NCBI GenBank assembly: GCA_024679065.1
Contig: JAGIQG010000023.1
Coordinates: forward strand, 26,536,001 to 26,600,000
DNA from: Sphyrna mokarran
Taxonomy: Eukaryota
Direction: 5' to 3'
Length of the DNA: 64,000 bases
Shown here in pieces: positions 1-64,000 of the stretch (positions are counted from its first letter, which is position 1; each line of letters begins with the position of its first letter). The notes below the pieces were generated by a model. That model was not told the DNA's origin, did not search any database, and was given only the letters and a program-made list of their open reading frames with translations. A program made the position numbers and the translations under genes.

Positions 1-1394
1 AGCACTGTGCCACCATGCCAACCATAGAATTGTGAGAGAAATCATTTTTGACCAGTACCATTAGTATATAAAACAGTAAGATTACAAACTTCACATGATA
101 TATTTAGGCTCAAGACTCCATTTCCTGCCATCATTAATTGATTCACAGATACAGCTCCTTGAACCTAGGAAGATCTATTCAGTTAATGGAAAATAATGTG
201 AAGTTATCCAAACTTGAGATGCATTCTAGTAAAATGGGTTGGGTTTAGTGTTCCTGACATGGGTCCCATGATGTAGCCCCATGACATGGGTCCCATCCAT
301 CGGTTAGAGGACAGTTGGGAGATTTGCATTGTTTTAGTAGAGGTGGCCAAATTAAGTTAAGTATCTGTTAGGCACTTAAGTGCCTAGCATCATGTCTTCC
401 CTGGGATTTGTGACCCTAGCAGCAGAAATCCCACTCACAGAGAGCACCCAGCTAATCAAAAGCTGGGCAGCTGTCTAACCCAGGCAGTGCCACCTAGAGT
501 GGTGGCTACTGCCAGTATTAGAATGAGTCTTCATTAGAGATGATTGTCTGGAGAATGTCTCGGTGGGTTGGGGATTTTTTGGTGGGAATCGCTGGCAAGA
601 GGTGTGAGAAAGTGCAAGGGCAGGAGGGTGGCAATCTGTGGCATTCCCTTCCCTTTTTCTCTCCATAAATGCCTTGGGAAGAGTGATCTCCTGCCCGTCC
701 TGAGAGGCCACTGGCAACACTACCACACATGGGAGAATCCACGAGGCACCTCTAAATTCCAGTGGGCTCAGGGATAATGACTTTTAAGTGGCACATTAAT
801 GAGTCTAATTAGCCGCAGGACGGGTTTCACTTGTCAACCCCATTCATGATGAAGCTGAGTTTTCCTATCAGTGGCAATGGGATGAGAGGCATCTCCACTT
901 GCTTAGCTCCATTAAATCCAACTCAATACGTCATCTGGGTAATTGAAGATTGGAGCAGAAATCTGGAATAGGGACAAGAAAGTATTAATGCATTATCAAA
1001 TACTGTCTGTCCTCCTTTGATATTAGAATCATGACACAAGCTTGAAGTTGATTTGGACAATCAGCTTCCATATAAAGCATTTTTTTTTTGAATTGCATTA
1101 TGTCAGGCATTCAATTTATTTATGTTTCTCAGCAACTGTACAGCTGCCAGTGAGAGGAGCTCATGTTCTGCAACAGGAAAACTTGAGCAAAATTCTGATT
1201 TGGCCATTCATCTTAAAACCACTTTCTCTTGTGGGCAGGTAGCAAGAATATACTAGTTGCAATATGTTCTTGCTTAAAGGTTATTTTAGTGCTGTTTTAC
1301 AAATCTTTCCATAAGAGCTGCCATTCTCTTCTGTATTTCCTGCGTTGATTCAAATTCCTCAACACATTCTATGACAGTATCTTTGATCATTATT

Positions 1395-1710
1395 GGGATG
1401 ACACAGTGGCACAGTGGTTAGCATTGCTGCCTCATAACATCAAGGACCAGGATTCAATTCCGGTCTTGGGTCACTGTTTATGTGGAGGCTGCATATTCTC
1501 CGTGAGTTGCATGATTTCCTCCAAGTATTCTGGTTTCCTCCCACAGTCCAAAGATGTGAGGGTTAGGTTGATTGGCCATGCTAAATTGACCCTAGTATTA
1601 GGTTGGTGAATGTGTGGGGTTATGGAAATAGGGCCTGGGTGAGATCGTGGTTGGTGTGTTTTGATGGGCTGAATGGCTTCCTTCTGCTTTGTAGGGATTC
1701 TATGATTATG
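1395..1710 (+). mobile_element. HE1-type V-SINE, full length
   Basis: tRNA-like head (tggcacagtggttagc, ggattcaattcc), V-domain (tttcctcc...ggtttcctcccacagtccaaagatgtg), CR1-like tail gggattctatg. Confidence 0.85.
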
Positions 1711-2209
1711 CCACTTCTGGCAACCAATAATTTAATTTTTAACATGTCATGAGTAGCTTGTAACTGACAACCTTGAGTGGACAGTCAAAAAAATGGTTTG
1801 GATGATAAAAGTTAGGGATTTAGGCAGGAACAACAAACTTGACTCTCTTAGCCCTCTAGTTCCTGACATTTAAAAGATGATTAAAACTCATTTATATTGC
1901 ACTAACATTTTTGCTCCATTTTTGTCTCTTTTTTTTTATTGCACCATACACTTGCATGAAGAAATTGCACTTGCTCCTAGGGACCTGATCCTTGCCTAAT
2001 GGGTGACACAGAAGTCTCAAATGTCTGTTCCAGTTAATCAGAAGGAAAGTGGGAAACTTTGCCAGCTTTATGCTTTTAAAAATTGCTGTTATGGAGCAAT
2101 GCTTATAAAACCCGGCAAATTCTGCACTTTCCCCTTTTTCCAGTTGCAGTAGAAGCATCTGAGGACACTTGCAATAACCTGGTCTAATGTCCCTGATCCT
2201 GGATGTTGG

Positions 2210-2256
2210 GTAGGATTTCTTAGCGTGCTTACCCCGGTCCAATGCTGCATCTCCAC
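2210..2256. mobile_element. 47-bp Penelope-like element terminal fragment with 14-bp TSD
   Basis: atcctggatgttgg at 2196-2209 and 2257-2270; insert shares cttaccccggtccaa...gcatctccac with the 42402, 53599 and 62642 inserts. Confidence 0.6.
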
Positions 2257-3642
2257 ATCCTGGATGTTGGCACAGGATCAGGAGAACAGACATTGACTGG
2301 ATAGAAACTCTGCCCTGCCCCATTCTGGAAACATCGCCTGAGTGATTTATGAATGCTAAACCTCAGAAATAATTTTGACTTTTTTCATGCGCCAGCGCCA
2401 GCTGAAGCATTTGGCTGCATCTTAATTTGCACAATTAAAATATGTAATAATTATACAGCTTTTCATTCGTTCATACTGAAGGATGAAATCCTAAACATGA
2501 GTGGAAAGTGTCAGACATTAGAAATGCAATACGACTTTGTGAAAATGTAAATTATTAAAAGCCTCTATTTGAGATTTATATAAAAAAAGTTAACATTGTT
2601 CTAAAATGCTTACTTTCAAATCTCTTGTAAAGTGTTGGTGACACAGATTTATGGATCACTTGTCTGTTCAACCACAGTACTTTTGTCACATCCCTTACAA
2701 TTGCAGTCTTTCTATTAAAGTGTGAAAGAATGGGAATGCTTTGTAGAAAATGCCTGTTTGAATTGATTGCCTTAAAATAGCATGCCATGATGAGTAGGGA
2801 TATAATGGGGCTATGTTCTCTGTAGCTGTCCATTGAGATACTTTGGCAGTGATTATCCACTAACTAGCTCTAGCTTTTTTGTGTTACTGTTCAAAGTCCA
2901 TTTAATGTAGGTTTACAAGTATCATGCCATTATTGTGTGTAACTTAAAATGCCCACTCTTTTATATGAACTGAGAGAGGTATCATGTTGCAGACCTACCA
3001 ATTACCTTTTTACTTGTTATTTCACATTGGCGATTATATAGATTTCTCACTTATCAAAGCTAAGAGCTGTACACAATCAGACTATTAAGGTAATGGCTAG
3101 ATTTACCAACAGATAATTATACAAAAGCGTGAGGTTATATTAGATAAACTGTATTACAATAATTAATTTACATGATTTTCACAAAATTTAAATTGTCTGG
3201 AGATGTATTCATTTCCAGTTTTAGCACTATTTGTCAGAATTATGAATGCTAATTTATATTCCAGAATTCTGCTGTGCTCTACAAGTGTTCCTCTCTTTAT
3301 GTGGAAATGCTGGGAAAACCCCAATCATTAAACAATGCTGTTGGCCTTTCAAAACCAAGCTTTGACACTCTCCTAAGTAGCAGATATTCATGTTGTAAAT
3401 CAGTCCTACTGTTTGGATAGATAGAACCTTCACAGTAACTCCTTGGCTGTCTATTCAATTGAATGTTCCTGACATTTGGCCAAGGATCTGAATAATGCAC
3501 ATTGGAATCCTGATTTTCTTGAAACTGCTTTGATAATAAACAGTGGTGGAAGGACATTTTCTAATTTGTCACATTTGATGCTATTACTTTAATATCTTGC
3601 TGTCACGTACTGTGTTTGATGTAAATGTGTTTAAGTAATAAA

Positions 3643-3966
3643 GGGATGGCATGGTGACACATTGGTTAGCACTGCTGCCTCACAATGCCAGGATCTGGGT
3701 TCGATTCCCAGGCTTAGATCACTGTGTAGAGTTTGCACTGTCCCCATATCTGTGTTGTTTTCCTCCGGGTACTCTGGTTTCTTCCCACAGTCCAAAGATG
3801 TGCGGGTTAGATGGATTGACCATGCTAAATTGCCTCTTAATGTCAGGGGGACTAGCTAGAATAAATGCATGGGGTTATGGGAATAAGGCCTGCGTGGGAT
3901 TGTGGTCAGTGCAGACTCAATAGGCCATATGGTCTCGTGCTGCATTGTAGAATTCTATGATTCTAT
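3643..3966 (+). mobile_element. HE1-type V-SINE
   Basis: same head / V-domain / attctatg tail as other copies. Confidence 0.85.
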
Positions 3967-3990
3967 TGTCTTTGTACAATGCTTGCACAA

Positions 3991-4360
3991 TTTATTTTCT
4001 TTTTTTGGGTTATGGGCATGTCTGGCTGGGCCAGCATTTATTGTCCATCCCTAATTGCCCTTGAACCAAATGGTTTGCTGGGCCATTTCAGAAGGACAGT
4101 TGAGAGTCAATCACACTGTTATGGGCTCGAGTTATGTGTAGGCTAGACCAGGTAAAGATGGCAGATTCCCTTCCGTAAAAAACATTAGTGAACTAGACGA
4201 GTCTTTACGAAAATTGACAATGGTCATCATTAGATTTTAAATTCCAGATTTTTTTTTACTGAATTCAAATTTCACCACCTGCAGTGGTGAGATTTGAACC
4301 CGTGTCCCCAGAGCTTCTGTCTCTGGATTACTAGTCCAGCAATAATGCCACTACCTCCCC
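3991..4360 (-). mobile_element. second tRNA-derived SINE family (non-HE1)
   Basis: reverse strand: gggaggtagtggc...gggttcaaatc box-B-like head, tail caattagggatggacaataaatgctgg plus A-rich end; homologous copy at 42331-42842. Confidence 0.7.
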
Positions 4361-5092
4361 TTTACAATGACAGGTTCCCTAGTTGTCTGCAGCTTGTAGC
4401 CTCACTGAAATAAAAATGGTTTCAGTGCATTTTCGGAACTATTTTTTGAAGGACTGCTCAATATTGGTGCAAAATTCACTCAGAGAACTATGGACATCAC
4501 AGAACCTGACTTTCATATTAACAGTGGCTTCCTGCCTGAAGCAAATAGGTACATGGATACTCACTTAGAGGCCTCTATTAGGATGGTAATGACTGGAAAG
4601 TCATTGAACAAATGGCCCAACACCTTTTCAGGTCACTGAACACTGGTTAGATCAGACATATCAACCACAAAGGAAAGTAACTTACATTATCATAGACTGA
4701 TTGTTGCTGACTGAAATCTCATGACAGAAATCAAATGGATAAGCAAGCATTACCAACTGCAGAGATATGGAAAATAACAGGATTTATCTCACCGACTTAA
4801 TTCTGAAAGGCTGTCAGTCCCATTTTGAAAATTTAAATGTGGATATACTGTTGATCACACATGTCCAAATACAAGTCAGGAGTTAGGATGGATCAGGATT
4901 TCTCTTGAATTTGGCTCATGAAGTGAGTAATTTTGTAGCTCAGTCACATTGTAAACCAACTCTATTATTTTAAGTTACAGAAGAAACACTAACTCAATTT
5001 TAGAAGGTCCTGATAAGTTTACTGGATGAATCTTGTCTCAAAAATGAAATTATTTTACCAAAAATGATCACTTCCTTTTCATTAATGTAGTA

Positions 5093-5248
5093 TCCAAAGA
5101 AGTATAGATTAGGAGGGTTAGTGGGGTAAATATGTGGGGTTATGGGGAGAGGGCAGGGGTGGCCCTTGATAAGCTGCTCCTTTGGAGTTGGTGCAGACTT
5201 GATGGGCCAAATAGCCTCCTCCTTTACTGTGGGGATTTTATGTTCTCT
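5093..5248 (+). mobile_element. HE1 SINE 3' half
   Basis: ccaaaga...ggggttatgggga...gatgggccaaatagcctcc tail. Confidence 0.7.
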
Positions 5249-5622
5249 GACCTTGAATGGTTTTCACTTTCAAATGCACCAGTGACCTTGCACTGTGCAT
5301 CAGAAAGGAAAACGAGCACAGCAACATTCAAAAGAATATGCTTATAAGGTTGCTAAGACATTGATTTGTTAGTTCAAATCAATAATTAGGAAAGGTTAGT
5401 AGTGGTCAACAGTAACACACAATGGATCATTATAAAGTGATGTATTAGTTAATAGGAACGTTACCTGTTGCTCCTTGCTGTGTTTTCCTGAAATAGATAA
5501 CTTAAGCTTTTAATTTCAGATGACGACTGTTAGCACTACTTATTAAATGTTTATTGGAAACACTAACATTTTAAGTAAATATTCCTCTGTTCTCTGAACT
5601 CCTGTTTGTTTTCCACTTTCAG

Positions 5623-5781
5623 CTGCTGCACATGAAAAGCAACAAATACTTGACTGTGAATAAGCGGTTACCAGCTCTGTTGGAGAAGAATGCCATGAGA
5701 GTCACTCTGGACGGCACAGGGAATGAAGGCTCCTGGTTATTCATTCAGCCATTTTGGAAGCTAAGAAGTAATGGGGACAAT
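5623..5781 (+). CDS. ITPR3: IP3 receptor type 3, coding exon (approx. exon 5; suppressor domain)
   Basis: ttccactttcag acceptor, gtaaga donor; 159 nt = [53 protein letters not shown], near-identical to recalled ITPR3. Confidence 0.96.
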
Positions 5782-6092
5782 GTAAGAATTTATCAATAGT
5801 AGCCTAAAATTGCCTGCCGTTCTTGAAGACAATTGAAGTGGAAGATAAATAACTGGTATTCATTACATTTTAATGTGCCAAAACAATCTACTATTCCAGG
5901 ACCTTCTTGGAATGTAAAAGTAGCCTCCAGCTTGTTTTTCCCAGTATAAAGTGTCTCTAGTCTCTTCCTCCTTCACTGCCCACAACAGGTCTATCGAGTT
6001 CATGGACTATTTCATCAAAAGATTGAGACCTTCCATTCATTCACTTCGTCTCCCCTTTTCCTTCTTGCCACTCAAACCACGCTTTCCTCATT

Positions 6093-6414
6093 GAATCGTA
6101 GAAATCCTATAGTGCAGAAGGCCATTCAGCCCATTGAGTCTGCATGGACAACAATCCCGCCCCAGACCCTGTCTCCACAACCCCACACGTTACCTCACCA
6201 ATCTGTCTAACCTTCATATCCTGGGACAATATGACCACTCAACCTAACCCCCACATCTCTGGAGTGTGGGAAGAAACCGGAGCACCTGGAGGAAACCCAT
6301 GCAGACACAGGATGAATGTGCAAACTTCACACAGACCGTGACCCAAGCCCGGAATCGAACCCAGGTCCCTGGTGCTGTGAGGTAGCACAGTTAAACGACT
6401 GTGCTTCCATGCCA
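6093..6414 (-). mobile_element. HE1-type V-SINE
   Basis: ggaaaccggagcacctggaggaaacccatgcagacac...ggaatcgaaccc. Confidence 0.85.
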
Positions 6415-7416
6415 CTCTAGGCTGTCCACTGCTATATTCATAATCTGTTTCTTTCTCAGTTGTTCTTCTTTCTCTGCCATTTCTAAGCTTGATGTGTTCC
6501 TCAGATCCATTGCCTTCTCTCTTGATCCTAAATCACTATAATGCTGGCTATCTTATCTCCTGTCCTGGGCACCATGCTAGTTTCCTCCCTGAAGTCTATC
6601 TCCCTTTCATTAGACCCTCCTCTAAAAGCTTTACTCTTGTAAACTATTACCTTGCTGCTGACCTCTCTCTCTTCTCAAGTCTGTGAATATAGTTGTTGTT
6701 TTCTTCAGAAACAGCTCTAGACAACGTCACAATGCCTTGTCTGACTGTAGCCATAGTAGCTTTTCCTTCGCCATCCTTCTCCATGTCCCTTTGTCATCAT
6801 TACCCCATTATCCTCCTTCAAATCCTCTCCTCCAATTACCTGGTTTATGGAATTACCCTGGCTTGGTTCTACTCCTACCTGTCCTATTGTATCCAGAGAA
6901 TCTCAGGCAATGACTTCCCACCATGTTAGTTACCTTTGGAATCACCTTCAAAGATCGATCCTTGGTTCTTTGTTACCTACACGCTGCTACTAAGCTATCT
7001 GCATCAGGTCCCTCTCCACCACCTCACCTGGTTTCTCCATTGACTCTGTGCCCATGGATTATTTTGTCAAACATCCAGAAATGTAAGTTCCTCCAGTTAA
7101 ACAAATCTAGACCAAAGTCATTGTCATGGCTCTCCAGCTTAAATTCCCTGTGCTCCTCACTAATTCTGTTCCCTTTTCTCAGTAACTGTCTACAGTTACA
7201 TCAGCCTGTTCACAAACTTGGCATCGTGTTCAACATCATGTTAGGCTTCCAATCCTATGCCATCACCATAACAAAGCCAATTTACGTTTAGCTCCATGAA
7301 TTTGTTTGCCTCTCCCCCTGTCTCAGCCTACTTGGTGCCAAAACTCTCACCCGTGACCTTTTCACTTCCGGACTTGGATATTCCAGTGCCCTGCTGGACA
7401 GCCTTCTGTCCTCCAG

Positions 7417-8113
7417 ATCTGGAGGATCAGAAGGACCTTGGGGTCTGGGTCCATAGGATCTTAAATCGGTCTTGCAGGTGGAGGATGTGGTCAAGAAGGC
7501 ATATGGTGTGTTAGCCTTCATTAATCAAGGGATTGAGTTAGGAGTCGGGAGATAATGCTGCAACTTTATCTCACCCTTGTCAGACCCCACTTGGAGTACT
7601 ATGTGAGGTTCTAGTCGCCTCACTACAAGAAGAATGTGGTAGCTATTGAAAGGGTGCAGAGAAGATTTACAAGAATGTTGCCTGGATTGGGTGGCATGCC
7701 TTATGAGAAGAGATCAAGGGAGCTCAGTCTTTTCTCCCTGGAGAGACAAAGGATGAAAGGTGACCTGATAGAGGTTTATAAGATGTTGAGAAGTATAGAT
7801 AGGGTGAATTCTCGGAGGCTATTTCCCAGGGCTGAAATGGTCGCTACAAGAGGACACAGTTTTAAGGTGCTGGGGAGTAGGTACAGAAGAGATGTCAGGG
7901 GTAAGTTTTTCACACAGAGGGTGGTGAGTGAGTGGAATCGGCTGCCATCAGTGGTGATGGAGGCAAACTTGCTGGGGTCTTTTAAGAGACTTCTAGATGA
8001 GTACATGGGATTTAATGGGATTGAGGGTTATAGTTAGGTCTGATAGGGATGGAATATGCTTGACTCAACTTGTGGGTTGAAGGGCCTGTTTGTGCTGTAG
8101 TGTTCTATGTTCT
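7417..8113 (+). mobile_element. CR1 (HER1-like) LINE, 5'-truncated 3' end
   Basis: ORF 7636-8037 ERVQRRFTRMLPGL...FFTQRVV..WN.LP is CR1 ORF2 C-terminus; (gttctat)n tail. Confidence 0.92.
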
Positions 8114-8933
8114 TCACATTATAAGTTTCAGCTTATCTTCAGTTGTGTTAACCGTATCCCATCTTGCACCGTGTCCCACTTAGCTATTTCCCTAAGCCCT
8201 TTGTTCCTGCCATGGCTTCAATACTTCCAATTCAAAATTTTTATCCTTATATTTAAAACCATTCATTGTCTTTACCCCCTGTCTGTGTAGCTTCCTCCAT
8301 CTCTACAAGGACTCTCTACTCTCCCAATGCTAGCCTCCTGTGTCTTACCATTTTGTATTTTCATTAGTAGTTGTGCCTTCAACTGTCGCACTCTGAAATA
8401 CTCTTCTTAATCCTTTCTTTCTCTCCATCTTCTCCTCCTTTAAGTCCCTGCCTTTTAAACAAGCTTCTGGCTTTTCCCTGCTTTGATGCAGGATCCATTC
8501 ATGGGGATTTTATTACATCATTGTGTCCTTACCTCTTTGAGATCTCAGATCACTGTTGTCAAAAGACAAAAACATCAGAAAGAAAGACTATAGGGAAAAG
8601 ATGAGAGGACAAAAAAGGAGGAAGAGAGAGAGAAAAAAATAAAGAAGGAAGAAAATTGAAAAGAGAGGATCAGGGCAATAAACAATGGTATCCACCAAGT
8701 GTGGGAGGAGATGGAAAGTTACTCCCTCTATTGTAGTAACAGCAGCACCTATTTTGTCAGCTTCACAAATCAGTGCAAGTTAAGAGTTCATTTCATACCA
8801 GGTTCACTATCAACAGAAGTAAACAATGCAGAACTTTGCTTTGAGGCAGAACTTCTTTAAATTGATAAATAAGTTTATGTCAAGAATGTGATGATTTCAA
8901 AATCTATTTTGTGTGTCTGAAATCAAGTTTGTT

Positions 8934-9230
8934 GTGGCATAGTGGTTAGCACTGTTACCTCACAGTGCCAGGGACTCAGGGTCGATTCCCAGGTTGGGTC
9001 ACTACTTGTGTGGAGTTTGCATGTTCTTCCCATGTCTGCACGGGTTATGTGCATGTGCTCCAGTATCCTCCCTTCCAAAAGACATGCTGGTTGGGTGCTT
9101 TGGCTATGCTAAGTTCTGCATCAGTGTGCCCAAAGCCACCAAAGTGTGGCAATTAAGGGATTTTCACAATAACTTCACTGCAGTGTTAGTGTAAGCCGAC
9201 TTGTGACATGAATAAATAAACTTAAAAAAA
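8934..9230 (+). mobile_element. V-SINE variant with alternative 3' tail
   Basis: HE1-like head and V-domain, then ggattttcacaataacttcactgcagtgttagtgtaagccgacttgtgac...aataaataaac tail. Confidence 0.75.
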
Positions 9231-9404
9231 ACCTGTTTTGCTAATGGTGTTCAATGATCATATCATGATATCATGATTTTTGAAATTTTGTGGTGCCAAA
9301 TACGGTTTCAAAATATAAGGGCTACATTGTGGCCAGCTGGTTTTAATATTACTGCAATGATATTTTGATTGTATTTCTACCAACATGCGAATGCTGTGTT
9401 TCAG

Positions 9405-9503
9405 GTGGTGGTTGGAGACAAGGTCATATTAAATCCAGTCAACGCTGGACAGCCGTTACATGCAAGCAATTATGAGCTCCTTGACAACGCTGGCTGTCAG
9501 GAG
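9405..9503 (+). CDS. ITPR3: ITPR3 exon (approx. 6)
   Basis: tttcag / gtaagg; 99 nt = [33 protein letters not shown]. Confidence 0.96.
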
Positions 9504-9696
9504 GTAAGGATTCAATGAGAGGAAGGGAATAGCAGTGAATGTGAGAGAAATAATGGAAGGAAGAGAATAGCAAAGATTCTTGGCGAATGATGGAGAGAAA
9601 AGAAAAGGTTCAGGGCGATGAGAAAAAACAGGGAAGGAGGATCTAAAAGGGATTTAAGGAAAGAAAAACAAAGAGCAGAGAAGATCAAGGAAAATG

Positions 9697-9845
9697 GGTC
9701 TTTTTAGGGTCGTTTAAGAGACTTTTGGATAAGTACATGGGATTTAGTAAGATAGAGGGTTATAGGTAAACCTAATAGGTAGGGACATGTGCGGCGCAAT
9801 TTGTGGGCCGAAGGGCCTGTTTGTGCTGTAGTTTTTCTATGTTCT
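9697..9845 (+). mobile_element. CR1 3' terminal fragment
   Basis: tttaagagacttttggataagtacatggga...gggccgaagggcctgtttgtgctgtag...ctatgttct. Confidence 0.85.
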
Positions 9846-10208
9846 GCCTTCTAAATGCAGATGAGTATCCACACAGATGGGAGCTAGGCAGATTTAGCAT
9901 CCTGTGGTTGCATTTCTTCATGCTTTGCCAGTTTCATGTAAGATTGTATATCATATATCATTATTCCAAGAAAGAAAAGAAGATGAAAGATCCTATCCAT
10001 CCGATGAAATGATTAGAAGTATTTCTATACAAACATGACATGTATTTGAGAGCGGAGGTAACTTGAATTCTACTTCTGTTGACACACAATAATTAAAATT
10101 AATGCAAAATCACTTGTGGTAGTAGGCATTCAATAGGTTATCTGTAGCAAGCAGCTAATGGTTTTCTTTTCAATGCTATTCCATTAATTCTTTAATTTTC
10201 AATGCTAG

Positions 10209-10292
10209 GTAAACTCCGTGAACTGCAACACAAGCTGGAAGATTAATCTCTTCATGAAGTACAGTGACTACATGGAAGATGTTTTGAAAGGG
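10209..10292 (+). CDS. ITPR3: ITPR3 exon (approx. 7)
   Basis: tgctag / gtatga; 84 nt = VNSVNCNTSWKINLFMKYSDYMEDVLKG. Confidence 0.95.
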
Positions 10293-10544
10293 GTATGAAT
10301 TATTTTAAAGTTGTTGGAAAAACATATTGCTGAAGAATCATTTTTGATAGTGCACTGCTCTTTTGGATAATGAGTACTGAGGTTCAGGTGGAGGGATAAC
10401 CTACAAGTCCACTTTTTTTTTCATGCAGATATTTATTTTAATCTTTATTTGAAGCAGGTGATACAGAGCTGTGGGGAAGGAGTTGTGGTATTAGTTTTAG
10501 TTTGATCTAGGGAAAAGGCAATGGAGCTTTCTACACTGCAAGGG

Positions 10545-11170
10545 CCTAAACACAACACAGGAATCAGGAACAGGTAATTTGGCTTTTTGAGCTTCGTCCA
10601 CCATTTAATAAAATCATGGCTGATACGATTGTGGCCTCAACTTCACTTTCCTGCCTGTTCCCCATAACCTGGATTCCCATTTTGATCAAAAATCTGCCCC
10701 ACTCAGTCTTGAATAAATCCAATGAGCCAGCTTCCATTGCTGTTTAGCAGAGTGAATTCCATAGATTAACGAATCGTGGTAGGTGGAGCGGACAATGCAA
10801 AGGTCCATTGATTTCGGGTGAATATTTTTGGCCTTGGGACAAGTGTGGTCGGAAAATTCTTCCCTCTGAAAGAAAAAAAGTTCTCGTCATCTCAGTCTTA
10901 ATTGGATGAATCCTAATTTTTAAATTGTGTCACTAGTTCTAGATTTCCCACAAGAGTGAACTTCTTCTCAGCATCCACCTGGCAAGTCCCATCAGAATCT
11001 TATAAATTTCAATAAGATTATCTCTCATTCTTCTGAACTGCAGTGAATAGAGGCTCAAACTTTCCTCATACAACAAGCCATAATCCTAGGAATCAACAGA
11101 GTGCACCTTCTCTGAAATACTTCTCGTGAAGTTATATTCTTCCTTAAATCAGGAGATCAAAATTCTACAT
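10545..11170 (-). mobile_element. old CR1 3' fragment with a short MITE-like insert (about 10775-10865)
   Basis: reverse-strand decayed ORF2 end and 3' UTR similar to the 23408-24782 and 50848-51890 copies. Confidence 0.7.
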
Positions 11171-12257
11171 TGGAGCTTATGAAATTTTAGCCTGGAGTTC
11201 TGATTGATAGAAGTTGTTGTTAAGTTTGTGATGAGTGTGTGATACATTGAGCTGTGGCAAAGACCAGTGGTGCAGTTACTTAGGATGTGGTGCATTCACT
11301 GACTTTGATTGCTTGCCTGAGATAATTGAAGCTTTTGTGGTATTCAAGTGTTTGAGGTTTGCTGCTTGGAATTGACCTCCATGGTTGCCTCTGAATATGT
11401 ATCTGGCCCCCAGTCAACACAGGACATCTATCCTGTCTGTTACCTTCTTCACCAACGCATCCAGTGCAGGATTCAAGAGCCCCTTTGAAATCATGGTGTG
11501 CCGTTCTTCAGTATTTTTCAGTTACTTCCTCTATGACCACAAGCACCTGCTCCAGCCATAATGTACCTCTCCTTTTAATATGTACAAGCTTGTTTCAAGT
11601 GGTGCAGGCTGTGGTTCTAGCCATTCCCCATACTGACACCTTGCTCATTCAGAAAAACATTCAAGAGGGAACTTAACACTATCTGGATGCTGAAATAATT
11701 GAAATAAGCAGATAACACAAAGCTGGTGTGTTGTCTTCATTGCAGGTGTAAGTAAATAGTGCATCATGGGGGCACTTGGATTTAGCTTTCAGGGAGTTTT
11801 CCAATAGATCCTAAATAGAAAAATGTGATTATTTCCAGGGTTATAATCCATTTTTTAATTCATTAGCCTCTAAAGATTTTAAGATTGTTTAAGTGTTTAT
11901 GAATAGCAAGGCAGGAATTCTATATAAGAATAATGGGCACTAAGAATAGCTTTCAATGGAATTTAAGCCAAACAGTTCTTTTGCATATTCAGTTCTTGTT
12001 CATACATTTTGTGTTGTAAGCATCAAGTTGGTTTTTGAGGAAAATGGAATGTGCTAAATTCGTTGTTGGACCGGTTTATCAATGTCGTTAACATTTCATT
12101 TAGTTGCTAAGAATTTGGACGTACATTTAACTTGTCATTTGATACACCTTCAATATTTCCTGTTCTTCTATTGCAGTTTCATTTGGCACAGACTGGCATT
12201 ATTAAACACATTTGTACCCTGGAGCTTGGCACATATAGGATGCTAAGAATTTTGGCC

Positions 12258-12900
12258 AAAAACACAGAGAACAGTACAGCACAAGAACAGGCCCATCAGC
12301 TCACCGTGTTATGCCAAACATGATGCCAAATTAAACTAATTCCTTTTGCCTGCCCTTGATCCATATCCCTCCATTCCTTGTAAATTTACGTGTTCATAGA
12401 CTCTTACAGTGCAGAAGGAGATCATTCAGTTTATAAAATCTGCACCAATCTCAATCCCACCTAGGCACTCACTTTTCAGCACCATGCATTTACCCCAGCC
12501 AGTCCCCCTGACACTAAGAGACAATTTAGCATTGCTAATCAAGCTGATCTATACATCTTTGGACTGTGCGAGGAAATTGAAGAACCTGGAGAAAATCCTC
12601 GCAGACACAGGGAGAATGTCCAAACTCCATACAGACAGTGACCCAAGCCAAGAATTGAACCCAGTGCTAACCACTGTGTACTGTACTTACCTAAAAGCAT
12701 CTTAAATGCCCTGAACATATCTGCCTGCACCATTATCTCTGGCAGCGCATTCCAGAGACTTAAAACTCTCTATGCAAATAACATACCCCTCACATCACCT
12801 TTGAGCTTTCTCTCTCTCACCTTAACTGCATGACCCTAGTATTGGACATTTCAACTCTAGGGAAAGAATTCTGGCTGTCAATCCTATCTATATACCTCTT
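12258..12900 (-). mobile_element. CR1 3' fragment interrupted by HE1 SINE (12395-12682, minus strand)
   Basis: cacagaga acagtacagcacaagaacaggccc tail; ggcagcgcattccaga ORF2 remnant resumes after the SINE. Confidence 0.75.
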
Positions 12901-15730
12901 CCCTGCACACTTCTCCTACTTTTACATTTGATGTCTGTCAGCAATCTCCTGGAAGTCCATAGTAAAGGTTATTCTGACAGTTAACATGGCAAACCATGAA
13001 AAAGTATGTTACACTACCCACCAAAACAAAATATATGATCTGTTTGACAAGCACCAACTACACCACAAACTATACCATACATAATTATGTAAGAGTCATA
13101 TTTTTTCGACAAAAGGTTAGGGGTCAACTCTTACATGGGTTATTTTACGGGTTCTTGACTAAAAAGTAACAGGGGAAGCCATGGCTGAAATGCAGAGAAG
13201 CATCTGATCACTGCTCTCATCATTTCGGTATGAGTCTGTGCACAGTTCTAAAACTGCAGAACTTAAATTTGCTCCCGGACTTGGTGCCGTAGCTTAATCA
13301 GTCATTTGTGTCCCAGATACCTAAACCTCTATTGTGAAGATTTCTTTTTACAGCCTGCTGATTTTGAATTGGACGTTGAGTTCCCCTAATGGGCAGGGTT
13401 TTTCTGAACAAGAGTTGGGACATGATCTTAGATTTTTTAATTTTTTTTATTCTTGTTCAAGTTATGTTCCTGCTTGCTTCACGTTATACGTTCGTTTTTT
13501 GAAAAAATGCCAGGTTCTTTGGCATTTCCTTCAAGAGCTGGTAGTTCAGCCACAGTAGAGCCAATATTGAATTCCAGGGCATTACGAAACCATGAAGGGG
13601 AACTTTGGAACGCCTGCTCTGAACTGTATTTTTGCAGTTTGATATAATATGAGGAAAGGTGAGAAAATCAGTGAATAGTTTGCTCGACTGTTTTATGATG
13701 ATTTTTAACAAAATAAACTGTCATTAAGACAGTAGAAAACAGTTAACTACATTAATGGTTATCCTCAAGATCTTTAAAAATACCCATTTCTAGACACCCT
13801 ATTTTCCTATCTTCAGAGCTAAACTCTCCAAACAATATCCCAAAAGTTTTAAAACTGTTAGCAAAATCCAGAACTACCTACCACTCTGAACACTTATAGC
13901 TTTTGGGGTTGCTTCTGAGTTGGAATAGAGGCATCTGGTTTCTCAAAATAGGGTCTTGTGAGACATCATTTGTTGGGAGTGAATGCCAGTTTTTTCTGGG
14001 TGGGCTGCAATCTCAAAGCAGCTCACTGCGTAGGGTGATTTTTGCCTCTGATCTGTGGGGCAGGATTTTACAGCTTTGCTTGTCCCGCATCGTAAAATCC
14101 CATTGTCCGCCCTTTGCCCGCTCTGATTGTTGTGGTGGGCGGAGCAATTAAATTTCAGCCACAATCTTTGTTTTTGATTTTTCCCTGATTTGAACTAACC
14201 TTCTCAGAAGTTACTCTTAATTACCTTTATCACATGAGCTCATCTTTTAGAATGTAAATGTGAAATCCCCCCCTTCCTACCCCCGATCTTCCATTGTTAC
14301 TAAACTTGACTTCAGTGGACACAACTTTCCAGATATGCTTCTCATCCTATCAGAACCCTAGTTCTATCAACTCTGAAAATTTTCCATGTTACTTGTTTCC
14401 TTTTAAACCTATAGCCACCAGACCACATTCCCAATTATTGGATTTTGTATTTTTTTTCCATTTTATCACCATGTCTTAAGGCTCTTGTGCCCAACATCTA
14501 TCTGCTGCAATGCACTGTATTCCCAGTTATTCTTTGTCTTTCTCAGTTTTATTGATACTAGCATGATCAGTTTGTCTTCTGAACTTTTCTGTCTTGTTTC
14601 ACTTAAGCTGCAGAGCTGCCATCCTACATATTTTTTCCACTTCCTTATGGTCAAGAAACCATGATTCATTGTGATCTCACTTTTTCCCCTTCTGCAACTA
14701 TCAAATTTTAACCAACTGAGCTCGCTGACATCATTCCCTTATTCTTTGCTATAAAAAAAACATCAGTGAGATTTTGTGCAATGGCATTATTTGATACACC
14801 ACCCAGATTTCTCAGTTGATAAAATATAGTTCAGTTGCAAAGGGGCCAGATTTTGCCGGAAAAAGCATCTTGTGATGTGCCCTTAGTTAAGCTTACAGAA
14901 ATGCCTGTTGAGGATTTATAAATGTTAAGCTCATAAAAGTTACTGGAAACATGAGCTCATTAAGGCACAGACTGGAAACCAGGCAGTTTAGAATCTTGGT
15001 GAATAACTGGGAATTCAGTGCGTCACCTCACAAATGAGAATAAAAGATTGAGAAATAAACAGAGGAAGGAGGAGGGTGAATTAGAATGAGCAAATTCAAT
15101 ATCCAGTAAGCTATAAGAAAAATAAGCAGAGGGAATGGAAGATTGGGTCAAGAGGAAGAAATAAAGTGGCAGAAATGAAAATAAGAATGGCAAAAACTTT
15201 AAGATTGAACATTTTTCAAATCTCCTAAAACAATTCATAACCTTAAGGAATGAGAGTTCACACGTATAATTGCTTACTTTCTGGGTCAGTGATCACTGTC
15301 ATCAACTTGGTAAATAGAATACTTACTCTTTTAATTACTAGATTTAGCTTACTGCACCATGTTTAATGAGCAGCTAATATGTGAATGTAGCAACATCTTG
15401 AAATCATGAGGTGCTTCAACATTGGATATCATTTTTGAAAAGTTAATGGTGGGAGTATCATCAACCAGCCAGCAACTCATGGCGATTCACAGTTCATGGG
15501 GTACTTCTAGCTTGCTACAAAAAACTGTCCACTTTGAACATTAATTATGATGTGTGTCATTCAGGTGGGGGTGTCATTTTTTCAGAAAATAAACTGGTAC
15601 AAGATGTTCCATGTCTTTTTTAACTTGATAAAAGAACAGTGTTGGCAGGAGGGATCAGGAGAGAACCTCTGTCCTATCCAAATAAATTTGGAACTTTTCT
15701 TGAATGTGAATGTTTTGTTCTCCCTTGCAG

Positions 15731-15877
15731 GGTGATGTGGTAAGGTTGTTCCATGCAGAACAGGAGAAGTTTCTGACGTGCGATGAATATAAATCAAAGC
15801 TGCATGTATTTCTGCGCACGACACTCCGCCAATCTGCGACCTCAGCAACAAGCTCAAATGCACTTTGGGAAGTTGAG
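15731..15877 (+). CDS. ITPR3: ITPR3 exon (approx. 8; IP3-binding core beta-trefoil)
   Basis: ccttgcag / gtaatt; 147 nt = [49 protein letters not shown]; retains IP3-contacting R/K/R-T-x-x-R residues. Confidence 0.97.
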
Positions 15878-15959
15878 GTAATTTTGACTGTATATTCCAC
15901 AAAGTCAAATGTGCATTATTTTAGCTGCAGTAATTGTTTGCGATAAAAATGTGTGTCTA

Positions 15960-16292
15960 GGGAGGCATGGTAGCACAGTGGGTAGCACTGTTGCTTCACA
16001 GCTCCAGGGACCTGGGTTCGATTCCAGGCTTGGGGCATTGTCTGTGTGGAGTTTTGCGTGGGTTTCCTCCGGGTGCTCCGGTTTTCTCCCACAGTCCAAA
16101 GATATGCAGGTTACGTTGATTGGCCATACTAAAAATTGCCCCTTAATGTCCTGAAATGTGTAGGTTAGAGGGATTAATGTGTAAAATATGTAGGGATTTG
16201 AGGGTAGGGCTTGGGTGCGATTGTGGTCAATGTGGACTTCTTGGGTTGAATAGCCTCTTTCTGTACTGTAGGGTTTCTATGATTTCTATGAA
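15960..16292 (+). mobile_element. HE1-type V-SINE
   Basis: gggaggcatggtagcacagtgg...gggttcgattcc...gggtttcctccgggtgctccggtttt. Confidence 0.88.
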
Positions 16293-17274
16293 TTGCATTT
16301 GGAATACTTCAGAAGTAAAATTCCATAAATATCTTCACCCAGGTTTAATTCTGCCTGGCAAATCTAGGTGAAATATTGCACTTACCAATACAAATACCGT
16401 GGAATCATTTTGGCCCTGAACCATCTCTGGTTTATTATTAGCTGCAATTTCAATGATGTTGGTTCAGAATGAGTGAAAGGGAGGATTTACCTCCAGCCAT
16501 TCCACCCCTTCATGGACTTTTTTGAGTGTAGATGTATTTGTGAACCATTGACTTTAAGTGAAGGAGAAAAATTTCTTCTGCACTTGCAACAACTCAACTC
16601 AGCTGTTTTGTAATAAGACACAAAATGCAGGAGTGTGGGCAATAAAGAACCCATCAGAAGCAGAAATAAAAGGACTTTTTCATTAAAAAAAGACACAAAG
16701 TGCTTATTCCGATGCCTCGTTATCAGTAAGTTCTGTTGGAGCTCACTGGGCGAGAATAGACCACATTCAAGAGACACCAGATTCTTCAGCATTCACACGT
16801 GAATTTTAGATCTTTACCCCTGCTAGATTGGAAAACTTCCCTACCGATCATTCTCTTCTGCCAGATGATGAGAGAGTGCGAGAGAAAAGGAGCTGTGACT
16901 CTCTTATCCATTTTCTGTCCTTACTGTATATACCATGCAAAATGTACTCCAGCAAAAGTGACTTTAGAGATATATGGGGTTGAAATTCATCTTGGATGGG
17001 GATTCCAATGGGCTATTGTTAGATTGACTGATGTACTACATATTTATCTCAATTGGCTGCATTGAACTTGAATCTAGGGAGCTATGTTTAACTGGTCTGT
17101 TTGACTCCACAGCCCAAGATGAATTTCTGGCCCATAGGAACTTCTGTTACACATCCTTGATCCAATAACTTGTCACTTGCTTCCCTACTGTAGAGTTCCT
17201 TTATGCAATCTATGTACTAATCTCTGATTCCCTTTCATTGATATTAAAGACCTATCTCTCTTTTCTCCTTTTAG

Positions 17275-17370
17275 GTTGTCCACCATGATCCCTGCAGAGG
17301 AGGTGCTGGCCATTGGAACAGCCTCTACAGGTTCAAACATTTAGCTACAGGCCATTACCTGGCTGCTGAG
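17275..17370 (+). CDS. ITPR3: ITPR3 exon (approx. 9)
   Basis: ttttag / gtttgc; 96 nt = [32 protein letters not shown] ([13 protein letters not shown] is type-3-like). Confidence 0.95.
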
Positions 17371-17436
17371 GTTTGCTTATCACTTTGTTTTAAGAAATAA
17401 TGCTATTTTGAGAGACAGATCACTAAACTGTAATCG

Positions 17437-17473
17437 ATCACTTCTCGGCCTTTTGGCTAAGATCAAGTGTAGT
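17437..17473 (+). pseudogene. U2 snRNA 5' fragment (nt 1-37)
   Basis: atcacttctcggccttttggctaagatcaagtgtagt = vertebrate U2 nt 1-37 with one mismatch; no Sm site or 3' half follows. Confidence 0.93.
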
Positions 17474-17727
17474 GTTGACATGCTGTGCTTGGTTGAAGTC
17501 ATTAGGTTACATTTTAGCTTTATTTGAATTTTTAAAAGTGGCATCTCAGTCTTTTGGCTAAGCTGCAAATGAGATCAAGCCTTGGAGGTGAGCTGTGCCT
17601 GCTCCAAATTAGCTTGGATCATGTCGATCAAGCCCTGTCTTGTCAGCTTGTATCGGGGAATGTCTCAACTTTTTGAGACTCTGAATTGGACTTGATTTGA
17701 TTGAATTGGAATAAAAACAACAAAAAA
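17437..17727 (+). mobile_element. candidate U2-headed retroposon (SINEU-like or U2-LINE chimera)
   Basis: U2 head, second degenerate U2 segment at 17541-17579, hairpins, aataaa plus A-rich tail at 17710-17727; no TSD found. Confidence 0.5.
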
Positions 17728-18727
17728 TACGAATCAAATCAATACTATCTGCGGACTGAGAATCCAAGAGCAATCTCTTGCAGATTTTGATTACTTATGC
17801 AGAAAAGAACTGTTTGGATTACCTATCAGATGGTTATATCTCCTGCTCGCTGGCATTATTGGGACTGAAAGTTGGCATGATTGCAATTCTAGTTGTTGAT
17901 CCAAGTGTAATAAAAAAATTAAGAACATCAGCAACATCTCGTAGATGTAAACACTTGGGCTGGAACTTTCCAGCCTCGCCCACCAGCTGGATCTTCCAGT
18001 TCTGCCAAAAATCAGTGCCCAGTACCTCCACAGTAGATCTCGCCATGGCAGGACTGGCAAATCCCAGGTGTAAAGGTGTTTTTGATGGGTATCCAGAATG
18101 ATAAAAGATGTCAATATTTCTGCGAAGTAAATTGTAAAATACGTATCTAGTGTGTTAACAGGTGGAAATCTCAACATAACTGAAGTTACTTTTAAGCTGG
18201 TAAAACCACAAGTTTCTATAAAGGAAGTGACATGATGCTTTTAAAATGACCTTTGTGGTTACGGCTAATGTTAAAAGCATTGCCCCTACTTCCAGTTAAG
18301 TGATGATTCTGTTCCATGATGCCCTGATACTTTTCATAGGAACAAGATCACTGAACAAAATAGTCATCCGGTACATGAAAAATCTTCAAGAAGATCATTA
18401 ATCTTCACTGATGTATAATCGGCAGGTCGCAAAATCCTCCAAGAAGGTGCAACTTATGTGATTGATCCTAGAGGTTCTGTACGTAGGTTGGGATGGCAGA
18501 TCTGTGGCAGAATGACATTTCTGGAAGAGTGCTATTGTAAGGCCTTATCAAGCCATGGGGTAGCATTAAGAAAAAAGAATCTCTTAAGCCATACAAAGGG
18601 CTCAAATTGGTCCATCAAATTGGTCTCTTTGAATTCATTACTTTTGATGGCTTAAACTGGTGAGCTTTTACAGTACCCACAGTAGAACCAAACCTATTCT
18701 GGGTTGATAGCAGAACTGCAGCAAATG

Positions 18728-19042
18728 GATCATAGAACCTCAGAATCCCTACAGTGCAAAAGGAAGCCATTCAGTCCATTAAGCCTGCAATGACAACAAT
18801 CCCACCCAGGCCCAATCCCCATAACCCCACTTAATCACCCTGCTAATACCCCTGACATTAAGGGACAAGTTAGCATGGCCAGTCAACCTAACCTGCACAT
18901 TTTTGGACTATGGGATGAAATTGGAGCACCTGGAGGAAACCCAAGCAGACATGGAGAGAACATACAAACTCCACAGAGATAGTCGCCAGAATTGAACCCA
19001 GCATTGTGAGGCAGCAGCACGAACCACTAAGCAACCATGCAT
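18728..19042 (-). mobile_element. HE1-type V-SINE
   Basis: gaatccctacagtgc tail and ggagcacctggaggaaaccca V-domain. Confidence 0.85.
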
Positions 19043-19840
19043 CCACAAAGAATTCCTATTAAAATCTAGGAACCAACTTGTATACATTCCTGTTCTTTGG
19101 GACAGGAGTGGGCATTTGATCACTAGATCAGTTACTATTCTCTGGATAACTTAAATGTAGTGGAATCCAAGCAATTCCATATTTCACCCCAAATTCTAAT
19201 CATTATCATATAGCTTTCCCTGAATTTCTAGGCATGGATTTCACCAGGTGCATTTTCCCATCAGTACACCTGAAATCCAATTGACACGAATCAAGAACCT
19301 GTAGACCTATTTAGCTGAGCTTTCATTTCATCATATCTCTTGTTAAAGGAGCAAAGCTTTTTCCTGGACATTCAAACATTCCTTTAATGCTTAGATCATT
19401 CTGCAATGATGATCGGATCTTTACCCTTGCAAATCGGGATTGCTGCATCTGCAAATCAGCGTGATGACGTTGGGTTGGTGCCTGACATCATTTTGCTGGT
19501 TTCCCACAATATGGTCAGAAGGAACATCATTAACAGCCAATTGTTAATGAGCCAATTATCACAAATATGCAGTCTATGCCAATGCCCTCTGAGGTGGTAC
19601 CTCAGGTCAAATGTTTGTCCACTTGAATCTCCAGTATGAAATGTGCCAGAGTCCCCTCACTCTGACATAATGGTACTGAAGAAAATGCTGTCCAATAGGT
19701 ATCTGTGCAGCATTTCCAAAGAGTTTGCACATTCCATAAAGCAGTGGTACATCCTTTGGGTCATGCCCTATACACATCAGAGTTCCTTTGCCACTCTGCT
19801 ACCCTATTGTGCCCAATCCCTTCCCATCTATAACCGTATT

Positions 19841-20160
19841 GGTGGTGTGATGGCATAGTGATTAGCACTGATTAGCCTCAAGGTGCTAGAGACTTGGATT
19901 CAATTTTTATGTGGAGTTTGCATGTTGTCCCCATGTCGATGTGAGTTTCCGCAAGTGCCCTGGTTTCTTCCCATGGTCCAAAGATGTGCATGATGGGTGA
20001 TTTGGCCATGTTAAGTTGCTCCTTGTTGTCCAAAGATGTATTGGTTAGTGAGATTAGTGGGGTAAATGTATGGCAAATACATGGAATTATGGAGGTAGTG
20101 GCCTGGAGAGTCAGTGCAGCCTCGATGGGCTAATGGCCTCTTATGCACTGTAGTGATTTT
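19841..20160 (+). mobile_element. HE1-type V-SINE (diverged)
   Basis: head tggcatagtgattagcac, gtggagtttgcatgtt, tail ctcgatgggctaatggcc. Confidence 0.8.
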
Positions 20161-21306
20161 ACAATAACTCCTGGGCTTATCTTAGTCCCGAATTATTATC
20201 GCAGGACTGTTTGCAATTCCAGCAGTGCCCCCTACGACTGAGTTCTGGTATTGGAGTTACCAGCCAATCTGATAGAGCAGTAAATCCTTTACGATGGGAT
20301 TTCTTCCCATTCAGGAGGAAAGTCTGTTTGTTTAGACAGCTGGCAATATATTATCATTACCAGGCAGCCTTTTTTAAAAACCAACATTTATTACGGGACA
20401 GCAATCGCTCCCCTCGCTATAAGATCCAGTCTATTATGTAGTCGCTATCCATTGTATTTCTCTGTACACTACCTGCTCAGTGTTTGAAGTCAAGTAGACA
20501 ATTTATTTTATGAATGACAATAAATAAAATTTGAAGATGGAGAATCCAAGCAGAAACATATCATCAAACGTAAGAGATATATCGATTATCTGACCAAAGA
20601 GAACCATTGAAGAAAATGCCAAGGGTGTGTTTCTTGGAATTTAGGAATTGAGAAAAAAGGCTTCTTACTTCTTACTTCCTGAAAACCACATGGTCGGGTG
20701 AATTTTGTTGAATACTGCTGTAAATGTTACTATATCAATCAAATTGTCTCCAACAGTAGTTTGAAAGAGAGAGAAAAATGGGTGGGATTCTCCATGCTCC
20801 CCGTGATGTGTTTTATGGAAGCGAAGGTGGCCTATCATTGGGTATGATTTTCCCGTCCTGCTGCTGTCAATGGGGTTTCCATTTGTTCACACCCTGTGAC
20901 ACCGGGGAAACTGAGATAGGGGAATTGCTGGAGCGGGACTGGAAGAACCAACCAGCAGGAACGCTGGGAAATCCTTACTATCATGTGAACCATTGGATTT
21001 TGAGATTTTTGTATCCGCAATAGTTGTCTTTATTAAGGAATTAAACAAATGGCAGAATGATTAAGGCAAGGCAGTATGGATTTAATTATCTGTAACCGGG
21101 AACCGCACCCAGCCTGTACAAAGTAAAAGGCAGGGAAATAATTCAACTGAAGCGAGTAGTTTGGAGAGGGAATAGCAGAATGAGGTGTGTGCTGGAATGC
21201 AATCTCTGTTACTGATTTGTACATCATTGTACTTAAAACCACAGCTGCTGAATTCAAATAAACTTGACTCATTTTAACTCATTTTAACTATTAAACTGTG
21301 GCCTAT

Positions 21307-21427
21307 GGGTGGGATTTTACAGCCTCACTTGGGCAAGACCGGAAATTCCCACCCCAAGTCAACGGAGATTTCATTGTCGGACTCTCGCCCGCACTGAGTC
21401 TGTGGGCAACACGGTAGAGTCCTGGCC
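21307..21427. mobile_element. short MITE-like element (GGGnnGRATTTT-type ends)
   Basis: flanked by tat/tat; related copies at 14057-14160, 27262-27383, 61864-61987. Confidence 0.5.
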
Positions 21428-22387
21428 TATGTGTCAAATGGACTCTGGGTTCAGAGACTGTTTCATCTTGTTACATGTATGAGTGAATATCTGCCTGTTG
21501 GACATTATTTCACTGTCAGTTGGTGAATTGTGTAATCTTATTAAATCCCTTTATGGGTGCAATTTTTAAAAATAGTTTTTCCATACGGTTCAAAGCATTC
21601 CTTTTTTCTTCATGTCATTGATCTTAATCTCATTAATCCACTTGTCTTACTGATGTGCAATTTTGTCAAGAAATATAAACCTTGAATTTCTATATTGCTT
21701 GTGATATGAATATTTGGTGTGATTGTGTTTCCTGGGTGATTAAGACAGTTTAATTGAAGTAACCTGAGTAAAAGTGATATTTGGAACCTGTAGTAAAACA
21801 TTTCTGAATAACCGTACCAATTAAAGGATTTAAAAAGGACGGTGGTGGAAAATATGAATGCTTTAAACATTGCTCTCATGGAATGATGGAAGTTGATTCA
21901 TGCTCACTGCTTCTGAAGCAGCGAGTTGTGAATCACAAAGCCTGCTCCAGTTACAAATGTCCCACATTATGGAAGGAAAACTTGGAACTCTGTGACTGAG
22001 CAACATTTGGATTAATGCAGTTGTTCACTTCCAAGAGGCACTGGCAGAAGACCATGCATGATGAAGGGGAGTATTGCAAAGGAAAGGTACGTGTGGAAAG
22101 AATTAAGAGAGAGAAAGTATTTTTGAGGGACGACTATAGAAATGCAAATGAGTTGAGGAGTTCACGGATGCCATGAACAAAATACTGCACATCGAGGTAT
22201 CAATTATTGAGCATGAGAGGAGAGTAAGGGTGACACAAAGCACAAGTAACCAAGAGCAGTTGAGGCTGGAAGGTGAAGAACCATTGGAAAGTGAGCTCTT
22301 GTCTATCTTCAATTGCAGAAACTCAGAGCCCATATCATTTAGAAGGAGGATATCTGTGAAGGATTAAATATGCTGCTTAAATTTTAA

Positions 22388-22720
22388 GTTGGCACAGTGG
22401 TTAGTGCTGCTGCCTCACAGCATCTAGGATTTGGGTCCAGTTCTAGCCTTGGGTGACCGTTTGTGTGGCGTTTGCCCATTCTCCCATGTTCTGCGTGTGT
22501 TTCCTCCAAATGGTCCGGTGTTTCCTCCCACAGTCCAAAGAGATGCAGGTTAGTTGAATTGACCATGCTAAATTGCTCCATAGTGTCCCAAGATGTGTAA
22601 GTTAGGGCAATTAGCGGAGTAAGTATGTGGGGTTGCAGGGATAGAACTTGGATAAAATGCTCTGTCAGAGAGTCAGTGCAGTTTGATGGGCTGAATGGCG
22701 TCCTTCTGCATTGTAGGGTT
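22388..22720 (+). mobile_element. HE1-type V-SINE
   Basis: tggcacagtggttagtgctgctgcctcacag head, V-domain, CR1-like tail. Confidence 0.85.
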
Positions 22721-23407
22721 TCAATTAATATTTCCAGGCACTTGAGATAGTAGGCTGGATTGTCTTACTTGTAGTTAATGAGGGTCTGACTTCCTTTGCA
22801 AAGGTGGATATGACACAGATTGAAGGTGTTATTGGTGCCCAGTTGCCCAAAGGACCATATTAATAACCTTCTCTGTTTTCACACCCTGCTAAAACTGAGG
22901 CAGCACTAAAATGGGAAATCAGGATTGAAAGACTACACAACTGCAGAACAGGAAGAATGAAATGAATAGATCCTTGTTAATTTAAAATTCAAATTAGATT
23001 TGTAGACAAATGCCATTGAGAATGTTACCACTGGCCACTGATCTTACTATCAGCAAATTACTTTATGCAGGTTAGGTTGTGCTATTCATCCATCATCCAA
23101 TTTCGCTCTTCCAGCATTCTCTTTCTCCAAACAGTAATTAGACAGGAAACTAGGAAAAGTAAACTATGGATGCAAGAACAATGTTTCAATGTGTGTTATG
23201 AATTTAATGGAAAATTAAGATTAATTAGCAGCAGCAATCTTCCAGCTCAGTTTATCCAGCTCTCTGTCCACTCAAACGTATGTTAACATATGGACAATAT
23301 CTTGAAAAGATGTTGCAAATAAACCACAGAACTCTGTTGATTCCACTGAATTGCTGTGGAAATGTGGAGTGTTCTCCATGGATAGATACGGACCTTGATT
23401 CTCCCAT

Positions 23408-24782
23408 CCAAAAAAGGAGGTGGACAAAAGGCTGGTAACTACAGACCGGTTAGCTTAACATCTGTAGTTGGGAAAATGCTGCAATCTATTGTTAGAGAAG
23501 AAATAGCAGGACACCTAGAAAAGAATGATTCAATCAAGCAGACACAGCATGGATTCTTGAAAAGAAAGTCATGTTTGATGAATTTACTGGATTTTTATGA
23601 AGATGTAACGAGTGCGGTGGACAGAGGGGAATCGGTGGATGTGATGTTTTTAGATTCCCAGAAGGCGTTCGATACAGTGCCTCACAAAAGGTTGCTGCAC
23701 AAGATTAAGATACACAGAGTTGGGGGTAAAGTGTTAGCATGGATTGAAGATTGGCTATCTAACAGAAAGCAGAGAGTTGGAATAAATAGGTGCTTTTCCA
23801 GTTGGCAGTTGGTGACTCGTGGCATCACCACAGGGATCGGTGTTGGGGCCTCAACTGTTTACCATATACCTAGACGACCTGGAGGAGGAGACCGAGTGCA
23901 GGGTAACGAAGTTTGCTGATGACACAAAGATATGTGGGAAAGCAAATTGCGTGGAGGACACTGAAAATCTGCAGAGAGATTTAGATAGGCTAAGTGAGTG
24001 GGCAAGGAACTGGCAGATGGAGTATAACATTGCCTTGTGTGACATTATCCGCTTTGAAAGGAATAGTAGTAAAATGGACTATAAATGGTGAAAAATTGCA
24101 ATATGCTCCTGCGCAGAAGGGTCGAGGGGTCCTTGTGCATGAATCACAAAAACTCAGTTTGTAGGTGATCAAGAAGGCAAATGGAATGTTGCCCTTTAAC
24201 GCGAGGGGGATAGAATATAAAAGCAGAGAGGTCTTGCTGCAGTTGTACAAGGAGAGGCTGAGTCATGTGCAATTTGAGAAAGGATATATTAGCTTTGGAG
24301 GGAGTGCAGAGAAGGTTCACCAGGTGATTCTGGAGATGAGGAGGTTGGCTTATGAGGAGACTGGGCCTGCACTCATTGGAGTTTGGAAGACTGAGGGGAG
24401 ATCTTATAGAGACATATAAGATAATGAAAGGGCTAGACAGGGTAGAAATAGAGAGATTATTTACATTTAGAATGGAAACAAGAACTAAAGGGCACAGCCT
24501 CAAAATAAGGGGAGTCAATTTAGAACAGAGTTGAGGAGGAACTTCTTCTCCCAGAAGGTAATGAACCTCTGGAATTCTCTGCCATTAAAACAGTGGAGCC
24601 TACCTTGTTAAATGTGTTTAAGTCACAGGTAGATAGATTTTGACCAATAAAGGAATTAAGACTTATGGGGAGCACGTGGGTAAGTGGAACTGAACCACTA
24701 TCAGATCAGTCATGATCTTATTGAATGGCAGAGCAGGCTGGAGGGGCTAGATGGCCTACTCCTATTTCTTATGTTCTTATGT
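23408..24782 (+). mobile_element. CR1 LINE, 5'-truncated, frameshifted RT
   Basis: NYRPVSLTSVVGK, QHGF, D.QKAFDTVPH, PQGSVLGP, KFADDTK motifs across ORFs 23395-24534; (ttcttatg) tail. Confidence 0.93.
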
Positions 24783-24810
24783 CCTTATTCTACTGCGCAA
24801 TTTTTTTAAT

Positions 24811-25887
24811 GGGCTGGGCAATTCTTGTGTTGGTCGATTCACAGGGTTCATTCCCCGCTAGCATCTGCCAACTACCGATTTCCAGCGATATCAGATCCGC
24901 ATTGTAATTGGTGAGAAAGCGCGAAAATAATTTAAGAAATCATTTGCATAAAATTTAGATGTGATTAGCAGGTCCAGGTCTGACATCTCTGGGCCCGCTA
25001 GCATCTCCCACCACCCTCAGCCCCCTCTGCCAGAATGGTTCACTCCAGCAGGGTTCAGAGTAGCTCCTCACTAACAGGGAACTAATGGCCCAACTCCACT
25101 GGAGTGAACGGAGGGGCAATTGGGACCTCTCAGAGAATCAGGCAGTGAAGGGAGGGCACTTCCTGAACATTGGCATCCTTGAAAAGCCAGACTGTGCCCC
25201 CAGGGGCAAAGTGCCAATGGCCATCGGGCACCTTGGCACTGGCCATCAGGCATAGGGCAGTACCAAGGGGGCAGGGCTGGATGGGATGGGGTCTTGGGGG
25301 CAATTGGTGGGAGCAGGGGGGATCTGCATCTGGATTAGTAGAGGAAGGAGGGAGGGCAGTATAAGTGGCAGTTTTGGGGGGAGTGGCACTCGACTTGCTG
25401 AAGGGGGATTGGGACCGCGGGTGGAATCAAGAATCAGCCCTTGGTGGGTGGGGAACTGGGGAGAGCTGGAGATTGGGGCAGTGTTAGGTGGGGAGGGGGG
25501 AGGTTTGGGGCTGGCCTGGGAATGGTCAGCCAGGCCATAGGGCCCAGAGAGCCGGCATTATAGGGCAGGGGATGTGGTCATGAGGCTGGCCAGATATCAC
25601 TCTGGCCAGCAATCAGGGTGGCCATTAGTGCAGGGCCACTGCGCAAGCACCAATCTCAGCACTGACAATTAGCACATGCGCAGTGGTCCACTCAGCGCAC
25701 TGATTACAGTGTCTCCAGCGGGAATAGGCCTCGACCCCTAGATTTTAATGATATTCATACTGCTGGCCTCTGCAGTGCACAAAGTGTGGGAGATTCTTCT
25801 CCGAACTCCCACTGAAAAACAAACAGCGTGAATTACTCCAATTTTCTCATGAATTTGACACATCATTTTTTTCAGAGAATTCTATCC
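24811..25887. mobile_element. putative non-autonomous DNA transposon with GC/G-rich interior
   Basis: abrupt GC-rich block with ends gggctgggcaattct...agagaattctatcc; shares gcacatgcgcagt and other motifs with 58763-59641. Confidence 0.5.
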
Positions 25888-25967
25888 ATGGAATGTGAAC
25901 TGACTAGCTATCAGATGGGTGAATGTGAAATTATTTTCTACTTAGAAATACTGGTTGTGAAATATAT

Positions 25968-26832
25968 GGGCTGTTTTCCTTAGAAAGACGTAGTCTTAGA
26001 GGAGATCTAATAGAGATGTACAAGATTACGTGGGGTCTCGATAGAGTAAACAGGGTTAAGCTTTTTCCTAGGATGGACTCGAATAGCATGAGGGGTCACG
26101 GGCTTAGGGTGAGGAGGGTAAGGTATAATTTGGATGCTAGAGAGAGTTTTTTCACACAGAGGGTGGTGGGGGTATGGAATGTGCTGCCAAGTGGTGGAGG
26201 CAGGTACTCTGGAGTTACTTAAGAAATACTTAGATGGGCACATGAACAGAATGGGAATGGAGGGGTATAGAAAACTGATTTAAAATAGGGATCATGAGCC
26301 TTGGGAGTCCCTGGGAAGTGTGTAAATAGACGATGATATTGATGTACTTGTTTTTATCCTACAGGTGCTTTTGTCCACCTTGTTGTCTAACAAGGGGCAC
26401 ACACGCGATGGGTCGTGAGAGGGCTGCTCTTGGATTTTTTCGAGCGTATCCTAGTGCTTCATGTCATTAGTGTATGCTTGACCTGGACCATTTGATGGGC
26501 AACACGACAGCTCAGTGACTATCGCTGTGCTGTGCACATACATGGATTTGGGCCAGTGTCTGTGGAAATTTGCGCATTCTCCCCGTGCTTGCGTGGGTTT
26601 TCTTCAGGTGCTTTGGTTTCCTCCCATATCCCAAAGATGTGCTCTTAGGCTAATTGGCAAAATAAATTCTCCCTAAATTGTCTCAAATTTGGTTTTTAAT
26701 CCATAGATCTATAAACATAGACAGGGATCACAGGTAGAGGTGGGAACATCGGGATGGTGGCACAGACTTGTTGGGCCGAAGGACCTGTTTCCTGTGCTTT
26801 TTTTTCCTTTGTTCTTTGCTTTTTGTTCTTTG
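25968..26832 (+). mobile_element. CR1 3' end with long 3' UTR containing a V-SINE domain
   Basis: ORF2 C-terminus ending YRKLI*, unique UTR, V-domain at about 26555-26670, (ctttgtt)n tail; two further copies. Confidence 0.85.
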
Positions 26833-27483
26833 ACAGTGTTTCATTAAAAGTGCATTGTTAAATAAACGGTAACATCAAATTTATTTTGGGCGTGATAGTC
26901 AGAAGACATTCTTGGAATAAGTTGTTTGGTGCCAATTATCAATGCAAATCAAGTGGGGAGTTCGCTGACAGGGCAGGTTGAACAGTATTTTTCCAATCTC
27001 TTTTCTGATCTGTGCAACACAATGAACCAATATATTACCTTCAATCTTATATTGTAATTCACATTATGCCTTAATCACTATATATCATGTTACCATGATC
27101 ATAATAGGTATTGCAGCTATGAAATGATTATTTGCAGAATGGTGTACTTGATGTAATGATGCAGTTGACATCAACATCCATTGTGAGAGAAATCAAACAG
27201 GACACTACCACTCTAACTACCTGACTGTCTCAATGCTACTGTCAGAGAGGAGATAGACATTGGGTGGGATTTTATGCCCTCCTCTCGCCCCAAAACTGGA
27301 AAATCCTGCCTGAGGTCAATGGACTTTTCCATGGTCTCACCTGCTCTGATTCTTATGGTGGGTGAGATGGTAAAATTTGCTCCTTTGGTTACTGTACTAC
27401 TAAATGGTGTAATTACTTGAGATGTAAATGAGTAAACAAAATATAGAAATACTAAAAAGTGGTTGGAATTTTCACGTTTTGAT

Positions 27484-27995
27484 GGGAAGCATGGTGGCAC
27501 AATAGTTAGCATGCTGCCTCACAATGCCAAGGTTCCGGGTTCAATTCCTGGCTTGGGTCACTCTTTGTGTGGGTTTCCTCAGGATGCTCCACAGTCTGAA
27601 AGATATGCTGGTTAGATGCATTGGCCATGCTAAATTCTCCCTTGGTGTATCTAAACAAGTGTCAGTGTGGCAGTCTGAACTTGAATAATTCCATCTGAAC
27701 CCCCTTTGGATAGTGGTTGTTGGTTTGGAATCTAAATTCATTCCAGTCATTTGAAGTTGTTTCAGGGAAAGCAGGATATCAGGAACATCGCGATTCAGGA
27801 GAGGGATATGGCAGGGATATCAGGAACATCATCAGGAGTTAGAGCGGTAGTATCCTGCTTGATTTCTGTCACAATGGATGTTGACGTCAACTGCATCATT
27901 ACATCAAGTACACCATTCCGCCCTTAGAAGATTTTCACAGTAACTTCTGGGGCAGAGTGTTAATATAAGCCTACTTGTGACTACTAAATAAACTT
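27484..27995 (+). mobile_element. V-SINE variant (alternative tail) interrupted by a ~260-bp insertion
   Basis: head at 27484, breaks at gtgtggcag (27673), resumes at attttcacagtaacttc (27931). Confidence 0.75.
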
Positions 27996-28012
27996 GTTAT
28001 TTAAAAAAAAAG

Positions 28013-28482
28013 AGTGGCACAGTGATTAGCATTGCTGCCTCACAGTACTAGGGAGCTGGGTTCATTTCTGTCCTTGGGTCACTGTCTGGGAGGAGTTTGC
28101 ACGTTCTCCCCATGTTTGCGTGGGTTTCCTCAGTGTGCTCTCGGTTTCCTCCCACAGTCCAAAAGACATGCTGATTAGGTGCATTGGCCATGCTAAATTC
28201 TCCCTCAGCGTATCCGAAGAGGCTCAGAGTGTGGTGACTGGGGGATTTTCACAGTAACTTCATTGTGGTGTTAATGTAAGCCTACTTGTGACACTAATAA
28301 ATAAACTTGAAACTGAAAAAGATGTGCAGGTTAAGTGGATTGGCCATGTTAAATTGCCCCTTAGTCTCAGAGACCTAGCTGAGTAAATATGTGAGGTTAC
28401 AGGGATATGGCTTGGGTGGGATCGTTGTCAGAGCAGACTCGAAGGGCTGTAGGGCCATCTGCACTGTAGGGATTCGATGATT
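28013..28482 (+). mobile_element. V-SINE variant (28013-28318) fused to a HE1 3' half (28319-28482)
   Basis: alternative tail gtgacactaataaataaac followed directly by aaagatgtgcaggttaagtggattggcc...gtagggattc. Confidence 0.78.
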
Positions 28483-28625
28483 GTAAGTCTACACCTGACT
28501 ATGATCTTCATTGAGCTTATCATTGTTCTTTCACGGCAGTAGTTTTGTTCTGAAAGTTAAGCACGCTATCAATGTTCAGTCCTTTTTCCTAGCTTTTAAT
28601 GTCGTGTACATCAATTTTCTTTCAG

Positions 28626-28670
28626 GAAAATGCAGCTTACAAAGGAGATGCCTCTGATTCAAGATTTGTG
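28626..28670 (+). CDS. ITPR3: ITPR3 45-nt small exon (approx. 10)
   Basis: ttttctttcag / gtaagt; ENAAYKGDASDSRFV, matches recalled human ITPR3 ENPSYKGDASD; phase 0-0. Confidence 0.9.
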
Positions 28671-29319
28671 GTAAGTTTTAGTTTCAATGCTACAAATACT
28701 GAACTGAAGTTGGTCCATGACTATGATTGTGTACGTTGACATAGAATTTGTACTTGCACAATTGGCTGCATTGCTTCTGGGTGAAAGAGGGGGAGAATAG
28801 CTAGGGTTCCCTCCAGCTTAGTTAGCTAACTGACAGCTAATGTCAAATAAGCACTAAGGACTAGACTTGGCTCTGTTGGTTATCAAAATGAAACACTGTC
28901 GTTTCCGTGTGTAAGTTTACATATGAAGCACGGTCATATAGATAAAATGCCAAAGGGGTTGGTAACACTTGTGGAACCTGTTACCATTCCTGGCCTAACC
29001 TGGAAATTCAGCTAGGGACTAATAATATTTTGTTTAATGTAGATAAAGATAGAGACCGAAGATGCTTAGCAAGTGAATAAAGTCACCAGATACCCCAGGT
29101 TTTGAACAAACAAAAATTAGCTTCATAAGGTCAGAAAGATAAAGACAAAATTTTTGGGCAAAATTTTCCCATTTTGGGGCAGAGTGTGGGAGCGGGCAAC
29201 AAAAGTGGATCTCCCTCTTATTGTTAACAACTTAGGAAAAAAAAGCCAAGGGAGGGATCACATGATATTACGCTGGTTGGCCTCGTCTGCAGCTTAGACC
29301 GGGATTTTGCACTGGCATT

Positions 29320-30980
29320 GCCGATTAAATTCTTTGAGGAGGTAACTAAGAACAAAGAACAAAACAGCACGGGAAACAGGCCCTTCGGCCCAACGAGCCT
29401 GCGCCGCCACCCTGATGTTCCCATCTCTACCCGCAATCCCTGTCTATGTTTATAGATCAGTGGATTTAAAACCAAATTTGAGACAATTTAGGGAGAATTC
29501 CTTTTGCCAATTAGCCTAAGAGCACATCTCTGGGATGTGGGAGGAAACCGGAGCACCCGGAGAAAACCCACGCAAGCACAGGGAGAATGTGCAAACTCCC
29601 ACAGACACAGGCCCAAATCCATGTATGTGCACAGCACAGCGATAGTCACTGAGCTGTCGTGTTGCCCATCAGAAGGTCCAGGTCAAGCGTACACGAACAA
29701 CGTGAAGCACTAGGATACTCTCGAAAAAGATCCAAGACCAGTCCTCTCACAACCCATTGCGTGTATGCCCCTCGTTAGACAACAAGGTGGACCAAAGCAC
29801 CTTCAAAGTGTGTAGATGAAGATAGAGCAGTTGATGTCATATACATGGATTTTAGTAATGCATTTGATAACGTTCCTCATGGTAGGCTCATGAAGAAAAT
29901 AAGGAGGTGTGGGATAGAAGGAAATTTGGCCGATTGGATAAGTAACTGGCTGTCTTATAGAAAACAGAGGGTGATGATGAAGGGAAAATTTTCAGACAGA
30001 AGGCCAGTTACTAGCAGTGTACTACAGGGATCAGTGCTAGGCCTTCTGCTATTTGTGATTTTTATCAATGACTTGAAAGAGAGGGGCTGAAGGGTGGGTT
30101 AGTAAATTTGCTGATGATACCAAGATTGGTGGAGTCATGGATGAGGTGGAGGCCTCTTGTGGGCTGCAGAGAGACATTGATGGGATACAGAGCTGAGCAG
30201 AGAAGTGGCAGATGGAGTTTAAGCCTGATTAGTGCAAGATGATTCATTTTGGTAGGACAAACTTGAATGCGAATTACAGAGTCAATAGCAGGGTTCTGAG
30301 GAATGTGGAGGAGCAGAGAGATCTTGGGGTTCATATCCACAAGTCTCTGAAGGTTGGTACTCAAGTGGATAGAGCCATGAAGAAGGCTTATAGTGTGTTA
30401 GCGTTTATTAACAGGGGTTTGAGTTTAAGAACCTCAACCATACCGGACCTTAGTGAGACCACATTTGGAGTATTGTGTGCAGTTCTTGTCACCTCACTAT
30501 AAGAAGAATGTGGAAGCATTGGAGAGAGTACAGAGGAGATTTACCAGGATGCTGCCTATTTTGGAGGGTAGGTCAATGAGGAAAGATTGAGGGAGCTGGG
30601 GCTTTTCTCTTTAGAGTGGAGGAAGATGAGAGGGGACTTAATAGAGATTTATAAGATGATGAGGGAGATAGATAGAGTGGAGATGCAGAGATTATTTCCT
30701 CTGGTGGATGTAGTTGTTACTAGGGGGCATAACTATAAGATTCATGTTGGGAGATATCGGAGGGATGTCCAAGGTAGATTCTTTACTCAGAAAGTGGTTG
30801 GGGTGTGGATTGCCTACTGTGATAGTGGACTTGGACAGTTTAGGAACTTTCAATCCATTATTGAATAGGCACATGGAGCACACAAGAATGCTAGGCAGTG
30901 AGATAGCTTGGTCTTGAGTTTGGACATAGCTCGGTACAACACTGAAGGCCAAAGGGCCTGTACTGTTCTATGTTTCTATG
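29320..30980 (+). mobile_element. CR1 LINE (decayed RT to 3' end) interrupted at 29351-29802
   Basis: FFEEVTK | CVDE.RAVDVIYMDFS split by the insertion; QGSVLG, KFADDTK, (ttctatg) tail. Confidence 0.92.
29351..29802 (-). mobile_element. 3' UTR-only copy of the V-domain-bearing CR1
   Basis: reverse complement of about 26363-26830; (aacaaag) tail; nested in another CR1. Confidence 0.85.
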
Positions 30981-31436
30981 AGAAGCCAAAACTGAGAATT
31001 GTTGGCAAGATCTTGGGATGCGGTTATCCCTAACATCCACCATAGACATAATGAGGATTCCATCTATGAAAGTCAGAAACCTCAATTAAACACATTTTCA
31101 TTTCTCTAGTGGATTTTCCCATGATATTCTCCACATTGGAACATCACATTGATGAGGTTTCCAAGAGTTTTTAAAATAGGAGTCACATGAAGAGAAGCTG
31201 CCAAGGGTGCACAATCTAGTAAGCCCACAGAGGGCGAGGGGGGCATGTCTGGGCAGTGCCCTCAGCAGTGCTCCTCTGGTACTGACCCTGTAACTAGCAC
31301 TGCCCCACAGCACATCAGCAGTGTCGGGTTAATATCAGGGTCCTGGGAGCACTGCCTGGGTGTCCCCTTTGGGGATCTCAATTGGCGAAGTTCCCAGTAT
31401 AAATGGAGAGAAGGGTTCCCTGTGTGTTAATGAAGG

Positions 31437-31463
31437 TGGGGGGGTGGGGGAGGGGGGGGGAAT

Positions 31464-31497
<34 letters not shown>

Positions 31498-31528
31498 GAG
31501 GAACTCTTTGAGGGGGGTGGGGGGTGGT
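31437..31528. repeat. G-runs plus (GT)n(GA)n microsatellite within a GC-rich repeat-like block
   Basis: gtgggggggtggggaggggggggg, (gt)n, (ga)n, gggggg tggggggtgg. Confidence 0.85.
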
Positions 31529-32872
31529 TCTCTAGAACTCCGGAAACCCGACATTGCCGGCTTTTTCAGCATGATGGCAGATGGCATGCCTCCTGAATTT
31601 CCTTATTCTAAGTGCTGAACAATATGACAAGAAAAGCTGGCTGTGCAGCTGGTGAGCACAAAATCCCGGCTGATTTACAAACCTGTGTTATATTCTAACC
31701 TTCAGGTTAAGATGAACATCCCCACCCAGACACCTGTCACGTTGTGAGCCAACTCAGTCTCATTGAAACTCCATCTTTCTCATCAGTGTTTCCAATCTCC
31801 AGATTTAAAGATGCTCGTCTGGAATTTTCTCCAAATGTACTCCCACTCAGACAACGTATAACAATGATTCATTTTATAGGGTTTCAGTCTCGCCTTCTGA
31901 GATTCCTGCTCTCTGGATTCCCTATAGAATCAGTGACTTACAAGCACACTTTCAGATCTATGGCCATGCCAAACAGAAAACCAAAGATGCAGCTTTGCTC
32001 CAAAAGCTTTTTTATTCTTAAAATCTGCTGTTGACAACCCTTTCTCTTAACGTTTTAAGATAACTTAAATGGCACATATTCCAGTCCCTGTCTTGGTGAT
32101 ACCTACAAGCTGATTTGCTAAAATTAACTGACTCACAAAGAATTATTGGCTGATCCTTTAACTGGTGATTTATCAAGACACTCCCAGAAGGTCCCACCCT
32201 TTTTACTTGGCAGGAGCCAATGCAACAAGCGTTGGAGCATCCTATACTGTAAACATTACAATCTCCACAGACTTAATTCAGTACCTGCGGACACAATGAT
32301 CAATAATCTCATGACAAACTGTGCTTCAGCAAGAATCTCTACATGAGGAAGGAAAAAGCATTCATACTTCTGAAAGTGTCGAATGCTGGGATGTCTTTCA
32401 GGAATTTAATTTGTGAAGATGCTGTGCTCCCTGTGGTGCAGAATATTCATACCCTCATGCACTGTGCTGAAAATGTGAAAGGGAAGCTGGATACCGTGAT
32501 TCCGCACAGAGCATGACAAGTTTCTAATCTAGTCAATTGAGATCGTCTAGGGAGCTGATAAAGATGAATTGTGACTTTTATGGGCCTTGCCACCGTGCAG
32601 AACTCGCAGTACTATATTATATAGAAATGCTGGCAAAGCTTTGTCACTGACAGCACAGGTTAGCAAGACGGGAGGTAAATTGGAAGGAAAAAATGCTGTG
32701 GGTTGAATTGCCCACTTTATCTGAAAAGACACAAGGAGTAGAAGGGTTGAAAACGATGGTCAAGATGAATCATGTGTCCATGGATGCTAAATTAGCAGCA
32801 TGTGGAGATTGTAACTTTTACAATATGGGATGTTAAAATGCTTGCTGCATTAGTTCTTGCCAAGTAACAAGG

Positions 32873-33168
32873 TTTAAAGTTTATTTATTAGTGTCACGAG
32901 TAGGTTTACATTGACACTTCACTGAAGTCACTGTGAAAATGCCTTAGTTACCACACTCCAGCGCCTGTTCGGGTACACTGATGGAGAATTTAGGTTGGAC
33001 TAACCAGCACATCTTTCGGAAAGTGAGAGCAAACTGGAACACCCAGAGGAAACTAACACAGACACAAGGAGAATGTGCAGACTTCACACTGACAGTAACC
33101 CAACCCAGAAATTGATGCTGGGCCCTGGTGCTGTGAGATAACAGTGTGCTAATCACTGTGCCACCCTC
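32873..33168 (-). mobile_element. V-SINE variant with alternative tail
   Basis: aaagtttatttattagtgtcacgagtaggtttacattgacac...ctaatcactgtgccacc. Confidence 0.78.
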
Positions 33169-33385
33169 TGGGAGTGTAGAAAGTTTTAGCTTTTCTAATT
33201 TATTACTTACCTAAAACACCCCTTATTTTAAAGGCGTAATTATGCAAAAGTGCCTTTACAGTCATGTAATGCCAACTTGACAGGAGCATGGAATATTCAA
33301 TAAGTTGAAGGCATTCTGTGACTACTTTGTATTCAATGTTAAGAATGATCACAGCTTTAAAATAGAAGTTGCACTCTCTCAACAG

Positions 33386-33537
33386 GGAGAACACAGAAAC
33401 CTAAATCGAAACAGCAAGAGAAAAGGAGGCGACAATGTCAGATACAAGCTCGTGGCTGTGCCGCATGGAAATGACATTGCATCCCTGTTTGAACAAGATC
33501 CAACTACTCTGCAGAAAACAGATTCGTTTGTTCCCAG
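33386..33537 (+). CDS. ITPR3: ITPR3 exon (approx. 11)
   Basis: ctcaacag / gtactc; 152 nt = GEHRNLNRNSKRKGGDNVRYKLVAVPHGNDIASLFEQDPTTLQKTDSFVP(R); 5' part divergent so acceptor slightly less certain. Confidence 0.9.
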
Positions 33538-35399
33538 GTACTCAAACCCAAAACGATGCTTTATTCGGGTTGATGGGGGCACTCTCATTCATGCAGATGT
33601 CATATCATACAAGAAATCTGGAAGTTTCCAAGCGAATGCTAAAATTTAAACGGGACTAGATTTGGTTTATGTAAAGGTTGTCGCTGTATGAATAATACAG
33701 GTTTTCCCCTTTTAAGAAATAGAGAAAAGCTTTAGATTAGTTGATTGAAGACCACAGTTGGCCCCATGAAGCTACAATATCTCCTAACTGGTCATGAATA
33801 TGGGGGGACTTCCAAAGGGAACTTTTTGACTCCTGAAGACTAACCTTTTCTGGGAGATGACTTTGAGAAATATATTCTCTACACACATACCCTTCCTGCT
33901 TTATGATGTGCATGCTTGCTATTGCTGGTGAAATTCCACACACAACTACAAGTGGGAACTTAAGAAATTTAATCTGGATTTTCTGGTTGGCCCAAAGATC
34001 CCACTGATGGTGATTCTACACCCCACTCCCCCATCTCCCCACCACATCTTCCTAAGGACAATAGAAAACTGTATAAATAGCAGGGGGATTGGAAGATCCC
34101 GTGGCAGAGGAGGGGTGGGGGGCAGAAAATTCTACACTTTAATTCTGTGAAACAATGTGGGGGTTTTCTCAGATTGACTCCAAATTTTCTGTGTCCAGGG
34201 TGGGCATTCCTTGCTCCAAATATTCAATAGTTTATATCCTGCAGGTGACTTTTTATGGAAACACCTTGGACAAGGTGAAACTTTTGCCTGCCCCTGATTT
34301 CATCCCATTTCTTGTGGCAGGGCATTTGCACGGATCAGGCACAAGTCCATGACAGGAATGATATACCTAATTACCTGCATAGAAAAGTTTAATGTTGAAC
34401 CTGGCCCAGTGCAGAAGCAAAGAAATCCAAATTTATTTTAAAATAATCCATTTTTTGGAAAGGCCCAATCCATTCTGCGAGCAATAATCCTTTGCAATAA
34501 AGAAACCTTAAACTTTTATGTATGAATGTTTCTTGACATTTCTGCAGATTTTTATCTGCTCTTTATGTGGACTTGACTCTCACACTGTGGAATGAGGCTC
34601 TTAATATAGTAAAAATGGGGACTGTTTGACCTTAGCACTGATGTCAAATTACTCTGCCGGCAAAAATTGAATCTGTTGGAAATGGGGACAGGACTTCTAC
34701 AGCCAGGCCTTCAAATACTATTTCCTTATAAAACAAATGGAATTGTATTCATAACTCCGCATCAATGACAGCTAAAATAAAAGCAAAGTTCTTCAGTGTT
34801 AAGAATGATCACAGCTGCAGATGCACTACAGATATGAAATAAAAATAACAAGCACTGCAAAACTCAGGAGATCAGGCAGTTTCTGTGGAGGAAAAAACAG
34901 AATCAACACTAAGAGTCGAACGTGACTTCTTCAGAACTATTATTAACCTTTTCTGTCAGTTTCAGAAATCTGCATTCAATTCTATTCGGTCAGCTGTAGA
35001 ATTCAGGTGGGAAAAGTCACACTTGACATAAAGTGGCAAGATTGGATAGAAAAGTGACAGATAATGGATAGGTGCCTGGAGGAGTTTTTATAAGGTTGAG
35101 ATAGAAGTGCAAAGATTTAAGACGATCTTAACATCAACTAGCTATTGCCTTTAAAATCTGTAAAGGAAACAAGTCCTTGCTTGAGAATTCTCAATAACAT
35201 TATTGCATAGCGCTGAAGAAGGCTATTTGGCCCCAGAGCATTTCTAACCACTTTTGCATATTCTGCTTTTCTCTTACATTTTCTTGCACATCTTAATTAA
35301 ACGTTAAAAGGAAATCTATTTTAAGTAGAAATTCTTTGGCGATCAGAAAGGTGAAGCTGTATTGTTGGCAGTGCTTTCTCCACGGGACATACCAAGGAA

Positions 35400-35716
35400 T
35401 TCATAGAATCATAGATCCCTACAGTGTAGAAGGAGGCCATTTGGCCCATCGAGTCTGCACTGACTCTTACCTGTAACTCCAAGTATTTACCCTGTAAATT
35501 CCTCCTAACTATCTTGAGACACTTAAGAGGTAATTTAGCATGACCAATACACTTATCCTGCACATCTTTGGACTGTGGGAAGAAACTGGAGGACCCAGAG
35601 GAAACCCCATGTCAACACAGGGAGAGTGTGAGTCTGGGTGTCCACAGTCACCCAGGCTGGAATTGAACCCAGGTCCCTGGCGCTGTGAGGCAGCAGCGCT
35701 AGTCACTGTGCTACAA
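35400..35716 (-). mobile_element. HE1-type V-SINE
   Basis: catagaatcatagatccctacagtg tail; ggaattgaacccaggtccctggcgctgtgaggcagcag head. Confidence 0.85.
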
Positions 35717-36121
35717 GGCCACACTATCTCTGGCATTCCATTCAGATCAGTTGAAAATCACAGGCAAGTCGTCTATGGTTCCTCTGTCCGTCTGTGGACA
35801 TGGCTGGTTGCTTGAACTTTACCATTCCTGGAAGTAAGATGATGGGAGACAAGAGCGATTGAATTCCCAAGTCAGAACTAGACGTGGATAACAGGACATT
35901 GTGGAGACCCTGCTCTCAAAACGTCTTCATACTTTGGTGGAAAACTGCAAATGGCTGTCCACAATATCCTAAAATCTGTGACTAGTGGAAGTGACTTCTC
36001 AGCAGTAAAATGAATAGAGGAAAACCAGCCTTTCTTAAGTATGAGTACATTATTTCAAAAAGCCCCATTTGTTTGTGTACATGCCAATTAATTCTACCAA
36101 ATATTCTATTTAATATTTCAG

Positions 36122-36221
36122 GAATTCCTTTGTGAGATTGCGGCACCTCTGTACCAATACGTGGATTCAGAGCACAAATATTCCTATCGATACCGATGAA
36201 GAGAGGCCAATAAGACTAATG
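36122..36221 (+). CDS. ITPR3: ITPR3 exon (approx. 12)
   Basis: atttcag / gtagtt; 100 nt = (R)[33 protein letters not shown]. Confidence 0.95.
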
Positions 36222-36426
36222 GTAGTTATTGAATTTAACTTCTTCTGTTTAACTTTAAGTTTCACAGTCGAGTTTAGAGTGATGACATGTTTTCTAATAT
36301 ACTAAATGCCAGTAGTGGTTATCTCAGAGGGCAATGGAATCACCTGCTCTTACAGAAGACCAGGAAGTTTGGAGCCTGAAGGTTTGGTGGGTTGGCATCA
36401 GGACTGATACTCTGGGTAGGATGGGT

Positions 36427-37310
36427 CAAAGTACAAAGAACAAAACAGCAAGGGAAACAGGTCCTTCGACCCAACGAGCCTGCGCCACCATCTTGATGTT
36501 CCCACTTCTACCCATGATGCTTGTCACGCCTGTCTATGTTTATGGATCTATGCATTAGAACCATATGTGAGACAATTTAGGGAGAATTTGTTCTGCCAAT
36601 CAGCCTAAGAGCACATCGTTGGGATGTGGAAGGAGACCGGAGCACCCGGAGAAAACCCACGCAAGTATGGGAAGAATGCGCAAACTTCCACTGACACAGG
36701 CCCAAATCCATGTGTCTGCACAGCACAGCAGTAGTCATTGAGCTGACGTGTTGCACATCAAATAGTCCAGGTCAAGTGTACACTAATGACCTGAAGCACT
36801 AGGCTACTCTCGAAAAATCCAAGAGCAGCCTTCTCACGACCCATCGCGTGTATGCCCCTTGTTAGACAAGGTGGACCAAAGTACTTGTAGGATAAGACAA
36901 ATACATCAATATCATCGACTATTTACACACTTCCCAGGGAACTCCCAAGGCTCATGATCCCTATTTTAAATCAGTTTTCTATACCCCTCCATTCCCATTC
37001 TGTTCATGTGCCCATCTAAGTATTTCTTAAATAACTCTCGAGTGCCTGCCTCCATCACTTTATTTGGCAGCGCGTTCCATACCCCCACCACCCTCTGTGT
37101 GAAAAATCTCCCTCTAGCATCCAAATTATACCTTACCCCCCTCACCCTAAACCCGTGACCCCTCGTGCTATTGGAGTCCATCCTAGGAAAAAACTTAACC
37201 CTGTTTACTCTATCTGTACCCCTCATAATCTTATACACCTCTATTAGATCTCCTCTAAGTCTACATCTTTCAAAGGAAAACAGCCCCAATTTGCCTAACC
37301 TCTCTCATCT
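36427..37310 (-). mobile_element. CR1 3' end with V-domain-bearing 3' UTR
   Basis: ORF 36966-37289 GLFSFERCRLRGDLIEVYKIM...MEGYRKLI; UTR is the reverse complement of 26285-26830. Confidence 0.88.
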
Positions 37311-38250
37311 TTCTGCCCTGCTTCCATTTGAAATCCTTAAGTGATCCAATCACAAGCATCAAGAGGTCTCCATTGCAATCTTCCCACTTCCAGGGAGGCT
37401 GGTGGCTAAGAAAGCCACCCTTGAGGATGAGATAGGGGAAGTCGGGGTATGGAGCTGCAGTGAGCATAGGTTCCCCAGGACGACAAGGCCTGCCAGTATG
37501 AGACCTGTGTGACTTGTTAAGCTGTGTGGACTCCATGACAGCTCCATGTCACCCTGTGGAGAGGTTGGGAGGTGGGAAGGGGAATCCCTTGATCTACACT
37601 AATCACAGTTGAGGGAATGGGCATGGATAGCCACAGCCAGCCAACCATCCTGCCCCTGCTGCTGACCCGCAAGGACCCCATTTCTCCATGACCTCTACCC
37701 CTTGAGATCTCAACCTTCAACAGTGCTTACCTTTCCTCTGGGTTTCTCTGCAATTCTGGGATTCCAGGAGTGGGTGTTGATCCAGCCAGCAAGAGCTGCT
37801 GGCCTCTGATTGGCTGCCAGCTCTTAGTGGGCAGAATGTCATATTCTGGGGTCCTCAGTCGGGAGGCTGCATGCCGCTGTTTACTGAACTGCTCGATGGG
37901 CAGATGATATAACAGGCTTACCTCGTAGTATATAGGGCGAGTGTCTCAGCATGGTTTCAGGCAGCACGCGGGACACATGTTGGGAATAGAAAATGCTACT
38001 CATTGATATCAATCTGTACTAACACAACATCCAAGCAGATTACTGAATTTGTTGAATTGCAATTGATTCTGACAAGGTTTGGAAAATAAAACTGATTTGT
38101 TTCACTGAATGAACTATGAAATAAGACAAATGTAAGCCTGATTATCTACATATTGCTGTTGTATGTTGGTTGTTTTCATTGCAATTGCTGATCGAGACCG
38201 AAGAAAATGAGCAAAACAATCTTAGGCTGTGCACAGGAAATAATTAAAAC

Positions 38251-38500
38251 TAGAACGATAGAGTCCCTACAGTGCAAAATGGGACTATTTGGCCCATCGA
38301 GCCTGCACCTACAACAATTTCACCCAGGCCCACTCCCTGTAACTCCACATATTTATCCTGCTAATCTCCCTGACACGAAGGGGCAATTCACCGTGGCCAG
38401 TCTACCTAATCCGCAGTGTGGGAGGAAAATAGAGCACCCAGAAGAAACCCATGCAGACACAAGGAGAATGTGCAAACTCCACACAGGCAGTGACCCAAGG
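38251..38500 (-). mobile_element. HE1 SINE, 5'-truncated
   Basis: gtccctacagtgc tail through cagtgacccaag. Confidence 0.8.
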
Positions 38501-38960
38501 GCAGATTCTTGAATGATGAAGGAACTTTTTAATTTTGGTTGATATTTCAGTTTAGCAGGAATTCTGTGCAGTGATTCAGGATTAAGGGGAACAAACTTGA
38601 TTCATTACAGTTTATACAATGGCGATGAACGAGTTGATCCATTAGTGTAAAGGGGCAATTTGGGTCTTGAACAGCAATTGAGTGTAAATGAATGGTAAAT
38701 TTATGGTACCATTGGAATTGTTTGTCCTTTTTTCTGAAAAGATTAACTTATTTTGTAGAGTGCTATTTGTCCCACTAATGACTGCAGCTCACACTACCTG
38801 AGGGGAATTGTTTGTTTGTATCAACTGTGTATATAGGTGAAATTCATTGTAGGTCGATTGATTAATTGACAGGACATAGTTATTAAAGATCTCTAGATTT
38901 ACCCTGCATTCATAGTGTAAGTAATTATTGGAAAACAACACTCTTTTTTATTTATTTTAG

Positions 38961-39121
38961 CTTGGAACGTGCCCAAGCAAAGAAGACAAAGAAGCCTTTG
39001 CAATTGTCTCTGTTCCAGTCTCTGAAATTCGGGATTTGGACTATGCAAATGATGCCAGTAAAATCCTAGGAACAATGGTTGAAAAATTGGAGCAAGGAGC
39101 CTTAAACCATAATGATCGAAG
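38961..39121 (+). CDS. ITPR3: ITPR3 exon (approx. 13)
   Basis: tattttag / gtaaca; 161 nt = [53 protein letters not shown](R). Confidence 0.96.
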
Positions 39122-39944
39122 GTAACAAAGTGGCTCAAGTGCTATCTGCCAGCACTGTCGTTCATTTGTGTATTCCTATCATTTCCAATGATTGATTTTT
39201 CCTTTTTCAGCTGAGCTTATCTGGGAAATGTGGCTGATTGGAGGGAGCTAGAAGGGCTGGTGAAGTGTGCCTGGGTTTGTGCACCAGTGTCTAACAGCCA
39301 GCTTGATTGATGCAGTGGTCTGAGTGTTAGGTTGCCTGCAGGTAGTCAAGTCTCAAGTTGTTTGGAGAGAGTTGCATTAATGCCTCAGTTGCAAAATCCT
39401 GAGGTAGCGTAGATTAATTCTCCTGTCCACAGAAGTCCCAGTGGGCAAGCTAAGCAAGATTAGATGAATGGGTCTTTTGTGAATCCTTGCTACCTTATTC
39501 TGCGGCTGTTATTGTGACAATATTTTGAAGGGTGAAATTGATGTAGGGCAGAGTCACTAACTTGCTGAAGGCAGATTTAATTTTTGAACAGCAGTGAAAT
39601 AATTAAGCTTGCCCATGTTCGGAAAAGTAAAACTGAATACCTTACTCTGGAGTGAGAGAGGATGGTTGTCCATTGTTTTGATTTTAAGTGCAAACTATTT
39701 CACTATATATTTCAGCAGAAGGAAGTTGTAAAACAAGACATATATTTGGTAGTTGGGTAAGTATGTTTTTCCCTCCAGCAGTTTAGAAAATATTTTTCAG
39801 ACCCTATTGCAAGTTTACTTTTTTCCTTAACTTCTTCATTTTTATTTTGCAGTGACTATATAAATAAGATGACTGAAATATGTTGGTATGAGCAATAGGG
39901 AAATTAAGTACTGCCATATGAGAATAGATTTAGACCACACTTGT

Positions 39945-40255
39945 GGGCAGCACAGTACTACAGTGGTTAGCCCTGCTGCCTCACAGCACCAGGGACCTGT
40001 GTTTGATTCTGGCCTCAGGTAACTGTGTGAAGCTTGCACATTCTCCCTGTTTCTGGGTAGGTTTCCTCTGGGTGCTCCAGTTTCCTCACATGCTCCACAG
40101 ATGTGCAAGTTGATTGGCCATGTTAAATTGCACCTTATTGTCCAGGAGACTAGCAGGGTAAATACATGGGGTTACATTATGGAGATTGGCTTTGATTGTT
40201 ATCATTACAGACTCGATGGGCTGGATGGATACATGTAGGGATTCTATGATTCTGT
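39945..40255 (+). mobile_element. HE1-type V-SINE
   Basis: gggcagcacagtactacagtggttagc...gggattctatgattct. Confidence 0.82.
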
Positions 40256-40745
40256 TCTCATTATTGGAAGGATAGTTTGGTTTTAGAAAGAATGCAGTAT
40301 AGATTTACCAGAATGACACTTGAACTCCAAGAGTTGAACGACAAGGAGAGGTCACACAAACAAGGTTTGTGGTCTTTGGAATTCAGAAGATTAAGACATG
40401 ATTATTGAAGTTTTAAATATGTCATAAGAACAATTAGAGCAGATTGAGAAAATCACTCCTGCTAGCAGAGAAGCTTAATGCTGGGGGCATAGTCTAAAAA
40501 ATAGACTGAGACCTTTTGAGAATGAACTTAGAAGCAACATTTCTATCTACAAAGGGTGGAAGAAATTTGAAACTCCCTTTTGCAAATGGCAATCAATGTT
40601 AGTCGAGTTGTTAATTTTATAACAGACATGTTAGTCAAATTTATTAAGAGATTTTAAGAAAATTTGTGTAAGTTAAGTTATAGATCAGTTATGATCTCAT
40701 TGAATGATAGAACTGTTGTGAGGGACTAACAGGCTTACTGCTAAT
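40256..40745 (+). mobile_element. old CR1 3' fragment
   Basis: gaatgcagtatagatttaccagaatg (ERVQ.RFTRM remnant), gatcagttatgatctcattgaatg 3' UTR. Confidence 0.65.
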
Positions 40746-41539
40746 ACTTTTAATTTTATACGGGGAGAGGAAACATGAGAATAGCTGTATATTTGATTGG
40801 AACCTCTTTTAGGCTATCCAGATAACTTAAAAGCACCACATCAACAATAAGAATATGGACGATTGTGTGAAATCCGGATAATAATGTCATTGTTTGTTAA
40901 GTATTCTGTCTAAACTTTGCATTAAGCATCGAGGAATGTGTATTAATTTCAGTGTAGCCATACTGCCATATAGATCATGGCATGGTTCCTGTGCAATCAC
41001 CTTGAACCTTTTTTTCTCAGTTATGGCATCATCTCCTTGAAAGATTTTAAGTTTTCTTTTACTCTCCTAAAAATGTTTCTTCTTCCCTTGTCTGTTTCTT
41101 ATTTCGTTTTTTTCTCAGTCTTTCCTTCTTCTCAGCTTTCTCAATCACCCTTTGCTCTATCGCAGGAGTGCTGAAGGCTTGACTTCCAATTAAGAATCAG
41201 TTGAATTCTGAGATACAACAGGTATGGAATCACTGGGTGACTCAGTGCAAAAGAATTCAATTTATTCATGCACCACCCATTGTAAGAACAAGGCAAAATA
41301 TCTAATCATTCAACCATCATTTCACTTATACCAGGGAGTGCTAAAACACACACAGCATTCTCCAGCTAACAGCTGTGTTTTCCTAAGCTGCTAAGTATTA
41401 GGTTTCCTCCTGACTTGTCGAGACTAGTGTTGGTTTCGCTTTTAGGTTTGCTGTACATCTTAATTATCCTATCAATTAAATAGTATTTATTTAATACCAT
41501 TTCTATCGTTCTTGCTTTACACGGACAGCTGATAGCACT

Positions 41540-41902
41540 GGGCGACATATTAGTTAGCACTACTGCTTCACAGCACCAAAAACTTGGGTTCGATTCCGGC
41601 CTGGGGTGACTGTGTGTGGTATTTGCACATTGTTTTCGGGTCTGCATGGGTTATTTCTGAAGTTCTGGTTTACTCCCACAGTCCAAACATTTACAGGTTA
41701 GGTGGATTGGCCATGCTAAATTGCCCCGTAGTGGCCAAAGATCTGTAAGTTGGGTGGATTAGTCATTGTAAGTGCACGGAGTTACTTAAGCAGACTTAAG
41801 CAGGGATTAAGCAGAAGGGAGGGTCTGGGTGGGATGCTCTTTTGGAGAGTCAGTGCAAATCTGATGAGCCAAACAGCCTTTCTGCGCTGGAGGGATTCTA
41901 TG
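41540..41902 (+). mobile_element. HE1-type V-SINE
   Basis: gggttcgattccggcc box B, V-domain, gggattctatg tail. Confidence 0.82.
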
Positions 41903-42330
41903 TTTCTTTTATTGTAGGTATAATTACAAAGGAGTTTCTTAAAATTTATTAAGAGTGCTGGGTGTTTTGTGCAGTTCAAAATTGGCCAATTGGAAGAAAT
42001 TTGCTTATTTCAAGCAAAGTCAGGTCTTTATGCAGTTGCAGTGAGCTGTTCACAGTGTTACCAAACACCTAATTGAACTGCCGGAAACCTGCATGTTCCA
42101 ACTCTCTCCTGTGATTGTTAGGGTGAAACAGCTGACTGAAACTGTCAAGTGATTTGGAGTTAGTTTTCCAAACCCGCCTGATCTGTAGCTTCTTGTTTCA
42201 CTTCCACAGCTGACGTGGTTTCATGGACTAAGTATGACAGTGCATTGGAAGATGTATATCTCAAGGGCTTGTTATGGAACTTCACTGCTGTGTCCACATG
42301 CACCTCAGTCGCATAGCCCAAATCTGTTCT

Positions 42331-42842
42331 GTTTTAATCATTCGTGGGACATGGGTGTCGGTAGCTGACCAGCATGTATTGACCATCCCTAATTTCCTGA
42401 GGTAGCCATGATGTGGAGATGCCGAGAAGTCTCACAGCACCAGGTTAATGTCCAACAGCTTTATTTAATATCATGAGCTTCATTGGGGATTCATCTGATG
42501 AAGAAGCTCGTGGTAACAAATAAACCTGTTGGACTTTAACCTGGTGTTGTGAGACTTCTTATTAATTTCCTGAGAGCAGTCAAGAGTAAACCACATTGTT
42601 GAAGCTATGGGATAACATGTAGGCCAGACCAGGTAAGAACTGCAGATTTCCTTCCCCAGAGAAAAATTAATGAACCAGTCAACAGTTTCATGATCATCGA
42701 TAGATTCTTAATTCCAGATTTTCTTTTTATTGAATTCAAATTCTACTACCTGCCATGATGAGATTTGAACTCGGGTCCCAGAGTATTAGCTGAGTTTTTG
42801 GATTAATAGTCGAGCGATCATATCACTAGGTTATTGCCTCCT
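42331..42842 (-). mobile_element. second tRNA-SINE family copy, interrupted by a Penelope-like insert
   Basis: homologous to 3991-4360. Confidence 0.7.
42402..42562. mobile_element. Penelope-like hairpin mini-insertion with 12-bp TSD
   Basis: TSD taatttcctgag at 42390-42401 and 42563-42574; 42-bp inverted repeat 42425-42466 / 42518-42559; ctgatga core. Confidence 0.72.
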
Positions 42843-43201
42843 CTCTTACAGCTTATATTTCATACTGAGTATAGTCTAAATTGACAGTGCAAATTAGCTG
42901 CCAAAAGCTACTTGAGTTCTCCATCAGTTATTTGCATCATTAACAATTGTAGGAGGTGGTCAGAAAGTGGAGGCTCAGGCAGCATCACTCAGCTGTTTGC
43001 CCTATTTTACAATTCACCATATATAGCAAGACATTTACCTGAGCACAAATACACCATTTTAAAATCTTTTTAGTTAAATTGGACTGTATTCCATTATGGA
43101 CATTTACCTTTGTCGGTTAACATTATTCATGATGGTTTTTATGCTTTCTTACTGAGCTTAGTTGCATGGATGTTTGCAAATTTGTTTTCTGTCCACTGCA
43201 G

Positions 43202-43343
43202 GTTTGCAATCAAGTTATTGGAAGATCTTGTTTTCTTTGTTGTGGAAGCTCCCAACAACGGTCAGAATGTTCTAGACATCGTCATGACAAAACCCAATAG
43301 AGAAAGGCAAAAATTGATGCGAGAACAAAATATCCTGAAGCAG
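43202..43343 (+). CDS. ITPR3: ITPR3 exon (approx. 14; IP3-binding core alpha domain)
   Basis: ctgcag / gtacgt; 142 nt = (R)[47 protein letters not shown] with IP3-binding RERQKLMR motif. Confidence 0.97.
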
Positions 43344-43646
43344 GTACGTAAACAAATACCATTAATAATAATGTTAGAAATGAGTTTGGACAGACAATGC
43401 AGATGACATAGGCTATTACAGATTCCTGTGGCAGTGTCCAAGGTAAACACTTTGAGTGTTTTTTATTTACCTTTATTTGACTTTTTTTATTTATCTTTAC
43501 TTTATGTTAGTATTCCTTTAGTGTTATGAGGCTGGATTTTCACAGAGTTGGGGAGATTTTACAAACTTTCAAAATGGCGGCCAGCATCTGATTCCGGATT
43601 CAATCCATTGGGAGTGGGTAGAGAGGCATAGGCCAGCAGAGACGGT

Positions 43647-46570
43647 ATAGAACATAGAAAACTACAGCACGAACAGGCCCTTCGGCCCACAAGTTGCGCC
43701 GAACATCTCTACCTACTAGACTTACCTATAACCCTCAATCCTACTAAGTCCCATGTACTCATCCAGAAGTTTCTTAAAAGACCCTATCGAATCTGCCTCC
43801 ATCATCACCAGCAGCTGATTCCACGTATCCCCCACCCTTTGAGTGAAAAATGTACCTCTGATATCTCCTCAGTACCTATTCCCCAGCACCTTAAATCTGT
43901 CTCCTCTTGTGGTAGCCATTTCAGCCCTGGGAAAAAGCCTCTGAGAATTCATCCGATCAATATCTGTCAACATCTTATACACTTCTATCAGGTCATCTCT
44001 CATTCTTCTTCCCTCCAAGGAGAAAAGACCAAGCTCTCTCAACCTATCCTCATAAGGCATGCTACCCAATCCAGGCAACATCCTTGTAAATTTCCTCTGC
44101 ACCCTTTCAATGGCTTCTACATCCTTCCTGTAATGAGGCGACCAGAACTGAGCACAGTACTCCAAGTTGGGTCTGACCAGGGTCTTATACAGCTGCTTTA
44201 TCTCCCGACTCCTAAAGTCAATTCCTCATTTGATGAAGGCCAGTACACCATATGCCTTCTTAACCACATTCTCTACCTGCGAAGCTGATTTGAGAATCCT
44301 ATGAACCTTGACCCCAAGATCCTTCTGATCTTCCACACTGCTAAGTCCTACCCTTGATATTGTATTCCTTCATTCCATTATATTGTATTCTTTCATCCCA
44401 TTTGACCTGTCAAAATGAACCATCACACACTTATCCGGGTTGAAGTCCATCTGCCACTTCTCCACCCAGTCTTGCATCTTATCTATGTATTTCTTCAACT
44501 TCTGACATCCCTCCAAACTATGCACAACCCCTCCAACCTTCTTGTCATTGGCAAACTTACCAACCCATCCCTCCACTTCCTCATCCAAACAGGATCCAAA
44601 CTAAAAATCACAAACAGCAAGGGTCCCAGAAGAGATCCCTGGGGCACTCGACGTGATTGACCTCCGTGCTGAAAAAACCCCATCTACAACCATTTTAACC
44701 AGTCAGAGACAGCAGTGGGAAGTTGTGCGTGGAGCCTGAAGAGATTGGAGAGGCACTGAACAAATATTTCTCTTCGGTATTCACGCAGGGAGATGTAAAT
44801 GTAGTTGTGGAGAATACTGGGATACAGGGTAGCAAACTGCAAAGTATTGAAGTAGATAAGGAGGATGTGCTAGATATTCTTGAGGGTTTGAAGTTAGATA
44901 AGTTCCCTGGGCCGGATGGGATTTACCCTAGGATTCTCTGGGAGGTGAGAGAGGCGATTGCAGAGCCTCTGGCTCTGATCTTCAGATCGTCGTTGGTTAC
45001 AGGTATAGTGCCGGAAGACTGGAGGATAGCGAATGTGGTCCCATTGTTCAAGAAGGGGAATAGAGACTTTCCTGGGAATTGTAGACCGGTGAGTCTTACT
45101 TCTGTTGTGGGCAAAGTATTGGAGAGAATTATTAGGGATAGGATTTATAGTTATTTAGAGAGAAATGAATTGATTGGGGATAGTCAGCATGGTTTTGTGA
45201 CGGGTAGGTCGTGCCTTACTAACCTTATTGAGTTTTTTGAAAAAGTGACCAAAGAGGTGGATGGGGATAAGGCAGTTGATGTGGTATATATGGACTTTAG
45301 TAAGGCGTTCGATAAGGTTGCCCATGGAAGGCTTCTGCAGAAAATGCAGATGTATGGGATTGAGGGTGATTTAGCTAATTGGATTAGGAATTGGCTAGCT
45401 GATAGAAGACAGAGGGTGGTGGTTGATGGGAGATATTCATCGTGGAGTTCGGTGACAAGTGGTGTACCTCTGGGGTCTGTTTTGGGGCCCCTGCTGTTTG
45501 TAATTTTTATAAATGATCTGGATGAGGGTATTGAAGGATGGATTAGTAAATTTGCGGATGACACCAAAGTCGGAGGAGTGGTAGATAGCGAAGAGGGATG
45601 TTATAGTTTGCAGAGAGACTTGGACAAGTTGCAGAGCTGGGCCGAGAGGTGGCAAATGGAGTTTAATGTGGAAAAGTGTGAGGTAATTCACTTTGGCAGG
45701 AATAACAAATGTGTAGAGTACAGGGCTAATGGTAGGACTCTTAATAGTGTTGAAGGACAGAGGGATCTTGGTGTATATGTGCATAGATCCCTGAAAGTTG
45801 GCAATCAAGTCGATAAGGTTGTTATGAAGGCATACGGAGTCTTAGCTTTTATTGGTAGGGGGATTGAATTTCGGAGCCATAACGTCATGTTGCAACTGTA
45901 CAAAACTCTAGTGAGGCCGCACTTGCAGTCCTGGTCCCCGCATTATAAGAAAGATGTGGAGGCATTGGAGAGGGTACAGAGGAGGTTTACCAGGATGTTG
46001 CCTGGTATGGAAGGCAGGTCTTATGAAGAGAGGCTGAGGAATTTGAGGTTGTTTTCGTTAGAAAGAAGGCGGCTAAGAGGAGACCTTATTGAAACATAAG
46101 ATGATTAGATGTTTAGATAGGGTGGACAGTGATAGCCTTTTTCCTAGGATGGAGAAAGCTAGCACGAGGGGACATAGCTTTAAATTAAGGGGTAGTAGTT
46201 ATAGGACGGATGTCAGAGGTAGGTTCTTTACCCAGAGGGTGGTAAGGGTATGGAATGCCCTGCCTGCTGCAGTTGTAGATGCGCCAAGTTTGGTGGCGTT
46301 TAAGAGGTCCGTGGATAGGTTTATGGATGAAAAGGGAAGGGTTTAGGTTAGAGGGTCATTGCTTTTTCTTAATTGGTCGGCGCAACATCGAAGGCCGAAG
46401 GGCCTGTTCTGCGCTGTAATGTTCTATGTTCTATGTTCTATTTTTTGCCCTCTGTGGGCAAGCCAGTTGTAGATCCACAAAGCAATGTCCCCTTGGATCC
46501 CATGCCCCCTCACTTTTTCAATAAGCCTTGCATGGGGAACCTTATTGAATGTCTGAAAAAGCATATGTAG
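43647..46570 (-). mobile_element. CR1 LINE (minus strand), split by an opposite-strand CR1; pieces 43647-44696 and 46441-46570
   Basis: EYCAQFWSPHYRKDVEAIERVQRKFTRMLPGL, KFAND, VPQGSLLGP, then KVPHARLIEKVRGHGIQGD beyond the insert. Confidence 0.9.
44697..46440 (+). mobile_element. CR1 LINE, young 5'-truncated copy with a 458-aa open RT frame (44723-46099)
   Basis: PGPDGIYP, CRPVSLTSVVGK, QHGF, MDFSKAFDKV, GVPLGSVLGP, KFADDTK; one frameshift near 46090; (gttctat)n tail. Confidence 0.96.
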
Positions 46571-47863
46571 GCATGAAGTGCACATAGGCAGTGAATGGGG
46601 GGTCGTGGGGGTGAAAGAAGTAGAGGACAGTTTTAATTGTTCATATTGTAACTCAGCACCAGGCACTCCTTGTGGCCACATTTAAACATTATCCGGAGGC
46701 AACAGACCCAACATCAGATCCGCTGTAATGACTTCAATCAGGCCATTGATGTTGGTCTATTGGAGAATGAACTCCCCGATTAATGGGAGAGTCTTTGCCT
46801 TGTATTTAACCGGGAGTGTTAGTTCCTCTGACACCCGCAAGGTAGATTGCTAACAGCTAGCACTCTGTGTACTGCTTTTGAGTTTGTAAATAAAGGGATT
46901 TTGGTGAATGGATTTCATCCGTAGATCAAAAATTCCGTCTTTGCAGGGACCTTCTCCTGGGGCAGGCAGGTCAACTAAGGAAATTTCCCAACTCCCACTA
47001 TATGTTTCTGGGGTGCAAATCCAGCCCATGGTGTTCAGATATTCTTATTGAGTATTAATGTAGAAATAAAGAAACTAGATGTGAACTACTTATTTATTAA
47101 ATTTCAACATTAACTCCCACTGCCTTATTAATGTTTATTCAATTTAATTTTACTTACTAATACTACCGTGTAACCACGGAGTTTTATTTTCTGGCCTTTC
47201 CTGCCTTTCACCTTCCAGTCCCACTGATAGTGATCCCTCGTGATGCATTGCTCAGTGACAGAGGGTGTGAGCCATGCAAAACGCCATAGACATCAGCGGG
47301 ACTGGAAAATCCCACTGACGGCCAATGGCAAGCCGCCTGCACCACTGGAGGCAGCTCGACATGGGCGGAGGGAAGGACAATCCCACCCACAGCCCTTTCT
47401 TGATGGAAATAAATCTCCAGCTTTCGTGATTCTCCCTCTAGTTCCTTAGCAAGTCTTTAGAGGTAGTATTGTAAAATTACGTGAGCCTTTTTTTCCTGAG
47501 AATCTTCTTTGACAGCTCAATAGTTTATGCAGTGAGTTGCTAAGCCATAAAGATGAGGAAGTTTGACCTTTGATCAGTGCTCAATTAGCTGATATCAGCT
47601 GGGACTCTCAGTTCCTCTCATTAATTTGGGGTAAGTTTGTAATTAAGACTTCTTTCCTGATGGTTATCCAATGACAGTATTGTGCTGGTACAGCAATCAG
47701 GTAATGTTGGTGGCAGCTCCTAGTTCGGCTAATCACTCAGGTTGTTCCTGCCTTTAAGCATCTCTTGCAGGAACATGTCAGTGCAGCGAACAGATGTTTG
47801 CTGTAAATATTGTGTTTATTATAGTGAAAGCCTTACAGAATCATCTTTGCTTTCCGTGCACAG

Positions 47864-48022
47864 ATATTTGGAATTTTGAAAGCTCCCTTTGTAGATAAAG
47901 GAGAAGGGCCGATGCTAAAGTTGGAGGAACTGGCTGATCAGAAAAATGCCCCATACCAGTACATGTTCCGACTGTGTTACAGAGTACTTCGCCACTCACA
48001 GGATGATTACAGGAAAAACCAG
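47864..48022 (+). CDS. ITPR3: ITPR3 exon (approx. 15)
   Basis: gcacag / gtgtga; 159 nt = [53 protein letters not shown] with IP3-binding YRK motif. Confidence 0.96.
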
Positions 48023-49244
48023 GTGTGATTCACTGACTCGTATTCATTTAATCCAAATCCAATTCTTAAGCATGACTTCAACTGCAAATTAATTTCTTCA
48101 ATGAGCGTTTATGAAACAGATGTGTGAAACAAATGCCGAAATCTTGCTGCCATTCATGCTGGTGGGGTCTTACAGTCCAATTGACGGTGCACCCTTGCCC
48201 CGGGTTTCCCGGCGGTAAGGGATACATTCAAAGGAAACCCTATTGACAATTCCCACTGTCAGCAAGTGCGCACTGCTTCTGCTGCTGGGAAACATACTGT
48301 GGAGGGGGAGGCAAATTCCGCTCAATGTTTTTCTACCATTAGTATTGAGTCACTGGTGACCTACAAAGAACACAATGTGAGACATTCGGTTCTGAAAGTA
48401 ATATTTGCTCATGTACACAAAATAAAAATACAGAATTTACAAGAGTAAGTGAGTAGTGATTTCACCGCTTACAAGACTGAAGATGAAAGTATTTGATTAA
48501 TCATTCAGGATGTAACATTCAATGATTGCTGAACTCATTGTAGCTACTGCCAGAAGCCATGGGCCTACGACATAAAAGATATCCTGACAGTGACTGAGCT
48601 GCATCTGTTCTTATTCATTCAAGAGAACATCATCGATCACTTTTTTTTTGTGTTGTGTGAGAATTCTAACACCGAATAATTGCCATTTGCACTGTCCGCA
48701 GTGATATATCCCTTATAATCTTTACAGTTAGTAATGATAGGAAAATGTGTAGGTACTACTGCACACAAGTGTATTAAAGGAGGACTATGTTTTTATTTTT
48801 TTCTGCATATTTCTAGCTCACACTATTGTATGTTTTGGGTTACAAACAAACTAAAACGTGAATAAATTGACTAGTGGTGGTAGAAATAGATTCCCTTTCA
48901 TGAAGCAACTTGATATTGTCTGACCTGCTGGCCTGAATTCTGTTTTGTGCCTCCACCATGCACAGCAGGACATCCAAAACAATATCTATTCACAAAGGAC
49001 ACTTATGAAACAATTACTTTGTGAGGCACATGCCTTTTTTGGAACACTTATGAGCCTATGGAAGGGGGAAGGATATCACTGCATTTATACAAAATTATTT
49101 CTAAGTTTCAGGAGCACAAAATCAGTGAATAGTGAGCTCATGCCATGCAGACTGGAATAGGGAGGAGACAATAGTCTGGAAACAAATGGTACTATAAAAA
49201 TAAGTGTATTGTCAGTTGACATCTCCTTCTTGTCACTGTGCTAG

Positions 49245-49417
49245 GAACACATTGCAAAGCAATTTGGAGTGATGCAGTCTCAGATTGGCTATGACATTTT
49301 GGCTGAAGATACAATTACAGCTCTACTCCACAACAACAGGAAGTTGCTTGAGAAACATATTACCAAAACAGAGATTGAGACCTTTGTCAAACTGGTGAGG
49401 AAGAACCGAGAACCCAG
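49245..49417 (+). CDS. ITPR3: ITPR3 exon (approx. 16)
   Basis: gtgctag / gtaggg; 173 nt = [57 protein letters not shown](R). Confidence 0.97.
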
Positions 49418-49699
49418 GTAGGGAGATGTGGTTTTAAAATTGGTTTCTCTGTTCACTGTGCCTTAATCAGATGTGTTCAGTGCACTGAGTGGATTCTGTT
49501 CAGTGTAGTCAAAAGTCCTTTGAAAGTTTCCGAAGTAGTTTAGAAGGATTCAGCCTAGGGGGAAATTCCTTCAGCCATCCATGGATTATTGAGGTAATGT
49601 CATGTTCTCACACGTGAAATGTTAAGATGAGGCCGCATTTGACTATTGAGGTAGACATTACAGGCCTCAACCAATTTTTTTTTTAGAAATGTGCCAGAT

Positions 49700-50021
49700 T
49701 CAGAATCGTAGAATCCCCACAGTTTAGGAGGAGGCCATTCGGCTATTCAAGCCTGCATCAATCACAATCCCCCCAGGCCCTATCCCTGTAACCCCACATA
49801 TTTACCCTGCTAATCCCTCGATATTAAGGTGCAATTTAGCATGGCCAATCAGCCTAACCCATACGTCTTAGGACTGTGGGAGGAAACCAGTGCATCCGGA
49901 GGAAACCCATGCAAACACAGGGAAAACATGAAGATTCCATACACATACAGTGACCGAAGCTGGGAATTGAACCCGAGTCCCTGGTGCTATGAGGCAACAG
50001 TGCTAACCACTGTGCCACCAC
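49700..50021 (-). mobile_element. HE1-type V-SINE
   Basis: gaggccattcggc...ggaggaaacc...gtgctaaccactgtgccacc. Confidence 0.85.
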
Positions 50022-50847
50022 GACACACATGTCTCATGGCACAACTCACAGATGGGGAGTTGTCCTAATGTATTTGTGCCTCAGCTAACACCACAAAAAA
50101 AAAGTAAATGGTCGTTTGTTTAATTCCACTTTTCGGAATGTTGCAGGCGCATATCAGTTCCAATATCTCCCAGTATTTATTGCACTCCACATGCAATGAA
50201 TTGTGCCAAATGCATTGCACTGTAAAACATAATGGGTTATGTTTCAGTTTGCTGCCCAGACATAACTGGCACTCTACATAGGTCAGCAGTTTGAGGAAGT
50301 ACCTCACTTTCATTGCTTTTTCATTGGTTTCTATAACGGCCAGCCAATCCACTGCATCAGTTTTAGGCCCAAATGTAATTTGAAGATTTGCCCCCAATAA
50401 ATCATGGACACACGTTACTTGAGCAAAACTAGAGCTGGTGCCTGCAGCTTTGAACAGCTGAACAACTTTTGATTTACACGGTTGGATTGTAGCAACATGT
50501 GGTTTGTGTGGTATTATAAGTGGGGCATACAAATGTGTCTTGGCTGAACTCCCATTCATTTTAAAAAGGAGTTGAAGTGATAGCAATGTTTTTTTCTTAA
50601 ATTGAGGGATGTGATCAAACTTGTTTTTAAAATTAGTGGTCAGGATTTTCCAGTGTCATTTTTGACTGGAACTATCACAAGCAGGAATAAAAAGTTTGAA
50701 GTAGCAGTCAAAAAAGTCCATTGATTTTTGGAAGAATCAAATCATTCTGCCCAATACCTTTTCTCACATTTCCTGTTTATAGTTCTAATTTGTTACTCAT
50801 TTGAACCAGGAATGTGATAGTGTGAAACAGAAATTTGCATTCAGATA

Positions 50848-51890
50848 GTATGAACATACGAATTAGGAGCTAAAGTTGGCCACTCAGCCCCTCAAGCCTG
50901 CTCCACCATTCAATAAGAGCATGGCTAATCTGATTGTAACTGTAATCCCACATTTCTACCTATCGCAAATAAACCTCTTGTTAATCAAGTATCTATCTAG
51001 CTCTGCATTAAAAATATTCAAAGCCTCTGCTTCCACTGCCTTTTGAGGAAGAAAGTTCCAGAGACTCATGACTCTCTGAGAGGAAGAGATTCTCCTCACC
51101 TCTGTCTTCAGTGAATAACATGTTATTTTAAACAATGACTTCCAATTCCAGATTCTCTGACAAAAGAAAACATTCTCTCCACATCTACGCTATGAATAAA
51201 GCTTGGAGTCTTAAATGTTTCCATCAAGTTACCTTGTACTCTTCTAACTTTAGTACATACAAACTTAACTTCTCCAACTTTTACTCATAAGACAATCTGC
51301 TCATTTCTTCTGGTATACATCTAGTAAACCTTCTCTAAATTGCTTCTAATGCATTTACATTTCCCTTAAATAAGGAGAACAGTATTGTACACAATACTTC
51401 AGATGTGATCTTACCAATGCCCCATATAACTAAATCATCACCTGTCAAATTTGAAAACAATTTCCCTCACAACAAATGAAAGTAATTACTTTCTATACAG
51501 TAGGTATATTCTTTTTATGATTCATGAGCTATGACTCCAGATCCTTCTGCATCCCTCGCATTTACTCACATTATACTTCATTTGCCAGATTTGTGCCCTC
51601 TTACTTAACCTATTTCTATCACTTTGTGGCCACCTTACTTCCTCTTCACAGTTCATCCTCCTACCTATCTTTGTGTCATCAGCGAATTTAGCAACCGCAC
51701 TTTTGGCCCCTTCAGCCAAGTAGTTTGTAAAAAGTTGAGGCTCCACCTTGATCCCAGTGATATACCGTTCACCAGATCCTGACAACCAGAAAAAGAACCA
51801 TTTATGCCAACTCTTGTTTCCACTTTAGCCAGCCAATCTTCAATTCATACCAATATTAATCCTCCCCACACCATGAGCTTTTACTTTCTG
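50848..51890 (-). mobile_element. CR1 LINE 3' portion, decayed
   Basis: ORF 51522-51785 VAKFADDTKIG...W QMKYNVSKCE; atgaacatacgaattaggagc tail. Confidence 0.85.
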
Positions 51891-52154
51891 CCGAGGTAGT
51901 GAAGTATGATGAGCACTACAGTGTTCTGGACAAAATCATGGTTAAAATAGATAGTCTCCGGAAGTGGGCATAGGGATCACCATGCGCTATTAACCCACAT
52001 CTGTCTGTAGTAATGCAGGCATCATGGTGTCTTAATGCTGCCTGCTGATTATCATAATTACTACAGCCAGTTCTAACTATGCTGTTCAGTGGTCTTAGTG
52101 TCAACAGGGGGTTAAGAATCATTACTTGCTTAGCATTATTCAGCACTATTGTTA

Positions 52155-52827
52155 CAATGGCATAATAGTTAATACTGCTGTCTCACAGTGTCAGGGACCG
52201 GAGTTCAATTCCAGCCATGGTTTACTGCTTGTGTGGAGTGTACACATATACTCTGTTCTGCGTGGGTTTCCTCCTGGTGTTCTGGTTTCCTTCCACAGTC
52301 CAAAGATGTGCAGATTGAATGGATTTGCCATGCTAAATTTCCTCTTAGTGTCCCAAGATGTGTAGGTTAGGGGCATTAGCGGAGTAAATACATGGGGTTG
52401 CGGGGATAGGACAGGGGGTGGGCTTCAATAAGATGTTCCGTCAGAGAGCCAGTGCAGACTCGATGGGCTGAATGGGCTACTTAGAATCATAAAATCCCTA
52501 CTGTGCAGAAAGAAGCCACTTGGCCCATCGAGTCTACGCTGACAACAATCCCACCCAGGCTTATTCCCATAATCCCTCATATTTACCCTGCCAATCCTTC
52601 TAACACTAGGGTCAGTTTAGCGTGGCTAATCAACCTAATCCACACATCTTTGGACTGTGGGAGGAAACCGGGGCACCCAGAGGAAACCCACGCAGACATG
52701 GAGAAAATGTGCAAGCTCCACGCAGGCAGTGACCTCAGGCTGGAATTGGACCCTGGTCCCTCGTGCTGTGAGGCAGCAGTGCTAACCATTGTGCCACCAT
52801 GCTTCTGCACTGTAGAAATTCTATGCT
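52155..52827. mobile_element. + strand HE1 with a minus-strand HE1 (52482-52801) inserted in its tail
   Basis: + tail breaks at gggctgaatgggctact and resumes cttctgcactgtagaaattctatg after the inverted copy. Confidence 0.85.
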
Positions 52828-52996
52828 AAAACTAGTCTGCAAGTCTGAAAATGGGAGGTGCGTGGTGGCCATCAGAGATGCAGACATCTTTCAAATGGTG
52901 TCTGTAAGTGGGAAGCCCTGTGGAGACAAAGGCTGAATGAAATAATCTGCATTTTTTGTCAAACATCTGTCTCTAACTCTTGATGTTTTTCAACAG

Positions 52997-53116
52997 GTTT
53001 TTAGATTATTTATCAGATCTGTGTGTGTCCAACAACGTTGCTATTCCAGTAACGCAGGAGCTGATTTGTAAATGTGTGCTGGATCCTCAGAATCAAGATA
53101 TTCTGATAAAAACTGA
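52997..53116 (+). CDS. ITPR3: ITPR3 exon (approx. 17)
   Basis: tttcaacag / gtgagt; 120 nt = (R)[39 protein letters not shown](E). Confidence 0.96.
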
Positions 53117-53598
53117 GTGAGTGATGGCTTTTTTTCTCGGCAGCATGTCCTGTGTTTTTGCTTTTTTGTTTTGTAACAGAATTATGCTGATTCACATCCT
53201 GAATGAAGCAAATAAGTTTGTGCATGAGGTTTGCGTTGCTTAATGAAAAGGACAAAAACCTTTCTTTACACAACTCATACAAATGTCATTGTGTTTTCCC
53301 AGTATTTCTGATTCCTCTAATCAATCATCTGCGTTAACTTTGGCATGCACCTTAAATAAACATTGCACCATGTTCACAAAGTGTTCCTGTAGCTGTCAGT
53401 TTGTAAATGCAGTGTGTTCCTTTTTCAAAAAAAGCAAAGATGACTAACCCTGAAATATGTTCTAATGTATGCTGGTGACCAGCGTGTTGGTCTCAGAGTC
53501 TTTGATAATGTTTCTCTTTCATGAGTTTTGGGGTGCAAATCAGATTGAGTTTGACTCTTCTCATGTTCCAGAATGCTTTAACAGCTTATGTTAGGGAA

Positions 53599-53759
53599 CA
53601 TGAGAGGTCAGACGATACCAGGTTATAATCCAACGCCTCATGAAGGAGCAGCGCTGTAAAAACTTGTGATTTCAAATGTAGTCGTTAGACTATAACCTGG
53701 TGTCGCATGACCTCTTATCTTGTCCATCCTGGTCCTACACTGGCATCTCCACACCACAA
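53599..53759. mobile_element. Penelope-like hairpin mini-insertion with 9-bp TSD
   Basis: gttagggaa at 53590-53598 and 53760-53768; inverted arms gaggtca..accaggttata / tataacctggt..tgacctc; decayed hammerhead core. Confidence 0.68.
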
Positions 53760-53768
53760 GTTAGGGAA

Positions 53769-54111
53769 TAGAATCATAGAACCCTGCAGTGCAGAAAGAG
53801 GTCCTTCAGCTCATTGAGTCTGCACCAACCACAATCCCACGCAGACTTTACTCCCAAATCCCTACACATTTACCCACTAATCCCTCAAACCAACGCATCT
53901 CAGGATGCCAAGGGGCAATTTTAGCATGGCCAATCAACCTAACCTGCACATCTTTGGACTGTGGGAGGAAACCGGAGCACCTGGAGGAAACCCACGCAGA
54001 CACGAGGAGAATGTGCAAACTCCACACAGACAGTGATCCGAGCCAGGAGTAGAACCCAGGTTCCTGGAGCTGTGAAGCAGCAGTGCTAACCACTGTGCTA
54101 CCATGCCGCCC
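53769..54111 (-). mobile_element. HE1-type V-SINE, well preserved
   Basis: ggaaaccggagcacctggaggaaacccacgcagacacg...ccactgtgctaccatgccgccc. Confidence 0.9.
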
Positions 54112-55104
54112 CACATAATCACCCACTCCAGAGGCCGCACAAGTGAAATGGCTGAAAGCAAAACTGCAATATAATGCACTTGTATGCTTTCCTTACTTGG
54201 AGTTAAGACACGTTGTCAAAGCTGCAGAAGCAGTTCAGTGTTGCCCCTTTTTGGAATATACCTTTAAGGGATGGCAGCATGGCATTACATTCAGGGAAAT
54301 ATGTCCTGTGATCCAGTGTCAGTTTCACTTTAGTTTGGAGCACACACAGCTCTGCAGCTGATGGATGAGATCCTCTGGCTTTCCCTCGGTGTTTTTCTTG
54401 GTGGGTGAAGGTGTGTGCATTCTCTAGTGGCAGGATCCTCTGGTTCTGCTGCTGTCAGTGGGATTTCCCATTGAATCCACCACATGCTGCCAGAAGACTT
54501 GCAGCAGGTGGTGCAATGTTGGTGGGACCGGAGAATCCCACCAGCACAAATGGCTGGAGAATTCCAGCGGATGTCTTCAAGCTCCCTATCCACGTGTAAC
54601 TGTTTTCTTGTATCTAATCTTAGTAAAAGAATCCAAAAAGTATTTATACAATTTCTTGTGAGGGATTGGTGCATTTATCATTCTAATAACATGACAGTTG
54701 ACCTGTCGTACCTCGTCTGGGAGTGTCTGCGTGCTTTTGTGCTCATGCCTTTGTTTTATTCTTAATTGTTTCCAAGCAAACAGAGTTTTGTTTAAACCAT
54801 TTTTCACTGCTTTCCAAAGCTCTTGCAAACAAACAGAAGAAACTCCAACAAAATTAACCTTTTAGCTTTAGACATGGCAAGCAGTAGAAATGAAGTAAGA
54901 ATCGATTGGGAACATAGGAACAACCTCTTCAATCTATTCTACCATTCAGTAAGACCATAGTTGATTTGTATTTTAACTCCGTTTGTTCCATAATCCTTAA
55001 TTCTCTTGAGCAATATCCCACCCACAGCAGTCAGTTGGGGTGAGTGTGTTGGTGAGGGTGAGTAACCCTGAGCTTGAGAGTGAGTTAGATTCCTGCACAC
55101 AAAC

Positions 55105-55262
55105 NNNNNNNNNNNNNNNNNNNNNNNNNNNNNNNNNNNNNNNNNNNNNNNNNNNNNNNNNNNNNNNNNNNNNNNNNNNNNNNNNNNNNNNNNNNNNNNN
55201 NNNNNNNNNNNNNNNNNNNNNNNNNNNNNNNNNNNNNNNNNNNNNNNNNNNNNNNNNNNNNN
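55105..55262. other. assembly gap (158 N) bordered by CA-rich low-complexity sequence
   Basis: run of N; degenerate (CA)n at 55263-55400. Confidence 0.99.
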
Positions 55263-56519
55263 TCACACACACACTCTAAATCATACACATTCTCTCGTTC
55301 ACAAACACGTACACACATTCTCATTCATATACACACTCACTCATGTATGCATACATGCACACACCCACTGTCATGCATACACTCTCTGATTCAACACAGA
55401 CACTTGATCCTTGTTTGGCAGTCACTTTCCCCATGCCAGGTCACCACTTTGACTCCCCATTCTGCCCAGTAGACTGACTCCACTCAGTGTCTGGTTCTCT
55501 CCCAGGTTTGCTGCTGATGGCTCATTACTGATCCTAGCAGCAGCAAACATGAGAGAGAAATGGCCTGTGATTGGAAGAGCACTTCTTTGAAGAATCTTTG
55601 AGTTCACTTACTGACATTTTGAACATGGGGTTCGAGCAAAACAGAGATGGTGCAGGTGCTGGCCTGTGGGCCCTGAGTTGCATAAGCCTGCCTTGGATGG
55701 TACTCACTGCTACTGATGTGCGTTGAAGATGAGGGAAGTGAAATGGAGACTGATGGAATTCAACAATATGTAGAGCTCCAATGCTCCACTGACAACAGGA
55801 TCAACACAGTTCTTTTAAAAAAAATGGAATTGAAAATTGGAGGCCTAGAAGTTTTGTACAAAATTGATTTGTTTTCTGGACTCATTTTTGTATTTCAAGT
55901 TCAATAGCTTAATGATGTTTCAGGCTAAACACCATCTGGACTCATGCTTCATTTTGTGAAGCCCAGGTGTAACAAAGATGGATATAAATGCTTCATCAAA
56001 TGGCAGTGTTATTTTTCTGTCTTTTTCCCTTGTTTTTTCTACTAAAAGGACTCATATTCATATATAATACTCAGAGCATAATAGCTTGAGACTGACATAG
56101 CTACACAATGTTCTCTGGTTGACAAATATAAATTGTTCTGAAATGCTGGTTAGTCAATGTCTAGCAAAACTTGTCTCGCTTCCAGTTGGCATTTCTTCAT
56201 CTTCATTATCCTGGCATGGCTGGCCAGTCTTATGCATTACTGGCATGTCACATTGTGAGGTGTTGCTGACAATTAACAGGGAGCATCTCAAGCTCTGCAT
56301 TAAAAGCTTGCAACATATCAATTTCTGTGACTAATCGCGAGGCGCATATTGCAGCTTAATAAATTGAATGTGAGATTGTTGGTGAGCCTACATTATCCAC
56401 AATTTGAAGGAGACACCAAGTGCTCTTTATTAAAACAGTTCATAGAATGAGCTTCATATGTTACAAGCGAAGGGAAGCCTGCATGCAAAATTGCAAATAA
56501 AATCAATGTGGATACAAAA

Positions 56520-56800
56520 CGCCAGGTTGTGGTCTCATCTTCCTACTCAAGTGGATATGTCTCTATTCAAAGAAGAACAGTCACTTCTCTTGATGACTTG
56601 ACCAAATTCCCATCTCAAGCAACACTTCCTCAATGGATTATCTGGTTGTTCATTTGATTACTGTTTGTGGGACCTTGATGTGTACAAACAGGACGACACC
56701 TATCTACAAAACAACCAGAACTCATGTGCAGTGTAAAGCATTTTAACACTTCCTGAGACCATAAGGTACAACATAGATGCCATTGCAAGTTTTAACCTTT
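56520..56800 (+). mobile_element. ancient DeuSINE (SacSINE1/AmnSINE1-like Deu domain and tail)
   Basis: ctattcaaagaagaacag...ggattatctggttgttcatttgattactgtttgtgggaccttgatgtgtacaaa...gtaaagcatttt...cctgag resembles the recalled Deu-domain consensus. Confidence 0.62.
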
Positions 56801-56869
56801 TCTTTCCCTTTTTGCAAATGCAGTATAAGGCACAGAGAAGTTAAATGCTCGTTTTCATTTTGTTTACAG

Positions 56870-57052
56870 ATTAAGGCCAGTGAAGGAGATGTCTCAGTCA
56901 CCAGAGTACATGAGTATGGAGTACTTTGATGAGGAAGTTTGGTTAATTTGGACAGACAAAATGAATGAAATCCAGGAGAAGAGCATCAGACAGTTAGCTC
57001 AAGAGGCCAGAGCTGGCAATGTTCACGATGAAAATGTCTTGGCTTATTACAG
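56870..57052 (+). CDS. ITPR3: ITPR3 exon (approx. 18)
   Basis: tgtttacag / gtaatt; 183 nt = (E)LRPVKEMSQSPEYMSMEYFDEEVWLIWTDKMNEIQEKSIRQLAQEARAGNVHDENVLAYY(R); LRPVKEM is type-3-like. Confidence 0.96.
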
Positions 57053-57269
57053 GTAATTAGCAAATCATTTATTAAAATAATTCACTTTTTTTTTAATAAA
57101 GGTACATTGAGAAGCAGCATCTTGTCAAAGAATAATGCTTCAAATGCTTTAATAAATTTGTGAGGTGATCTAATCATTGTTGCAACAAACCTAACGCTGA
57201 CAGTGCTTGCGCTCCTAATGGGCAAGACTGCCTGGCCAACAGGAGTAGGCATCTTAATGGTGAATAATT

Positions 57270-57555
57270 TAATTCGTTGTAGGATGTGGATGTCAGTGGC
57301 TAGGTCAGTATTTATTGCTTACTCTTGTTGCCCTTGAGAAGTAGTGGTAAGCTTCTTTCTTGAGCTTTTGAAGTGAAGGTACACCCATTGTGCCGTAGAG
57401 AGGGAATTCAGCATTTTGACCAAATGCTGATATATTTCCAAGTCAGGATGATGAGTGGTTTGGAGGGGAACCTTCAGGTAGTTGTATTCCCAATCTGGTG
57501 GCCTGGTCCTTCAAGACAGTAGCAGTGGTGGGATGGTCGGTGCTACCTAAGGGAC
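57270..57555 (-). mobile_element. LINE 3' end sharing its tail with the second SINE family
   Basis: ggatgtggatgtcagtggctaggtcagtatttattgc...gcccttgagaag matches the SINE tails at about 4010-4065 and 42345-42400, then diverges. Confidence 0.55.
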
Positions 57556-57847
57556 TTCGGTGAAAGTTCATTTTTTTAATTGATTGGATCAATTTTGTTG
57601 ATATTGCTTTATTAACATCTTCATTCTTACAATAATTATTGTTGTTGCCTATACTAGACCTATTTTGCATCGAAACACTCTTATTTCCAAACTCATTAGT
57701 ATTTGTTCTCAGCATTTCAGCAACACTGGCAATGTTACTTGTATTGTCCGTCCCTTGTTCCCTGAACTGAATATTTTTAAGGATATTTGAAAGGGCCATA
57801 ATCCTCAGCGACATTATTTTGGTCCGAGTCATAGATACACTTCCTTT

Positions 57848-58096
57848 GTAGAACCTTATGGTGTAGAAGGAGGCCATTCGGCCCATCACGTCTGCACTGA
57901 CCACAATCCAACCTAGGCTGTATCTCCAAAACCCCATGCATTTACTGTAACTAGTCCCATTGACACTAAGGGGCAAATTAGCATGACCAATCCACCTCCC
58001 CTGCACATCCTTGAACTGTGGGTGGAAACCAGAGCACCCAGAGGAAACCCATACAGGCATGGCAACAATGTGCAAACTCCATACAGACAGTGACCA
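57848..58096 (-). mobile_element. HE1 SINE, 5'-truncated
   Basis: gaaggaggccattcggcccatc...cagacagtgacc. Confidence 0.82.
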
Positions 58097-58762
58097 AAAA
58101 TTCTCCTTAAATAGAATTCATTATTTTTGCTTTCAAGATCATTCTGTTTGCTGCCAGCCCCTACTGGCCAAATTAATTGAATTCAATATAACAGTTTGGT
58201 CTAAACCCTTGAACATATGACCAAAGCGTTGCTAGTACTTTAATGTGCAAACTCCTCAGAGAACATAGAACCCATTATTTCATCATGTCTGCATTGGCTC
58301 TTTGCTAGTACAATTCAATACTAATCCACATGTCCTGCTCCTTCTCCATAACTTTGTCTCTTCTGTTTCAAACTTTTATCCAATTTCCTGGAAAGACGCA
58401 AGAGTCTTTGGCTACTCCAGTTCCTGTGACAAAGCATTCTGTGCTAAATTACATTCCTCCTAACCTCTCCCCTCAATCTATTTTTTATGTTTCTATAGCT
58501 CTTGTAGCTAAAGGGATCAAAGGATATGGGAAGAGGGAGGTGAGACCAGGATATTGAATTTGATGATCAGTCATGATCAAAATGAATGGTGGAGCAGGCT
58601 TCAAGGGCGAAGGTCTTACTTCTATTTTCTACGTTTCTATGTTTCTGCTTGTGATAATATTAAGCTGAAGGCCACACGTCACTATCTCACCAGCTGAAGG
58701 AAATAACATGTTCCATTCTTATTTAAATCTTTTCATACCTGTTCAATCTCCAGTTCAGTTTC

Positions 58763-59641
58763 TCTCAGGATCTCTCGGTTCTAGCGATTTTATGACACCC
58801 GGATTTCTGGCAAGGTCAGCCTCTCACCAGAAATGGTCGAGAGGCTGAATAATTTACTTAAATTTATTATAATGTTCATTTACATGTGCTTAATGAACCC
58901 TGTGTGCAATTATCCGGGCTCACTTTCCTTTATAGTCACGCCGGGAGAGGTTCTGTCCAACAAGAAAAACACCTGCTCTCCACAAATGGGGAATAGTCCT
59001 GTTGGCCTCAAGTGGAACTGAGAACCCCTCACTCCCCCACCCCCAGGAGGCAGAGGGAAAACTGGAGTACCCTCTGGGCAGTGCTAGTGCCCACTGGTAG
59101 TGTTGAGGTGAGGCCTATAGGGCAGGGTATGAAGGAGAGTTCCAGGGGGGTGAGGGGAGGGAGCCTACTGCACACTCTGCATCAGGATCGGGACGGGGAG
59201 AGGAAGGCTGCTGCTACACTGTAATCATGAATGGATTGGGGGAGGGTGAGATCGGTCTGAGCAGCAGGGACCAGATGCCCACGCACCATGGGACTTGCAA
59301 CTGGCCGTGCGCACCCCCCTCAATTACAGTGGTGCAAGGGAGCTGGATGAGGCTGCCTGCACTTGCAGGGGCCTGACAGTTCTGTCTCTGTGAGACCCCA
59401 ACAGTTGCTATTGAGCATCTGCAGAATCGGAGATCTGCACATGCGCAGTAGCTTCCTTTACAGGCTCCCTGACTAAGTCAGCCCAGCCCACTGCCAGCAG
59501 CAGTTAGAAACAGTCTGCACCATTTTTTTCAGTGACTAAGTGCATAAAATTCGGCGTGGAAGCTCACCCAAAAGCGGATCAGGAACTCTGTCATTTCCAA
59601 GCTAACTGGACACTTAGAATCTATCTCACAAAATTCGGCCC
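58763..59641. mobile_element. putative non-autonomous DNA transposon, related to 24811-25887
   Basis: GC-rich block ending aaaattcggccc; shared internal motifs with the 24811 element. Confidence 0.45.
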
Positions 59642-60894
59642 TCAGTCTCTCTCTTCATACCTTTAATCTCACATACTGACTTCCCCCTTGTGGATCTGTG
59701 ACATATTCAGTCCATGATTTTAATGTTGTTTCTATACAGAGTCAGACAAAACTGCACGCAGTAGCCTAACTATGACCTAAATAATGTTTGATATAAATTC
59801 GTTGTTACGTTTTTTGTGCTCTCTACGCCCATTTTTATAACCCAACATTGAATTATCCTTTGATTTTTAAAACATTTGTACATTTAGGGAATTCTGTATT
59901 TGAAACTTCGGTGGTTTTCCAGTTTCCTTCTATGCCCATTCTTGTTTCTTGCCCAAATGTATTAATTCTTATTTATCCATTGGAAGTTGTTTTAGCTTGC
60001 TGTTTGCTCATTCTCCTCACTTTCTTACAACTGCTTGAATATTTTGCTCGCCATTTATCAAACCTACTCTTCTGCATTAGCACATTTTAAGATAGAGTTC
60101 GCTGCAACTAAATCATCCATGTGTGCAAGAATATAAGAAGGTGCCTTCTGGGATGCATCATTTTCAATGCTTCCCAAGTCCCACCCACATTGGGACCCTA
60201 CCCTCACTGTCTGTTTTCTGGTCATCAGCCAACTCGCAGTTCTGTTGCACGTCCTAGTTTATACTAGATGCAGAATATTACATTCTCTGGAATATTACAT
60301 TCTCTGGAAGTAGGTTTGCAAATAAAGAGGCCTGTAAAATTCCACAGGGAGGGCTCCCACCACACTCTCATTGACTCCATCTGGTCTGATTTTGCAGGGG
60401 TGAGGGTAAGGCTGAGGGCATCTCACCCACCCTCACCCCATTTGAGGACTCTTAAGTAGCGAATTAACTGGCCTCTTCCCAACACTTCTGTTTCTTGCCT
60501 TTCCCCTGCCCGTCTCCCCTCCCCATCCCTCCCATTCTCTGACTCTATCTTGCACTCTATGTCTCACCCTCTCAGTGACCTCTCACTTCCCCCAGCCCTA
60601 CTGCTTGCCATTTCTTTCATCAAACATTCTGCTTGCTGACTCTCCCACCTGGCACCCCCTGTCACCCTCCCATTCCCACCATTGCGACTTCATTCTCTTG
60701 AATTTTCATTGTGAGCAAGGATTTGGGAATAGCTTGATGAGAGGGTAGGAACTGTGAATTAGAAGATTGAGGCGTAGGACAGAGGAAGCAGAAGAAAGAT
60801 GGTGAGAGGCAAAGAGGCAAGTGGTAGAAAGAGTGGGAAGTGAGAGGAGGAGAATCAGAGGGGAAAGAGGTGTCAAGTGAGAAAGCGGTGCTGA

Positions 60895-61118
60895 TCCTTT
60901 AACTTATGCACCTTTGGAAACCAAGGAACAATTTTACCATAGCCAAGCCACCTAACCTGCATACCTTTGGACTGTGGGACGAAACCCAAGCACCCAGAGG
61001 AAACCCAGACAGACATGGGGAGAATGCACAGACCCTGCACAGACAATGACCCAAGCCAGGAATGGAACCCAGATCTCTGACACTGGGAGACAGCAATGCT
61101 CACCACTGTGCTACCATC
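60895..61118 (-). mobile_element. HE1 SINE 5' part
   Basis: ggactgtgggacgaaacccaagcacccagaggaaacc...ccactgtgctacc. Confidence 0.8.
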
Positions 61119-61569
61119 TCATCATTCCCTTCTCCAAACTATTCCATTTTACTTTGAATTAAAGGAGACATCTTAAAACATAACTCGTATAAAGTCCAGT
61201 ATTTATAACAAAATCTTAATTCCAGACATCACCAAATCAGCTACTGGCTGATTTTTTTTGGTCTGTTCTTTTACTGTGGTGATATATACAATTCCCCCAA
61301 ATAGATATTTGAGTGACTAGGTGTAATGATGTTATCTAATGCAGTTCTATAAAGAATAAAGCTTCTGTTTGGATGGTCTCAATTGAGTTCCGAATGGACA
61401 TGACCCTTAATACAAAGCTACAAACGTTGACAGTATTACACAGGCTTTGCAAAACGGCTGGTGTTGAAAGTGAAAAAATGCAGTGGAAGAGTTCAGGCTA
61501 AAAGATGTTGTTGGCATAAAAGAATGTTTCTAAAGTATATTTTAATATGTCCCAATGTTTGTGTTTTAG

Positions 61570-61821
61570 GTATCAGCTGAAGCTCTTTGCAAGGATCTGT
61601 CTAGATCGTCAATATTTGGCAATTGATGAGATTTCCAAGCAGCTGAGTGTGGATTTGATATTTCTGTGCATGGCTGATGAAACATTACCATTCGATATAC
61701 GGGCTTCATTCTGCAATCTGATGTTGCATGTCCATGTAGACCGCGACCCCCAGGAACTAGTAACATCAGTGAAATTTGCTCGACTATGGACTGAAATACC
61801 GACAACAATTACTATCAAAGA
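61570..61821 (+). CDS. ITPR3: ITPR3 exon (approx. 19)
   Basis: gttttag / gtaaga; 252 nt = (R)[83 protein letters not shown]. Confidence 0.96.
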
Positions 61822-62004
61822 GTAAGACTATTTTTATTTATCTCAGTTGACTTATGATGTAATGGGCGAGATTTTCCAGTCTTGATTGCTCCAAAACTAG
61901 AAAATTCTGCCCAAAGTCCACAGATCTTCCCATGGTCCACCTCCCGCCTATGATTCCCGTAGCCTGATGGACAGTAAAATTTGGCTCTATGACTGTATAA
62001 CATC

Positions 62005-62455
62005 CTAGACATAGAATCCCTACAGGCATTTGGCCCATCAAGTCTGCATCAATTCTCTCTCTGACAGTATCCCAAGGCCCTCTAGCCATCCTACCCTCAT
62101 AATCCTGCATGTTTAGCAAGTGGGGTCTTTAGCAATCCACCTAAACTGCTTCACAGCGCTAGGGACCTGGGATTAATTCCTGGCTGTCTGTGTGGAGTTT
62201 GCACATTCTCCTCGTGTCTGCTTCAGTTTTCTCCTACAGTCCAAACCGTCAAAGCCCACCTGAGGTCAACAGATCTGCCCCTCACCTGCTCCAATCCCAT
62301 GGGGAAAATGTGGAAACTCCAATAGACCGAGGGATGAAATTGGAGTGTATGGAGGAAACCCACGCAGACATGGGAAAAATATGCACATAGAGAGTCAGGA
62401 ATTGAACCCAGGTACCTGGCACTGTGAGGCAGCAAGTGCTAACCATTGTGCTGTC
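62005..62455. mobile_element. mosaic of a minus-strand HE1, an inverted HE1 fragment and a MITE-like fragment
   Basis: minus tail 62005-62145, + head fragment 62146-62245, tgaggtcaac MITE motif, minus head 62335-62455. Confidence 0.65.
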
Positions 62456-62641
62456 CAATAACATTTAAATAGAACAATTTAGGAATATGAATTATGAATA
62501 TGAATTGAGCAACCCAAAGAGGGTCATTGGGTATAACCCAACAAGAGTCACAATATGTTATTGTGGGCTGGAGCTTGTTTGAGCAATGCATCTCAAGATG
62601 TACATTGTTCATTTGACATTTTCCTGCTCCCTTAAGATCAA

Positions 62642-62744
62642 GATGTGGAGATGCTGACTTTGGACTGGGATAAACACAGTAAGAAGTCTGATAACCCCAA
62701 GTTTAAGGTTGGACTTAAACCTAGTGTTGTCAGACTCCTTACTG
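62642..62744. mobile_element. Penelope-like hairpin mini-insertion with 13-bp TSD
   Basis: cccttaagatcaa at 62629-62641 and 62745-62757; gatgtggagatgc end; arms cagtaagaagtctga / tcagactccttactg. Confidence 0.7.
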
Positions 62745-63667
62745 CCCTTAAGATCAATCCATTTATCATTAACTTCCCGTAAGTGTGAACTGATAATTTT
62801 GTGGCAAGGGCAGCCGGATATCGGAGACTTTACTAAACAGTGGGATCTGAAGAATACCTCTTAAACAATGAGAGTGAAGGATTGAGATAGAAACAGGAAT
62901 GAAAGTGAAGGAAATTAGATTAATTAAATTCAAAGCCAGTACAGAAAAAGACATGAAGAGAGGGGGAAGCGACTGGGATAAAGATAGGAAGAAAAAACAC
63001 AGAAGGGAAAAGATTTTTGCAAAGATAACTTTTTAGAATCTCTGAGAACAATTCACCAGCTGAGAGAGTGAGACGCCATACTTTCAATCGTTCCTCTTTA
63101 ATTGACCAGAGAAGTTGATTGGCATTGAATTAACAATCATCACATCATTGAAAGGGCACTTACACTGTTAATTACCAGAACAATTCATTTCACCACTTTG
63201 AATGGAAAATTAATTTGCAAGTGCAGTAAATTTTTAAGAACATTAAAGACAAGCACTAATGAGAACCTCCATTCATCAAATGTTTGCTCAGAGTGGATAC
63301 CTGAGCAGCAACTTTGAGATTTTTAGTTCACGTCATGGCCGGGATTTTCCAGCCATTCATATCCCCCTGCCGCTGCAAACGAGGATGGGGAATTTGGCTT
63401 CATCCAAATTTCCGTTCACTGCAGCAGGACCAGAGAATCTAGCTGGCATAAACAACTGGAAAATCTCAGCCCACAGCATAAAGGAATTGGAGTGAGCGAG
63501 GGGCAAATAATGGGAAGCCCATTGATCTCGGATGGGGTTTTACGGTTTTGGGACGAGTTGAGGCCTTAAATCCCATCCCATATCTCAATCCCTGAACCTG
63601 TGATTCTATTTGCAAATTAACAGCGCTGTGCATCATTCACATCCCATTATATTTCCAGTAAAGTCAT

Positions 63668-64000
63668 TGAAATCAGACAAAACCTACAGTACAGAAAGAG
63701 GCCATTCAGCCCATCAAGTCTGCACTGACCACAATCCCACCCAGCCCGTACCCCCATATCCCTACATACTTACCCACTAATTCATGCATCTTAGGACACT
63801 AAGGGGCAATTACCATGGTCAATCAACCTAACCCGCACATCTTTGGATTGTGGGAGGAAACCGAAGCACCTGGAGGAAACCCACAGAGACACAAGGAGAA
63901 TGTGCAAACTCCACACAGACAGTGACCCAAGGTGGGAATCGAACCCAGGTCCCTGAAGCTGTGAAGCAGCATTGCTAATCACTGTGGTGCCTTGCCGCCC
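63668..64000 (-). mobile_element. HE1-type V-SINE, full length
   Basis: tail cctacagtacagaaagaggccattc, V-domain, head ending gccgccc at the window edge. Confidence 0.9.

Follow-up and report, generated by a model that had tools for sequence, protein, structure and literature searches.

A U2 snRNA-headed composite insertion with a predicted head-masking arm in an ITPR3 intron of Sphyrna mokarran

The analyzed window is a 64-kb stretch of Sphyrna mokarran DNA that contains exons of ITPR3, a calcium-channel gene, and an unusual element of about 310 nt related to U2 snRNA. The features of the locus are shown in Table 1. The paralogue was identified as ITPR3 because of the best match of the exon that begins at 33386 (E 9e-16 for ITPR3, against 3e-11 for ITPR2 and 2e-9 for ITPR1). 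For this exon, 67 of 68 candidates were relatives and were 70-93% alike; those with names belong to teleosts, sturgeon, frogs, and primates. Across the full exon length there was no near-identical one, which is compatible with a lineage other than these. The element starts at 17437, 66 nt past the 5' splice site of the preceding exon, within an intron of 11.3 kb, and has the sense orientation, on the transcribed (+) strand of the gene. The exon matches thus confirmed the intronic location given in an initial annotation of this DNA and named the gene. The element is non-coding, and no ORF of 120 aa runs across it. An ENP-like frame at 17758 was rejected as a coding exon inside the element: it has no acceptor and contains a stop, and the true exon is the 45-nt one downstream. 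The latter is a possible alternative exon, at the place where we take ITPR1 to have its alternative SI segment. Upstream of the first exon, a MITE-like inverted repeat occupies 16973-17136 (arms of 23 nt, 87% complementary, 118 nt apart).

Table 1. Positions of the features in and around the U2-related element
Feature	Position	Strand	Basis or remark
ITPR3 coding exon	17278-17370	+	phmmer against ITPR1/3 structures, E ~1e-15
Upstream flank, weakly like U2 nt 24-37 (upstream half of the target site)	17412-17436	+	
U2 snRNA nt 1-37 (head), 36/37 identical	17437-17473	+	Rfam U2 model and human U2
Antisense arm, with predicted pairing to the head	17478-17508	+	Folding, complement scan
Second, decayed U2 block	17541-17579	+	nt 4-25 at 19/22, 11-nt insert, nt 26-31
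Two further predicted hairpins	17569-17656	+	U2 nt 25-31 heptamer on each 5' arm
Perfect 7-bp hairpin	17662-17679	+	
Terminal hairpin, 11-bp inverted repeat enclosing AATAAA and the A-rich run	17681-17754	+	
Candidate 3' junction	17743-17751	+	8/9 match to the Utopia/Keno target word
Next ITPR3 exon, 45 nt	28626-28670		Between exons 17278-17370 and 33386

Sequencing run X1 contained 0.73 of the sampled words of 17150-17950, and the expectation without the element is at most ~0.56. The element is therefore not an assembly artefact, and X1 may be the source sample. The runs of relatives shared 0.20-0.29 of these words, which fits ~95-96% identity with the element or a higher identity without it. 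This comparison covered 24 runs from 12 studies; six rows marked "RNA?" (0.10-0.14) and one DNA row below 0.2 were left out.

In the Rfam search, model position 1 of U2 falls on 17437, the first base of the match (E 2.6e-7; 51.5 bits, with a gathering score of 46). The human U2 sequence given in S1 Fig of PMC4640811 differs from the head solely at nt 4, at a CpG, and the divergence interval of the head is 0.07-14%. The score derives from the head, because 17478-17900 by itself gave no match to the U2 model at E<=10; this also ruled out a diverged full-length U2. The head starts at the U2 transcription start and stops one base short of the Keno/Utopia insertion site (U2 1-38|39; PMC4640811, PMC6136364), which gives the U2 nt 37-38 junction typical of those elements. 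The initial annotation had described the head, its break near this site, and the lack of the U2 3' half, and all three descriptions hold. In place of a 3' flank running on from U2 nt 39, there are five bases at 17747-17751 that resemble U2 nt 38-42.

A search for snRNA promoter sequences found no octamer in 16900-18100, and by eye we saw no proximal promoter element upstream of the head that resembled what we take to be its consensus. The full U2 fold, the Sm site, the 3' stem-loops, and the snRNA promoter of a functional U2 gene or variant are absent from the locus, which is neither a U2 gene nor a Keno/Utopia insertion within an intact U2 gene. The alignment score of the upstream flank to U2 nt 24-37 was reached by 0.8% of the 12,711 25-mers of the window. 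The resemblances of both flanks to the target halves are weak and were noticed post hoc.

Behind the head lies a segment that is predicted to fold back on it. In the hairpin (17447-17508), 25 of 29 columns are paired (15 Watson-Crick and 10 G-U) and four are unpaired. The top ungapped complement of 27 U2 bases among 127,501 positions on both strands was 17482-17508, with 23/27 pairs including G-U; the next had 21. Shuffling the 60 bases behind the head gave 23 pairs in 4 of 20,000 trials. The folding of 17445-17510 on the + strand had a z of -4.8, and none of 832 GC-matched window tiles folded as well as the head hairpin. The - strand of 17437-17520 had a z of -0.64, so that the hairpin belongs to the + strand only. 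Judged by folding energy, the head-arm pairing was equaled in 5 of 2,000 shuffles of the tail. Of the 6,379 37-mers of the window, 70 did as well as the arm, the complement of the head itself being among those counted. Head and arm make an unremarkable inverted repeat at the DNA level (14/27); they are striking only when RNA pairing is applied to the transcribed strand.

The arms of this hairpin are unequal. The 5' arm shows 0/27 changes from U2, and the 3' arm shows 13/27 departures from the exact complement (Fisher 3.6e-5). This shows that the two arms differ in age or constraint, and it ruled out a snap-back duplication decaying neutrally. Twin priming was also ruled out, by reasoning, since the geometry of the arm is wrong for it. 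A head true to U2 beside a diverged arm is expected if a real U2 gene renews the head while the arm evolves under RNA pairing. The G-U versus Watson-Crick bias of the arm (Fisher 0.005) was offset by a control, in which the Watson-Crick share of the pairing was 0.61 in the arm and 0.62 in 56 chance windows. It was therefore dropped as a proof of selection and is not independent evidence. In the predicted fold, U2 nt 11-37 are paired; among them are the bases in contact with U6 and the greater part of the branch-point recognition sequence, whose start is placed at nt 33 (PMC13019295). The head-arm hairpin is the strongest feature of the locus and was absent from the initial annotation.

The second U2 block had been noticed earlier, and of 4,246 window tiles it proved to match the head best (36.5 vs 31.5 for the runner-up). 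U2 nt 4-25 correspond to 17541-17562 and nt 26-31 to 17574-17579, and the two in-stem changes both preserve the pairing of U2 stem I. Seven + strand copies of the U2 nt 25-31 heptamer occur in the window; three are within the element, and each of these forms part of the 5' arm in a predicted hairpin. The body hairpins of the initial annotation were correctly placed, but the folding of 17540-17660 was no better than that of shuffles (z 0.02), and perfect 7-bp hairpins like the one in Table 1 occur at 36 loci across the window. The earlier proposal that U2 heads were acquired twice fits the two blocks; a partial duplication fits them too, and the non-U2 parts of the two units aligned no better than chance (equaled by 431 of 2,000 shuffles). 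A tRNA head was searched for and ruled out. No Rfam family fitted the body (17478-17900), and the Rfam search likewise ruled out an HDV-like or other ribozyme in the element; none would be required if the RNA starts at U2 +1.

At the 3' end, a perfect 11-bp inverted repeat (17692-17702/17732-17742), one of four such loci in the window, surrounds an A-rich run (17710-17727) that opens with AATAAA at 17710-17715. With 25 A in 40 nt, this run is in the top 0.07% of the window. It had been read as an A-tail that ends the element; the reading as a poly(A) tail is weakened because the run lies inside the loop of the hairpin. The pairing may reach as far as 17754, and the element probably extends to about 17750. 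The U2 38-42-like word stands at the end of the candidate junction. Matches of 8/9 to the target word were found at four sites on the + strand of the 64 kb, and the five-base word alone occurs 84 times in the window, so that it is weak evidence. The target word is known from off-target Utopia junctions (Kojima and Jurka, PMC4640811). The A-run lies 31 nt from the candidate junction, and the corresponding distance at the reptile Utopia ends of PMC4640811 (S1 Fig) is ~5-10 nt. A target-site duplication (TSD) had been reported as absent, and our searches agree: there was no direct repeat of at least 7 nt with at most one mismatch in eight, and the best gapped match was not above chance.

Two resemblances were seen in this region. 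By eye, 16/17 letters followed by AATAAA in 17690-17715 resemble the 3' end of the starfish Utopia-1_PMi (PMC4640811, S1 Fig), possibly by chance, the sequence being AT-rich and the end one of ~twenty family ends compared. The flank just past the element (17793-17890) is weakly like 11880-12020 (-) and may be an old repeat that marks the 3' boundary.

The 64-kb window has no second copy of the element. SINEU families have 137 to ~7,700 copies (PMC4494074), and families of 137-7,700 copies would give 0.003-0.16 copies in such a window of an assumed 3-Gb genome, so that the zero says little. A 22-base body segment gave 0 matches in a metagenome scan; this is uninformative, because its SINE-tail control found 116 loci, none of which resembled the window SINE or the body over 30 nt, and so revealed no such host DNA.

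The search for an L1/Tx1 or Utopia remnant identified none in the window. Two of the ten scanned ORFs carry RVT_1, and we read both as CR1-type. These LINE fragments lie at 44699-46099 (+), with a 466-aa open frame kept, and at 23386-23919 (+); related pieces are at 7420-8113, 25968-26818, 29348-30814, and 36427-37286. The element has no likeness to the LINE fragments of the window, and a self-comparison of the window ruled out a tail common to the element and the SINE or CR1-type fragments. The SINE is a tRNA-type family of 330 nt, presumably HE1/V-SINE-like, with copies 67-83% alike at ~20 places (e.g., 15958-16294 +, 18732-19053, 53768-54111 -, and 63661-64000 -) and a tail word repeated at eight places. 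Elsewhere, a near-palindromic hairpin (62683-62738) had a weak miRNA-model score on both strands, and 158 N beside a CA-rich repeat (55105-55262) mark an assembly gap.

The locus is a real, oddly built U2-derived insertion, probably beyond an ordinary pseudogene. The exact start at nt 1, the end beside the Keno/Utopia site, and the U2-related body support the retroposed U2 composite that was first suggested. Present at the locus are the U2 1-37 head, the second block, the complementarity, and the A-rich loop, with no TSD or octamer found; movement is something that we infer entirely. We propose, with a probability of about 40%, that 17437 to ~17750 was retroposed from a short non-coding element, the master of which occupied the target site of a U2 gene at nt 37/38.

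In this model, a U2-targeting LINE (a Keno-type Tx1 element, or Utopia) would have placed a non-autonomous element at the site in a U2 gene. The U2 promoter would then transcribe it, giving an RNA with U2 +1 as its first base and nt 1-37 as a newly acquired head. The element's 5' end is predicted from folding to pair with U2 nt 11-37 and to hide the branch-point recognition and U6-pairing bases, and such masking would stop the chimeric RNA from behaving as a faulty U2. From this RNA, the LINE enzymes may have made a copy within the ITPR3 intron, at a site loosely resembling U2. The decayed second block may have been left by an earlier round of the same cycle, or by a partial duplication. Transcription from the U2 start would produce the exact 5' end, and the target site would produce the exact junction between head and body. 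Selection on the co-transcript would give an arm whose pairing follows RNA rules, with the head remaining faithful to U2, and a U2-targeting endonuclease of loose specificity would leave target-like flanks, as with reptile Utopia. The present copy lacks its own promoter, and its only transcription would be within the ITPR3 pre-mRNA.

Several observations favor a master inside a U2 gene. The head begins at U2 nt 1 and ends at the Keno/Utopia site, both of them meaningful points. The arm is the best complement, folds on the + strand only, and differs from its partner, and the second block is top-ranked. The flanks are weakly target-like (0.8% upstream; four sites in 64 kb for the junction word), which would be reminiscent of the target-like sites where off-target reptile Utopia copies sit (PMC4640811). 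Against this model, there is no second copy and no L1/Tx1 or Utopia remnant in the window, no TSD was found, and the A-run is in a loop 31 nt from the junction. The head ends at nt 37, whereas Utopia leaves 1-38, and the non-U2 parts of the units align no better than chance. The G-U bias is not independent, 70/6,379 37-mers fold equally well, and the flank likeness is post hoc. The fuller claim is of a retroposon family outside crocodilians, with an insertion in the U2 gene at the Keno/Utopia site that renews the head, a borrowed U2 promoter, and an antisense arm that locks the spliceosome-active bases of the head. It is put forward tentatively, since the odds are rather against it.

A dead chimera whose head was never part of a traveling family is an unlikely origin, though one to be taken seriously, and it could have formed in two ways. 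A 3'-truncated U2 retrocopy (nt 1 to ~42) may have landed, after which a U2-targeting element interrupted it at nt 37/38; or U2 nt 1-37 and an older U2-derived RNA may have been fused by a single template switch. Both agree with the U2 38-42-like word at the far end and with the lack of a second copy within the window. There is a precedent in crocodilians, where a Utopia copy went into a truncated U2 retrocopy at its target site (PMC4640811, S4 Fig); U2-repeat chimeras occur in human (1 of 58 copies; PMC4476161), and R2 jumps onto snRNA (PMC3414825). However, neither by itself explains the complementarity directly behind the head, and no TSD was found around the supposed retrocopy. The prior for an ordinary origin is high, because the other 57 of the 58 characterized human U2 copies are plain 3'-truncated pseudogenes, the commonest class (PMC4476161). 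A tailless U2 pseudogene beside unrelated intron DNA, with the second block, the arm, and the A-run arising by chance, is nevertheless very improbable here. Several hairpins of the element are indeed unremarkable, but the body itself is U2-related, and the head would need two rare coincidences, the best complement of 127,501 positions and the best sense match of 4,246 tiles. Such a pseudogene is a 3'-truncated U2 flanked directly by a TSD; 50 of the 57 human copies have one (PMC4476161), and none was found for this copy, 36/37 identical.

The element may instead be a structured RNA, derived from a retroposon and retained by the host within the intron, with selection holding the U2 head and the masking hairpin. 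Its role would be to tune ITPR3 splicing or to yield a small RNA, 66 nt from the 5' splice site. The intact head with an arm that has diverged and can still pair, the sense orientation beside the splice site, the in-stem changes of the second block that keep stem I pairing, and the structure extending past the A-run all agree with this. Yet a young age accounts equally for the intact head, given its divergence interval of 0.07-14%, and the body fits no Rfam family. Microprocessor prefers stems of roughly 35 bp, and the 29-nt stem is below this preference. We consider a host-kept RNA improbable.

Kojima (2015, PMC4494074) left open how SINEU is transcribed, the U1 and U2 promoters lying upstream of the gene. 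A testable answer, namely masters inside U2 genes, is suggested by a head with its limits exactly at the U2 start and the Keno/Utopia site and by a body predicted to pair with this head. If this is true, it would explain how snRNA-headed SINEs are transcribed and why U2 heads were gained repeatedly, and it would show how such an element avoids poisoning splicing. An snRNA-headed retroposon would also have arisen independently in another vertebrate lineage. Should the body be single-copy and lack conservation, the locus would be a dead chimera, curious and of little consequence.

We compared the element with known systems. Tailless U2 pseudogenes and U2-repeat chimeras, as characterized in PMC4476161, also start at U2 nt 1, stop in a single-stranded region, and have no promoter; the element differs from such pseudogenes in that no TSD was found for it and it continues into a U2-related, U2-complementary body. 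Like the R2 SIDEs, it would be short and non-autonomous and share its transcript with a multicopy RNA gene (PMC3414825), and at R2 5' ends the retroposed RNA may carry up to 36 nt of 5' sequence of the target gene (PMC3414825, PMC3774820). R2, in contrast, is described as using an HDV-like ribozyme and 28S rRNA genes (PMC3414825, PMC3774820), and the element has no ribozyme match.

Keno (Tx1 clade) and Utopia (RLE) share with the element the break at U2 nt 37-38 and AATAAA near the 3' end (PMC4640811, PMC6136364), and the candidate 3' junction has the short form of the off-target reptile Utopia copies (PMC4640811). Unlike them, the element has no coding sequence, U2 promoter, or U2 39-191, and its head is 1-37, not 1-38. 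From Utopia it also differs in the 31 nt between AATAAA and the junction, and the Utopia species table of PMC4640811 has no cartilaginous fish.

The closest likeness is to SINEU-1 of crocodilians (Kojima, 2015, PMC4494074), which is described as non-coding and under 500 nt, with a 5' U2 head, more than one U2 segment, and an A-rich 3' part. Its TSDs are hard to find, it shows repeated U2 additions and partial duplications, and it is tied to Keno-related Tx1 LINEs; SINEU-2 also has truncated and unaltered target sites (PMC4494074). Of the SINEU characters, the locus has the snRNA-derived 5' head and the short non-coding length; where a 3' poly(A) tail would be expected there is an A-rich run inside a hairpin loop, and no TSD was found. 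SINEU is said to occur only in crocodilians (PMC4494074). Among the literature matches listed, none reported an snRNA-headed SINE from sharks or rays, and an entry in Repbase or Dfam may exist; the accounts of shark SINEs in PMC5381603 and PMC5499810 name none. The element differs from SINEU-1 in that its A-run is enclosed by a hairpin, no Mariner target was seen, and it is known here from one locus, and the description of SINEU-1 in PMC4494074 mentions no pairing between head and body. Compared by description, the element is a candidate that would work like SINEU, with a U2 head, repeated U2 segments, an A-rich end, and a likely Tx1/Keno partner, and relative to the known SINEU accounts its new feature would be the masking arm.
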